Part shown: positions 1 to 64,000 of the stretch, piece by piece
How positions within the stretch are numbered: position 1 is the stretch's first letter
How the letters are laid out: each line of letters starts with the position of its first letter
Assembly: GCA_907165135.1 (NCBI GenBank)
Contig: OU015567.1
Location: 5,084,001-5,148,000, forward strand
Length of the DNA stretch: 64,000 bases
Direction of reading: 5' to 3'
Source of the DNA: Oikopleura dioica
Lineage: Eukaryota > Animalia > Chordata
Position numbers and translations under genes: made by a program
Notes under the pieces: model-generated
Databases searched by the model: none
What the model saw: the letters and a program-made list of their open reading frames with translations, nothing else
What the model was told of the DNA's origin: nothing

Positions 1-1
1 A

Positions 2-277
2 ATCGAAGAATGCTCCGGCGAAAACATCCGCCGCTTCTCAATGGTTTTAGACGAGCAAGTTCCGAAAAACTCTCCGATGAAAAAGTTGAAAAAGACGCTC
101 AAGAAACTCCTAAAACTCGAAAAGGCTCCAAAAGAAATGAAAAAGTCCCAGTTTTTGGCTGAAGAAAAAGAGGATGAAACGATTTCGGCCCCGATAATTA
201 ACTACAATATTTCCATTATTCAAAACGATTCTGGAAATTCCATCGTTTTCTGGGAAGAATCTTACGAAGCCATCTAA
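2..277 (+). CDS. 3' end of an uncharacterised gene running off the window start
   Basis: Frame open from base 2 to TAA 275-277 (IEECSGENIRRFSMVLDEQ...FWEESYEAI*), followed by an AT-rich UTR-like tract. Confidence 0.5.
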   Translation: MEECSGENIRRFSMVLDEQVPKNSPMKKLKKTLKKLLKLEKAPKEMKKSQFLAEEKEDETISAPIINYNISIIQNDSGNSIVFWEESYEAI

Positions 278-449
278 ATTTCAGTTCTGTCAATACTGTA
301 TATTACTAACTGTAAATACCACCTGTAAGAAAATTCTTCAAATAGACTCTTTTCAATTAAAAAAAACGAGTTAGACCGAAAAATAAGTGATTTTATGGAT
401 CTGGGCTTTGATTGGCCGGCTGGCCAAATACAGCAATCTTATTGGCTAT

Positions 450-806
450 TCAAAAATCCACTTCTATTTTTTGGTTTAGTCCAAAAAAGCTGATTATCCA
501 CTCTTTTCCTAGCCCAAGTTCAGTAAGCATCCGATTGAACATCACTGTCTCCAACCGATTCATCAAGAACTTCTTAAGGGGTTCATCAGATTCTGACTCT
601 TCTTTGTGCTTGCTCAGGACGTTCACGAAACCACCAGGAGCTCATTTTGAATCAAAAATTTTTCCTCCCTTTCTTTGTTCAAATTTGATCCTTATCTTGA
701 TTCAGCATCTTTTCTCGATCTTCAAGATAGGAGAACATGTCGTTATTCGTATTTTGAGGCCGGTTAATTTCAGCCTTGATAGCGGGACTAAGCGGCTCGA
801 TTTCTG
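450..806 (-). CDS. possible small orphan gene downstream of CCDC180
   Basis: Two exon-like frames, IEPLSPAIKAEINRPQNTNNDMFSYLEDREKML and VLSKHKEESESDEPLKKFLMNRLETVMFNRMLTELG. Splicing not resolved. Confidence 0.3.
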
Positions 807-1021
807 CAGGGAAAATTAAAAATATAAAAAGAAAAAGAGTCTTCATGAAAAAAATCTTTCAATCTTCAAATCTTTCAAGAGAGGTTCTCCTTTATACAGT
901 AATAGCCCTGACAGTAATTTGACAACGTTTTCGTCTCAATGATTCATTGACGAAATTCATTGAACACAAAAAAATCTGATTAATTGATATGAAAATATAT
1001 TTATTTTGTAAAAAAACAGCT

Positions 1022-4000
1022 TCAGGTCGAGGAAGAAAATAGCCGTTTTATATCTGCAAGGTGCGAGGCGAAATGTCCTTCCCATCGGTGAAGATCTTCC
1101 AGAGCATTTGCTTCTTCATTTCGAACAGCGAGTTTTTTCTCCGTGTAAAAAGTTTTGAGCTTCAAATCTGAAAGTCAAAATTTCAAGAAAAATTACTTCA
1201 GAAAAAATGGCTTACATAAGAGTTGGCGCTCTTTTTCAAGTTCAAGGTGGGCAAGTGTTTTCTTTGTCACGTGAATTTCTTCATTTTCAAAGACCGGTAG
1301 ATGCTCGCAATCCAGTTTTCGAAGCGTCGATTTTTCAATATGAGGGTTTTCTTCCATGATTTCATCGAACAAAATCCGCTCCCTGAATATATTAAAAAAG
1401 AAGAAAAAGCTCGAAAACTTACGAAAACGAGTCTGAAAGAAATTTGGTTTCCTTGTATATTTGTGAAAGAGAGGCGGAAATTTCTTCTGTGAGCATTTCA
1501 ATTTCCTCTTCCGCTTTGTCCTTGATGAATTTTGACTGGCGCAGAACTCGGTCGTTTTCCTCCTCGTTGATTTTCTCCAGCTTCCAAAGGTCATCTGGGT
1601 GCCCAAGGTTGACTCTAGAAATACGTTGGAATCGGCAATAAACTAACTGATAAGCAATCCGAAATTCAGACCATCAATTTTTCAGATTTCAAGCAAAAAA
1701 GCCGAAACCATAAAAATGAGATTTTTTCTTTTTTATAAAGATAAAAAATTTGTTCTCAAAATTGATCTTAAAGAAAAACGCCTTAGTAGCCTTAGTGGCC
1801 TGAGTCTTCTTAATTCTTCTACCTTAGCTGATTAAAATGCTCTTTCTTTGCTTCTTCTAGCGCATCTTCCAAAAACTCATTCCTCTTCCGAACCTCTTCT
1901 TGTCCACTTTTCATCCTTTTCTCAAAATTCGAGAAGCAGCTGTTGAAAATTTTCGATGGAAGATTTCCCTCGATTTTTTCAAGCGATCGCGAAATTTCCT
2001 CGAATCGTTTGAACTCTGCTCGCAGTGATTTTTGGCCGGAAGAATAAATTTTTTCTAAAGAATTTTCCAGGTAGCAAAGTGCTTTGTCCAAATTCTCCGG
2101 GGTTTTGCAGAACAAAACTTCCCGCGGCCCCTTTTTCTTGAAAAACTCGTCTATGATTTCAAGCGCGTTATCCGCGGCGCCCATCATTTCGCTCGTTATT
2201 TTCGTCGGAAGATCGGTGATTTCAGGGGGATTGTCAAGGGCGAAAATATTAAACTTTAACTGAGATTTGGGATCTCGAATGATTCGGCGGACGATTCCAG
2301 TTGTTTGGGTTTCGGTGGTGTTTTGCTGGCCGCGGCTGATTTTATTGCTGAAAAAAAGATGATTGAAGAGGACTTTCAAAGGCTAATTATAATGGAAAAT
2401 CTTACCTGAGAGCTTTTCTGGCGGAATTATCCGTCCTGAGCGAGCTCATTCGCCGTCCAAACCGATTTATTTGCTCCATACTCGGGCTTGGAGATTTTTC
2501 CTTTTCCCTTTCCAACAACCATTTCTCGTAAAATTCCGTCAATTCAGAGGCCGACTCATCGTTTTGTCTCGTTCTGTAGGATGTAACGATCTTATTCGCA
2601 GATTCTCGCACGGTCTGGTGGAAGAGCTATTAAATTATCTGGCTGTTATTTTTTTGGCAGAAACGATAAATCATAATAAATTTCAAAGGTTAAGTTTTTT
2701 ATGGTCGCGTCGGAATTTAATTCTAAATTAAATTTTACGACTCGGCGTCATTTTATTTTAGCAAAAAATAAAGCCCCATTCCTTCCATTGCTTCTGTAGT
2801 TGTTCAAGAGAAACATTCGGAAACTCATGTGTCGGAGATAAAATCGCACGATCCATCATCTTCAGGGTCGTTGAGTTCCTATCAAGCTCATTAAAGGACA
2901 GTTTATGGTCTTCCATAAGTCCCGAAACTTCGATCTTTATCCGTCTAATTTCTTTGTCTAATCGAGCGATGAAATCAAGATCTGCTTCGAAATTCTCCAT
3001 ATTCAAAATTGAATCTTTCTTCAAATCTTCGAACTCTCTCATTTTTTTTGGCATGTTCTTTTCGATCTCCTTTCCGATGTTTCTCATCGCCCGGACGAGA
3101 TTTTTCTCGAGTTTGATCAGTCTCTTTTCGGCTTCTTCTTTTTCAAAGTCTGAGAAACAGCCGCCCGAGGAAAAGGGTTGATAGTTCTTTAGAAAGAGGG
3201 TGTTGGCGCGTTTTACTTCAGAGAGTGTTAGCTCCATTTGCTCGTTGAAACTGGTGAAGATTGACTTTTTCAATATCGAAATTAATCCAATCAATCAGAT
3301 TATACTCCAAGTTAGGGTTACGGATGAAGCTAGGGTTAGGGTTAGGGTGTTTCAATTTGACATTGTAATACAGTGAAACCCCAACTTAAGGCCACTTTTT
3401 GGATGACAGCTAATTTTAAAAATGGCCTTAAGTTGGGTGATTCTCCAACTAAGTTGGATGACGCTAAAATTTTTCTATTTCTGGAGCAAGGGACAGAATC
3501 TGGCCTCGGAATCCTGTACACAGGAACAGGGATTTCATATTTTTGCCCATCTGCGAAACAGGAAACTGGACAGGATAAAAAACACAGGAACAGGTCCTGT
3601 TTTACGGGTTTCACAGGCTTTGCAGGCCTGTAAACTCGAATTTCACGGTTTTAATTTTTCCTTGATGAATCAAAATTTAGAAATTTTTTCTCGTTATTAT
3701 CATGTCTACAGACAGTTCTAAATATATAAGTTTCTTTATAACATATTTGAAAGAAATTCCAAGAAATTTTTTACGAAAAATATCTTATCTTCCCCATTTC
3801 TCGCCTGTTTTCCTGAGATTTACTTACTGTGAATAAAAATGGAAAAAAGTGGCCTTAAGTTGGATTTTTTTCGGATGACAGATTTTGGGGGTTTTTCAAA
3901 AAAGTGGCCTTAAGTTGCTGGGCCTTAAGTTGGGGTTTCACTGTAATAATTTTTTACATTGTATAATTGCTCTTGTTTGATATCGATTCCTTCAGATCAT

Positions 4001-7000
4001 CTTCAGCCTTGTCGAATTCGCTACAAAAGAACTTTCTTATCTCCTTCAGTTCCCTCGAGAACTTTGTTTCCTTGATCTTTTCAAGCAATTTTGGTCCAAT
4101 TTCTTTCGATTTTTCCAGTTGTTTTTTCGCGATTTTGTTCAATTCTTTCGACTGACTTATCAAATTGGAGATTTCCGCCTTGATGTTTCCTTCATGGAGG
4201 GACAGAAGCTTTTCGTGGTCTTTTAGTTGTTCAATTCGAACGGCGGAAATTTCCGACTTGATTTCTCCGAGGCGATTTGAGTTGAACTTTTTCATCATTT
4301 TGATTTCTTTTCCCAAGATTTTTTCTCTCTTTGAAAAGGATTTTTCGATTTCGGAAGAGAGCGTTGATTTCCGAGCTTCGTAAAATCGCGCGACAAAGAG
4401 CTTGAAATCTTGCTTGATTTCTTGAATGAAAGTTTTCTTCAAATAGCCATCCTTGATTGCTCGATGAAGACTTTCTTCGGTGAGAATTTCATCGCCGATT
4501 TCCGCGATGATCGAAAATGGAACCGAATCGTGGATCTCAAAATCTTCAGCTGTGAAATTAAATGTCGGAAGTTTTTCAAGACTCGCGTGTTTTCCATCCT
4601 TCTTGGCCCCTTTTGCCGTCTTTTCGGCCTTTTTCGCGGCGCGAATTTCCAGTTCTCGGCCCCACGAAACATCTTGCTCTTCTGACTCCGGCGAGTTCGA
4701 AGGGCTCTCCTTTTTATTTCGCAGATTTTCGAGAAGCTCTTCTTCTAAATTGCAGATTTGGCTGATTTCCGCTGCGAAGAAATCCTCTTGTTCTTCTACT
4801 TTTGTTTGGTAAGCCCGTTCGTGTTCGGAACAAGCGTTTTTGAACTCGTCAATTTTTATGTCTTTCTGCTCAAAGAGCTTTGCCAAGGAGCCCTCGTAGC
4901 GCTCGATTATTTGCTGAGAGTTTGCCTGTGCCAGTTCATCGGTTTTAAGGCTGATGAAGGATTCTAGCTCGAGTTGGGCTGAATCGTGGTTCGTTCGCTC
5001 AATGCTTTTTCCGAGTTTAAGCTGAGTTTTCGAAGTCAAGAGATTTTCTAGAACTAGGGCGGGCAAATGATCAGGGTAATGGGGACTTATGGGGTTTTCT
5101 CGTCTCTTATTGGTCGGCTGAAAGAATACTCGTATGATACGAGTCGTATCTTATTGGATGAGAGTCTCCCTACCCCCCCCCCCCAGGGCGCCCAAAGCAC
5201 CTCGCCCTTCCTAGTTCTAGAATCTTCTAAATTGTGCCAAAACTGGCAAAAATGGCTGGTTTTCGACATAAAAATCATAAAATATAAATGTTTATTGCCT
5301 CACATGATAACTTAGAATCATCTTGAAAGGGTCACAAGATACGTTGGCCACTTTTTCTTATTTTTGCTTTTCAAGTTGGAATTATAAATTTTTATGAAAA
5401 AAAAATTTTACAAATATTTAAAAAGAAAATCAATCAAAACTCAGTCCCTTAAATTTGTCTCCAGCGATTTTTGAAGAGTTGATAGTTCTTGTTGATTTCG
5501 GGACCAAGCAGTCGAAAGATTTTCAAGAAGATTGATGATTGAAGCTAGTTGAGACTTGTTATGACTTTTCGGTGCTGAGAAAAGTGAAGCTGACTCCAAG
5601 CTGTCACGTGAGAAATGAAGCCTTGTTTTAGACGGTATCATAAAATGGCCCCAAATCGAACATATGTTTCAGGGAGATAGAAAGTTATATCTTTTTTTTT
5701 TAAAGAACAATGTGTTCGAAAAAAATATAACTGAAAAAAGGAGATAATAAATAATCATATTTGTTCCTTATTTTTCAGCATTTTTCCTTGACAAGTCTTC
5801 GAAAACAACGTCTAGCTCGTAAATCTGCCGTTGATGATCTTCGGAGAGTTCATATATTGACATTTTCGCTGTTTCCCGGGTCGTTTCGAATTGTTCCTCT
5901 GTTGTGTATCGTTTGACGATCGCGATGAATTTCTCCTCTTCGACGTCAATTGAATGCCAGAGGGATCGGAAATGATCCTGGAGATTATTGAGGGACGCGT
6001 GAAGGCGGGACTCGAGCTCTGCCTCGATTTTGTGGAGATCGTAGATGATGGAGGAGATGGTTGTTTCGTCCATGTTCATGGTGGTAGGGTCTTTATTCAG
6101 GATTCGAAAAATTGGAGGGGAATAGGGGGGGTTTCGCATGTGGGCTCGGCAACCTGTGTAGAAAACCTGAGTCAGGGTCTGCGGGATATTTTCTTTGCAG
6201 ATTACTCAGGCCCTGACTCAGGTTTTCTTCACAGGTTTTCTAGCGCAGCCTCGACTGTGATTGGCGTACAGGCAAAATTCTCCTCTCTTACCGGCTTTGA
6301 TTGATTAATGAGGTTTCGGAGAAAATTTTGCTGAAAGAATTCCATTTTCAACATGATATCATACTTCGATTTACCTCTACTATGGTATCTTAAACTCAAT
6401 AAACTTTCATCAACCTTTTCAACTGAAAGTGATCTTGATAAATTCAATTACGATCAAACACTTTGTTTTTGATACAATGATAAATTGATGGAAAATATCT
6501 CGAATCCTTTGACAGATAGACTTAGAAGAAGATCAGTTCTTCGTGAAATTGCTTGACTCTGATTCTCCCTCAAATCATTGAGAATTTCTTCCACAAAGCT
6601 TGGGTTTCTAAGCTCTTGCTGGTCCAAGTATTCGAAAAATTTTGCTTTGGCACTTTCGTTCTTGACATCGATCCAGGCGTTCTTTCTTTCTGTGAAGGCA
6701 ACTCTTGTCTGAAGCGCAACGGAGGTATGGTCCGTGGCGAGAGCCTTGAGGATCTTTGAACAGGTCCGATTATTCGCGAAAAAGACTTGATTCAGAACCA
6801 TGCTTTCGTTTTCGATGATTTTCCGGTTCTCCTTCTCGACCAAGAGGCCGTTTTTGTTCATCGCCATAAGGGTGGACTCGAGAATTTCGCCGGTGGATTT
6901 GATCAGCGAAGATTCTAGAGCTTGGCAAGAGGAGCGAAAGTTGGCGATGGCCGATTCGGAGGCTTTTATGATGTTTTCAAGCATCGACCAAGTTGAGTCG

Positions 7001-7779
7001 AAATCGGATTCGGTGAAGGTTTCTAGCTTGTCTTTTTCTACGGTTGGAAAAATTTTCAGATTTTTTTTTGGCTCAAAACTGGCTTAAAAAGGGTTTCTAC
7101 TATATTTTTTGTTAACGCGAAAGTTAACCCAGAAACTTGGTCGAAATCGACGATAATTTCGAAACGAAGCTTTTACGAATTTTGGCGAGCAGACGGCGGT
7201 GGTAAAACACGCCAAAAAAGATCAACCGTAACCTGGGTCGTCAAAAACACTCACGAGCTCGTCTGCTTCGGTTTTATGGCGCGCAAGCTGGCATTTTAAG
7301 CTCTTTACTTTGCTTCTTTACTTTTATTTCCGGAGATGACGGAATTGGAACATTCTTCGAGAATGACTCAAGGAAAAAAATAGACTCGGGTCATCAAAAC
7401 CCGATCAAAAATTAAGAAGCAGTTCCTTGGAGATCTCTTCAAATTGCCGATGAAACTTCTTGATAGTCTCGGAAATCAAGTGCTTCATCTTTTCCACGAT
7501 TTTTTCATGTCTACTTTTTCTTCTTTCTTCGAGATTCCGAAGCCGCTCTGATTTTTCGCTCTGGATGGATGGAAGTCGATCTGGAAGATGATAGACCAGC
7601 TGGTCATCTGTTCTTTCATGGTCATCGGCTTCATGAAATTCAGAGCTTTGAGAAGACTTGACAGATGGAAGAATTGCTTTTTGGCAATTTTTCTTGAGGC
7701 TTCTGACGAGCATTTCTTCCGCCTCAAAGACCGGTCGGTAGACCCGACCGAGCTGCACCGGCCATACTTTTTGATCCAT
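1022..7779 (-). CDS. CCDC180: coiled-coil domain-containing protein 180 (DUF4455/DUF4456 ciliary protein), multi-exon
   Basis: Exon peptides match recalled vertebrate CCDC180. KVWPVQLGRVYRPVFEAEEMLVRSL resembles [47 protein letters not shown] resembles [32 protein letters not shown] resembles YCRLFSEGGNFS; VTKKTLAHLELEKER resembles TAKTTLGHLAAVEAR. Last exon ends ...LHRWEGHFASHLADIKRLFSSST* at 1022-1024. Confidence 0.88.
3312..3347 (+). repeat. short degenerate telomere-like (TTAGGG)n tract in a CCDC180 intron
   Basis: TTAGGG TTACGG ATGAAG CTAGGG TTAGGG TTAGGG in 6-nt register. Confidence 0.6.
3371..3943. mobile_element. Tc1/mariner(pogo)-type MITE, family A copy 1
   Basis: TA|CAGTGAAACCCCAACTTAAGGCC ... 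GGCCTTAAGTTGGGGTTTCACTG|TA: 23-bp TIR, TA target duplication, subterminal AACTTAAGGCC repeats, no transposase. Confidence 0.93.
5047..5221. mobile_element. small GC-rich inverted-repeat element in a CCDC180 intron
   Basis: TCTAGAACTAGG (5047-5058) ... CCTAGTTCTAGA (5210-5221) flank a GC-rich insert with two ATTGG boxes. Confidence 0.45.
6140..6248. mobile_element. hAT-type MITE family B, internally deleted copy
   Basis: GGGCTCGGCAACCTGTGTAGAAAACCTGAGTCAGGG ... CCCTGACTCAGGTTTTCTTCACAGGTT. Confidence 0.75.
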
Positions 7780-10700
7780 CCCCGTTTCTTATAGTTCCGT
7801 CATTTTCTCTTTCTGAGGGAAAAAATCAACAAAGAAATGAGCAATGTCTTTGCTCATCTAAAGTGGTAACCAGGCAACTGGGATTGGGAAGAGTTTTCTT
7901 TATTAGTAAAAAAATTCAGAAAAATATGATTTATTGACAAAAATGTAGTGAAATAATAAGTAAAATAATAAGCGGATGTAAATTAAGGGGGGCGACGCCC
8001 TTAATTTTCGGGCGATTTTTACCCAAAAATTAACGAAAAATTGAGTTTTATTTAATAAAACCCAGATTTTGTCTGAAAAACAAGAATCGGATTTTCTGTC
8101 TGTGTTTTCTCAAAATTGTAACATTTTGACCCCGTAATATTTTTTGCAAAAATTTATTTCAGGCAATCATCTCTTTCCTATGTAAGCCAAAAATTAAGAT
8201 TTCTTGAGCTTCTTCGAGTTGCTACAATGCAAATCTGGCACCTCCGTTTGTCGCCGAAATGAACATTTTAGGAAAGTTAGCGAACTTTTACCAGAAATTT
8301 TGATAATTTTTTCAGATCTAAAATTTCGGCTTTCAAAGCAAATAGAGGGAGGTATATGTCAGTCCGGCAATAATTTGTTTTACTACGGTTACTGTGTTTC
8401 TTGCACTTACAAAGTTTTTTATCTCATAATCACCGAGAAGACAGGATTGAAAAAATAGACAGCAACGCCCAAATTCTTCCGGAGACAGGTGCCTAGGGCG
8501 AGAACTGTTTTCATCTTTTCCATGCGCTTTTTTTCTCCAGCAAAACGCTTATTTTCGCGGTTCGTTTTCCAAACAGTTTAAACTTTTGCTTGGTATTTTG
8601 TGGTCTATCGAGGTTTCTGTTTACTCACACTCGAAAAAAGGGAGGAATGAACTTTGTTTCTAACTACCGCAAATTTTCACGCAACTAAAATTAAAAGAGG
8701 GTCATTTCAGTTGACGTTTTTGAAAAAAAAATTCAATTTTTTATTGAAAAAAAACGAATTTGGTCAAAATGAACTTGATGAACTCTGACTCAGAAAAGAA
8801 CTTTAATCAGAAAGAAACCTTACCTTATAGTGATTAGAACGGATTGTGAGGATGATTTAGTTTGAGAGGCTCTTTGGTAGAAGTTTTAACCCGCAGGGCG
8901 GGGTTTAAATTTGAGGCGAAATTCCATTTCTACTTCGTTCCGAAATAACATTTATCAAAAGACAAAGAATGCTCGTTGATTTCATGAAAAATACGCGGAA
9001 TTTCAGCGAAAAAATATGGCCAATTTTTAAAAGTAACTCAATTGTTCGCTCTAGCTAAAAAACACTGTAATTTGAGCCATAACTCTTTGTTTTTAACTGT
9101 TAAACGATATTGAAACATTGAAATCTTTCAATATGTTTATTCTTTTAAAAAGAACTGTATGTTTATTCTTATAAATACAGTATTTTAATTGATAACTTAT
9201 CAACCAAGATAAATTCAATGAAATAAACAACATTAATTTTTGAAACACATCTTTAATCATTATATAATATTTATCAATGAAAAAGTCTTATCACCTGGTT
9301 GATTTAGCGATAAGAAAAAACCAACCGCGTGTGGTGGCGTTATACCAGGTTATAAAAGTGTCTCGCCGCTTGAGGCTCCGTTCTAACTTGTTCATACCCC
9401 ACGCGACAATGCGAGCTCAATCTCATTCTTCCGACAAAAATAGAAATTGATATTTTTTCCAAAAGCATTTGCAAAAAAAAAGAAGACCAGCTGAAACTCG
9501 GACGCTTAATCATTTCCGCTTTGAAAGAAAAAAGTCACAATAAAAATTACAATCAGAAAATAAGAGAGCTACAATCGCCTCCAAGAGAAAACGTAAGTAT
9601 TCTAGAATTTTATCCATCAATGAATGATTTTTATTTTAAATATATTTTTATTATAATTTTAATAATAATATATTATAATAAAATAGAATAAATTTTTGTA
9701 AAAAATTTCCAATCAAAAGTTAAAAGATAATATTGATTTGAATAGACGAAAAATCCGTTAATTCAGGTGGCGGTAGAGGGAGATATGGGTTCCTCTCAGC
9801 CAATCAGACGCAAGAAACACCCCCCCTTGTATCAAGTCTTACTAGGGCGCTTCTAGAAAGGACCCTTCTCCCGCTCAAAATGGGAGTTGCCACCCCAAGC
9901 GCGGGGGTTGGGAGGGGCGGAGAGTAGTGAACGGGGGAGAAAGTCTTACAAAGGTTTATTGTTATTCTTTGAATAATGCCTTTTCTTAAAAATTTTTTCA
10001 ATAATTATCGTCATGGAACATGATGTGTCTATTTCAAGTTTCTTGCAACAAGTACTTTTGTTTTAATGTTTTGAGTCAATACGGATCAAGTTTTAGCTAA
10101 AGCACTATGCCAATTTTAAGTCTAATTTTCAAGGTTTGGATAGAACTAAATGATATTTGAATAGGTAAAAATTATTTGTTGTATAAAAAAATATGTTGCA
10201 TAATTAAAATTAAATAATATATAAGCTAAAAAATATAAATATTTTTGAGTCAATGAGCAATAATTTATCTGTTCTACATTTCAAAAACAGATGTAAACAA
10301 GAAAATGTTTCAACAAGAAAATTTTCAAAAACGACATGGTTTGATCAGTGATTAATTGACTTTAATTTGGTGTAATTGTTCTTGTGTTCCAAGGATCAGA
10401 GATGAAACTATTTCGACAATTGTTTCTTTTAGAAATACTCAATTGGCAAGTGCTCATTTGATCTGTTTGAGCCAAAAACATTTGTCAAACGAAAGCGAGT
10501 GCACAAAACAAGAAAAGAACATCCCAACTCAAACGAAAATAGTCCTCTATTTACTAAGTAAAAACCTCTTTGCTGAGAATTACGAACAAAGTTCATCTCA
10601 TTATTTTTTCCATGAATTTTGCTTTGAATACCAAATTGACCAAAATATACATCATATATTTTAAGACCAAAAAATGGATAAAAAATTATCAAAGTGACAC

Positions 10701-11363
10701 CCTTATTCTATTTCACCAAAATTGACCCTAGAAATTTTGAAACAGAGAATTTTTTCTTCTTATTTTTTCAAATTTTTCCAAATTTTTCCCATTTTTTGAC
10801 CAATTTTTGGACAAAAATTTCACGAAAAAGGCTTGGTTCTTTTATTTTTTGACCTTTTCTTTTTCGGATTTTCGCAAAATTTTTTCGGAAAATATTTTTC
10901 TTCGCAATTTTCTTTCCGATTCTTTCGCAAAACCAAGCCTTGATCAAAATTTGCAAAAATGACGAAACTGATCAAAGTCTTCTTTGTTGAAACAGCGGTA
11001 TTATTATTTTTAGTGCATATATAAAACAAACCACAAGACCGTTTTTTTCCTGGCTGAGACGGCCGGATGTCTATTTTATTTGCGAAATTCGCAGTGTGCG
11101 ATCGTAAATTATTTGCGTACGTGAAAATTGCTCCAAAAGAATCAACTAAAACGCACCAGAGTTGTCTGACAATGCGCTGAGTTGGTAGACTTGTTCCCAA
11201 TAAGCAGCGTTTTTTCACGACCTTGATCGTTAAAGTCCGTGTTTTCGCTCTCCCGAGCTTTTTTCGTGACTGGCGCTCAGACTGAACCGTAAAATAATAA
11301 ATGTTTCCGCTTTCTTCCCTTTAGATGAACTCCGCAAAGTTGATAGCTTATGAGCTAGCTTCG

Positions 11364-11582
11364 AAAACCTGAGTGGGTTATCGAAGTAAGGCTCTGAAAG
11401 GGCTACAATGAAAAGCCGCGTAGCGGCTTTTTTAGAAACAAAGCCGCGAAGCGGCTTCGCAAATATATTAATCTTAATCAAGTTGAAAATTTGGCGAAGC
11501 CGCTCTGCGGCTTCGTTTTTAAAAAAGCCGCTCTGCGGCTTTTTATTTTAGCCCTTCCAGAGGCTCACTAAGGGTTTCAAGG
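11364..11582. mobile_element. decayed family B copy with four AAGCCGC-N3-GCGGCTT hairpins
   Basis: Hairpins at about 11413, 11441, 11497 and 11525, arranged as two mirror arms like the 32.5 kb copy. Confidence 0.65.
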
Positions 11583-12415
11583 CCGAGGGTTATTTTTACC
11601 AGGACACTAGAAATCCATGATCCCTTTCTGAGAGCTGACGCCGGCAGCAGGCATGTTTCTTTTATTTTTGCGAATCCTATATTTTTCGGCTGATATTTTA
11701 TCTGACATTTAAAAGGCTGTATCTTGTCGGTGATTGGGCTGGAATCGCAGCTGAAATAGGCAGATCATATCATAATGACAACAGGCTCGATTTCATTCAG
11801 TGGAAAGGAAGATGTCATTGAGAATTTTATCCGTTATCAAGCGATTTATTGGGTATTTTCTTAAAAAAGGATATTTAAAAAAAGTTGGATCTTTCGATTT
11901 TTCGATCAAAATGGCCTCAAAAAGCGATTTTGACGAAAAATCCTGTTTCCCGATTTTCCAATTTTCATCATTCAGTTGCGTTTTTTGATATTATTCTTAG
12001 AAACTTTCGAGAAGAGCTCTTTTGAAAAGACCAGATTTTTAAATTCTGAGAATTCTTCTCGCCCAGTGAGTCTGAAAGCGCTTTTTTGATCAGAAGTCAA
12101 CCGCCGCTCGACGATTAGACCTGAGTCAAGTCGACGCGGTCATAAATAACCTGGCATCATTTTTTGTTTCTTCTTTTTTCGCGTCGTAAAAAGAAACCCG
12201 CGCTGGCTTTCTTCAAGAAGAAGAGACCTTAACTTCCTCGGCTAGGTCTTTCCCTACTGCTAATGCTCTAGCTCTCGGGCAGCGCCAGAAACAGCGCCAG
12301 TTTCGTCTACTCTACTTCTCTTCCTTTTCGTTAAACCTTATCAAAACAACTTAGCAGAAGAGACAACAGAATAAAATATTCATTTTTTAACTTCAGAAAA
12401 GAAAAAATTCAAAAA

Positions 12416-15400
12416 ATGAATTTCCTCGCGATGCAAAATGCCAACATCTCCATGATGCCAGAAGAAGAGGAGCTAATCGTCGACGAGCAGGAGACGATAA
12501 TCACGACACCAGAGTATGAGGAAAATTTCAATGGAATCATGAAGCTCAAGCGCGGGCCGAGGAGGAGGATTTACGCAGGAAAGTGTTTTCAAGAAAATTT
12601 TCGGCTCGAAAACAAGAAAAAAAACGGCAAAAAATTACGAAAATTTTCGAGGAAATTTTGTTGAAATCTGATTGGTCGAAATGCTAAATGCGGAAATCTG
12701 ATTGGTTGAGAAATTAATTAAATTTTCATCAAAAATTTCGACTCAAATCGCGAAAAATAGCTTTTTTTCTGAAACCGGAAGGGATTTTTTATAAAATCGA
12801 CTGAAAATTTGAGTCGAAAAAGCGTAAATTTCTAACCCTTTATTCGAGCTTTTTGAAGGATCATTCAATAAGATAATCGCCCAATAACTTTGTCTGCTAT
12901 CTTGAGACAATTCCGATAAAACCCCGAAAATAATCGTCAGCAGGTGCTTTGAGAATCTTTCGAGCTACGAGCAGTCCGCGATTAGCCCTTGAATAACACC
13001 TGATAAGGCGAAAAATGTTCGGTTTGCGGCGCAGATGGGACCGGATTCAATTATGGAGCGCTCACTTGCAATCCCTGCAAAAGTTTTTTCAGAAGAACTA
13101 TTCTCGAAAACAATCTTTCTCAGGTAAAAAGAATGCTTCCTTCGCTCAGGGTGTAAAGTAATTCTAGCACTGCGAAATTGCCGACACAGGAAAACAATGC
13201 GACATCAAACTTCGACGATTCTGCGCGGGCTGTCGTCTTCGCCAATGCCTTGATTCCGGAATGAGGTGAGTGTTTCAGGCGAAAAAGCGGGAATAAACGA
13301 GTTCTAGAGCGAATTATGTCCGAGAGCTGAATATGAAAAGGATGAAAAGAAGAGTTGGGAAGCTTCCAGCAAAAAATCGGCTCTCAAGATTTTCTGAAAT
13401 TCTTGATCCTTTTCAGGTAAAAAAAAATTTCGACTCGAAAAAAAGCACTAAATTTTACAACAAATGAATAATGAAAGGACACTAATCCTCTGAGAATATT
13501 TTTTATGGGGGAAGTGCTCTTGCTCTGGTTTCAACTAGTTTAACGCTCGTTTTCAGGAAAACTTCTTGTCGATTGTCGAGGGATTCTGGCTTGCCTATCG
13601 CGATTTCCCGATGCTGACGAACGAACAATCGCTGATCCGGACTGATTTCGGTTTAGGAACGGAGAAAATTTTATCCCCTACCTAATTCTTATCCCTTTTT
13701 CGCATCTTGTTCCGAATAGCTATTTTCTCTTCGTTTTTCATTTATGATTTCGATCGCCGATTATTTGATCAACAAGAAAAAAAAACCGGTCAAAAATGAC
13801 TATTCGCCAATTTTCTTTCGTTGGAAAATTCCACGGGTTAAACTTTACCGCGCAATTTAACGACTCTTTCGCTCAAATTATCTCCGAAAAAGGCCTCGTA
13901 ATGTTGTCCAACGACTACAAAATGGTGCACAAGACGACACAAGACGCGATCGTCAGACTTGAATCGCGATTCAGACGCTTCAAGCTTCCAGATCCAAATA
14001 TCGCGAACGGCCTTGCCGGGCTCGAATTCATCAAGGACTTGATTAATCATCATGTGCTTCTTGCGAATCTGCTTCTCTCCATGCTTCCTAATACAAGGTA
14101 AGTTGGACAGACGAGATTGATAGGAGCGACTCGACTTCAGAAAACCGCTTTTTTGAAAGATATTTTATTAGACTTGCAAACATGCTAAACTCCTGTTTTT
14201 TAAAAAAGGCGATTTGTTTAAGAAAAAAAAAGCTGTGGCTAGCAGATTGATAAAAAAGAGTCAAAAACAGGATAGGAAACATGATTGAGAAGCTGGTCCT
14301 GGGAAATTGAATTAACACAGCGATACCCTTATTTCTTCCAAAGCGCTTAAAAAAGGAATGATTGCGGTCTAACATATCGGGTGAGAATTAAGGGCATACC
14401 TCAACTAAAAACCCAAAAAAGCTTGCTCCTGGAAACCTGACCTTTAACGGCCTGTATATCCTTAAGTTTTATATCGACAGATCATCATAAGGCAAAAAGT
14501 TGTAGTCTTGGATTTTATCTTAAAGTTCTCTTTGAAAATAAGGGTGTATCTAAGATAGTTTCGGAGAAAACATTGCTCCTAGCAGGCCCATTTTTGCAAT
14601 TCTTTGGGGGGGGGTCCTTAAATTTGATCAAAAATAATGATATCATTTCAGATGGCAAAAACTCACCGATCACACAAAACGCCGCGTCCTCGTCGGTTCC
14701 GCTATCGAAATCTCTCTCATGCGTTTCGCCGCGCGATACTCTTCCTTGATTTTGGAAATGGCGAATCTCCCCGAAATTCCTGATGCGCTCTTCAAAATCG
14801 CCCACCGCTGCGGGCTCTCAGAATCTTTCGTCAAAGACACGCTCGAGACGATGGGCATGTTTGCCGCTCTTGGTCTCGATTCTTACGAAGAGAGTCTTTT
14901 GGCCAGTGTTGCTGCTGTCAGTCCTGATAGGGGCATCGAGACCGAGTTCGACTTTGAAATTCTATCCGCTCTACAGGTACTTTCAAAATCTTGCTCGAGC
15001 ATTCGTGAAAGCCGCGCAGCGGCTTTTTTGTAAAAGAAGCCGCAAAGCGGCTTTGCTAAAACAAAAAATTTATTTTTTTTTTCTTAGTTTTTGCAAAATC
15101 CCTCTGAATGTCTCCAAATGTCGTTAAATGTCAAGAAATGTCTATAAATGTCTCAAAATGTCTGTTTCCTTGATAATATATTTCTTAATATTTGACATTT
15201 TTTGACATTTTTTGACATTTTTGGACATTTTAAGACATTTGAAATAAGGGAGTGAAATCAGTATTAAAAGTTTTTAAAGCCTATAAAACTGGCTTATCCA
15301 TCACCTGAGCCAGCTTCATTGCCGGATGTTTTTGAAGAAGAGAATAATAAATTCAAGCCTAAACCATTTTTTCTTCTATTTTTATAGCCCTTTTACTGAA

Positions 15401-15703
15401 ATTGATCGCATTCTTTAGGAGACAATGATGATGACTTTACGAATAAAGTTCCACATCAGCGAGCGACCGGAATCCTTTCTCGGAAGAATTGTTGCCTTTT
15501 TAACGGTAAGATTGAAGGAAAAAATGATTTCTGAGAAAATTTTCTAGCGTCTTCGAAAATACGCGCACGAGCAACAGCCTCTGTGGGAAAAGTTCATTTA
15601 TCACCGCAATATCATCATGACGCCAAGTGCTCTTGAAAACAAGCCATCTCGATGTGGGATTGACTACATTTGCCAGTCTGCTGATCTTTTAAGCCGTCCT
15701 TGA
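12416..15703 (+). CDS. nuclear hormone receptor, divergent NR1H/NR1I-like (DBD + LBD), about 9 exons
   Basis: Spliced DBD: GEKCSVCGADGTGFNYGALTCNPCKSFFRR | HCEIADTGKQCDIKLRRFCAGCRLRQCLDSGM. LBD signatures: LPNTRWQKLTDHTKRRVLVGSAIEISLMR (H3-5), LGLDSYEESLLASVAAVSPDR (H8-9), FLGRIVAFLTRLRKYAHEQ (H10-11). Stop at 15701-15703. Confidence 0.9.
15105..15243. repeat. GACATT/AATGTC 10-bp-period foldback array in the nuclear receptor intron
   Basis: About 7 AATGTC units, then 5 inverted GACATT units at 10-nt spacing. Homologous arrays at about 15987-16036, 16757-16856, 17583-17790, 18519-18720, 20160-20432 and 34107-34200. Confidence 0.8.
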
Positions 15704-17167
15704 GTTCATTTTATTTATTGAAAAAATAATAATAATAATTGTGCATTTTAACGATTTTGTCTACTGTCTATTAAAAATGGCCAAACTATGTGACGAAGCA
15801 GATGCTCATAAATAACAATAAAAATGATTATTTATAAGTGCAGATTTAAGTGTCGACTCAGACCTGCGGCCGTTTAATAAAATTAATGAGGTGATTTTTA
15901 AGGTTTCTTTTTAACGATTGTCTGTTGTCTTGTTTTAAAACAAAGTGATAAATAAGATGCCAGAAAATATGATTGTTTCTCAACGCCAAATGTCTTGAAA
16001 TGTCTCCAAAAATCAATGAATGTCTTCAAATGTCAATAAATATCATTAAGGAGGTACGGGGCGGTTTGGCGAAAATTCGAATTTTCAAATTTTCTTTCCA
16101 TTTTTAGATAGCTCAGGTCAAGAGCAACAAAAAAGGTCTCTATGTTTTTTTCTCATCGATAGAGAAAGATAGTGAAAAATGGGATTGAAAGTTGGCGTTT
16201 TCATGAAAACTTGCGAAATTATATTTTTCAATGTCTTAAAAATTGAATTATTTCTATATTTTTGGATAGTTCACGACTTGTTAAGTATTTTTGATAATGA
16301 CAAGGACAGAATTATCTTACTGTATTACGAGATAACTTAATTTCGAATAGCAATTTTTGGACGTTTTGAGACCCAACTTTCAATCGAAAGCTTACAATAA
16401 GCATTTTTTGAGAAAAATTAAATTCCTTCAATTCAACCCTAGAACAGCGATGGAAGTTTCTTTTTATCGTCTTAGTTTTAAAAAATAAAAATATTTTCAT
16501 TCAAAAAATCGCGTTCAAAAATGACGCAAAATGACGATTTTCACGGACATGACTTGGAGTCGAGGTCATTATGGCCAAAATCCCTTAATCATTTTTTCTG
16601 AAAAAATTTTCAACTCTAGTTTAGGGTCCAATCTATAAATAGAACAAGAGTTTTTAAAAATTTTATTACCCATCTGAGCCTGAGGGCTGTTTGAAAATGG
16701 TCAATTTGCCAAAAATTGCCCCACACCTCCTTAACTCTCAATTTTCAAAACAAACATTTTACGACATTTTTGGACATTTCAGGACATTCGAAGACATTCA
16801 AGGGAATTTTTCAGGCTTCCGAAATTTATTGACATCACGATGTCAAATGTCTCATTTTCAAGATTTCATTTTACTTTTTGTTTCAGAAAATTTTTTTTCT
16901 GAAAATTTGGTGATATGAATAATTTATTTTATTTAGATACAGTTTAAAAGGTTTGCAAGAGAATTTCTTCTGAAAAGACGACTTCTTCTCATATTTCAAT
17001 TCGCTTTGTTGAAATTTACAGTAGTGCAGAAGTGGGGTTGTGGAGTTATTTGGAAACTGGAATTGGCGGTGATCGAGTTTTCGGGAGCTTTGTACAAGGG
17101 CCTTAATTTTTAAGAGCGAGAGGGTCGTTTTTGATTTTGTCAAAAACGAAGTAAATATGAAATAAAA

Positions 17168-20100
17168 TTAACAGGCGATCTTGTCTTTTGCTTCGCCGGG
17201 GCAATCGTAGCCGGGGATTCCTCTTCGTCCATCTGCTTCTGGTCCGGTCTTTTAAAAGGTACCAAATAGAGTTTCCCACAAATTCAAATTGAGGTCTCGC
17301 GGGTCACGTGGCTCCCCGGAAGCAATTCAGAATTACCCTGCAATCAGAGAAAATTGTGAGCGACCCGGGTTAATTCAAATTTACTTTTTCCATTTGCAAC
17401 CATTCCTTTGCTTCGTAAAATGTCTCGTCAACCAAGCAATCTCGAACTCGAACTTGCTTTCCGAAAACGCATTCTCCGACATTTTCCCAGGCAGTCCACT
17501 CGGCACAGGTCAGGTCTACTCCATAGTTGAAGGCTGAAAATGAAAGTTCAAGTTATTACGACATTATTTATTAATAAACAAATGAGACATTTGACATCGT
17601 GATGTCAATAGATCTTGAAATCATCAAAAATCTCTCTGAATGGCTCCAGATGTCGTCAAATGTCAAGAAATGTCTACAAATGTCTCTTAATGTCTGTTAC
17701 GGCGTTGATTTATTTTTTTTAGATTCGACGACATTAATTGACATTTGTGTACATTTCGGGACATTTGAAGACATTTTCAGACATTCAAGACTAACTTAAA
17801 ATTATGAATATTTCAAAACATCGAAAATCATAACAAATGTCTGAGAAATGAATCGAAAACGACTTGTTTTGAGTTTGATAATAATTAGTGCCGATGCTCT
17901 GCAAAACTCGATAACGACTTGTTTGATAGCTTGTCGACATCAAAGCTGATGGTAATTATGATCGAGCGGGTAATTTATATTTAGACACGAGTTCAAGTTC
18001 TTACCAGTTCCTTCCACGACATCGTCGTTTAACCCAGACCAGCGGCAGTGGTCGCCGTCGCACATGCACTCGTAGAACGATGGGGACTTGGCTTTCCAGG
18101 CGGCGAGGGCGGCTCCTTGCATTTGTTTTGGCTGACGAGCACCGCTAGAAAAGAAGCATAAGATGAACGATCAAAGCTCAAAGATGCCCTACCTGCATGT
18201 GACCTTCTTGCATCGCTCTCCAGGGTAGAAGTATTCGTGCCCATCGTTGTCCATGTATTTGTTGTCGCCCCACATGTAGTTCTTTCTGCACCTGTACAAG
18301 TCAAAGATGTCATTTCCTTGGCAGCCTCGTGGGCATTTCGGGATGGCGGAAACAGCGCGATTTTCTAGAGTCAAGAAGATCAATCTCAAAGTTTGAAGGG
18401 ATGAATTATTACCTTGTTTCACCCAGTTGCAGTTCAGGCCAGAAGAATCGCAGGAGCAAATTGCATTGGATTCTGGAGAATGGTTGAAAATGAGATAATA
18501 TATTAATCAAAACTAAACGACATTGACATTTGTGGAGATGTGACGACATTTGGGAATATTTAACGACATTTGGGAACATTTAACGTTATTTGGAAATGTT
18601 TGAAGACATTTGAAGACATTTAACGACATCTTGAGATATTTTGAGACATCTAGCGACATTTAGAGACATTTAAAGACATTGGAAGACATTTAACGACATT
18701 TGGAGACATTTAAAGACATTAAGGTCTTACTTGAAACAGTAGGGTTTTTTCGACTCAAAATCTGTGCTAGGACCCGCAACAGTGACCCTGGATGAGCTTT
18801 AATCCTGAAATAGAACACGTGCTCTGCGTCGGATTTGACTATTTGGCAGGTCACGTCACGGAACCAACTTTTTCTGTCAAACCGCGCGTACTACCAAAAC
18901 TTGTTTCTCTTTGATAACGTCGAAATGAAAAGGGATGAAGGAAAACATTCTTGTATAACAAAATAATGCCCCTGAAGATGTTTCTTTTCAACCATTTCCT
19001 GAAGTATGCGAGTTTTTGCCGTAGCAAGAGATCTGCTCGCAAGTGGTGCCTTCCGCAAAGCGATCGTTTTCCATTGGATTTGTACATTTTTTGAAGTTGA
19101 GCGGTTGGTACTGAAAATAAACTCTAAGTTGTGAAAACAAACGTGCGGACGTGGGATCAGAGACACGACAGTCCAATTTTCAAAACAGCCGTCGCCGAAA
19201 AACCCAAGTTCAAAGCTCAAAAAGCCAAATTCAAAAATTCAAGAAAAAAAAATTTTATTATAATTTATTTTTTTTTATGAAAATTGAGTTGAATCTTAAT
19301 TGATCCAAAAAGAAAAACACGAAAAATTTTAATCCTTTTTCGAAATATTTTTTCGGCAAGCAAAATCTCAGCGCGGCCGAGTTTTTTGAAATAATATTCA
19401 CTTTGCGGCGGCTTGCGGATTCCATCTGATTCCGCCAGCGAGTTAATCGACCCAACACTGAGCTCAAATTCGATGAAATTATTTTTTTTTGAATCAGCGC
19501 TGTTCAACTCATTTTTTCTTAATTTTTTGATGATAACTCTCTTCAGAGTGAAACATCATGGAATATTCTAATTTTTATCTCGAAAACCTTAATTATCGGA
19601 AAAATCAATTTTCAAAAAATCAAACCAACATTATGGGTTTCGATTTTTACCTGGTAAATGTCAGAAAATTGATCATATTTCTGCGTCTTTGGGTCGTAAG
19701 TTCCAACGATGTCGCCCCTCGGGTAGATGCTGCATCCAATGTTTGCTAAACAAAATCAATTAAAAAATGCAGCTTTCAGAAGCTCTCACGGTGGTGGAGC
19801 TCAAACTAGAATTCGGAATGTTATCATTTTCGCGCTAAAAACGTGCCCGGCGCTTATCACCAGCCACCGCAGGTTATGATTTTTATCGGGGGTTCGCAGA
19901 GGGGTACGATATTCTATTTCCGCGAAGGTACAGAATTTTGCCTCTTTTTGGACATGTTTAGAAGGACAACAGCGCGGCGGGTAAAAACGAGCTGGAAACA
20001 CGCGGTCTTAGGACCGGACGAGCGCTTTTCCGAATGCATTAAATATGAGGTCAGGCGTTTAAGCATTTGCATACTAAATACGCAAGAAAGTATATTTCTA

Positions 20101-23100
20101 TTTCTGTTTTCATTTTTTCTGACACTTTGAAAATTCGAAATTTTGAATGTTACATTCACTGACATCATGAGACATCCAAGATCAAAGAGACATAAAATAT
20201 AATGTCAAAATCATCAATTCACAATGTGACATTATCAATGTCAAATATGAAATGTGTTTCAAATGCGTCTTTTAATTCGACATCGAATGTCTTCAAATGT
20301 CAACTGATGCCTAAGAGTACATTTACATTTTAGTTGGCAAGAAGACATTCAAATACATTAAGAGACATCATTTGACATTTAAAGACATTTGAAGACATTT
20401 GAAAACTGATGTCAAATGTTGACTTTTTTAGAGACATCAAAAGATATTCAATTCAAAGTGCAAAGAAAGAAATGTCGTTTTTCAAAAGAAAAAAATAATT
20501 AAAAAAAATTCTTTCCTCCTTCCAATTTCTGGGCCCGGTGCTCGTTTCTTACATCATCAAAAATGCAAGAATCCGTCTTAAACAAGTGTCCGTGACGGGC
20601 CGCTGTCTTAGGAAATAAATTCACGGGATTCTGTCTGACGTAGCTCGCGGTTTTCAAGATAATCTGACGCTTTCGAGCCTTGAAAAAAATCAAAGTTTCG
20701 AAACTAATTGAAAAACAAGAAAACCCGACTTTTTTTAAAGATAAAACTTTTCGAACAACGCTTAAATAGAAGAAGATAAGAAAATCGATGTTAGGCTAGG
20801 TTCAAGCTTATTTTCTCATGATAGCTCATGATATAGCTAGAAAGAAATGGCAGCAATTTTCTAATGCCGAAAATGCTCGAGCCGGTCATGAAGAGATAAT
20901 CCAAATTCCAGTCGGTCCTAATTGCAGTTTCCGAATACACAAGCCTACAATTTCCTTGCCAAAAGTACGAAAACGGGTTATTTTAAAGATAAGCATCCAT
21001 GAATACAGAGTTTCGAACGGACACCATAAAAGGAGTTTTTCTGTGGCAAATTTATAATTTCACTTTTTCAATACCCACGAATAAATTCATTAAGATCCGA
21101 GAATAGTGTCTTGTAACTGAGCGTTTTTTCAAGAAAAAAATAGAACTAAAAGTAGCGCTTTAAAAACCACCGAAATATTTCCAAGGAATCGTAATTCTTC
21201 TGATCTCATGCATTTTCGCGCGACATGGTTTTATCAAAAACTTACAAGAAATTTCGACAAGCGATCCGAAATTAAAGTACTGCGTGTTATCGAATGTACC
21301 CGTATCGGTAGTACCCGGCCGGAGAGAAGATTCTTTCGAGAAAGGATTAAGCTGCTCCCTTGAAAAGTTTGTTGTGGAAATCGAATTTGGGTGTTGGTGA
21401 CACGACTCGCAACCGAAATTGGATAAAGAATAAACCCAATGCAGTGAGCGCGCCTTCTTTTTATGCGCGGGTTCTATTTTTTATGAAACAAATTCGACAT
21501 CGAAATTAAGGGTTTCACAGCCTTTAGTGATACCCTTATTTTGAGTCCCCTACAGTTAAAAATCGTGTTAAGATAAGGATGTGTCAGAAATCGACGAAAA
21601 ATCTCGACAAATTTTGCGTGGGCGGTTTTTTGGTTGCTGATTGGTCAGTCTGCCGGATCCAGGCTTCTGATTGGTTGAAACTTTCAACGAAAAATTTGTC
21701 GGGATTTTTGTCGTTTCCTGACTCCTTCCCTCCTTAACACCATTTATAACAGTGCGAGAATTAAAATAAGGGTATCACTAGCTTAACTCGATGATTTGAA
21801 AAAGTTTCGGAAAACAAGAAGCGTTCTTTTACGTGACCTCTTTGATTTCGCGTGCACGTCGAAGTCCTTTCTTACAAATCCTCGAAAATCTTTGTTGATC
21901 CTTAAAATGCCCGGCAATTTATTCTCCCGAAGGATCAGTCAATTGACCCCTCAAAATGCTTCATGTTTCAGCTGAAAACAAAAAAAAGAACTTTGAAGGA
22001 CGAAAAATAGCTTGTTTTGTAATTGGTCAAGCTAACAACTGTGTTCAAATTCTTGACCCCCTAGCACGTCACTTTCTCATGTCGCTTCTGACATTCTAGC
22101 GCTCAGAGCCCAAAGCTCAAAAACCCGCAAGGACGGATTTCTTTGCGGCGATGATGCTCCACCATCAAAAAAGAGAGTCACCCTTCCATGCTTTGACCGC
22201 ATAATTTCAGGACGCGCCTGTCGGTTTTCAGAAACGCTTACGCCCTGGTTGGCAACCAGCACGTAATTCTGTTTATTTTGTAAAGTGAATTACAGTGAAA
22301 CCCCAACTTAAGGCCCAGCAACTTAAGGCCACTTTTTTGAAAAAAACCCAAAATCTGTCATCCGAAAAAAATCCAACTTAAGGCCACTTTTTTCCATTTT
22401 TATTCACAGTAAGTAAATCGCAGGAAAACAGGCGAGAAATGGGGAAGATAAGATATTTTTCGTAAAAATTTTCTTGGAATTTCTTTCATATATGTTATAA
22501 AGAAACTTTTATAGTTGAAACTGTCTGTAGACATGATAATAACGAGAAAAAAATTCTAAATTTTGATTCATCAAGGAAAAATTAAAACCGTGAAATTTGA
22601 GTTTACAGGCCTGCAAAGCCTGTGAAACCCGTAAAACAGGACCTGTTCCTGTGTTTTTTATCCTGTCCTGTTTCCAGATGGGCCAAAAAAAATCCCTGTT
22701 CCTGTGTACAGGATTCCGAGGCCAGATTCAGTCCCTTGCTCCAGAAATAGAAAAATTTTAGCGTCATCCAACTTAGTTGGAGAATCACCCAACTTAAGGC
22801 CACTTTTCAAATTAGCTGTCATCCAAAAAGTGGCCTTAAGTTGGGGTTTCACTGTACTTACCGCCCTGTCAGCCGGCTAAAACCACTTTTTCCCGAATGA
22901 AGAAAAATTATATTCAATCCAAAATAGAGTCCAAATCTTCTTTCGTAGAAAATGATCTGCTCAAGAGCCGAGAAGCCGCTTGCGGCTTCGAGTCAAATTG
23001 AAAAAGCCGCTCTTTGCGCGGCTCAATTAATATTTACTCGAAGCCACAAGCAGCTTTTCGTTTAAGAGCAAATAATTTTCTACGAAAGAAATTTATGACT

Positions 23101-24111
23101 TAACGAATTTTTAAAAAAGCCGCTTGCGGTTTTGAGTAAATCTGGCATACAGGTTTTCTACACAAGTTTCCAAGCCAAAATATTAAGGAGCCAGAGGTTA
23201 TTTAAACTAAAAACAATATTTTCGGATATTAACCGGGTCTATTCTACCCCCTTACTTGTAGAATACTATCACCGAATACTATCAGTTCCTGATCCTTTCC
23301 AGAGCCAGAGGGAGCCTCCGGAGACAACCTTTGTTTTAAGAAAACCTCCTTATCTCTTGGCGATAAGACGGAGCGCAGCGGGGGATAGCGAGTACGGAAT
23401 GAGGCAGTCTGCGGTAGAAAGTTGATAAACAAAAGATTTGGAAGTCAAGAATGACTTCTTAGACAGCGGTTTTTTCTTTTGATTAAAGAAAAACATGAAC
23501 TCGTGGCTTTTCAAAATATACATTTTTGGCAAAAAAAGTAGCAAAAAAATCATGTTTCTTTTTCTCAAGAAAAAGCTTTTTCTAAAAGGTATTTCTTATC
23601 TGCGACAGTTTCGAGCAGCAAAGAAGCCTAAGACCCGTCTTGGGCGGAGTGGCTGAACAAGCACAAGTAGCCTCGTCACAGAATTCACGAGCGTCATTAG
23701 TCCGGAACGTTGGTGGAGTACCATCACTCAACAAATATCCGCGACACGGAGCCGGGCGCCTTAATCTTTCGACGTACGATTCCTCGCGCTCACGAAAATT
23801 TGTTTCTCATTAGATTCAATAAACGTGGTACTTTGGATTCTCATTATCGCGGTTTGGCCGAAAATTGAAGAAGTGGATCTACCTCGAAATTTTACCACAA
23901 ATCTGAGCTGATTTTTTGTTCAAAAATAAAATCCAGTTTCTCCTTCAAAAGTTGGCAAAGTCATTTTTCTCCGTCTCAAATTGCCTTTCTCCATTTTCTA
24001 TTATATAAGCTCCCCTCAATCAGCACGTCCGCTCGCAACCGCAAAACAACCACTCACGAGCACGTGGTGTTTTTCGAAGCTCAAGAGGAGCAGCGCGCTC
24101 GTGATGATCAT
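17168..24111 (-). CDS. secreted Cys-rich protein with C-terminal thrombospondin type-1 repeat; many small exons, 5' extent uncertain
   Basis: 3' exons splice in frame: AICSCDSSGLNCNW | KCPRGCQG...RCKKVTC | FYECMCDGDHCRW | TCAEWTAWENVGECVFGKQVRVRDC | YDCPGEAKDKIAC* (TSP1 WxxW...RxRxC...C). Candidate signal exon MIITSALLLLSF at 24111; intervening exons could belong to a second gene. Confidence 0.7.
18519..18720. repeat. long GACATT 10-bp tandem array (intronic)
   Basis: About 18 GACATT-like units, e.g. gaagacattt gaagacattt aacgacatct. Confidence 0.85.
21525..21780. mobile_element. MITE with TAGTGATACCCTTATTTT terminal inverted repeats, carrying paired CCAAT boxes
   Basis: Perfect 18-bp TIR (21525-21542 / 21763-21780). 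Related solo ends at about 10693 and 27059-27075. Confidence 0.75.
22293..22854. mobile_element. Tc1/mariner-type MITE, family A copy 2 (inverted relative to copy 1)
   Basis: Same TIR and TA TSD. Interior is the near-identical reverse complement of 3371-3943; even the spurious ORF MALSWVILQLSW recurs. Confidence 0.93.
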
Positions 24112-24914
24112 GAGCAGCTCGCGGCGGCGTGGATAACGTTCAAAGCGCCATTTTCACAAGTAAATATTTTGGAAACGAAGTACTGCTTCGCGGCGACGGG
24201 AAAACTATAAATTTTCGGGCGCGGAGGAAATTTTGGAAAAATTTGGCGACGACAAGCACGTGCTTTGCGGGGAGGAGGAGGAGGAAAGATGGGTGACAGG
24301 CTGTTTAGAGAGGTGTTGACCGTTTTCGAGGAAGTTTTTTATAAAAAAATTTGAAGAAAAAAACTTCGAACTCCGCATGGTTAAGAAAATTCATTCGATT
24401 TTGAAGGGCGTGGTTCGTTTTTGAACCCCCATGCCATTTCGAGGCGTTGGAATTTCTCTCAAGCTTACGTAATTAACGAAGAAATGAGCTCAAAATATTT
24501 TTAGAAGACATCCTCCAGCTCAAGTCAGAAAGAAGACTGTTAGAATCGCCGTCAAACGAAGCCTGAAATCGATATACAGGAGACGAATAAGAAGTTTGTA
24601 ACAGAGGCTTTTTGACTTGCGGCTTGTTTGACTAAGTGCTGGGAATTTTGCTTCCACGGGGTAGATCACTGATACTCTTGACTTTCTACGCTGGAATTTT
24701 TCGTATCGACATGACTTTCAAGAGAACTATTCTAGAGATAAAGGGGATGTGGAAGGAGATTCATTATTGGTTTAATTTTTAAAGTTTTTCCGAAAAAATA
24801 TATAAGCAAGGGAGATCCTTAATTCTCAATTATAAAAAAACTATCAAATTTGAGTCGAAAATGTCTAGCAGACATTTCGATGTCACATTGTCTACAAACA
24901 TGCAGAAAATAATA

Positions 24915-25261
24915 CAGTCAAAACGCACGATTCCGGAACGCACAATTCCGGAGATTTTCGACAAAAAATCGAACTTCGGGCATTTTTTAAGAAAAATACG
25001 GGGAATCTCAGCTTGTGTTTTTGATTTTTTCATGTTTTTCTGTAAAAGAAATGTCCGTTTTATGAAATTTTTGCCTTTTCTTGGCATTTTCAAAGGAGGA
25101 AACCTCGAAAACTCGGTTTCGGCCTCTAGGTTCGGCCATAGTGAGCTTGGTCCAATAAAAACAGATTTTTTGAGAGGAGAAAAATTTTTCGAAAATCCGC
25201 ACAATTCCGGAGATTTTGCCATTTTCGCTGAAAAAAGTTCCGGAATTGTGCGTTTTGACTG
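24915..25261. mobile_element. Tc1/mariner-type MITE family C
   Basis: TA|CAGTCAAAACGCACGATTCCGGAAC ... GTTCCGGAATTGTGCGTTTTGACTG|TA, with internal direct repeat CGCACAATTCCGGAGATTTT. Confidence 0.9.
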
Positions 25262-26228
25262 TATGCTGTTCGATGATAATAATCGTACGCCGTAAAATAA
25301 ATCAAATATATGCAAAAATATGTAAAAACCATGCTCTCGCATAAGAAAACACATGTATCAAAAATATCTATTACGAAGCCTCACAATACCCTATCGTTTC
25401 TTTTCCGCGAATTTTTCGTTGAACCGCGCGCTGTAGTTTCAAGAGTCTTGAATACTTGATGCAACTTTGTACTTGTGTCAGTATTAGCGAGGTCTTAAGA
25501 AAGGAGTGCCCCGCGTTACTCATACTTTGAAGAGTTTATGTTGTGTTTTTGCTCAGTTCATGAAATTGAGGAGCTTTGAAATATATACATTCATCTTATT
25601 CTCGAGAATGATCATTAATTTTAATTGATCTGCTGATCGCAGATGTTACTTAGAGAGAATTCAATTAACGGTTCTTGAGCGGTAAGAAATTGCAAGTGTT
25701 AATACAAGCAAATTAATTGATGACAAAGAGAGCTCTATTTTTGCAAAGAAAATCGTTGAACAAGGAGTTGAAGCACCGTAAAATTTGTAATAACAATTGA
25801 CTTGAATCGTGACTCGAAAATTGACATGTGTTAAGCAACCCTCCACATCTGCGCCTTCAATTATCGGATTCATTGAATAAAAAATTGACGTCTACAAAAT
25901 TTTCGGTCATCAAAGGTAGTACCCTTAGGGACTGAGAAAACTGATAAGGAGAAGTTTTGACCAATAAAAATCAATATTTTTGCCAAAATTGGGGTAAATT
26001 CGTCAATTTTCGGCGAAAAGTCCAATTTTCAAACGCAATTTTGAGGGTGAAGGAGTCGAGATAGACCCCCAAAAAATGAAGCCTCAAAATCCTTTTTCGA
26101 CCCGTAGAATCCATTTCCGCGGTCAAAATTTAAAAATACCGAAATTTGATTTTTCGAAAAAAGCTGACGGGGGGCCCTTAAAGCTCAAAATTGACCAAAA
26201 ACAGGGTGGAACTGGCTGAATAACTTAA

Positions 26229-29200
26229 CTAAGTTAACCCCGCGATTATCAAATTCTCCGCCCGGTTATGCTTTCCCAAGGCTTTGAAAGAGGTTCTTGG
26301 GAAGTTTTTATTTTCAACAATTTTCAATTTTTCGGAAAAAGAAGAAAAACTCCTTGTTTTTGCAAAAATGCAGCTTTGACCGCGGCCATCTTTTTCTAAT
26401 GCGCGAGCCAAATTTATGATTTTAGACCATGTTTTTGCTCGGTCGATTCGACCACGTGACTAATAGTCGAAAAAGTTGACCTTCTAGTTCAAGAAACAAG
26501 CGTTTTTTCTTCGAGTTGCAAAGTGGCACCTGCCAAGAAGAATTTCACAAATCCGATCAGAGCGATTTCGATCAGGCCCCACTCCCTGGCAATATTTTCA
26601 TCCCTCCCGCGATAATCATGTTTTACAACTTGGCCAGTCCTACGAAGGTACGTCGCTTATTCGACGTTTTTAATGATAAGACTAGAAGTAATTAAAATTT
26701 TTATCTTATCGCGCAAACCATAATTTGAGCTGATTTTTGGAAAAAACGTTCCATAAAACCGCTGACATCAAATTCAATGTAGAAATTATTAATTTTTGGC
26801 GATGTTCGCGAAAAATCGTCTTTTTGTATAAAATATTTTGAGAGCAAATTTTGCTACCGGATTTGCAAATTGTCGTCCAGAGTTCAAGTGAAATTAGAAA
26901 TTAGGAAGTTTTGCATTCAAATAAAACGCAGAAAAAATTTGCTTGTGCTGTCGATTAGTAATTTTTGATGAAAAATTTTCTGAAAAAATTCTTCGAAATT
27001 TTTAATTTTGGCTTCCAAAAGAAATTGATAAAGGTCTGATTTTATTATTTCTGAAAAAAAATAAGGGTGTCACTATGTAAATTGTTGGAGAAAAAGCTGA
27101 AGGAAAATTGCGCTTTTTGATTTATACCCCCTTAAAATCGACCTGTCAAATTTCAAAAGTCACTATCGAAACCGCAATGTGTCGAGCACGTTTCGAGTCC
27201 TTGCATATCTCGAAATATATTTCCCCTCAAAAGTGGTATTCTAGCACTGATAACTGAAGTTAGTCGTCGCGCTTTCTCCTGCTGCTCGAGGTCGAGCAGG
27301 TCAGATAGCGCGGCGACCCGCTTTTGTTGTAGATATTCAGTGATTTGACAGGGCGAGCGCTCTCGGCATGCGCGATATGCTAACAACAGGCGAGCCTAAA
27401 TGCGTTCCGAGGTAATTATCGCAGCCGCTGCTTCCGGCTCAGGGTTAACCCAAGAATAAAATGAGCCAGGGAGGTGGAATTTAAAAGGCCCTTGTTTATT
27501 CCTTTATGCAACTTTCGCCTTTGCTCGACATTCAATGAAAATAACCTGATTCAGGATTTTTCGGCAGGTTGCCGAGCCCTGAGCCAGATAAATAAGGGCG
27601 TGTCGTTGATAAGAAGATTGTTCAAAATTTGTCAAAATAAATCTTGCCATTCTGATCGCTCTATTTTTTGATTATGATAATATACTTTCATTAATAGTTT
27701 ATTTCTCTTGCTCAAGAAAAGAGAACAAAATTGAGGGTATTATTATTCCCCTGGTTCCTTGTAAAAACATGTCAAGTCTGGCTAAACCGGAAAGACAAAG
27801 TTTCCAGAAGCGCTGCCCTGTGTTTTTGAAAGCGAGGGATGAGCCAAAACCTGCGACGACCGGGTTCAGGATTTGCGAAGGAAGCGCTCGAAAGATAATT
27901 TTTCGCTCTGTTCCGATAAGTCGTGGATTTGGAAAGAGGGCTTGACCGGGCGGCGAAAAATTCTTTAGAGCATCATGCGCTTTGATAAGGCTGATAAGGC
28001 TTGTCGACAGGAATGTAGTGTAAACGTGAATATGAGAAGATTTACAGTAGTTTACTCAAAAGCCAGAAAAACCTTGAATGAAAGCTGCGGCCTCTTCGAG
28101 CGGCTTTTTTCGAGCGGCTTTTTTCGAGCGGCTTTTTCGAGCACGAAAAACGCAAAATCAATAACTTTCCAATTCAGAAAAAAAATAGAATGTTTTTTCT
28201 AAATGACACGTCTTAGAGCAACTCGAGTCGCTCTAGAACCACGCACCTTGACCACCACAGTCGAGGACCGCAGGAAATGCAGATAAGAGCCCATAATAGC
28301 TGTTCCAATTCTGATAAGGTCGATGTGCATATTTGGCTTTTGATCAACATCGCCCGCGAAAAGTTCAACTCCTTTCTTTCTCCAAAAAGCAGAAAATTTT
28401 TCATTTTCGCATTTTACGATTTTGTTTTTGCGGCTTTTTCGTTTTCGTTAATTCGTAAATACGAATGAAAAAAATGCGGAGAAGCGCATGTTTCTATTCC
28501 TTGTCACGTGGAACGCGAGAGGCATGTTTCTAGAGAAGGAGCTCCTTGCTTTGGATTTTTATTAAAATTCCAAGGTGATTGCAGCTTGTAGAAAATTGCA
28601 CCCAGGAGCGTTAAATTCAATCCAATCTCATTTTTCAAAGGAACAATTTTTTTTCAAAATTTGTTTCTTGGAGTTCAAATATCTCGGAAGAAAAAATGCC
28701 CACCCCCTCAAAAAACTGGCGAGGGTTCTTTCAGCCAATCAGAAACCGGAATTTTCGCGTCAGCCAATCAGAAGTCCGTATTCTCCCGAAAGCCAATCAG
28801 AAGCCAGTATTTTCAGATCAGCCAATCACGGACGAACATACCCCCCCCCCCATTTTGGACCGCCCGCTTTCCCCCCCCCCTAGCTCCTGACCAGGTAGGT
28901 TAAACTTTCCTGCTCGGAGAGGAGCAATGCTTGTTACGTTAATTTTAACATTCCATTTGTTTCAGTCTCTCTATCCTCCGCGTTGTTCACATTCCTTTGT
29001 CTTTATACTTCCCAGTACACGTGTTTTATCTGCCCGCATTATCTCTGTCTGCATTTCTACCCGGCTTTCATTTTTACAGGCAATTCTAGCTCCCTCTGAG
29101 TGAAACTGAATTCTCAACTTCAACAAACACGAAACATAGAAAAAGAGACAGAAAAAGGAAGGTTTGTTTTCGGGTCAGAAACGGCGCTTAGCAAAAATCT

Positions 29201-29636
29201 CCTCCAACGTTTCGTAAAATCCTTGATGGGTCAACAAAAAGAGCGAGTTTATCGAAAGTTCGTGGTATGAAGATATTTTAAGAATATCCGTGCCATCAAA
29301 ACTGGTTCATTCTTTTAGATACCCAAGAATTGTGAAACCTGATCGTTTCAAAAATTAACATGGGTATACCCTTAATTATTTGATGACTAATATGATCTAA
29401 AATCGGAAAGCCGCTCGCGGCTTCGAGTGAAAAAATTTTAGCCGCTAAAAGCGCGGCTTTATTCTTTTTGCTCGAAGCCGCAAGCGGCTTCTCGATGTAT
29501 GACCATATTACTCCTCATATAATTAAGGGTTTCCCCATGTTATTTTTGAACGAAAATGATAACAGTCCAAAATACAACAAAATTATCTTGATAACAAACC
29601 TGAAACAGCTGAAAAAGCAGCGACAAAGAGCTTCAT
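26229..29636 (-). CDS. possible uncharacterised multi-exon gene
   Basis: Exon-like frames with splice sites: MKLFVAAFSAVS|gt (ATG 29636), AGDVDQKPNMHIDLIRIGTAIMG, ITEYLQQKRVAALSDLLDLEQQEKARR, HDYRGRDENIAREWGLIEIALIG. Not fully joined. Confidence 0.35.
28097..28142 (+). repeat. 14-bp tandem repeat CGAGCGGCTTTTTT x3.4
   Basis: Direct reading; the unit contains the GCGGCTT half of the family B hairpin. Confidence 0.85.
28730..28830 (+). repeat. 29-bp tandem repeat with four CCAAT (AGCCAATCA) boxes
   Basis: CCAAT at 28735, 28764, 28793 and 28822, exactly 29 bp apart. Confidence 0.8.
29344..29552. mobile_element. MITE with AACATGGG(TAT)ACCCTTAATTAT TIRs enclosing three GCCGC hairpins
   Basis: CATGGGTATACCCTTAATTAT vs ATAATTAAGGGTTTCCCCATG (2 mismatches); the inverted repeat extends about 15 bp further out. 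Confidence 0.7.
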
Positions 29637-30022
29637 TTTCTTTCTTTCTTCCGTTCTTTTCTTCTTGTTCTTTTTTCAAGTTCTCTCTCTTTCTTATTCT
29701 TCTTCGTTATTAGTCTTCTTTAAACTCTAACGAATGGAGCGATTAAAAAAGCAGCAAAAACAAGGAGCGAAAGTCAATGCTTTTCAGAAGCAAGGTACTC
29801 TTCGTACTTTTTTTCCCGGCTCGCGGGAGCGGGGCCGCAACCTGGCGAAGGTCCTCCGCGCGGTGGCGTGCTCTAGAATTTTTTACGAAAGGAGAGAGAG
29901 GGAGAGAGCTGGTCGAGGCAGCCAAGGAAAGCCAAAAGGTCGAGAAGCTTGTTTTTTACGCCCCAGGGAGGAAAATTTATGATTTAACATTTTCAAGCTT
30001 CCTGATTTTTTCACTCAATTAA

Positions 30023-31247
30023 TCAAATTTTGAAGAAAATCCGCAAGAAGAGAAAAATCGGCAGAAACAGTAATTGAGGCCCTTGAGCCGATGAATATTT
30101 TCCTGGAGATTCTGGACTTGGATTTTCAATAAGTGGCGTTCCAACGATTTCCGTTCCTTTGATTTGAGCTTCGTCGACAATCTAAAAAGTACTTTTTTCT
30201 GTGATTTTCAGAAAATCTTACCAATTTGACGCCATCCATTTCGATAACGACTGGGTTCTCCGGGGCTTCGATGGAAATTGTTTGCGAGATTGAGCTTCTT
30301 GGCTTGATTTCTAAAGCTTTTTGATTCGGTCCTCCTCCAGCAGAATTTTGTTGGGAAGAGGATGATGCCGTGTTTTCGTCTTTGATTATTTTCGCGTTTC
30401 CGATCGGTGGGGTTGCATCGCAATTTGTGAGTTCATCCGCGCAGCTTTTGCAGAAAACGACTAAAAAAGTTAGATCTTATTCTTTCGAGTTTTTACCTGT
30501 GCAAACAATTTGCATTTCATCCGATTGTTCTGTCGACGAAACAGCAGCAACTGTAACTTTTTTTGAAAGACCGTCTATTCCAAATTGAAGGACGTCCCAA
30601 TTGTCGTTTGTACATCCATCTTTAACAAAATATGCCCCGTTGACGCTGCAGGAATCGACCCGGAATTGCCTAGAAAATCAGAAAATTGATACATTTTTGG
30701 TTTTCCTGGTACCCGAGATTTTGAATGATATCGTCGAAAACCAGTGTTATCGGTATTCCAGGAGCAAGTGGGACAGTTGGGTCGTAATCTTGACCATTTG
30801 GGAGTTCCATTTTCGGTTGATCAGCTAACAAAATGTTGAAAAATAAAGAAGCGAAAGATTCTTACGCTTAACTGCGTCAATATTCGATTCCGGCAGATCT
30901 GTATTCACGCTTTGTATTTTGATCGCATCGACATCAACCGTTCCATATCGCTCAGTAACGCATTGGAAGGTGTACCCGAAGATGGTCCGTTCAGCTCCAA
31001 GTTGAACAGCTTCTTCTGGCGCTTGTTTTTCAAAAGTCACAGAGTATCGGATTTTATCTTCTTTATCGAGAGATGGGTCACTTTTAAAGTATTCGATTTC
31101 CAAGCATTCTGTATCAGAAAAAGCAAGGTCGAAAATATAATATTCACTTGATTCTCCTCCTTCAAGCGGCATAGAAGATGGATTTGGATCGAAATTACAG
31201 TAATAACTTGAGAGAGGATTAAAGAAACTATTAAATTTTCGTCTCAT
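30023..31247 (-). CDS. zona pellucida (ZP) domain protein with GPI-anchor-like C-terminus; 5' exons unresolved (possibly 31278-31782 and beyond)
   Basis: Spliced: IRYSVTFEKQ...FGYTFQCVTERY (ZP-N) | LVFDDIIQ | WQFRVDSCSVNGAYFVKDGC...MQIVCT | VFCKSCADELTNC (ZP-C). Ends SSAQGPQLLFLPIFLFLRIFFKI*. Confidence 0.75.
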
Positions 31248-32475
31248 CTTAATAATAATTCATTAACAATATATTTCTTAGCCCTCCATTGTAGTTTTAT
31301 TGTTGACGAGTTCTGATATATCTTTCAATACTGGGAACTCTAATTGAACGCATTCGAGATGAAAGGCAATGAAAATGTTCGGATATGATGCGGCGCAACC
31401 AAAATAGATAGAATAACTGTCACGCCAGTTACTGCTATAACCGCTGTTTGCAATACTCAAAAGATCACATCGTCTTTTTACATCTTCAGTGTCCATCTTT
31501 TTTCTCTCAAATTTTCCTTTCTCTTTTCAAGAAGATTTCTTTTTCATAATCTTAGCGATAAAACACTGGGCGCCTCTTCTGATAATAATGACCATATTTT
31601 ATGATCAGTACTCGGCAGCTTACGTTTTCGTTCAATAAAAATTCTAAGCAAGATGCGCCGGATGAGATTTTTTGTCCGAACCAGGCTGATAGGTTCAAAG
31701 CACATTTATCGCCGCCCTGATAAAGTGGCATATCGCTGCTTATCAGCTTCCATAAGCTCCTCTTCTCAGTAAAACTCAGCACTTTTTTCTTGACTCGAAA
31801 TCTTAGAGAAAGTCTCCTGGAAATTCAGTTTTTTGGGAGTTTTCGCTAAAATAGACAAAAATGGACCGAAAATTCGATTCTTCGAGACAAATTTTTTTCT
31901 GTGATCTGATTGGCTTGACGGCCAAACGCGGACATTTGATTGGTCGAAAATTTTGCCAATTTTTAAATAAAAATTTTCCGTTTTTTGATCTCATTTTTGA
32001 TATTTCTACTCAAAACGTCCCTTTCCCGCGGAGAAACCGTATTTATTCTAGTTGTAATCTCTAAGTTAGAAATTAATGATTGGATTAGAGTCGATTGAGG
32101 CTAAAAACAACTTGGTTTGGTTAACACCGATTACGAGAAAAGAGAGAAAAGTTTAATTGAAAAAGCGCGTCAAGTTTTGTTACCAAACCCTTCAGAGAAA
32201 ACCCCCATTTTGAAAACAAGATTTGCGCTGAAATCCTCCCGAGATCCTTAATCGACAATGAAAGAACCTCATAATAAAGTTTGTGTGTTGTTGAAACACG
32301 GGCGCGAGCATGATTTCTCTTGTCAAACCAAACAAGGAATTAATGGATGAGTATTTACAGATTTAGAAAAAAGGGATAAGAACTTTTGCCTTTTTGTTTT
32401 ACAAATACTTGCTTATTCAATTTTCCATCAATATTATGTTAAAAATAGCCCTATTTCAATACTAGCTTCAATAGA

Positions 32476-32735
32476 TGCAGCTCGGCAACCTGTATAGAAA
32501 GCCTGAGTCAGGGTCTGAAAGAGCTGAAATAAAAAGCCGCACAGCGGCTTTTTCAAAACGAAGCCGCGAAGCGGCTCTATCAATATAATATTGATATAAT
32601 GAAAATTTTTGGTTGATTAAAATCATAAGATTAGCGAAGCCGCTTTGCGGCTTCGTTTTTGAAAAAGCCGCTGCGCGGCTTTTCATTTCAGCTCTTTCAG
32701 ACCCTGACTCAGGCTTTCTACACAGGTTAAGGGCT
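32476..32735. mobile_element. family B hAT MITE, most complete foldback copy
   Basis: About 100-bp inverted arms, AACCTGTATAGAAAGCCTGAGTCAGGGTCTGAAAGAGCTGAAAT..., each with two AAGCCGC-N3-GCGGCTT hairpins. Confidence 0.85.
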
Positions 32736-33499
32736 TCCCGACGAAAAATCCCCTCTTTTTTTAATCTTTTTAAAAAGTGTGAGAAATCAGACTTCACCTC
32801 AATAAATTAATTTTTCTTGTAAAAGTCTGGTAGGTGCGTTTTGGCTTAGCCAGTTCAAGACGATTACGCTGCACCTGACTTTTGGCGAGTGTTCTTTTTT
32901 TGGCGCTCACGTGGCTGCGAAAGAAAGATACACTCCGGAAGAACATTTTTATTAAAAATTTTAGCCAAGAAAGTTGCGGAAATTTCTGAAATGGGAACAC
33001 CAGGGTTGTTTTTTGAGCCGAAAACAGCCTGAGCTGGAAAGGACGATGTATCTTCCACAGTAGCAGCGGTTCATTACTGGTATCTGGCGGCGAGACGGTC
33101 TGAAGTGCTTTTTTAAAAATATTTTATTTAATAAACTTGTTTAATTTTCTTTCTAAAAACATCGTGTTTTAAACAGTTTTGTCAACACCAAAAACGCGTG
33201 TTTCAAAAAAAAAACCGATCATTAGTAACATTCTCTAGTACAGGAATACGGCACGACTCATCAACATGCGCACTAATGAATATGCAAAGCCGAAGGTACC
33301 TCCTTCGTTTGGATTAGCGCTTCCGGATTTCGCTCACGTGCACGACATGGCCTCTACGAAAATAAACTATAGCGAGATGATAGTATGATCGATTCACGGA
33401 AGCGTCTTTATGTCCAAAATTAAAAATGAAAAAAATTGATGGTCTTTTTGATAAACTGTCAGCAAATTTCCTGAATGTGGAACTGACTTTGTCGATTGA

Positions 33500-33669
33500 C
33501 TGAACTCAGGAACCTGTGTAGAAATCTGAGTCAGGGTTTCAAATATATTGTGATGGAAATTTTGGCAAAGCCGCAAAGCGGCTTTATTTTTGAAAAAGCC
33601 GCTAGGCGGCTTTTCATTTTAGCTCTTCCCAACCCTGACTCAGGTTTCTAACACAGGTTTCAGGCCTTG
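33500..33669. mobile_element. family B hAT MITE, asymmetric deletion copy
   Basis: AACCTGTGTAGAAATCTGAGTCAGGG ... two hairpins ... CCCTGACTCAGGTTTCTAACACAGGTT. Confidence 0.8.
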
Positions 33670-34527
33670 TCACAAACACGTGATATCCGGACAAAAAATA
33701 TTTCTGGGAAATAACAGTCTCGCATTTATTCTTCGAAAGCCACTTTTTCTTATTTTCCTGCACTCGAAAAGCCCTTTGCTTACAAATATTTCTACCTGTA
33801 TCGTGTTTGCCATGCTCTCCCGTCCCTCCGATTTGGAATCAGTCTCGCTTCAGAAACGTGTCCAAGCATCAAAAAAGTTAAAAAGTGATTTAAAAAATTC
33901 ATTTTTTTTGCTTCTTTTTTGAGAAAATTATACTAAAAGTGATAATAACGCTGCTAAAGGCGGATAAAGAAAACCGGGCAGCTGAATCATTTTTTAGAAA
34001 ATTGGAGATTTGAAGATCCTGTTTTCTCAGAGGATTTTCGAAAGTTCTGTAATGTTTTTTCGCTAGCTGACCTAGTTGAGGTAACAAAAATTGAAGAAAT
34101 GAAAAATGCGACATTCGGAGCATTTGGGACGTTTGGGGACATTCGGGACATTCAGAGACATTCAGAGACATTTCGGGACATTTGAGGACATTCGGAAACA
34201 TAACAAGCTTCAATTTTGGAAACTTCTTTGGGGAAAGTGGGAAAGTTCAAATTTCTTGCACTTAGCAATTTAAATTTCTGAGACCGGGGACTTGAAATTT
34301 GTACATGCGTATTTTTTGAGAAAGGAGAGCGAATCGTGCAAGTTTGACTTCGAATCAGCGCGGAATGTGCGAGTCGGACGGTAGCTGTTAACCGCGGCTG
34401 GTATGCAACACCACCACCACTGCACATTATTGCGCACGCGGAAATATGGTCAATTGGGGGATTAAGCGTTTCGGGCTTTCACTCGCTCGAACTTTTGCTT
34501 CGAAGGAATTCGCATTTACTTTATTTA

Positions 34528-35200
34528 CTAATACCAAGCCAAATAACCGAGCCAAATACACCAGTTCAAGAACAGTACAGCTAGACTGCAGATCGAAATA
34601 AATATGTTCAGTACAGTTATCGCTTTGAAACTGGAATATTTCTTGGTCATTTTGAGAATATACAGGCTGTTTGAAATGGACGAGAAGATGGTGACTATTT
34701 GAAGAACGTAGTTGACGGTAATCATGAATGGAACGCACCAAAGAATTGGGCCGACAAAAGCTAAAATATGATAAGCTGACCCTCATTTTCCAAGGTGAAC
34801 TCACCAAGTATGATCGTCGAAAAAGTAGTGTCCCTGACTATTATATAATTTTTGTCCATTTTTTGACTATTTATGACTTCGAATTGAATGTGCTGGAAAT
34901 ATAAAACCAATATTATGAAGCCAAAAATAAGTTTGCTTATAAGAGACATCAAAATACCAAAAACATGTAAGTAATTATTGATGATTTTTCAAATCGATTT
35001 TCAATGCCCTCCTGAAGTCGAAAATAATTGCCAGTCCAGGCGAACAAAAACCAGGGAAGGAATCTTTCGAAAAAAAATTCGTCATTTCTCTCAATTTGCT
35101 CTGTGCTAGAGAATCTGTAAATGATCTTATAGCTCAAGCAAAAGAGGGATAATTGATGTTTAATACCAATGGTGTTTAAAGAGCGAAGAAATTCTGACAT
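34528..35200 (-). CDS. small multi-pass membrane protein, tandem paralog B
   Basis: Exons DEFFFERFLPWFL... | IFGFIILVLYF... | AFVGPILWCVPFMITVNYVLQIVTIFSSISNSLYILK...NIFISICSLAVLFLNWCIWLGYLAWY*. Confidence 0.6.
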
Positions 35201-35266
35201 CGTTTTATTTAATTGCAATTTAAACAAAGGCTACTGAAGGGTCGATTTGTCAGTTTTTTATTTAAT

Positions 35267-35820
35267 TCAAAGCCAGTAAAGCCAAGCGCACCAGTTGAAC
35301 AGAACAACAAGCAAGCAACCGATGATGATGAAAATATTACAAAACTGCATGCAATGAATCGGTGACCGTTTGATTTTTAGTTGAGAAAGATAGGAAAAGC
35401 TCGCAATCGCTGCGTAAATCGTTTGAAGTTGGGCAAGGAAGTTCCATTTCATCCAAAGAATCCAAAACGGAATCCACCAAAGTAACGCCGCGGAAAACGC
35501 TAGACTTGTAATGAATTTCAATGCGCTCTATTTCTTCCTGAAAAATATTGTTCCAATGCTCCAGTATCTCATCATTCCGTACAAGCGATCATCTTCCTCA
35601 GCATAGTCAATTCGCCGCAAGCAGCAGAGCATAATCGACATAAGGATGGAAAAGAAAAGCTTGCTTTTCAAGGCGTTTTCAAAATTTTGAAAGATAAATA
35701 AAAAATAACACTGTTTATAAAAGCCTAACAGTAGTCAACAATAAAGGCAATTCCAGGCAAGCAAAGAGCATATCGAACTTCTTTTTCAACAAAAAAGTCA
35801 TCAAGCATCTCTATCATTTT
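35267..35820 (-). CDS. small multi-pass membrane protein, tandem paralog A
   Basis: DDFFVEKEVRYAL... | FSILMSIMLCCL... | AFSAALLWWIPFWILWMKWNFLAQLQTIYAAIASFSYLSQLK...NIFIIIGCLLVVLFNWCAWLYWL*. Colinear with paralog B. Confidence 0.6.
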
Positions 35821-36900
35821 GAGTTTTCCAAAAGGTCCATGCATTTTGCAGGGCATTCAATTACAGTAATTGACTGACAAATACCAATCTAATAAATCCG
35901 TCTGTTTTAGGATTTTTAGGAGCTCTAGGAACGCTGAAAATGCTAACTTGACTACTGTTTTATTTTACCTCAAATAGCGGTTTGATAGTCAAATCTTTAT
36001 TGTAGTGTTTCAACTGTAAGAAAGAGGAATAACCGTTTTGGTTATCCCGGCAGCCACTCGTGGGAACTAAGCGAGCCACTCAAAAAGGTAATTGGCGTTA
36101 TGCTTTCAGCGGAAATCTAGTTTGAGAAGCAACATTTCTTTCTTTCTTAGTAATCTGTATTTCTATCCAGTCGTTTAGGCTATGTAACAATACTGCGCAA
36201 TTAAAACAAGAGTGGTATCAAAGAAGAAAATGGGAGTTCAATGTGGATTATTAGAAAGAAGCAATTTGATCAATTAAAAATTGTCCCCAGCAATTATTTC
36301 TGCGATAATCGGGATTGAAACACAAAACATCCGAATTATTGTTTTGTCAAAGCAGTTTTCAATAATTTTGTTTTGTACTATTCATCGATAATCGCATCAA
36401 AACACTCGAAGCCCATTTCAAGGGCAAATTCATCGTCGACTTGAGTATCACGTGACAGGGAGCAGTCATGATCACTGTATGTCGTCGTACTAAAAAATGG
36501 TTGATAAAAAAATCAGAAAAATTTTAGGGTACTGAATTGTGCCACCCTGCGCCGCTCTACGCCGCCCTGGGCCGCCCGGTCCGAAACCATCCGGCTTTCA
36601 TCCGACCCGGCGCAAAGCGGCGCAGGCCGGCAGAATTCAGTTTCTCCCGAAAAATTAATCATAACTTTCCTCATGATACTTTCGCTCTCGAAATCTTCAA
36701 TTTTGTAAATATCGTCGTAATAATAATACGCTATGAAATCATGTTACTAACCAACTTTTCTCGATTAACCTGATTGTTCATTGACATCATCAAGATCCCT
36801 ATAAGCCGCGCTGTCATTTGAGTGGTTCGACAACAAATCCATTTCGAGTTCTTGTGCAGCTTTATTTTCATGTCGTTTTAACAACAATTCAAACACGTAA

Positions 36901-39260
36901 TTAGTAAAGGGGCGTTGTCGAAAATGTAGTTGAAAACAAAGCTATCTCGTTGTTGACTTCTTGGAACATGTAGATTCGGTTCTCGTCGTCGCTGTTATCA
37001 TCATCATCCTCTTCGCCACCGTCGTCCGAGGATGATTCTTCCAAGTCTGTGAAATCATTCATGAGAGCGGCTTTAGAATCCTCGGAAATACTCGGTAAGG
37101 TGGCATTTTCAACGTCAGATCCGCACATGTCAGCCATGATACTTGAAAGGGCATTGCTCCGAAACGCTAGAATTTTTTTCAACTCTTTCAAAATACCGAA
37201 TACCCTCACATTCGTCATCGCAATCTACCGAACATTCATTCAGCCGCTGACTTCTGAGTGTTCTCCTCCATGTCTCCCGGTGAAAAAGAAACATTTTAAA
37301 CGATCTCAGTTCGGCGAAAAGTCTCTCGAAATAATTTTCGACACAACAACACATCTTCACATTTGCAAGAATAGGAATCATACCGATGATTATGCTATTT
37401 GAATATATTGAGATGGATATGCATTTTAATTAATTACCAAAATTAACCGCGAATGAGGTTTATTATAAAAACATTGTTTTTTTTTCTCGCCCAAGATTTT
37501 CGTTTCCCCTAACGCTAACCCTAACAAAAAATTTCGACATTCGAAAATTTCGAAATTGTCAACCAATCAGAAGCCTGGATTCTGCAAACTGGCCAATCAG
37601 CAGCCGAGTTTACAAAATTTGTCGAAATTATTTTGTCGGTTCCATTCCCAAATTTTTGGCTCGAAAGATAACCCCTCTTTATCAAACACATGGTCAAATT
37701 GACATGGAACTTTCGATCTCAATCGAAATTACAATCGGCAGATTTGACGTTATGAAAAGGCGTGACCGCATTTCAGTGCATTTATATGATAAATATTGAC
37801 AGGCTCAGCGCGCGTTTTGATATATTCTGTCACTCATTGGAATTCATTACCAATCAAAATCACGACTCAGCATTTTTTCCAAATTTCGAGTTTATTTACA
37901 GAATGAAAAAAATTCTATCAGCGACATGTTTTTTGGCATCGACAGGTTCGGCTCCGAGTCACTTAGCTTATGTAGTCCTTTTTTGAAGAGTTCTAGCGAC
38001 TGACTTTTATTGTCGATATACTTTTATATGTCCGGAATGATGGTCTCTAGAAAATTCTTGAACTCTTTCCTGAATAAGATATCTTGCGCAGCAAAAAGGC
38101 TCACTAAGAAGATCATTGCAAAGTCCAAAAATCTTCGTCCCAGGAGTCAAATATTCGTACATCACGTGACACTGAAAACCATCACTTTTCCATCATCTTA
38201 CAACTTACAACAACTTACATTCAAACAGTACATCTTCTGACAGGATCTTGCATCAACGGAATCGCCGGTCAACAATAAGCAGTTCAGAACTCTGAGCAAT
38301 TTCATTACCTCTTCATCTTTTTTCCTGAATCACAGGCTTTTTAAATGCGCGCTCAAGGCTGCCCTCCCTGAATAGCGAAATGCGGTTAATAAGAGCCAGA
38401 CTATCCGCTTATTCCAAGCTTTTTCCCACCTGCGAATTTGGGTCCTCGCTTCAGATTCTTTTTGCCTTAATCAACTTATATTTTAAGCTCTTATCTACAT
38501 TAGAAACCAAGGAAATTGATAGAAGAAGAAAAATCTCAAGAAAAATTTCAATTTTTGGTTTTTACCGATAAATTTTTAATTGTCGATTGAAATTTCAAAG
38601 CAATGCCCTTTTGTTCAAATTAATGTTCTCCTATTCATGCTTAAAAATTTGACGTGAACCTTATAAATCCCTTGAAATAATTAATTTATAAGTCGATAAT
38701 GCATAAAATATTTAATTCAATAACTGTCCATCAGAGTCAATCTAAGCTTAATTTTACGTGAATGTGAAATCTTTAAAAGCTTTTGAACTTGCAGTCAAGC
38801 CGGGAAATCGCAGGGACTTAATTGTGCTTTGAACAATGTTCCATGGAGACTCACTGGAAAGAGCAGACTTTAGCCTGATGAGAATATGGCAGACCTACTC
38901 CGAATACGGTTCTTTAAAATATGATTATCCCAGTCGAAAATTATACAGAATGTTATGAATAAATCATTAGTAATCATATCTTTTTTACACTGTCTAGGCG
39001 TAATCTTGTCTCGAAAAATCTTCTCCTGTCTTTTCTTCCTTTTGAACGCCTTTCACCAGGTTTGGAATTGAAATCAAGGAGGAGACCAATTGGCATAATC
39101 GCAGGTATTCTGGATGAGCCCGTTTCCGCAGGATTAAGTCATTAGGCTCCTACTTAGAATCTCTTGGAGCACAGAAGAAGGCGATTTGTAATTTTAATAA
39201 TTGAATTGGGAGAACTTGTAGACAACTTGCCGAAACTGTTGGCTTAGGCCTTAGTTGTTC
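36901..39260 (-). CDS. uncharacterised multi-exon protein with acidic C-terminal tract
   Basis: Exon frames bounded by gt/ag: RWEKAWNKRIVWLLLTAFRY, MKLLRVLNCLLLTGDSVDARSCQKMYCLN, CHVMYEYLTPG...FCCARYLIQ, final DLEESSSDDGGEEDDDDNSDDENR...TTPLY*. Confidence 0.45.
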
Positions 39261-39499
39261 CTTCAAAATGATGCTGTGTTTTTATTATTAATCTTTCTTT
39301 AATACGAAATATGCTCACTTCAGAATATTAAATTGAAAAGTTGCCCTTGATCTTGAGTAAAATTCTAGCATTTAGAATATTTTATTGATAAAAGAAGCTG
39401 GTATGTTCAATGGTAGTATGTCAGAAGAAGAGAAAGAGATGGCAGAGAGTCAAAATTGTTTATGTCGAATTCCAGTAACGGAGTTTAGAAATGAAATTT

Positions 39500-40940
39500 C
39501 TAGTCGCCGTAATAAGATCCGGAAAAGGTGTTGAAAAGATATGGATGACCGAGTAACACGCCGCGCAGCAATTCTACTTGAACGAATTCGCCGACTTTGA
39601 GACGCACGAACGCCGAGCACGATGATGATTGATAGCTAGAAACAATTCATAATGAATAGCATTAACAATAATTTCCAGAATTTGCTCGTAACTCACTTTC
39701 CCTGCGAAGTAATCGAGCAGAGCGCAACATCTTCCGGCTGTTTTGTCAAGACAACAAACACTTGTTTCCTCTTTTCATTCTGTAGCGCCGTGACTGTAAA
39801 ATGATAGATCCCCTCAACTGGAGCAACGAAAGCGCCAGAAATCGGCGAATATCCACCGCGGCCAAAACCAGCTTCTCCTATTTTTTCGATGATTTTTTGA
39901 AGAGATGGAAGAGAGGAAATTACCTGTTGATTGGTTGAGAATTACTCTGTCATAAACGACTGTAGTTGGCTTCGAATTGACACGGGTAAAGTTTTTGTCT
40001 GACAATCCTACTGTAAAGGCGATTCGAGCCGGCGTGCTTTGAAGGTTCTTTCAAATTCGAGTCGAAAATTGACAAAATTGAGCGCGAGAAAGAACATTTC
40101 TTGGGATGAGCTGATTCAAGCTGCTGGAAGAGACCTCGTTTTCCAGCTGTGTTGCAATTTCTTTAAGCAAATTTGAAAATTGAGGCTCGACTGCAGCTCT
40201 GCAGACATTTTCGGGACAAGTTCCGGGAGGACCAGGTGGCCCGGGCATTCCTCGAGGCCCGCGGCGACCTCCTTCTTGGTTTTCATTTTTCCGCTGAAAT
40301 TTTATTTTTTGAAAGTTGACTTTTCGACTGATTAAAAAAAAAATAGTTGAAAAGAAGAAACTGTATAGAAAAGGCGAGAAAGGCAAATACTTTTCATTAA
40401 TGAATAAGTAAAGGATTTAATTGAATAAGAAAATTATCAGATGGCTGAATATTTGGCCGGCTGCCTGAATACATACCTGCCGTGGGGGGCGATAGTATCG
40501 TGACTTCTTCTTGTTGTCACCGCGAGCTTTGTGGATTGAGCGGCTTGCTGATACTGAATTATTAATTTTCAATGCTAGAATTTTCAATTTTTCCGATCAA
40601 AACTCAAGTTTGTTAGTTCAAGTTGGTAGATAATAATTTTTGTATTTTGAAAACGTATTCTTTTATTTTCAATTATCAATTTCTCAAGTTTTGGCAACAA
40701 AAAGACACGGGTTAAAAACTCGCCAAAACAATGATTACACCGAGGAGCGCAGGCATAATTATTGACCCAAATCGAGAAAATTTGAGACCGCAAACTTCAA
40801 AATTTCAAAATTTTTTCGCATTCAAGCACTAAAAACCAGCATGCGACGAGAAGAATAAAATTACGTTGGTCGAGCAGAATGTGGAATTTGTCAGTTTCGT
40901 CGATGGCCATGTGCTTGGCTCGATTTGAGGCGACTTGAAA
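39500..40940 (-). CDS. C1q-domain protein with short collagen repeat (C1QL/CTRP-like); 5' exons may extend to about 42.7 kb
   Basis: GRRGPRGMPGPPGPPGTC, then C1q: IAFTVGLS...VVYDRVILN | GYSPISGAFVAPVEGIYHFTV | SCSAFVRLKVGEFVQVEL...FNTFSGSYYGD* (stop 39500-39502). Confidence 0.85.
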
Positions 40941-41171
40941 ACGGGTGAAAAGAAAGAAAAAGGCGGAAAAATAAAGAAAATGATAAGTAGCCGCCGATGC
41001 GTCAAATAAAATCTGTGTATTTTTTGAAGTCCTGAAGAAAGTTTTGGCACGTGTCGTTTGCCCCTTAATAAGGTCACACTCGACGCAGGCGGCTCCCTTT
41101 TTGCCCGGGCCAAGGTCTTGTCTACAAACACAATTAACAGGTGCTCCGGCAGTTTTCCTCCCCCGCCCCCG

Positions 41172-41542
41172 ATTCAATTTTTTACCAAAATTTTCAAATT
41201 TTTTTCCAAAATTTTCCAAATTTTCAAATTTTTTTCCATAATTTTCCAAATTTTCAAATTTTTTTTTCATAATTTTCCAATTTTTTTTCAAAAATTTTCA
41301 ATTTTTTTTTCCAAAATTTTCCAAATTTTCAAATTTCTTTTCATAATTTTCCAATTTTTTTTCCAAAATTTTCCAAATTTTCAAATTTTTTTCCATAATT
41401 TTCCAAATTTTCAAATTTTTTTTTCATAATTTTCCAATTTTTTTTCAAAAATTTTCAATTTTTTTTTCCAAAATTTTCCAAATTTTCAAATTTCTTTTCA
41501 TAATTTTCCAATTTTTTTTCCAAAATTTTCAATTTTATTTTC
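41172..41542 (+). repeat. G-free A/T-tract satellite (about 10-bp TTTTCAAA subunits, about 155-160-bp higher-order duplication)
   Basis: About 370 nt without G on the + strand; block ~41201-41357 is repeated at ~41357-41520. Confidence 0.85.
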
Positions 41543-43967
41543 GAAAATTTTCCCCGTAATTGTTTTCTCAATAATTAAACTGCAATAAACTTCCGACCGC
41601 CCACGATGGAGCCATGTGACCTTTCAGACTCTTCTTATCTTAAGATTCTGAAGATACAGTAACGCTTCAGTTAGCTTGACAGTCAGAAGCAGGGTCGCTT
41701 ACTGGGTATTTGGTAGCTATCAAATGCTAATCCTGGACGACCTTGAATCACTTGGGCCTAAAGGGCCAGTGACAGTAAATGACAGTAATGGCTTACCTTT
41801 CTTGTGATGAAACAGCTTATTTGACTCGATTAGCCGGCCGTAGGGAGTGTATTCTTGGCGACATTCGGACAGTTTTTCAAGTAGCGTGAATATTAATAAA
41901 ACTGAATTCAAATTTTAATAATTATTTCTCGATTTTTATAAAAAAAAGTAAATAAAATAAATATTTACAAAGGTAAATTTTTCAGAAATCTTATTGGCCT
42001 ATCGCGAAAATCTGATTGGTCAAAAAATTTTTTTTTCTTTCTCGAAAAACTGCCAAAAAAGCTCGAATTTGATCGCTAGCCAAATCTTGTTGGAATGGAT
42101 TTCCAAAGGGAACTCACCGAATTTCATCTTCTTCTTTAGTGGCTAATCCTCTCTTTCTTTAGAACTTTATCTTCCTCGGTGGAAAATTTCGCCCTTTCGA
42201 ATTTTTTCTTGGCGCTCGTCGAGGGCGCTCCGCGGTTTTTTGCTCGTGGAGTTGACCTTGATACCCTTAAAATTTTTAAATCCGCCATTAATCTCTCACG
42301 GGCGCTTGTTGATTACGCTTTTGAATTGATCGGATGCTAAATATTTAGATGGCGGCGGGAATAAGCTATTTTCAGGGGTACTTAAAAATTTTATTAAATA
42401 ACTTAAAATTTTCTAAAAATCCGAAAACCTACCTTGATCAAAAAATTTTCCGTAAATTTTTCGAAAAGTAAAGTTTGCTCTTTTTCTGGAGAAAAAACTG
42501 TTTGAATGGAGTTATTGAATGATTTGTGCCTCACCCTTCCGGCTCTCTCTCTTTCTCTGAGCGACAGTAGTTTCAGCTGTTTGAGAAGAAAGCCAAATCA
42601 AATGTCAGCGTTGCCATTTACCCAAAAAAAACCGTAACGATTATGGCTTCAGAAGCAGCGAAGATTGAATCTTGTGAGCTCGACTTTTCAATTTTCTTCT
42701 GAGAAGATAATCAGCGATCATTTTCAGCAGGCAAAAGGCGTTTTTCAATGGCCTGTCTTTGATTGATAGCAGCACTGTTTTCCTCACTCAGTTTCTTTTC
42801 ATACAGTTTCTTTCTTTTAAAAAGAAATCGGGAGATTCTGTAAAAAACCTGAGTCAGGAAATTAAAAAAAGACAAGAAAACGCGGTTTTTGTGGTCGAAT
42901 AAGATTATTTTTTCAAAAATAAGGGCTTCCCTCCAAAAAGACGAAAATATTTGATAAGAATTTTTTAAGGGTGTCAATCAAAATACCCCTGTTTTAGTAA
43001 GTTTCCTTTTAATTGACAGCCGCCGTATTTCCGCGACACTAAACTCGCGCGGATAAAAAATTAAACGATCATATTTGGTAATGAAATTGATTGTCTTTGG
43101 CTTTACGGTTTCTCAAGAGTAGCCCTTGCCGTTCCTCAACAAACACCATAAATCCCCACGCCAAGTTCAAATTGAATTTTATAATCCCTACTCATCATTT
43201 TTCAGCTGCCCAATCTTATTTGCCAATTCTTCGAAATTTTGAATATTTCGATTTTTTTTGAAAAAAAAACACTAAATTTTTTTTCGATAAGCAGCAGTCT
43301 TTCGTCAAGTTTAACGACTTATCTCTGTGTTTTGCGATGTTTGTCCTTGACACGCGTCTTTTTTAACTGAAATTTTCTTTCAATGACTTACAGTAAATTG
43401 ATAATCCTTATCACAACAACAAAAAAACCTATCTTCGCTGAAAATCGACTTTTGATAACCTTTTTTTTATAAAATTTTCATTCAATAATTTCAACATTCC
43501 AAAAAAGAAAGAAAACCGGATGAAATGACACGAGTCGGATGTCGGTTCTTAGAAGCCCAAATCGCCGGAAGAGCGCGATTGAAGCCGCCGCTCTCGATTT
43601 CCGCCGTTTGTTTCGCGTTTTTTAATTTTCGAAACTTTATAGTTTGATCTCATCAAACTTGACATGTCCGAAAAGACGAAAAACATGAACTTGGAGTTTC
43701 TTTTCAACAAAAGTTCTTTTCGTTTTTTTTTCTACTTGAAAATTGTTCTTCATCGTTAATTTCCTTCTTCTGCAGCTGGTAACACGTATGTCAGAGTTGA
43801 TGTCATATGTTCTTATCTTCCCTGCTTTATGCATCATTTTTTTATTGTCGCAACACGCTTATCTACCACCCGTTCCTATAAAACGCTCCCCAAACCATCC
43901 GCTTTTCATTGAGTCCCTTGTTCAAATATTGCATCAAGAGAGGAGAGAAAAATATAAAAAAAAAAGT

Positions 43968-44922
43968 ATGAAGCTGTTTCATTATTTGATGCTCGGCGCT
44001 GCCATGGTCGAAGCTACCGGTGAGACAACAGCTGCTGGCGAAACTACGGAAGGTGGTAACACTGGCCAGTGGGCTGGAAAATGGGCCCGAGGAAAGAAAA
44101 AGAAGGCAAAGGCACTCGCTGCCAACAATCCTACAACTACAACAACCAGCACCACATCTACGACTACCACGACTTCGACCACTACCACCACAACATCAAC
44201 AACAACCACTTCCACGACGACAACAACCACAACAACCACTCCAACAACAACCACAACCACTCCAACTACCACTTCAACCACTACCACCTCAACCGAAGCT
44301 CCCACCGATCCCCCAACCGAGGCGCCAACTGCACCACCAACAGAAGCTCCCACCACTGGCGTCCCAGTCGACATCGCCTGCACTCTCAAGAAGGGAAAAG
44401 CCCTCGGCTGCGCTAACGTAAGAACTCCCATCTTTCTCCCAAATACCGATCGTTTCTTTTAGTTCAACTTGGCTACTGGTGATGCCCTTGCACAGCAGCT
44501 CATGGCTCTCGGCGAAAAAGGACGAGCTGGAGTTACCTCCGCCGATTTGAGCTACAACCCACGATTGGACGTGGCGACTATCCAGCAGATCCTTGCCTAC
44601 CTTCCAAACCTCAAGGCTGTCAACCTTGCTGGACTCGGCATGAGCCAGGTATGACGCCAACCTCACTTCCTTTAAAAAACCGTTTCAGATGCACCCCGAT
44701 CTTTTCAAAAACAACCCAAGCTTGAAGAACATCAACGTCTCCAACAACAACATCGTCTGCGCCCGAGGCGTCTTCTCCCACCTCAAGCCCAAGAAGATCA
44801 ACTACGGCGGAAACCCTGCCCTCCAGAAGATCACCGGCCGATCCAAGGCCAAGAAGGGCAAGGCTCTCCAGGATATTGAGACCTTTAACTCTATCCCAAA
44901 GGATCACTGTATTTATGTCTGA
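43968..44922 (+). CDS. secreted Thr/Pro-rich mucin-like protein with C-terminal leucine-rich repeats (3 exons)
   Basis: Signal MKLFHYLMLGAAMVEA; poly-T(S) tract and (T)EAPT repeats. LRR segments ADLSYNPRL, LPNLKAVNLAGLGM, NPSLKNINVSNNNI, INYGGNP. Introns 44418-44462 and 44649-44688. Confidence 0.85.
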
Positions 44923-45367
44923 ACAACTGCAACGAGAAAATAAATGCAATTTTTCATATAAAATGAAAACAAGGAAGACTTCTTTCTTTCTTGTCTTTCC
45001 TAAAATTTGTTGATAGGGCAGTAATCTATTTTCGAAATTGAAGATTTTGAGGTAACTGAAATAAGGCGGTAAATGAAGTGGAGATCTAGGCGTGTATCTA
45101 TAGTCAACAAAGGTGATTTTAAGATGAATTGAAGAGGAGAAGAGAAAACTTAAGTTTGAGAATATCCGTTTTGAAGGTCCAAGAACTGTAGTCTCTGCAA
45201 AATCGTGACGTTTGGATTGTACTCTGGCACTGGAAGCTTGACTTTTGACCGGTTTTGAAATCAGCTTGTTCTGAAAACAAGCAAAAATGAATTTTTAAAA
45301 TAAATAAATATCTGTAATTGCATCAAAATTGAACTTTGAAAGTTGTCTGGGCTTTTTTGACTGGCAG

Positions 45368-47159
45368 TTATTTTTCAAAACCATTTTCTATTCTTTCTTT
45401 TTGCGGAAACTTGAGCACCCAGTTTTCGTGGCCCGTCAGTGATTCTGGCAAATGGAATTCTTTCGCGACTACGGGCCATTTTTCGACGTTTTCAAGCTCG
45501 TAGAAGAATTCGTCTGTGTTTCGATTTTGGCTGCATTCGAGGCAGATTCCCAGCGATTTTTGCTGATTTTTCGCGAATTCATCGACTTTGATCGATCTTG
45601 TCAAAAACGATAAAGAAAGAAAAAGGAACAAAGAACGTACTGTAGGCATGCAAAGCAAGTTCGATGGCGAGGATAGGCAGAAAGCGTAGAGATAGAAATG
45701 GCTGCCTCGATCTTTCCCCATTTCCAGAGCTCCAAATTGTTGAAGAAAAGATGCAGAAGTGGGCGCATCGCGGCCACGTCGAAGGAAGCGTATCTGAGGA
45801 GCGATTCTGGCAGTGGTCGACGGGCCCAAATGTGGTGGTCAGTTTTGTGTTTTCCTTTACTAGCTTTGTATTTGAGTAGATCTGCCTCTGTGAAGACTGA
45901 AAATGTGCTGGTAAGAATGGTGATGATCGAAGAAACTTACATTTGTACGCTGACTCCAGTCCCAAAGGATGACCCTTATCACCCGGCTCAACAAACCCAT
46001 CCGTCAGGTGCGCTAGCTTATGTCGATAATGAAACTCCACCGCTGAAATTAACAAATAAACATCAACTCAACAGCTGTCTCGAATTCAAACCTTGGAGAT
46101 CGACATAACTGGCGATTTTGATGCCGAAGCTTGCGTATAAATTGGCAGTATCCGAGCACCCTCCCCAGAAGAATTTGATTTTCTTTGGGTCTTCGAGCAT
46201 CTGACGTAACCAACCGTCTTTTTCTCGAAGTTCTTGATCGCCTGTTTCGAGGATGTCCAGGAGGAAGCAGTTTGGGCTTTCGTATGTGTTGACTGAAAAT
46301 GGGATTTATTCATGAAAAGTACAAATAGCAAGATCTTGTCTTCAAAAACATACTTTGAATGACGGTAATCTTTCCATTTGGTCCAAGCTGGTCTCCTTCC
46401 TGGTCGATCAACAGATAATTCGCCAATTCTACGTATTTCTTCACTTTCGCCAAATCTTTCGGCGTCGCGATATACGCCATTTTCATCGCATCTGGATCCG
46501 TCGGGCCCCGGTCAAAGAACACCTTTAGTTCTTCAACATCAAGGCAGTAACTTTCCCGCCATCGGTAATAAACATTCCTTGCGCAAGCTCGAACAGCTTC
46601 AATTTTTGTTTGTCCCTCTCCGGCAAAATACCTGAAAAGAGCTTTAACAAAAGAAAAAAGTGAGAAAACTTACTGTCCATCAAGATACGTATAAACTTTC
46701 TGGCATGAATTCATCCTCTCGTGGTACAATCGTCCTGGCTTTCTGAAGAATGCGATGAATTCCTTGCTGCAAATGAGCTCGTATTCCTGCCAAATCTCTT
46801 CTGGAGACCTAGAAGTCGGTAAAAACTCGTTCTCAAGGCCAATTTTACTTTGAAAGCAGCTGTTTTTCGACCATGAAGTCTTTGAAAACAGCGATCGCAT
46901 CTTTATTCACAAGGTCTTTTGTTTTCCCTCCCCATGTGTTATCCAGCGTTTTGGAGAAGGGTTTGACTTTTGCTGTGGACATGATGATTCTCTTTTCTTT
47001 CGAAGTCGTGTTGTACTGGTACTTGATCTGGACATTATTCAGTTTCTGAAAGAGCTTGTTATCTACGATCTTCGTCTACCAGACACTCACCAGACAGTAA
47101 AGGTATTCATCATCGGATAAATCGTGATAAACAGGAGCTTTTTCCTTCGTCTCTCCCAT
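45368..47159 (-). CDS. EXD1/Egalitarian-like DEDDy 3'-5' exonuclease with two N-terminal dsRBD-like domains and a C-terminal CxxC-CxxC (Stc1-like) finger
   Basis: Spliced frame gives ExoI LIDQEGDQLGPNGKITVIQ, ExoII LEDPKKIKFFWGGCSDTANLYASFGI..VDLQ and ExoIII WARRPLPESLLRYASFDV. N-terminal ...GGKTKDLVNKDAIAVF and ...YFAGEGQTKIEAVRACARNV; C-terminal CFACLQSIKVDEFAKNQQKSLGICLEC. Confidence 0.85.
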
Positions 47160-47456
47160 CTGACCTCTTCTTTCTTAAATTTTTGGTTGATGAAGAAATC
47201 CGAAAATATTGAATTTGTTAAAAAGATACAGAAAGAAAAAATGATACTGTATGATACTTGAATAGGATTCGAATGAAATTTTCTGATTGTACAAAGAAAA
47301 GAAAGAGTTATAAATAGAGAAGGGATGAGAAATCGAATTTTCATGACTTGTGTTGACTTGTTTTTAGTTGATTCTAATGCAGCAGAAATAGTTTTTAGTA
47401 GGCACTGTTCTGGAAATAGGGAATGAAGCAGGGAGTTTGTTATACTTTGAAGAGAG

Positions 47457-47573
47457 CTGCGCTCAACAACCTGCGTAGAAAACCTGACTCAGAGTCTGAA
47501 AGATGCCGGCTTTTCATTAGAACTGCTCTTTCATGAACCCGACTCAGGCTTTTTGCGCAGTTGGTGAGCTCAG
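47457..47573. mobile_element. family B hAT MITE with perfect 8-bp TSD
   Basis: GAAGAGAG (47449-47456) | CTGCGCTCAACAACCTG ... GCAGTTGGTGAGCTCAG | GAAGAGAG (47574-47581). Confidence 0.88.
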
Positions 47574-47763
47574 GAAGAGAGGAACTATAATAATGGTTTA
47601 CGCGCTTTTCAACTATTCCTGGATGAATATTGAAAACTTTTTCTAAATATTAATCAATTATTAATTTTAGCATAAAAATTATGTTCAGATTGAATTCTTC
47701 TTTCATTTTTTGAGAAGCAATATTGCACGGGTAGGTTCTTTTCAAAAAAGGGTTCTTTTTTCT

Positions 47764-50243
47764 TTACAGTAAGCTTCCAAGATTGTCTAAAGAGGTCTTT
47801 TTCTGTGGTTGTTGGTTTTGTTGCTGATTCTGCAAGCCCATGCCGGCGAACTGGTTCTGCATTTGGCCCATCATTGGATTTTGCATTTGGTTCGAGTTCA
47901 TGTTCATGTTTGGATTCGGCTGCTGTTGAAATTGGGCAAAATTGGGCGCACCACCCATTTGGCCCATTTGTTGCTGTTGGGTAATCTGCTGGTTCGCCAT
48001 TCCGCCAAACTGTGCTTGGCCCATCATACCATTTGGCTGCCCCATCATTGGATTCATGCCACCCATTGGGGACATTGTTGGGAAACCTCCCATGCTCATG
48101 TTATTCATTGGAGATGCCATGTTCATGGAGTTGGTGGAGCTTGAAGTCGACATTTGATTCATGGAGATTTTTTGCTTTTGTTGAGCGGGTTTCCCAAGCG
48201 AACTTAACAAACAAGAAATTAAAGGCTTACACATACAATCAGACTTACGTTAGATCGATGTTGACTCCAGAAGATTTCCACGTAGACCCTACTTCTTTCG
48301 GCTGCGCTGGGACTTTTGGCTGTGCCACTGGAGCAGCTGTAGCTGGATTCGGGGTTGGATTCAAGCCGCCAAGAAGATCAAAGCCTGAAGTTCAAGTAAA
48401 TTCTGAGTAAAGTTGAGTTGATCAACCTGCACCGGGAGGAGGCTGTGAAGAATTATTTGATGCTGGAGTTTGGACTGGATTTGACCCGCTCAAAGAGGCA
48501 AAAAGGTCAACTTGGGGCGCCTGGGCCTGAGCTGGAGCAGCACTGACAGGGGCAGAAGCGAATAAATCGGGTTGTTGAGGAGTTGGCTGCGCAGGAGAGG
48601 GAGTAGCTTCGCCCCAGAAAGAACCACCATCATTTTGAGGAGGAACTGCTGCTGCGACCGGTTGAGCTGCTGGTTGAGATGCGAATGCGTTTCCAAAAAG
48701 ATCCACGGAGCGATTCTCGGAAATCGGCGCAGAATCAGAGACGGAGAAGAGGTCGTTACTTGAGGAAAGTGGCTGGGAGCTAGGAGCAGCAGAAGCCGTG
48801 TAATTCAACGCAGCTCCAAGATCAACCATTTTTCGTGGCTGTGAGGACTTCTTTTGTGATGTTACTCGCGGAGTGGTCGGGGCAGCGGCGGGTTGGGCGC
48901 TTGTTGAAGATGGCGTATTGGAAATGGGACGGCTGTTTCGCATACTGTCAAAGTCAGCCCAGCCGGATTCGTCGCCACTGACCTGAGTTGGGGCGCCGCC
49001 TCGGCCAGAAGGATCGTCATTGTCTGAATGACACTCGCGGACGCCTTCGTCCCAATCCCAAGTGTTGCCTTGACCCTTAGTGAAAAATGAGACTCATAAT
49101 TTGGGGAATGTTTGGAGAATCTAGATCGAATCAACCGGGTGCTTACCTTGTAATCGTCCTTATCATCCGCTACATCTTTGTAGCCCGACCCTCCTCTATC
49201 ATCGTCCCATCCTCCGCTAGAACTTCCTCCCCAGCCGCCAGAAGCGCTCGATCGTCCGCCCCATCCGCCTCCTAAAAAAACGTCAGTTCTATGCTCTGGT
49301 TAAGAGTTGGTTTCTTACCATCAGACCCGACGCCAACATATTTGTCTCTATTTTTCTTCGCCTTTTTGCGCTCTTCTCTCAACGCTTCATCGTCATTGAT
49401 CAGGGCGAGTAGATCTTTGGCTCGATTTCTCACGTTTATTCCTAAACAAAAATGTTTTCGCCGAGTTTTTTTATTCTTACCTTGATCCTTTCCCTTCTCA
49501 TCCGTGTGAGTGTAGTGCTCCAACGCTCGCATGTCATAGAGGTGATCCCTCGCAACGCCGACGACTCGTTCCGATCCATTTTTCAAAAGATAGTCCAACA
49601 GCAACAGGGACTTGTACGCTCTTCGCCAGTTTTTCTTCCCCTCTGAAATTTATCACTCTCAACACGGAAGGGGGCTTAACTAACCTTGAAACATGCGTTT
49701 CCAAAGCATTCCAGTGCCGCTGCCGCAGATTTCTGTGAAATATTCGTATTGAAATGTCATTTTCGCTAGATCCGCCATTTGTGTTCCTAAAACAGCGCCA
49801 TAAAACCGGTTTTTAGAACTCAAGTAGGAGATATTTTTTAGATGAAGAAGTTAGTAATTTATTTTAACGGTTTATAACCAATTCTATCATAGAACTTTTG
49901 AGTCTCCCATTGAGAGCGGAGCGATAAATTGAAACATTATGAAATGTGAGCCACAGCTTTTACCTGATGGTCCCCAAGGATCGTCATTTGTTGCTTCTCG
50001 GACTTGAGCCTCAGTTTCTGTGTAGTTCATGACCACATTTGTCGCCTAAAATTCATTAAAAATCATTTTTATTGCTGTAATATAGGAGCCGCTTGCGGCT
50101 TGAATATTCTTTGACGCGAAGAAGCGAGCATTGTCTCGATTATCAGCAAATATTCTAGAGAAAATGAAGGACAAGAATACCTTGTCGATGAGTCCACGGA
50201 CTTTCCACATCGAGGTCGGCAAATTATCCTTTATCAAATCCAT
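47764..50243 (-). CDS. CLINT1: clathrin interactor 1 / epsinR (ENTH domain, Met-rich C-terminus)
   Basis: MWKVRGLIDK|..VVMNYTETEAQVREATNDDPWGPS; KNWRRAYKSLLLLDYLLKNGSERVV...DQGINVRNRAK...LREERKKAKKNRDKYVGV; DLF motifs and M/Q/G-rich tail as in vertebrate CLINT1. Confidence 0.93.
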
Positions 50244-50474
50244 TCTAAACAAAATCAATCAGAGCTCCTTTTCATTCAGCTCTAGAAAATATCCAAAACA
50301 ACGAAAAAGTCAACGCAGCAAACAAAAATATCAATTAAAGACTGACTAAGTCACTCGAAATAAAAAAAAAATTGCTTCGTCATTGTCCAACCGGCGAAAC
50401 TGACTGTAAATATCATCGAAACCGACCGTTACTCAAAACAACTCAAAACTCTCGAAAAATCTCAAAGTGAAAAA

Positions 50475-51321
50475 ATGTTTTCGAAAGACGAAAAGAAACT
50501 TTTAGGCGGCCTTACTTTTGGGTACTTTCTACTCTTTCAGATCGCTCTCAGAACAGGAGACATACAGTCAGAGCTAGAAGAAGTCACGAAGGATGGGAAA
50601 ATGAAAGAGCTTCACAGCGGACTGATGGATTTTCACAAGATGTTTATGAAGAAAAAGGCGCAAGTTCAGCAATTACAAAGTGTCCTGAAAAAGGAGGTGA
50701 AAGAACAAGAGTTTTTCGAGGATCAGATTCAGGCGGGAAGAGATCAGCTCAAGACATACAGTGAGTTATGCGAGGGACGGGTTTGTTTTATGACAAAATG
50801 AGAATATCGACTACTATACCCTTAAAATTTTAAAAATTAGAAAATAATTGAACCCTTTGAAAAGAATTTGGAAAAAGAATTTGTTGCTGGCGATAAGCAC
50901 ACTTACGATTATCTTAATGGAAACTTGACCATACACCTTGAGAATCTGGCTGTTCAGGAAGAATATGTTGAAAGACATGAAAAAGCGTAAGTTATGATAG
51001 GAGTAGATCACTATTTGTTAACTCAGGTTAGGCTCTCGTCCTTTTTCATTTGTTTTCCCCTTGGAAACAGATTTTTCTAGCGTCCAAACGATCAAAAACG
51101 TGGGAATCGCAAAAATGAATGCGAAAAACTCCGTCTTTACAAGCAAATCAGCCATGCTGATAAAAGAAGTCAGCGAGTTTCTTGAACCAGCGAAGCTGAC
51201 TATGATCAAAAGCGACATTCTCGCAAATGCGAATTTCCTCAACGATTTGGAGGAGAAAATTGAGTTGGTTGAAGACAAGTTCAATGGAATAGATTCTGCT
51301 GATTTTGATGAAACTGTTTGA
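50475..51321 (+). CDS. uncharacterised coiled-coil protein
   Basis: Heptad-rich exons (ELEEVTKDGKMKELHSGLMDFHK...; NDLEEKIELVEDKFNGIDSADFDETV*). Start uncertain. Confidence 0.5.
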
Positions 51322-51566
51322 AACTTTGAAAAATAAAATTGAAAAATATTTCTAATTCAAAATTCGAAAAAAAGAGTGACGCTTTGTATATCAACAAAAA
51401 TCATCGCTTGTTATGGCCATATTCATAACAGTCAGCGTTTTTGTTAATTATGACCAGGGATTAAAAAAATCTCAGTCAAACAAAAAATGAGAAAGTTTGG
51501 CAGTTTGAGCTCGGTTCCTTTTGAACAAAAGCAAATTGGATACGCGAGGTTTAAAAAATCAGAGAA

Positions 51567-52165
51567 ATGAAGGTTTTGGGACTCTTTTTCGGAGGTAAGT
51601 AAAGAAAGTATGCGGCTTTGAATCTCTTCTCGGCTCAATTTTTCTCTGTCTCGAAGCCGCACGCGGCTACTCGATATCCTATCATAATAATCCTCATTTC
51701 AAGGCCTTGGAGTAATGGCGAGAATAAACGACCGCGCCGGATTTATCGAAGAATACGACGATCAAGACGAAGACACTAGAAATGAAGGATTCGAAGCCTT
51801 CGCCATTGAAAATCTCGATGGAGCAGGGCGAAATGGCAAACCGAAATGGCGAAAAGTTCAAAACTCAAAATGCGGTGGAATTGCTGCGCCGAACGAAAAT
51901 GGCGTTTTTTGGCGCTGCTCGGTGCTAGAATTGGCAAAACGGACGAAAAAACGATGCAGAGGTAAAAATGAAAAAATAAGGGGGAGAGTGGGAATAATTC
52001 AAAATTGTAGCATTTTGCATGAACCGACGAAAAACATCATTCAACGAAGACGCGATAAGAAAAGTGATTTGCGATAAGGAACTCGGCTGGAGACCTGGTG
52101 GAGCTGGTCGATTCATCGCTGGGCCGTTCAATTTCGACTCTATTTCTTGTTCATGAGCTAATTTT
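51567..52165 (+). CDS. small secreted protein with acidic pro-region and Cys/dibasic C-terminal part
   Basis: MKVLGLFFG|gtaagt(51595)...ttcaag|GLGVMARINDRAGFIEEYDDQDED...KCGGIAAPNENGVFWRCSVLELAKRTKKRCR|gtaaaa. Last exon frame uncertain. Confidence 0.6.
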
Positions 52166-52206
52166 TCTAATAAAAGAAGCGATTTTTAGTCCGAAATTGA
52201 AAGTAT

Positions 52207-52750
52207 TTATACAGGGGCAGGAGTGGATAGCTTGGAGTCGATGATTCGCACATTCGACGTCTTGCGCCACGTTCTTTGAGCAGTTACCCACGGCATTCTG
52301 AATAAATTTATTGAAGCAAATCTTGTTCGCTCAATCCTTGGCGCTGGAATGCGAGTTTCAATTATTCAGTCGCCGAAAATCCAACAAAAATACTAATTAA
52401 TTCTTGGGAAAAAGCCAAAAATTAAGTACAGTTACAGTTAGATAATTGGCTCGGTAGCCTGTCAAGAAAACCTGAGTCAGTTTGTCTACACAGGTTGCCG
52501 AGCACAGGTTGGATACGTACTCATAATTGAGCTCCTCATCCTCAAAATCGTCATATCCGCAAATTGCCCTCAAGAGCCGCATCAACAGCCAGCCGGAAAC
52601 AACCATAAGCAAACAGAAACACAAGTAAAAAAGCTGCCACAAGCCAATATTTTCTTTGAAAGCACCGGAAGGAGCTTCTTTGCATTTGAACTTTTTTTGG
52701 CTTTCTAGTAATTCCGAAAAATGAAAAGAAAATTTGAAGTTCTTCAACCT
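52207..52750 (-). CDS. small single-pass membrane protein (5' end uncertain)
   Basis: WQLFYLCFCLLMVVSGWLLMRLL TM segment, then DDFEDEELNYE | MPWVTAQRTW...TPAPV*. Confidence 0.45.
52445..52507. mobile_element. minimal 63-bp family B hAT MITE with 8-bp TSD
   Basis: GTTAGATA (52437-52444) | ATTGGCTCGGTAGCCTG ... CAGGTTGCCGAGCACAG | GTTGGATA (52508-52515), 7/8 match. Confidence 0.8.
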
Positions 52751-52776
52751 TTCTTCATATTGAATTTAGGATGACC

Positions 52777-52953
52777 CTGGGCTCGGAAACCTGTGTAGAA
52801 ATCCTGAGTCAGGATTTGAAAGATATCTGATGGAAAGAATGATAACTTCGCGGAGCCGCACCGCGGCTTATTTATTAAAAACCCGCTACGCGGCTTTTCA
52901 TGAATATTTTTCAGACCCTGACTCAGGTTTTCAACACAGGTTGCCCCGCTCTA
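52777..52953. mobile_element. family B hAT MITE
   Basis: CTGGGCTCGGAAACCTGTGTAG ... two hairpins ... ACACAGGTTGCCCCGCTCTA. Confidence 0.8.
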
Positions 52954-53436
52954 AATCTGTTCGTTTTCCTTCTCTCTTTCGTTCTTTTTAAAGCCATGTT
53001 TCTTATACGCCTGAGGGACGTTAAAGCTCATTTCGGCAATAAAAAAGTGAATAAATTTTAGTTTTAAGCTCCTTGGAGAAGCGCGAAAAAAGAATAGAGT
53101 AAATTTTAAATAAGGTTGATTTTGCTTATTCCAGCTCAATATTTGATCAGCGATTCAATAGGCCGAAGATGGCGATCTCCACCTCTCTTTCTCGCCCGAG
53201 GCAATTTCAATTGTTGCTCCAGGCAGCCCAAAATTCATCAAAAGTTAATAGGCAAGAAGTAGAATTTGCCAAGTTGCCACTTTTTCGGTAGATTTTTTTT
53301 TATTGAAGGAGTCGAGTCTTTTTGGATCAGGAGAAAAATGGGTTGGAAGAATCATTAAATAGAAGTGATTGATTACAGTAGTGCAGACTCATTCATTCAG
53401 TCTGCCAGACTGGTTACAGAAGCAAAAAAGGCTGTT

Positions 53437-53564
53437 CTGGGTCCTGCAACCAGAGTAGAAGACCTGACTCAGGGTCTGAAGGAGCTTTATTGAGAAGCCG
53501 CGTAGCGGCTTATTTAAAAACGAAGCCGCTTTTCATCCTTCAGAACTCTGGTTGTAGATCCAAG
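53437..53564. mobile_element. family B hAT MITE, decayed
   Basis: CTGGGTCCTGCAACCAGAGTAGAAGACCTGACTCAGGGTCTG plus hairpin GAAGCCGCGTAGCGGCTT. Confidence 0.65.
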
Positions 53565-53647
53565 TACCTGGTGCAAAATCAACTTTTTGAAAATCAAATG
53601 GAAGGAAACTGGTGTTTTTGAATAAGACAAATATTGAATTCTTGAAG

Positions 53648-54354
53648 TTAGAGAGAAGAATAACCACCTTCCCAGTTGGAGACGGATTTGTAGCCAAGTT
53701 CGATCAATGCATTCTTTTCTTTGGTTAATTTTTGAGGGATCATTAATTGTAAGATGGTCGGCGAGACTTGGAAGCGCGACCAGAAATCTCTAGATGATAT
53801 TTTTCAAGGAGCGCGCCGGCCGGCATTTTCTCATTCTACGGATTTGTCGGGTCCGAGCCAGAGAATTTAACAAGTAAGGAAGAGAGATCAACGATCTTGA
53901 TTTTAATTCATTTTCTAGCGAAAAGGGACACCATATCAGAAGTACCCACCACAGCGAGCTCTCATCCACCATTCGGATACCAAGAAAATGGGGCAAGGTG
54001 GAAGCCATCGACGGATAATTCTCGCTATCTCTCTTACTGAAAATACAGTCGCAACTTTCCTCAATAAAAAAATTTCCCAAAATTTAACCGTTCCTGTGCC
54101 ATTTGTCCTCTTTTCCCTTTTTGGCAGTAGACGATAATTTCCTGCTCCAATTTCGGCTTTTCGATTCCATGAGCGCTCTTGAAATCGCCCGCTTCTTTCG
54201 CGAATTCGGAAGGAACGTTGGTGTGGGTGATGTTCAAAAAGTTCTTGGCGCCGAGTTTCCCGGCTTCGAGCTCGTCTGGTCGGCGGACATCGATGAAGAG
54301 AACGGAGTCGTTTGAGAGATGGGCTTGAACTTGAGCGGTAGAAAGTTGCGCCAT
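53648..54354 (-). CDS. single-domain rhodanese / thiosulfate sulfurtransferase-like protein (2 exons)
   Basis: MAQLSTAQVQAHL...LFIDVRRPDELEAG...IIVYCQKGKRGQMAQ | NALIELGYKSVSNWEGGYSSL*; active-site loop CxxGxR present. Confidence 0.9.
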
Positions 54355-54719
54355 TTTTTCTGAATAAAAAGACATTTTAAAAATTATACAAGATTTTGAA
54401 GTTATATCTCACTTATTTACTTAAGAAATAATCAGTAATAATGATTCATTTTATTTTCATTTGTATTTTAAAGAACCATGGATAATAATTTGTATTTCAT
54501 AAACAGGACGGAGAGAATCGTTTGCTAAGTACAGCGAAGTGCGATGGGTTGATATTGCTTCATTTAATCTTCTTTTTTTCTCTTTGCGAGCGGAAACCAT
54601 TTTTTTTATTTTTTCATTTTTTGAGAAATGAGTCAGCGGCGCTGCGCCAATCTCCCGCGCGTCCAGAAATTCCTCCTTTCAAAAATGAGAAAATCCGAAG
54701 AAAGCTGGAAAAATAAACA

Positions 54720-57700
54720 ATGAGAATTCAAAGCCTAAGAAAAGTCTGTCAAGTCTCCCGATTGAACATTCCTCTTGTCAATGAGAAAATAAGCGATCAT
54801 GTTTTTGGAGAAAAGGCGAAAAAAGTGGGAAAATGCGAAAATTTGGAAGAAATTGAATGGTCGTTGAGAAATATGAAGATTTTTAATGAAGAATGCTCAG
54901 ATTTCGATTCAGGAATGGGTTCCGCTTATATTTGCGCCAAATTTCTTACAGTAACATTCTGTTACTAGCAATTTCAAACCCAGAAAAAGCCGAAAATCTC
55001 TCCCTTCCAACTTTACTCTCTCCAAATCTCGTCGAGCACACCGAAAAAGCCGCCCTCGATGGAATCGGAGACTCTTTTTTCAAAAATATTTCTGGCGTCT
55101 TGGACGTTAAAAATCTCCCGTCTGCTCCGACTTCTTTTGTTTTGAATGAATCTGGGTGGATCAAGTACAAAAGTGGCAAAAAGCCGAAGAAAATTGACTA
55201 TCCTGATGAAAAATGCCTCGTTTTCGATACTGAAAATATTGTCCGAATTGGCAGCTGCCCAGGTACAGTCTGGTTTCAGTAACCTGTGCACAAAACCTGA
55301 GTCAGGGTCCTGAAACGCCGCTATCAAAGGTCGTCGAAAACCCTGACTCAGGTTTTCTACACTGGTTGCTGGGCCCTTTCTCTCCTTTTCTTTGTTAACC
55401 GCATGGGACAGAAGGTGTATTCCACTGCACTTAAGGACTTTTCAGCTAAATAACTTCCGAACGAATAGTCCAAATTAGATAAAAATTAAAATGGTTGTTC
55501 CTTCACTTTATTGAAGCATGTCTGCCAAGTTTCAAGGAATTATCGGTTACCGACCGCCCTCTGCACCGGATTATATGCGGCCTAATTGCCCTCCCGCTGA
55601 GTGTTTGCACATTGAAACCGAACCAATATCAAGAATTTTGTCTACTAAAAGGGGTTTTATATGTTTTCGATGCTGCTGATTTCAAATATTGAATTTACTT
55701 TTTCGAGAAATCTAAATAAGAGATAATTTTTGAAACCCTCCATAGAAAAATGGCATTTTTTCTGCAATAAGAAAAAGCGCTATGCAAATTTTGATAGCGG
55801 ATTTGAAATCTACACCCCAAAATTAGTATTGGGTATAATTTTCAAGTTTATCCGACCAGTAGTTTTCTTAAGTGCAGTGGAATACACCTTCTGTCCGAGC
55901 GCCTCTATCCACCGATCTGTCCCATGCGGTTAATCTAACTTCTAGTTTCTTAAAGTCATGACTGCTGCCGTCTCCGACTCCGCTTGGTACACCTGGATCA
56001 GCCCTAAATTCTTCTCCAACTCTCTTCCAACCGACGATCATCTCCAAAAATCCGACCTAATCGACTTTGGTCCTGAAGAACAAATTCTCATCGGACACAA
56101 TGTCGCTTTCGACAGAACACGAGTTCAACAAGAATATGAATTCAAGAGCAACAAGACCTTTATCGATACAATGTCGCTTCATAACTCGCTTCATGGGGTT
56201 AGTTCCAAGCAATATGCGCTGAAGAAGAAGTCGGAATCAACCAAGCTCAAATTCAGGTAGACAAGAGGCGTTACTTGAAGAAAACCGGCTTCTGCAACCG
56301 GCTTCTGCAAAACTTTCCATAACCTTTCATTCAGTGACCGATATCTGTACGGTCCCGACTTCAGATGGCTGCACTACTGTTCTCTTTCCAACTTGGCCGA
56401 TGTCCACCATTTCTACCACAAAAACGCCCCGCCAATGGACAAACAAATCCGCAACATTTTCGTCGACGGAACAATCGACGACATCCGCAAAAATCTTCAC
56501 GATCTCATGGCCTACAACATCCTCGACGTCAAAGCAACAGCTGAAGTCTTCGCCGCGACTTTTCCTCTCTATTTGTCGAGGTATCCAAATCCTGTGAATT
56601 TGTTTGGAATGCTGAAGATGGGATCGCCGAAGTTAAAGATTACCGCTCCAGCTTGGAACGAATACGTCGAAAAGTCGAATGAGGAATTCGAAGGTATGAA
56701 GAACACGCTTGAATGCGATGTTCTACCTGATCTGGCAAGAGCTGTGTTTGAAAAATACAAGTCTTCTTGGCTCGAATCTGCCGGGAAGGAGAATTTCGAT
56801 GCGCTTGAAAAGCGACATCTTTGGAACTCCGACCCTTTTCTTGCCTCACTTGACTGGTCACCAGCGACGAAGAAGAGCCCCCTGCCAAAGTGGATCAAGC
56901 CTATTTTGAAGGAAAAGCGACTATCGATGAATAACAGATCAGTTCCTTACCTTCTTCGCCTCGAGTGGGAAGGAAAACGGGTTCTTCATTCGAAAAAAAC
57001 TGGTTGGGCGCATGTGAATCAGAATTCGGAAGAATTGACGCCTTTGCCGCATGATAAAGCGGGTCAGAAAGTCGGAATGCTCATGACGAGTAATTACTCG
57101 AAGCACATTCTCAGCGGGAAATTGACAACTCGCTGCGAATTCGGGAAAGAAATCATCAAGAAGATCATGGAAGTAAATACCCGCGGTTCCTACTGGCGCG
57201 CCTACCGCGAGCGCTTCAAAAAGATCTTGTTCCTAAATGATAAAGAGGATAGATACAGCTGGCATTTGCCGATGCAAGTTCCTCATGGAACTGTGACTCG
57301 AAGGGCGAAGGATTCTTTTTGGATGGTCGCCCAGGGAAATGACTCGAACGATGAGAAGCTTGGAATGGGGGCGTTTTCGCTGGCACAGATGGATGAGGAT
57401 TGGGTGTATGTAAGCGCGGATGTTGACAGTCAGGAAATTTGGATTGCGTCGCTCTTTGCTGATATGTACAAAGATCTTGGAGAAGTTGGAGTTACCGGTG
57501 AGTTATTTGCTAAATTGGTAGATATTCTTAGATCGACTAGATATTCAAAGTTTGAGGATTGAAGAATTTTTGATTTATTCAATTTTTAGGCCTCTCGTAC
57601 ATGACTTTGAACGGATCAAAAGCAGCTGGGACGGATATTCATACCATCACCGCGAATCAAGTTGGAATGGATCGAAACTCAGCGAAGATACTCAACTATG

Positions 57701-58590
57701 CCAGGCTTTACTTATGCGGCAAGCAGAATGCCTTGGACCTACTCGGGCCGAAAGACGGAGCTGGAAAGATTGTGGATGAGCTGTGGCGATTTACGAAAGG
57801 AAAGTCAGTACTGATAAGAAATCCAGTCAGCCAGGAGGGGAACAAAATTTTGTCAGATGGGATCAACCAGTTGGAATTTTTGACGGAAAATGAGGCGAAA
57901 CGATTCAAATTTCTTGTTCAAAAGCTGCAGTCGGATACGATGCTCCGCGACAGTGAAAAGGACGAGCTTTTACAGTCAATTTACAAGCTCGTTCCAGCTG
58001 CGAAAAAGACCATTGACGAAATCGAAGATCTCTTTGACGAGCCCAGGCGAGTCTTTGCCAACGGGATCGAATCAGAACTCTTCAATTATCTCCAACTTAC
58101 TGCCATTGAGGACCAGCCTGTGACTCCCGTTCTAGGCGGGAATCTGCCAATGCCGCTTTTGAACCGATACGCGCCAATGCACCAGACGACGCGATGCAAC
58201 TGGCTGATTCAGTCTTCTGCTGTTGATTTTCTTCATTTGTTCTTGGCGAATATGGACTACTTGATCAAGGAATACCGGATCAACGCGTTCTACAGCCTGT
58301 CCATCCACGATATGATCCAGTTTATTTCGTCCAAAGAAGATCGCTATCGAACGGCACTTGCCTTCCAGCTGGCTCATTTGTACACTCGCGCATATTTTTC
58401 CCTGAAATGCGGGCTCCCTCAGCTGCCGCAGAATGTCGCCTTCTTTTCTTCAGTGGAAATCGACCGGTCAATGAGAAAAGACAAGGGACTGCCGTGGAAC
58501 AGCGAACTGTATGGGGATGATCCAGGAAGAGCAGAAACGCTCGATATTTCTAGAATAATTGAACTGACAAATGGAACACTCTCTAAATAA
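54720..58590 (+). CDS. POLG: mitochondrial DNA polymerase gamma, catalytic subunit (5 exons)
   Basis: N-terminal SRLNIPLVNEKISDHVFG; ExoI VFDTE; ExoII IGHNVAFDR; ExoIII YNILDV; GTVTRRA; motif A SADVDSQEIWIA; motif B RNSAKILNYARLY; CNWLIQSSAVDFLH; motif C SIHD; FFSSVEIDRSMRK. Confidence 0.96.
55270..55378. mobile_element. family B hAT MITE in a POLG intron
   Basis: AACCTGTGCACAAAACCTGAGTCAGGG ... CCCTGACTCAGGTTTTCTACACTGGTTGCTGGGCCC. Confidence 0.78.
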
Positions 58591-58684
58591 CTGCCATTTC
58601 TCTTCACTTTTAATTTTGACGCCAACTTTTGCGACCTCGAAAATCCTCACAATCTTCAACTCGAACCAACCCCCTTCTTTTTAG

Positions 58685-58686
58685 AT
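58685..58686 (+). promoter_or_regulatory. probable trans-splice acceptor / intercistronic site before CEP295
   Basis: ccccttctttttag|atATG, 96 bp after the POLG stop, with no room for an upstream exon. Confidence 0.5.
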
Positions 58687-61600
58687 ATGGAAGCGGAGGA
58701 CGTTCGCCTCCGCCTTCAGCGGCTGTATAAATTGACAGCTGATGAGGCGAATACACTTATACAATCCGCCCTTGATTCGAGAAAGAAAGAGAGACTCCTT
58801 CAAGTTCGAGCGCAGTCGAAGAAGATTGCAAATCGAGTCAATCATAAAGTGAAGAACAAGGAGAGATCAGCGCTGAAAGAGTTGAGCAATACGCTGGAAG
58901 AAGAATGGAAAGCAAAACAGGTACTGTCCTTCAATAATTCATTTTCTCCATGAAATTCTAGCGCGAGCGACTAGAGCAAGCAGAGGCAGAATTCGAAGAA
59001 GCCCTCCGCCTTCGTGGTGAAGCCCAGCGCATCGCGGAAGCTCAAAATAACTCCAAACAACACTCGACTCTCGACCAAGATCTCCAACGAAAACGAATGG
59101 ACGATGCTGACCGACGATACCAAATAGCGGTGACGAAGCTGCGCCAAGAGCGCAAACGCGCTGCGGAAGAAAACCGCGAACGAGAGAAGCACAAATCCGA
59201 AGCGATTGAAAAAGAACGAATTCGGGCAGCAGCTGTGGCGGCTTTGGGCACGCCGGAGTCGATGAAGCCGCGGGCGGAGGATAAAACGTTGAGGAACAAA
59301 GTCAGTCTGCATAACAACGATGTACGAGTGAAAGACTCGTTTTATGATCAACCAGAGCATGCTGTTATCCCCGCCACGAGTGAAGACAACATCGTCGACG
59401 CCTTCCAAGCCGCCGCGGAGCAAGCAAAAATCGTCGAAGAACGCCTTCGTAATGAGAACATCCGCCACACAGAAGCAGCAATGAAGTCCACTCTCCGAGG
59501 CGAAGATGCGCTGAGAAAAGTCAGATTGGACAATTCAAAGGCGACGCTAGAATCGAACCTGGAAGTTCTTCGTCGAAAAGAATTTGCGAGACAGAATGCC
59601 GGGTCAATGGCGGCGACTGAGAAGAGACTGGCGATGAACCAAGCGACAAAGCAGTTTCAGATGGAGCAAATCGTTGCTGACGCGATTGGCGGTAGAGGGT
59701 ACTCAGTCACGCCCGACCCAGAGCTGGATATTTCCTCGGCAACGGATTCTAGCGCCGTTGATCCGCCGCACTCAATTCCATACACTCACTATGATCTTCC
59801 ACAGCAGCCAGAAGAAGAGCAAGATCCCGAAGATGATGATGAGCGAACGTTGACTCCCGAGCCACCAACTGCCACCCTTCCAGAAGCGACACAAGTTCCA
59901 TCAATTCTCAAAACTTCAAATCATTTCAATATCGCAAAAGAGACCCACTCAGTGCGCTTCAACGACGAGCAAAGACAGCTGCTGGAAATGTTCGAATCAC
60001 AAAAACGCGAAATGGAAGCACTTCTTGAACAAGCGAAAATCGAGCATGAAGAGAACCTCCGTCAGCTAGAACTTGCTCAAGCATCGACACTTGAAGGCGA
60101 AACGAGTGGTCTTTCAGCGAGTCAGTGTTCTTCCACGTCGAATAATAGCAGCGCAGTAATGACGCAGAAAGTGATCGAAAACTTGGACGCAATCAAGTCG
60201 TATCAAGAAAGATTAATTCAAAAGTACTCTTCTGGCTCAGAAAACAACGCAACAACTTCATCATCAATATCAGCATCAACCAGTGCAATTCCTTCAACAA
60301 ATTCCAGCGCAGAGCAGCCTTCAAATATCAACTACTCAATTCAAGCTCACGAAGTCAATTCCTCAGATTTATCAAATTCGAAGCAAAGCACCTCAGGCCC
60401 GAATTACGTTGGATTATCTCCTTACACACCTCCAACATTCCATGAATCAATGTTTGATGCGACAAAAGTCTCACAAACGAGCATATCAAAAAGGGAGCCA
60501 TCGAAAGGAATGATTGATATTGAAGAAGAACTTCGACAAGAGCAAGAAATAATCGGTAAGTTAAATATCTTCTAAAGGAAATCCTCTTTTCAACCTTCTT
60601 TGTAGCAAAGAATGAGGCAGAGCTTCAAAAACTCCGAGCAATCTCAGAAAATTTGGAAAGGCAAATGATGGGGTTGACCTTATCAAGCACAGGGCCAATT
60701 TATCAACAGAGCCAGCAAAGTATTGAAGTCAAAGATCTCCCATCGCTCTCAGAATCATATCATTCCAAGTAAAACCGCCTTTTCTCCTATTTTCTCATCC
60801 TTTTCCAAGTGCATCTTCAATCAAAGTCGCTGACGCTCCCGCAGCAAGTCGAGAAGAAACTCTTCAAACTCCAACTCCACCACCAGTGACTGTAGAGCGG
60901 CTGAAACTCGATCAATCTGGCGTCACGGATTCTGCTCCCACAGAGTCGACTCCGCGATCAGAGCAACGGACGAAAATGACGAGAAAAGTGTCGAAAAATC
61001 TGTCCAACTTGTCTCACTCGAGCGTAAATGAGACTTCATACATTTCCCTGCCAGATACTCAACCGTACAAGTTTCGTAAGTGGCGCAATACTCATTTGAT
61101 CCTCTATCAATTTTTTCAGAGGGCTTTAACTCATCCAGCTCGAGTATTTCAACAATCTCCCGCGACAGCCAAACCCAATCACACGGCACAGCAACACTGA
61201 TCGGCATTTCAAAGGCAACGGACGAGCAGCCAACAACGACAGAACCATCTTTTTCAAATCAATCGATTCTTCTTGGAGTTCGAAAGCACAAATCTGACCC
61301 AATCTCTACTGGAAACGCTCATGAGGCTCAACACTCGACATTTTCCGGAAGCTACTCGGAAGGGAGAATCAACGACATTATCAGAGAAACACTGCAGGAA
61401 ATTATGCAACAAGAAGGACATGATGTTGCTCTTGGGTGAGTTCTGCTTTTTTGGGAAGTCGTTTTTGATATCTTTTTTCAGACTTCCTTCTTTATCTGTA
61501 ACACCAGTCTCGACCGTCAACGAAACTCCCCTCGTCCCAGCCACCTTTGCCGAGCTAGAATCCATCTCTTCCGACAACGATACAAAGAGCGAGCTGCCAA

Positions 61601-62064
61601 AGCCCGATCCTAACGAAGATCCTGACGAGCTGTCCGAAACTGACACTGAAATTTTAACAAAACTGCTGATGGAGCAATTCAACGGGCTTGAAAAGGATCT
61701 CAACGCAGCGGAAATTGCTAATGAGAGGTTTTCTTGCTTGTTTCAGGCTCTTTTTCTAACGATTTCTTTGAAGCTATGGAGTGATAACAGAACCAGTGAA
61801 TGTTCTCCCGACAAGCCCGTCTTCAGAAAATTCCGGGACGAATTCTCTGGTTCACGGCTTTGCTGGTATTGACTTCAACGTTACTCCAGGCAGCCCCGTT
61901 GTTTTGTCTGAAATGGAGCTCAATCATTTGCCAGAACTGAGCACAACCGTTGAAGGTAATTTCTCCCCATTTTCCCTTTCTCATCGTCGATTTCAGAAGA
62001 CTCATCTTATCAACGAACACCTGGTGATTCTGCCTCGCCAAGTTCTTCCCGAGAAAATAATTGA
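58687..62064 (+). CDS. CEP295: centrosomal protein CEP295 (KIAA1731/Ana1) ortholog
   Basis: RKKERLLQVRAQSKKIA resembles RRKLRLLQVREQERDIA; EEEWKAKQ..RGEAQRIA; ADRRYQIAV; EAIEKERIRAAAVAAL; late YGVITEP motif; last exon ...SSSRENN* then AATAAA at 62121. Confidence 0.8.
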
Positions 62065-62159
62065 CGCCGCTTTGAAAATTTTTTATATTCAGATTTTTAT
62101 TTTTCCAATTTTTTCTGTTCAATAAAACTCAAAACATAAATTTACAAGGTTGGAAAAAG

Positions 62160-62992
62160 CTATGCGAGACTTTCTCCAATGATACTGTCATATGTCGGCA
62201 GGGAAGGATGTTCGACGTCGATTCTCAGCGCTTCGTTTCGGTAACCACTTCGAGCAGAAGGAGCTCTAGAAATTTCGATATGTCGGTTGAAGTCGGCGTA
62301 ATCGGGGGTTTCACGGCTGATTTGAATGTTGATGAACTGGATTTTTCGGACGGAAATGCCCCAAGCATGCGTTGTTTGTTGGAGGAATAGCTACAATTTA
62401 AGCTTTCGTTAGGATTCGTTAACTTATCTAAGGTAACTACCTTTAGGTCTTTCAGAAGCCCATTTCTTTGAGAAATCGTCTGTAGGTCGTCAAAATCCTT
62501 CGCAGTAATGACTAGGCGCAAAGCCGACTCTATTGCAACTTTTAATCTATCCTTTGTTGACATCTTTTTAGGCAATTTGTTGACAAAAACCATCGAATTC
62601 AGCACTTGATAGCAGAAAGTGAGGGCAACATCCAGGGAAACGAAATCTTTCGTGAGCACATCTTTGATTTCGAAGTCGAATTTGAGCGGTCGAAGGTCCA
62701 CTCGGTCAAATGAATCGGTACAGGGGATGAGATAACAGTAACCAGTCTATGATTGATAATGACACAGGCTAGTTTGGGCGAGAGAAACCTGTATTGGTCG
62801 ATTTTGCCTGGCCTCACCAAATCTCTTGATAACCGCTTCTTCATATTTCTCCACAAATCTCACCGCTTTGAAAAAGGTAATTGGAAACAACAGAACCGTC
62901 CAAAAGCCGCAAAAATAAACCAAAACCTTCTTCATCAAGTTCTCAATTTTATCCTCTTCTTGGATCTCTAAGATTTCTCCGGAGCTCGTCAT
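62160..62992 (-). CDS. stomatin/band-7 (SPFH) family membrane protein (3 exons)
   Basis: TM FCGFWTVLLFPITFF; YEEAVIKRFG; YLIPCTDSFDRVDLR; DVLTKDFVSLDV; after intron TTHAWGISVRKIQF; stop at 62160-62162. Confidence 0.85.
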
Positions 62993-63339
62993 TTTTGAAA
63001 AAGTTTGAAGAGTTCATTGATGGGCGGTTATTCAGATGGGCAAAAGAAAATATCAAACGAATTAAATGAAATGGACTAAATTTGACGTTTATTTGAATTT
63101 TTCTTCAGAACAGTTTTATTTAAATGTTGACTTTGAACAATTAAACCCCCATAAAATGAAGTTCAGGGGTCTCGATTCTCTCCAGATGGGTTTTTTCGTC
63201 GCCAGATTCAAAATTCAATCGGAAAATATCTTCCTCTGAATTAGCATAAATCATAATTTCGCCAAAGTGTTCTTTATTGAGTTAAAACAGAAGAACCTAT
63301 TGGATCTTTTTAGGGCTTTTCAACTCGTTCCAAAGGCGT

Positions 63340-64000
63340 TTATATCTTTATAAAAAGGATTCCGGACACTTGAATAGGCAAAATTCGTCTCCATTCTGTC
63401 CATTCGCACGAATCTTCCAGCAGCAAGTCGGTACACGATGATAAAATATTTTGCTTTTGTAAAGCTGAAATTTGAATGGGTGTTAAAATAGGGCCCAGGG
63501 TTTTTGTTGACGAAAGTCTGGTCGCTGCCAAACTCAAATTCACGCCAGCGAAAAGTGGCAACAAAAAGGACTCCTTTTCGGTCTTTTTTAGATACTCACA
63601 AAATGAAATTAACGGTTAGCAAAATTTTCATCCTTTAAAAGAGCTACTGTATCCTATCCTGGAATCGGCAAGAAGTCATTAATAACCGTCTCGTATGGCA
63701 ATTGAGTAATCTGCATTCCAATTTCCACCCCATGCGAGTCATTCCTAAATTCCTTCTCCCAAAGGGGGTCTTCGTAATAGCTTTCGCTCCAATCGCGCTC
63801 CCGGCTTTCCATTCTTTGAAGCTGTATATTATGGCTAAGTAAAGAATCGACGGATAGAATGTTCAATTTTCCGTCGAAGACGAAAGCATGTCGTCGCGTG
63901 TCGTAGTCACGAGATTTGATTCTTCCGCGAGCTTCGAGGATTTTTTTGCGTCCGCGGGTAAGCGGGTCGAAAAAGAAACAGTAGTTTGGGTATTTGATTG
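63340..64000 (-). CDS. uncharacterised gene, 5' part outside window, 3' end unresolved
   Basis: Open frame from the window end (FDPLTRGRKKILEARGR...ETVINDFLPIPG) spliced to VLLPLFAGVNL...WRRILPIQ. Confidence 0.55.

Follow-up and report, generated by a model that had tools for sequence, protein, structure and literature searches.

Drosophila Egalitarian (Egl) is an mRNA adaptor whose action does not depend on its catalytic residues (bioRxiv 10.1101/2025.08.03.668247) and binds stem-loop RNA around its exonuclease site (PMC13186709; bioRxiv 10.1101/2025.08.03.668247). It also has a tetrahelical exonuclease-adjacent domain and regions that bind BicD and LC8 (PMC13186709). Its homologue EXD1 acts in piRNA biogenesis and has an exonuclease-like domain reported to be inactive (bioRxiv 10.1101/2025.08.03.668247, citing Yang et al. 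2016).

We compared the 488-aa product of an Oikopleura dioica gene, g5309.t1, with these and other described proteins. Like Egl, it has the DEDDy catalytic pentad, the D-x-E-G, DAANLY, WA-x-RPL and YAA-x-DV motifs, and an exonuclease core preceded by extra modules of nucleic-acid-binding type. The two proteins differ in that Egl is ∼1,000 aa long and contains three LOTUS-like winged-helix Egl domains, whereas the g5309.t1 protein has two predicted dsRBD-fold modules and a C4 finger; the three LOTUS-like domains are absent from its N-terminal 178 residues, which are predicted to form dsRBD-type modules. With EXD1 it shares the exonuclease fold (Exd1 5fis/5fiq, Foldseek 3e-6 to 5e-6), but the domain is inactive in EXD1, whereas the pentad is intact and conserved in the g5309.t1 family. 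The N-terminus of EXD1 is reportedly Lsm-like, unlike the dsRBD-type fold predicted here. The nearest ESM Atlas neighbours include an echinoderm EXD1-like cluster (score 0.86; a lead only), and no EXD1 chain matched the family profile at E 0.1 or better. Trypanosoma brucei RNase D, the second-best relative (profile 6.7e-5, Foldseek 1.1e-8), likewise has a zinc finger in addition to its DEDDy core, but this finger is of the CCHC type (by PDB entry name) and dsRBD-fold modules are lacking. Likeness to Mut-7/Nibbler (7jw2/7jw6) is confined to the fold of the exonuclease core, and Pfam gave no match to their N-terminal helical domain or to Mut7-C.

The locus is one protein-coding gene on chr2 of the Okinawa assembly of O. 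dioica, and lies in the 64-kb window of DNA that we analysed. Its coding region, stop included, runs from 45368 to 47159 on the minus strand, exactly the limits set by a first-pass annotation, with the ATG at 47159 and the stop at 45370-45368. That annotation had also predicted that GT-AG splicing joins fragmented frames into one protein of about 500 aa, and this is what we find: eight exons (47159-47091, 47045-46849, 46808-46674, 46631-46354, 46292-46092, 46042-45941, 45896-45641 and 45596-45368, the last containing the stop) are separated by seven introns (45, 40, 42, 61, 49, 44 and 44 nt), all GT-AG. The spliced product of 488 aa is letter-identical to the public model OKI2018_I69.chr2.g5309.t1 (P0022), which served as query in all full-length protein searches, and the model is colinear with mRNA-derived relatives at every junction. 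The string LLFQKLNNVQ, previously quoted as protein, extends into intron 1; the exons in fact join as ...YCL/KLNNVQ, as in the mRNA-derived relative P0021. The catalytic, finger and module 2 motifs quoted earlier are all present in the product, including GEGQTK (residues 138-143). Intron positions 4 and 6 are common to the gene and a relative's genomic contig (L009). From public RNA runs under the same species label only 2-4 reads align, at 90-95% likeness, and the strain behind these runs is therefore divergent. An AG directly upstream of the ATG (47160..47161, minus strand) is a candidate spliced-leader trans-splice acceptor, by analogy with relatives' mRNA contigs, in which the spliced leader lies 0-54 nt before the ATG and in one case (L006) directly abuts it. 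Neither a second copy of the gene nor an Rfam match was found in the window.

The protein contains a DEDDy 3'-5' exonuclease domain (residues 187-380; 45739..46474, minus strand), recognized by Pfam, by the family profile and by Foldseek. P0022 matches PF01612 (DNA_pol_A_exo1) with 52.6 bits (E 6.4e-14, cut-off 23.6) over profile positions 3-170 of 173. The catalytic residues lie in the motifs DQE (ExoI D210/E212; 46405-46397), GGCSD (ExoII D274; 46152-46150) and YASFD (ExoIII Y363/D367; 45792-45778), all on the minus strand. The pentad is invariant or nearly so in the 12 family members aligned, with D210, E212 and D274 invariant and Y363 and D367 unchanged in every row that reaches them, and the family profile aligns the pentad D210, E212, D274, Y363 and D367 with Egl D561, E563, D621, Y704 and D708 (Egl numbering from bioRxiv 10.1101/2025.08.03.668247). 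Against solved structures, the family profile matches Egalitarian best (9uju_C, 1.5e-15), with the catalytic residues aligned. Egalitarian is also the top Foldseek match of the exonuclease region (9rw3_D, 4.4e-9), followed by T. brucei RNase D, Rrp6, RNase D, Nibbler, EXD2, Exd1 and WRN. Judged by sequence and predicted structure, the core is thus a member of the Egalitarian branch of RNase D-like DEDDy 3'-5' exonucleases, in agreement with the EXD1/Egalitarian-type assignment made before, and its conserved pentad suggests that it is apparently catalytically active. An intact pentad does not prove that activity matters, because Egalitarian keeps the pentad but does not require these residues in the function known for it.

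PF01612 scores 22.9 bits from exon 5 and 16.5 bits from exon 7, and exon-by-exon Pfam searches detect the exonuclease alone, since module 2 and the zinc finger are both split by introns and hence invisible to them. Exon-by-exon searches of PDB sequences gave weak Egalitarian, Rrp6 and Mut-7 matches, along with spurious matches to repeat proteins. The AlphaFold model places about two helices after the core (371-381 and 387-401), the second within a helical linker (residues 383-403; 45670..45732, minus strand) supported by pLDDT blocks of 91, 92 and 81 for residues 371-400.

Two α-β-β-β-α modules are predicted in residues 1-178 (N-terminal AlphaFold model, pLDDT 84, pTM 0.75). Module 1 (residues 16-83; 46866..47114, minus strand, spanning intron 1) consists of helix 16-25, strands 29-34, 41-46 and 53-57, and helix 66-83, with pLDDT 80-92 except in loop 61-70. 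Module 2 (residues 91-161; 46550..46804, minus strand, spanning intron 3) consists of helix 104-111, strands 117-120, 125-131 and 134-140, and helix 143-161. Foldseek aligns ∼170 columns of the N-terminal model with tandem-dsRBD proteins (e.g. MLE 5ztm, prob 0.96), and dsRBD proteins dominate its matches. For module 2, structure comparison with VIA-align, applied both to a Foldseek-ranked set and in an exhaustive scan of 48,161 chains, gave Z 5-6.7 and rmsd 2.3-3.2 Å over 51-65 residues; dsRBDs fill most of the top rows (those of R2D2, Dicer, ADAR2, MLE, TRBP, RNase III and Staufen), and a Z of ∼6 is middling on the method's own calibration. In the ESM Atlas, module 2 matches dsrm clusters. 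Three structure searches with the predicted model thus show module 2 to have a dsRBD fold, while module 1, as part of the N-terminal region, is dsRBD-like by topology and tandem alignment only.

Sequence comparison sets limits on this assignment. Pfam dsrm (PF00035) gave no match at E up to 10 in P0022, in its residues 1-175 or in eight other family proteins, two of which are fragments that include only part of module 2 or none of it, and an N-terminal profile found no match among PDB sequences. The KKxAK contact lysines of dsRBD helix 2 are not conserved in the family: the g5309.t1 protein keeps only K143, most members read GED-x-x-I at this place, and GxG is likewise not conserved. Both modules are weakly basic. 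In module 2, F109-x-R111-K112-P113-x-R115, E139, A146 and Y155 are invariant in the family and C150 nearly so. Because the KKxAK lysines are not conserved and the F-x-R-K-P-x-R loop is invariant, RNA binding, if any, would probably be non-canonical. The first-pass annotation, which had described tandem dsRBD-like modules both ending in G-x-G-x-[ST]K-x2-A, is therefore borne out in the predicted fold but not in Pfam dsrm or KKxAK; the pattern itself is present in module 2 (GEGQTK), whereas module 1 resembles it only loosely (WGGKTKDLV). An origin of the two modules by internal duplication was considered and rejected (local score 24 versus 21.4 ± 4.0 for shuffles).

Downstream of the linker, the family alignment, Pfam and a PDB profile search delimit a single C4 zinc finger (residues 404-437; 45524..45669, minus strand, spanning intron 7) with the pattern C408-x2-C411 ... 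F420-[AS]-x2-Q424-x-K426 ... C431-x2-C434, which reads CFAC...FAKNQQK...CLEC in the protein. Its C, C, F, Q, K, C and C are invariant in 11 members. Stc1 (PF12898) is the recurring non-exonuclease Pfam match, occurring in eight of the nine full-length members scanned, but always below threshold (14.7 bits in P0022, 16.6 for its C-terminal piece and 20.9 for the best family member; cut-off 24.8) and confined to the second half of the profile (positions 50-83 of 84). In a finger-profile search of the PDB, Schizosaccharomyces pombe Stc1 (2luy_A, E 0.18) ranks second behind ribosomal protein eL37, and the motif CxxC-x8-F-[SA]-x2-Q-...-CxxC aligns to both Stc1 repeats of 2luy_A. Stc1 is, however, a tandem LIM-like domain with eight cysteines. 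The g5309.t1 protein has only four after residue 272 (408, 411, 431 and 434), and therefore one zinc unit rather than a tandem Stc1 domain; similarity to eL37 is equally strong. Of the earlier proposal of an Stc1-like finger, the repeat motif CxxC...F[SA]xxQ...CxxC thus survives, while a gathering score and the tandem eight-cysteine domain do not. The AlphaFold model gives the finger no confident fold (pLDDT <50), and we describe it as a conserved single C4 finger that, in sequence, resembles one half of an Stc1 domain.

An acidic C-terminal tail (residues 438-488; 45371..45523, minus strand) is predicted to be disordered (pLDDT 28-46), and carries a net charge between -2 and -7 in the eleven tail-bearing members. 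A second open frame lies 110-220 nt 3' of the stop (45150..45260, minus strand); it encodes ...EYNPNVTILQRL... and carries the C-terminal tail motif of the relatives P0001 and P0024 (10/12 identical to P0001, tblastn E 0.001). In a relative's genomic contig, L009, this tail is continuous with the zinc-finger exon, and in-frame GT/GC-AG joins exist in our gene (e.g. donor 45381 with acceptor-exon start 45241 or 45229). The downstream frame is possibly an alternative last exon, or else a relic.

Within the searches made, the product belongs to a small multi-member family that is found only in appendicularian sequences. An exhaustive HMMER search with exon 5 against 1.84 billion representatives gave 12 matches, ten of which are family members or fragments of them, and the family tree has two well-supported clades. 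Eight mRNA-like contigs from relatives (L001-L008, 1.5-2.1 kb) contain the whole architecture in one uninterrupted open reading frame; five of them start with the same spliced-leader sequence, and some contigs bear poly(A). For the spliced-leader-capped contigs the identity is 36-72%. Viral contigs searched with the family alignment yielded no relative, and an ESM Atlas search with exon 2 gave nothing usable. When the family alignment was used for a word-indexed search, fewer members came back than from the search with a single protein, so that this result is uninformative on distant relatives.

Parts of the architecture recur elsewhere. Tandem-dsRBD proteins (Loqs, TRBP, R2D2, DRB4, MLE/DHX9, ADAR2 and Staufen) are the top structural matches of the N-terminus, likewise have two consecutive α-β-β-β-α modules and show a helix-2 signature that GEGQTKIEAVRACA of module 2 resembles; none of them has an exonuclease, whereas the g5309.t1 protein has one but no Pfam dsrm match. 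A giant-virus (Nucleocytoviricota) ESM Atlas cluster of 67 members of ∼300 aa carries PF00035 dsrm (81%) with PF01612 (91%), so that the pairing of a dsRBD with a DEDDy exonuclease exists elsewhere. However, no zinc finger is reported for this cluster, viral structure matches are no better than Egalitarian, and with a feature score of 0.83 the cluster is no more than a lead. A literature search found no paper describing a dsRBD-fold pair, an Egalitarian-type exonuclease and a zinc finger in one protein. The statement in the first-pass annotation that no animal protein has this architecture thus holds within our searches, with the amendment that the gene is one of several appendicularian relatives.

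We propose that (i) the protein would be an active metal-dependent 3'-5' exoribonuclease; (ii) the compact dsRBD-fold pair would hold or select a protein partner or an RNA that is base-paired or forms a hairpin; (iii) the exonuclease site would then trim the 3' single-stranded end of the held RNA; and (iv) the zinc finger and tail may provide a further RNA or partner contact. The substrate may be a small RNA, a precursor of rRNA, snRNA or tRNA, or an element of an mRNA. We regard the chances of this whole mechanism, an active exonuclease guided to structured RNA by dsRBD-fold modules, as evenly balanced. That the gene model is an artefact, in which an RNA-binding protein gene and an exonuclease gene were fused in silico, is very improbable indeed: the public RNA reads came from a divergent strain, but the one-frame relatives L001-L008, of which five have a spliced leader ahead of the first ATG, and the colinearity of all junctions with relatives' reading frames speak against it, and the full-length model (pTM 0.75) suggests that the domains pack together. 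The protein could instead be directed at DNA (WRN/EXD2-like repair or replication) or be a housekeeping enzyme (RNase D/Rrp6-like maturation of stable RNA), with the extra modules as scaffolds. Foldseek matches to RNase D, Rrp6, WRN-exo and EXD2 (E 1e-6 to 1e-8) and the similar core-plus-finger layout of T. brucei RNase D are consistent with this, as is the frequent use of dsRBD-fold modules lacking the lysine motif for protein contacts; but Pfam finds no HRDC or helicase domain, and a lineage-restricted family with several fast-diverging clades would be unusual for a housekeeping enzyme. We consider such a role improbable.

Two further alternatives keep RNA as the target. In the one, the exonuclease domain and its flanks would bind structured RNA for localization, storage or transport, as in an Egalitarian-like adaptor, with catalysis secondary. 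Egalitarian is the best match by both sequence and structure, likewise has nucleic-acid-binding-type modules before its core, and keeps a DEDDy pentad that is dispensable (PMC13186709; bioRxiv 10.1101/2025.08.03.668247). The N-terminal modules here are, however, dsRBD-like rather than LOTUS-like in predicted fold, and invariance of the pentad across two deep clades is more easily explained by retained activity, so that we think an adaptor role rather improbable. In the other, the protein would be a small-RNA factor that trims siRNA, piRNA or miRNA duplexes, or precursors, at their 3' ends and docks on Argonaute/Piwi or chromatin through its Stc1-like finger. The intact catalytic site, the tandem dsRBD fold, which matches Dicer partners best (Loqs, TRBP, R2D2 and DRB4), the finger, and the fold relatives Nibbler and Exd1, which act in small-RNA pathways, point in this direction, and the Stc1 domain is said to be the part of Stc1 that binds Ago1. 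Against it, the Stc1 similarity is sub-threshold, confined to one half and no stronger than that to eL37, partnering Dicer is just one use of the dsRBD fold, and by sequence the protein is closest to Egalitarian rather than to Nibbler or Exd1; we therefore find this role unlikely. A bolder version, which we regard as a long shot, is an appendicularian-specific, active Egalitarian-type trimmer of small-RNA 3' ends or RNAi coupling factor, in which the dsRBD pair would measure or hold duplexes or hairpin precursors, the half-Stc1 finger would dock Argonaute/Piwi and an alternatively spliced ...NPNVT[IV]LQRL tail would switch partners.

Exonuclease domains of the Egalitarian/EXD1 type are known to serve as platforms for RNA binding, and their role in catalysis is unclear or has been lost. 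The g5309.t1 family keeps the pentad strictly conserved, and we have not found a description of such a core behind two predicted dsRBD-fold modules and before a conserved zinc finger. If merely RNA-binding, the protein would represent a second, independent way to build an Egl-like adaptor. If active, as in our proposed mechanism, it would offer a compact, testable case of aiming an exonuclease at structured RNA, and would be a candidate for a part in RNA silencing or processing in Oikopleura, a rapidly evolving chordate in which many conserved pathways have been lost or replaced.

When the three minus-strand frames over positions 45368–47159 of the window are read and their open segments are spliced at GT-AG sites, the result is a coding model of 8 exons (47159–47091, 47045–46849, 46808–46674, 46631–46354, 46292–46092, 46042–45941, 45896–45641 and 45596–45368) and 7 GT-AG introns (45, 40, 42, 61, 49, 44 and 44 nt) with a 488-aa product. 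This product is identical (488/488 residues) to a public Oikopleura dioica protein, Oidioi.mRNA.OKI2018_I69.chr2.g5309.t1 (hereafter P0022), which is annotated with the same exon structure and carries no functional name; this places the window on chromosome 2 of the Okinawa O. dioica assembly. The single spliced protein of about 500 aa proposed in the first-pass annotation is thus borne out, except that its segment LLFQKLNNVQ runs into intron 1; the actual junction joins YCL to KLNNVQ. P0022 emerged when exon 5 was searched exhaustively with HMMER and the best match was then used as a query in turn; it served as the query in all full-length analyses; the gene model itself was searched exon by exon. 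A convergent neighbour (43743–44922, plus strand) lies tail to tail with the gene, its stop at 44922 being 445 nt from the P0022 stop; its long ORF is mucin-like and rich in Thr and Pro, leucine-rich-repeat-like segments come after it, and AATAAA lies just past the stop. Upstream, an ORF on the same minus strand (47764–48234) encodes a Gln/Asn/Met-rich low-complexity protein and ends 600 nt before the ATG.

We then considered whether the modules belong to one transcript. Public RNA runs under the same species label yield 2–4 reads at 90–95% likeness over 44400–48400, as from a divergent strain; because of this low match, public RNA data need strain matching to be useful. Such values fit deep divergence among O. 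dioica lineages. Six relatives (P0021, P0001 and P0024, with 72%, 53% and 46% identity to P0022, and P0023, P0025 and P0026, with 37–40%) are each encoded by a single unbroken ORF on a 1.5–2.1 kb contig. Five of the eight mRNA-like contigs of relatives share a 5′ leader, which we take to be the Oikopleura spliced leader (the full 40 nt in L001; its 3′ 17–21 nt in L002, L003, L006 and L007), and poly(A) ends L001 and L007, with a short A run on L008. On these contigs, which are spliced mRNAs, a single message encodes the N-terminal modules together with the exonuclease and the zinc finger. The alignment with relatives is colinear over all seven P0022 junctions, and a genomic contig from a close relative of P0024 (L009) has introns at the positions of introns 4 and 6 and lacks introns 5 and 7. 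The relatives' ORFs, leader, poly(A) and colinear junctions provide strong, if indirect, evidence for one transcript. The P0022 gene is probably also trans-spliced to the leader at or near its start codon, because an AG (47160–47161, minus strand) directly precedes the ATG and the leader lies 0–54 nt upstream of the ATG in the five relatives' contigs. Two P0023 contigs have a second called ORF of 100–103 aa (L004, 1434–1736; L005, 1472–1783) overlapping the end of the exonuclease ORF; it could belong to a bicistronic or operon-type message, or be an over-called ORF.

The two N-terminal modules give no Pfam dsrm-type match in any member scanned (E up to 10), and their profile has no match among PDB sequences. 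The AlphaFold2 model of the N-terminus, built from a 14-sequence alignment (pLDDT 84, pTM 0.75), predicts helix 16–25, strands 29–34, 41–46 and 53–57 and helix 66–83 in module 1, and helix 104–111, strands 117–120, 125–131 and 134–140 and helix 143–161 in module 2; the full-length model shows the same two modules. The top Foldseek PDB matches are the tandem-dsRBD proteins MLE, Loqs-PB, TARBP2, DRB4, NF90, TRBP, R2D2, ADAR2 and DGCR8 (E-values from 6.6e-4, probabilities up to 0.99, alignments up to ∼170–180 columns), and a shape search of the ESM Atlas returns clusters bearing dsrm. VIA-align superposes module 2 on dsRBDs with Z of 5–6.7 (rmsd 2.3–3.2 Å, 51–65 residues), both for the Foldseek list and when 48,161 chains are scanned independently; these Z values are middling and consistently point to one family. 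We therefore take module 2 as a predicted dsRBD fold and module 1 as dsRBD-like by modelled topology. At the start of helix 2 of module 2, P0022 and its closest relative P0021 have a near copy of the dsRBD signature (GEGQTK-x-EA in P0022), while most members have GED... there. The module's invariants are F109-x-R-K-P-x-R115 (helix 1 to strand 1), E139, A146 and Y155, with C150 nearly so. Because the contact lysines are not conserved and the modules are weakly basic, any RNA binding is likely non-canonical; binding to protein instead is possible.

The C-terminal region contains exactly four cysteines (408, 411, 431 and 434) in a pattern, C-x2-C-x8-F-[AS]-x2-Q-x-K-x4-C-x2-C, that is invariant in eleven members. 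Pfam Stc1 matches eight of nine full-length members scanned, always over profile positions ∼38–84 and below the cut-off of 24.8 bits (14.7 in P0022, 20.9 in the best member). The finger profile aligns with both repeats of the Schizosaccharomyces pombe Stc1 structure (2luy_A, E 0.18), ribosomal protein eL37 ranks slightly ahead, and the AlphaFold model leaves the fold unresolved (pLDDT under 50). Judged by sequence, the finger is a single C4 unit like half of the tandem Stc1 domain; the Stc1-like motif recognized earlier is real, and the finger falls short of membership of the Stc1 family.

An open stretch past the stop (45260–45150, minus strand, 110–220 nt downstream, in another frame) encodes ...EYNPNVTILQRL...; 10 of 12 residues here are identical to the C-terminal tail of P0001, and the P0024 tail is matched as well. 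In L009, the tail runs on from the zinc-finger exon without a break, while P0022 and the polyadenylated P0021 mRNA end ahead of it. That the motif has stayed conserved since P0022 and P0021 diverged suggests that it is still in use. In-frame joins are available, for example from a GTTTTG donor at 45381, resembling that of intron 5, to AAG or CAG acceptors at 45241 or 45229. The 45150–45260 stretch may represent either an alternative last exon that the annotation lacks or the remains of an ancestral terminal exon.

The exonuclease domain matches PF01612 (residues 187–380, 6.4e-14), and D210 and E212 (ExoI), D274 (ExoII) and Y363 and D367 (ExoIII) are invariant or nearly so in twelve members. 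Against PDB chains, the family profile ranks the Drosophila Egalitarian exonuclease domain first (1.5e-15, catalytic residues aligned) and Trypanosoma brucei RNase D second (6.7e-5), with no EXD1 chain reaching E 0.1. Foldseek with the full-length model also places Egalitarian first (4.4e-9), ahead of T. brucei RNase D, Rrp6, RNase D, Nibbler, EXD2, Exd1 and WRN. The conserved pentad and both rankings confirm an Egalitarian-type, catalytically intact DEDDy domain; the alternative label 'EXD1-type' is less apt. A caveat is that Egalitarian, too, has the intact pentad, and that its mutation there leaves both the binding of RNA and the function in vivo unaffected (bioRxiv 10.1101/2025.08.03.668247).

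The best supported reading, to which we give about an even chance, is that P0022 would be an active 3′–5′ exoribonuclease, that a non-canonical tandem dsRBD unit would aim it at structured RNA, and that the zinc finger and acidic tail would make additional contacts. The small-RNA or Argonaute-linked function proposed at first is a plausible special case, though a rather doubtful one. We regard an Egalitarian-like adaptor role as unlikely, and a housekeeping or DNA-directed role as about equally so.

Among 1.84 billion representatives, the exhaustive exon 5 search returns 12 proteins (E up to 0.001): 10 family members or fragments, and 2 long proteins matched in several stretches, which we took as spurious. 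Apart from P0022 itself, all members whose origin was looked up lie on short contigs from JGI, Logan or ENA data. The family tree has two well-supported clades, one of P0022, P0021, P0024 and P0001 and the other of the rest. A giant-virus protein cluster in the ESM Atlas combines dsrm with PF01612; viral fold matches are unremarkable, and no relative appears in the viral contigs searched. We found no paper on an architecture of dsRBD fold, DEDDy exonuclease and zinc finger. P0022 and its relatives represent a new domain arrangement inside a known superfamily, seen so far in appendicularians only.
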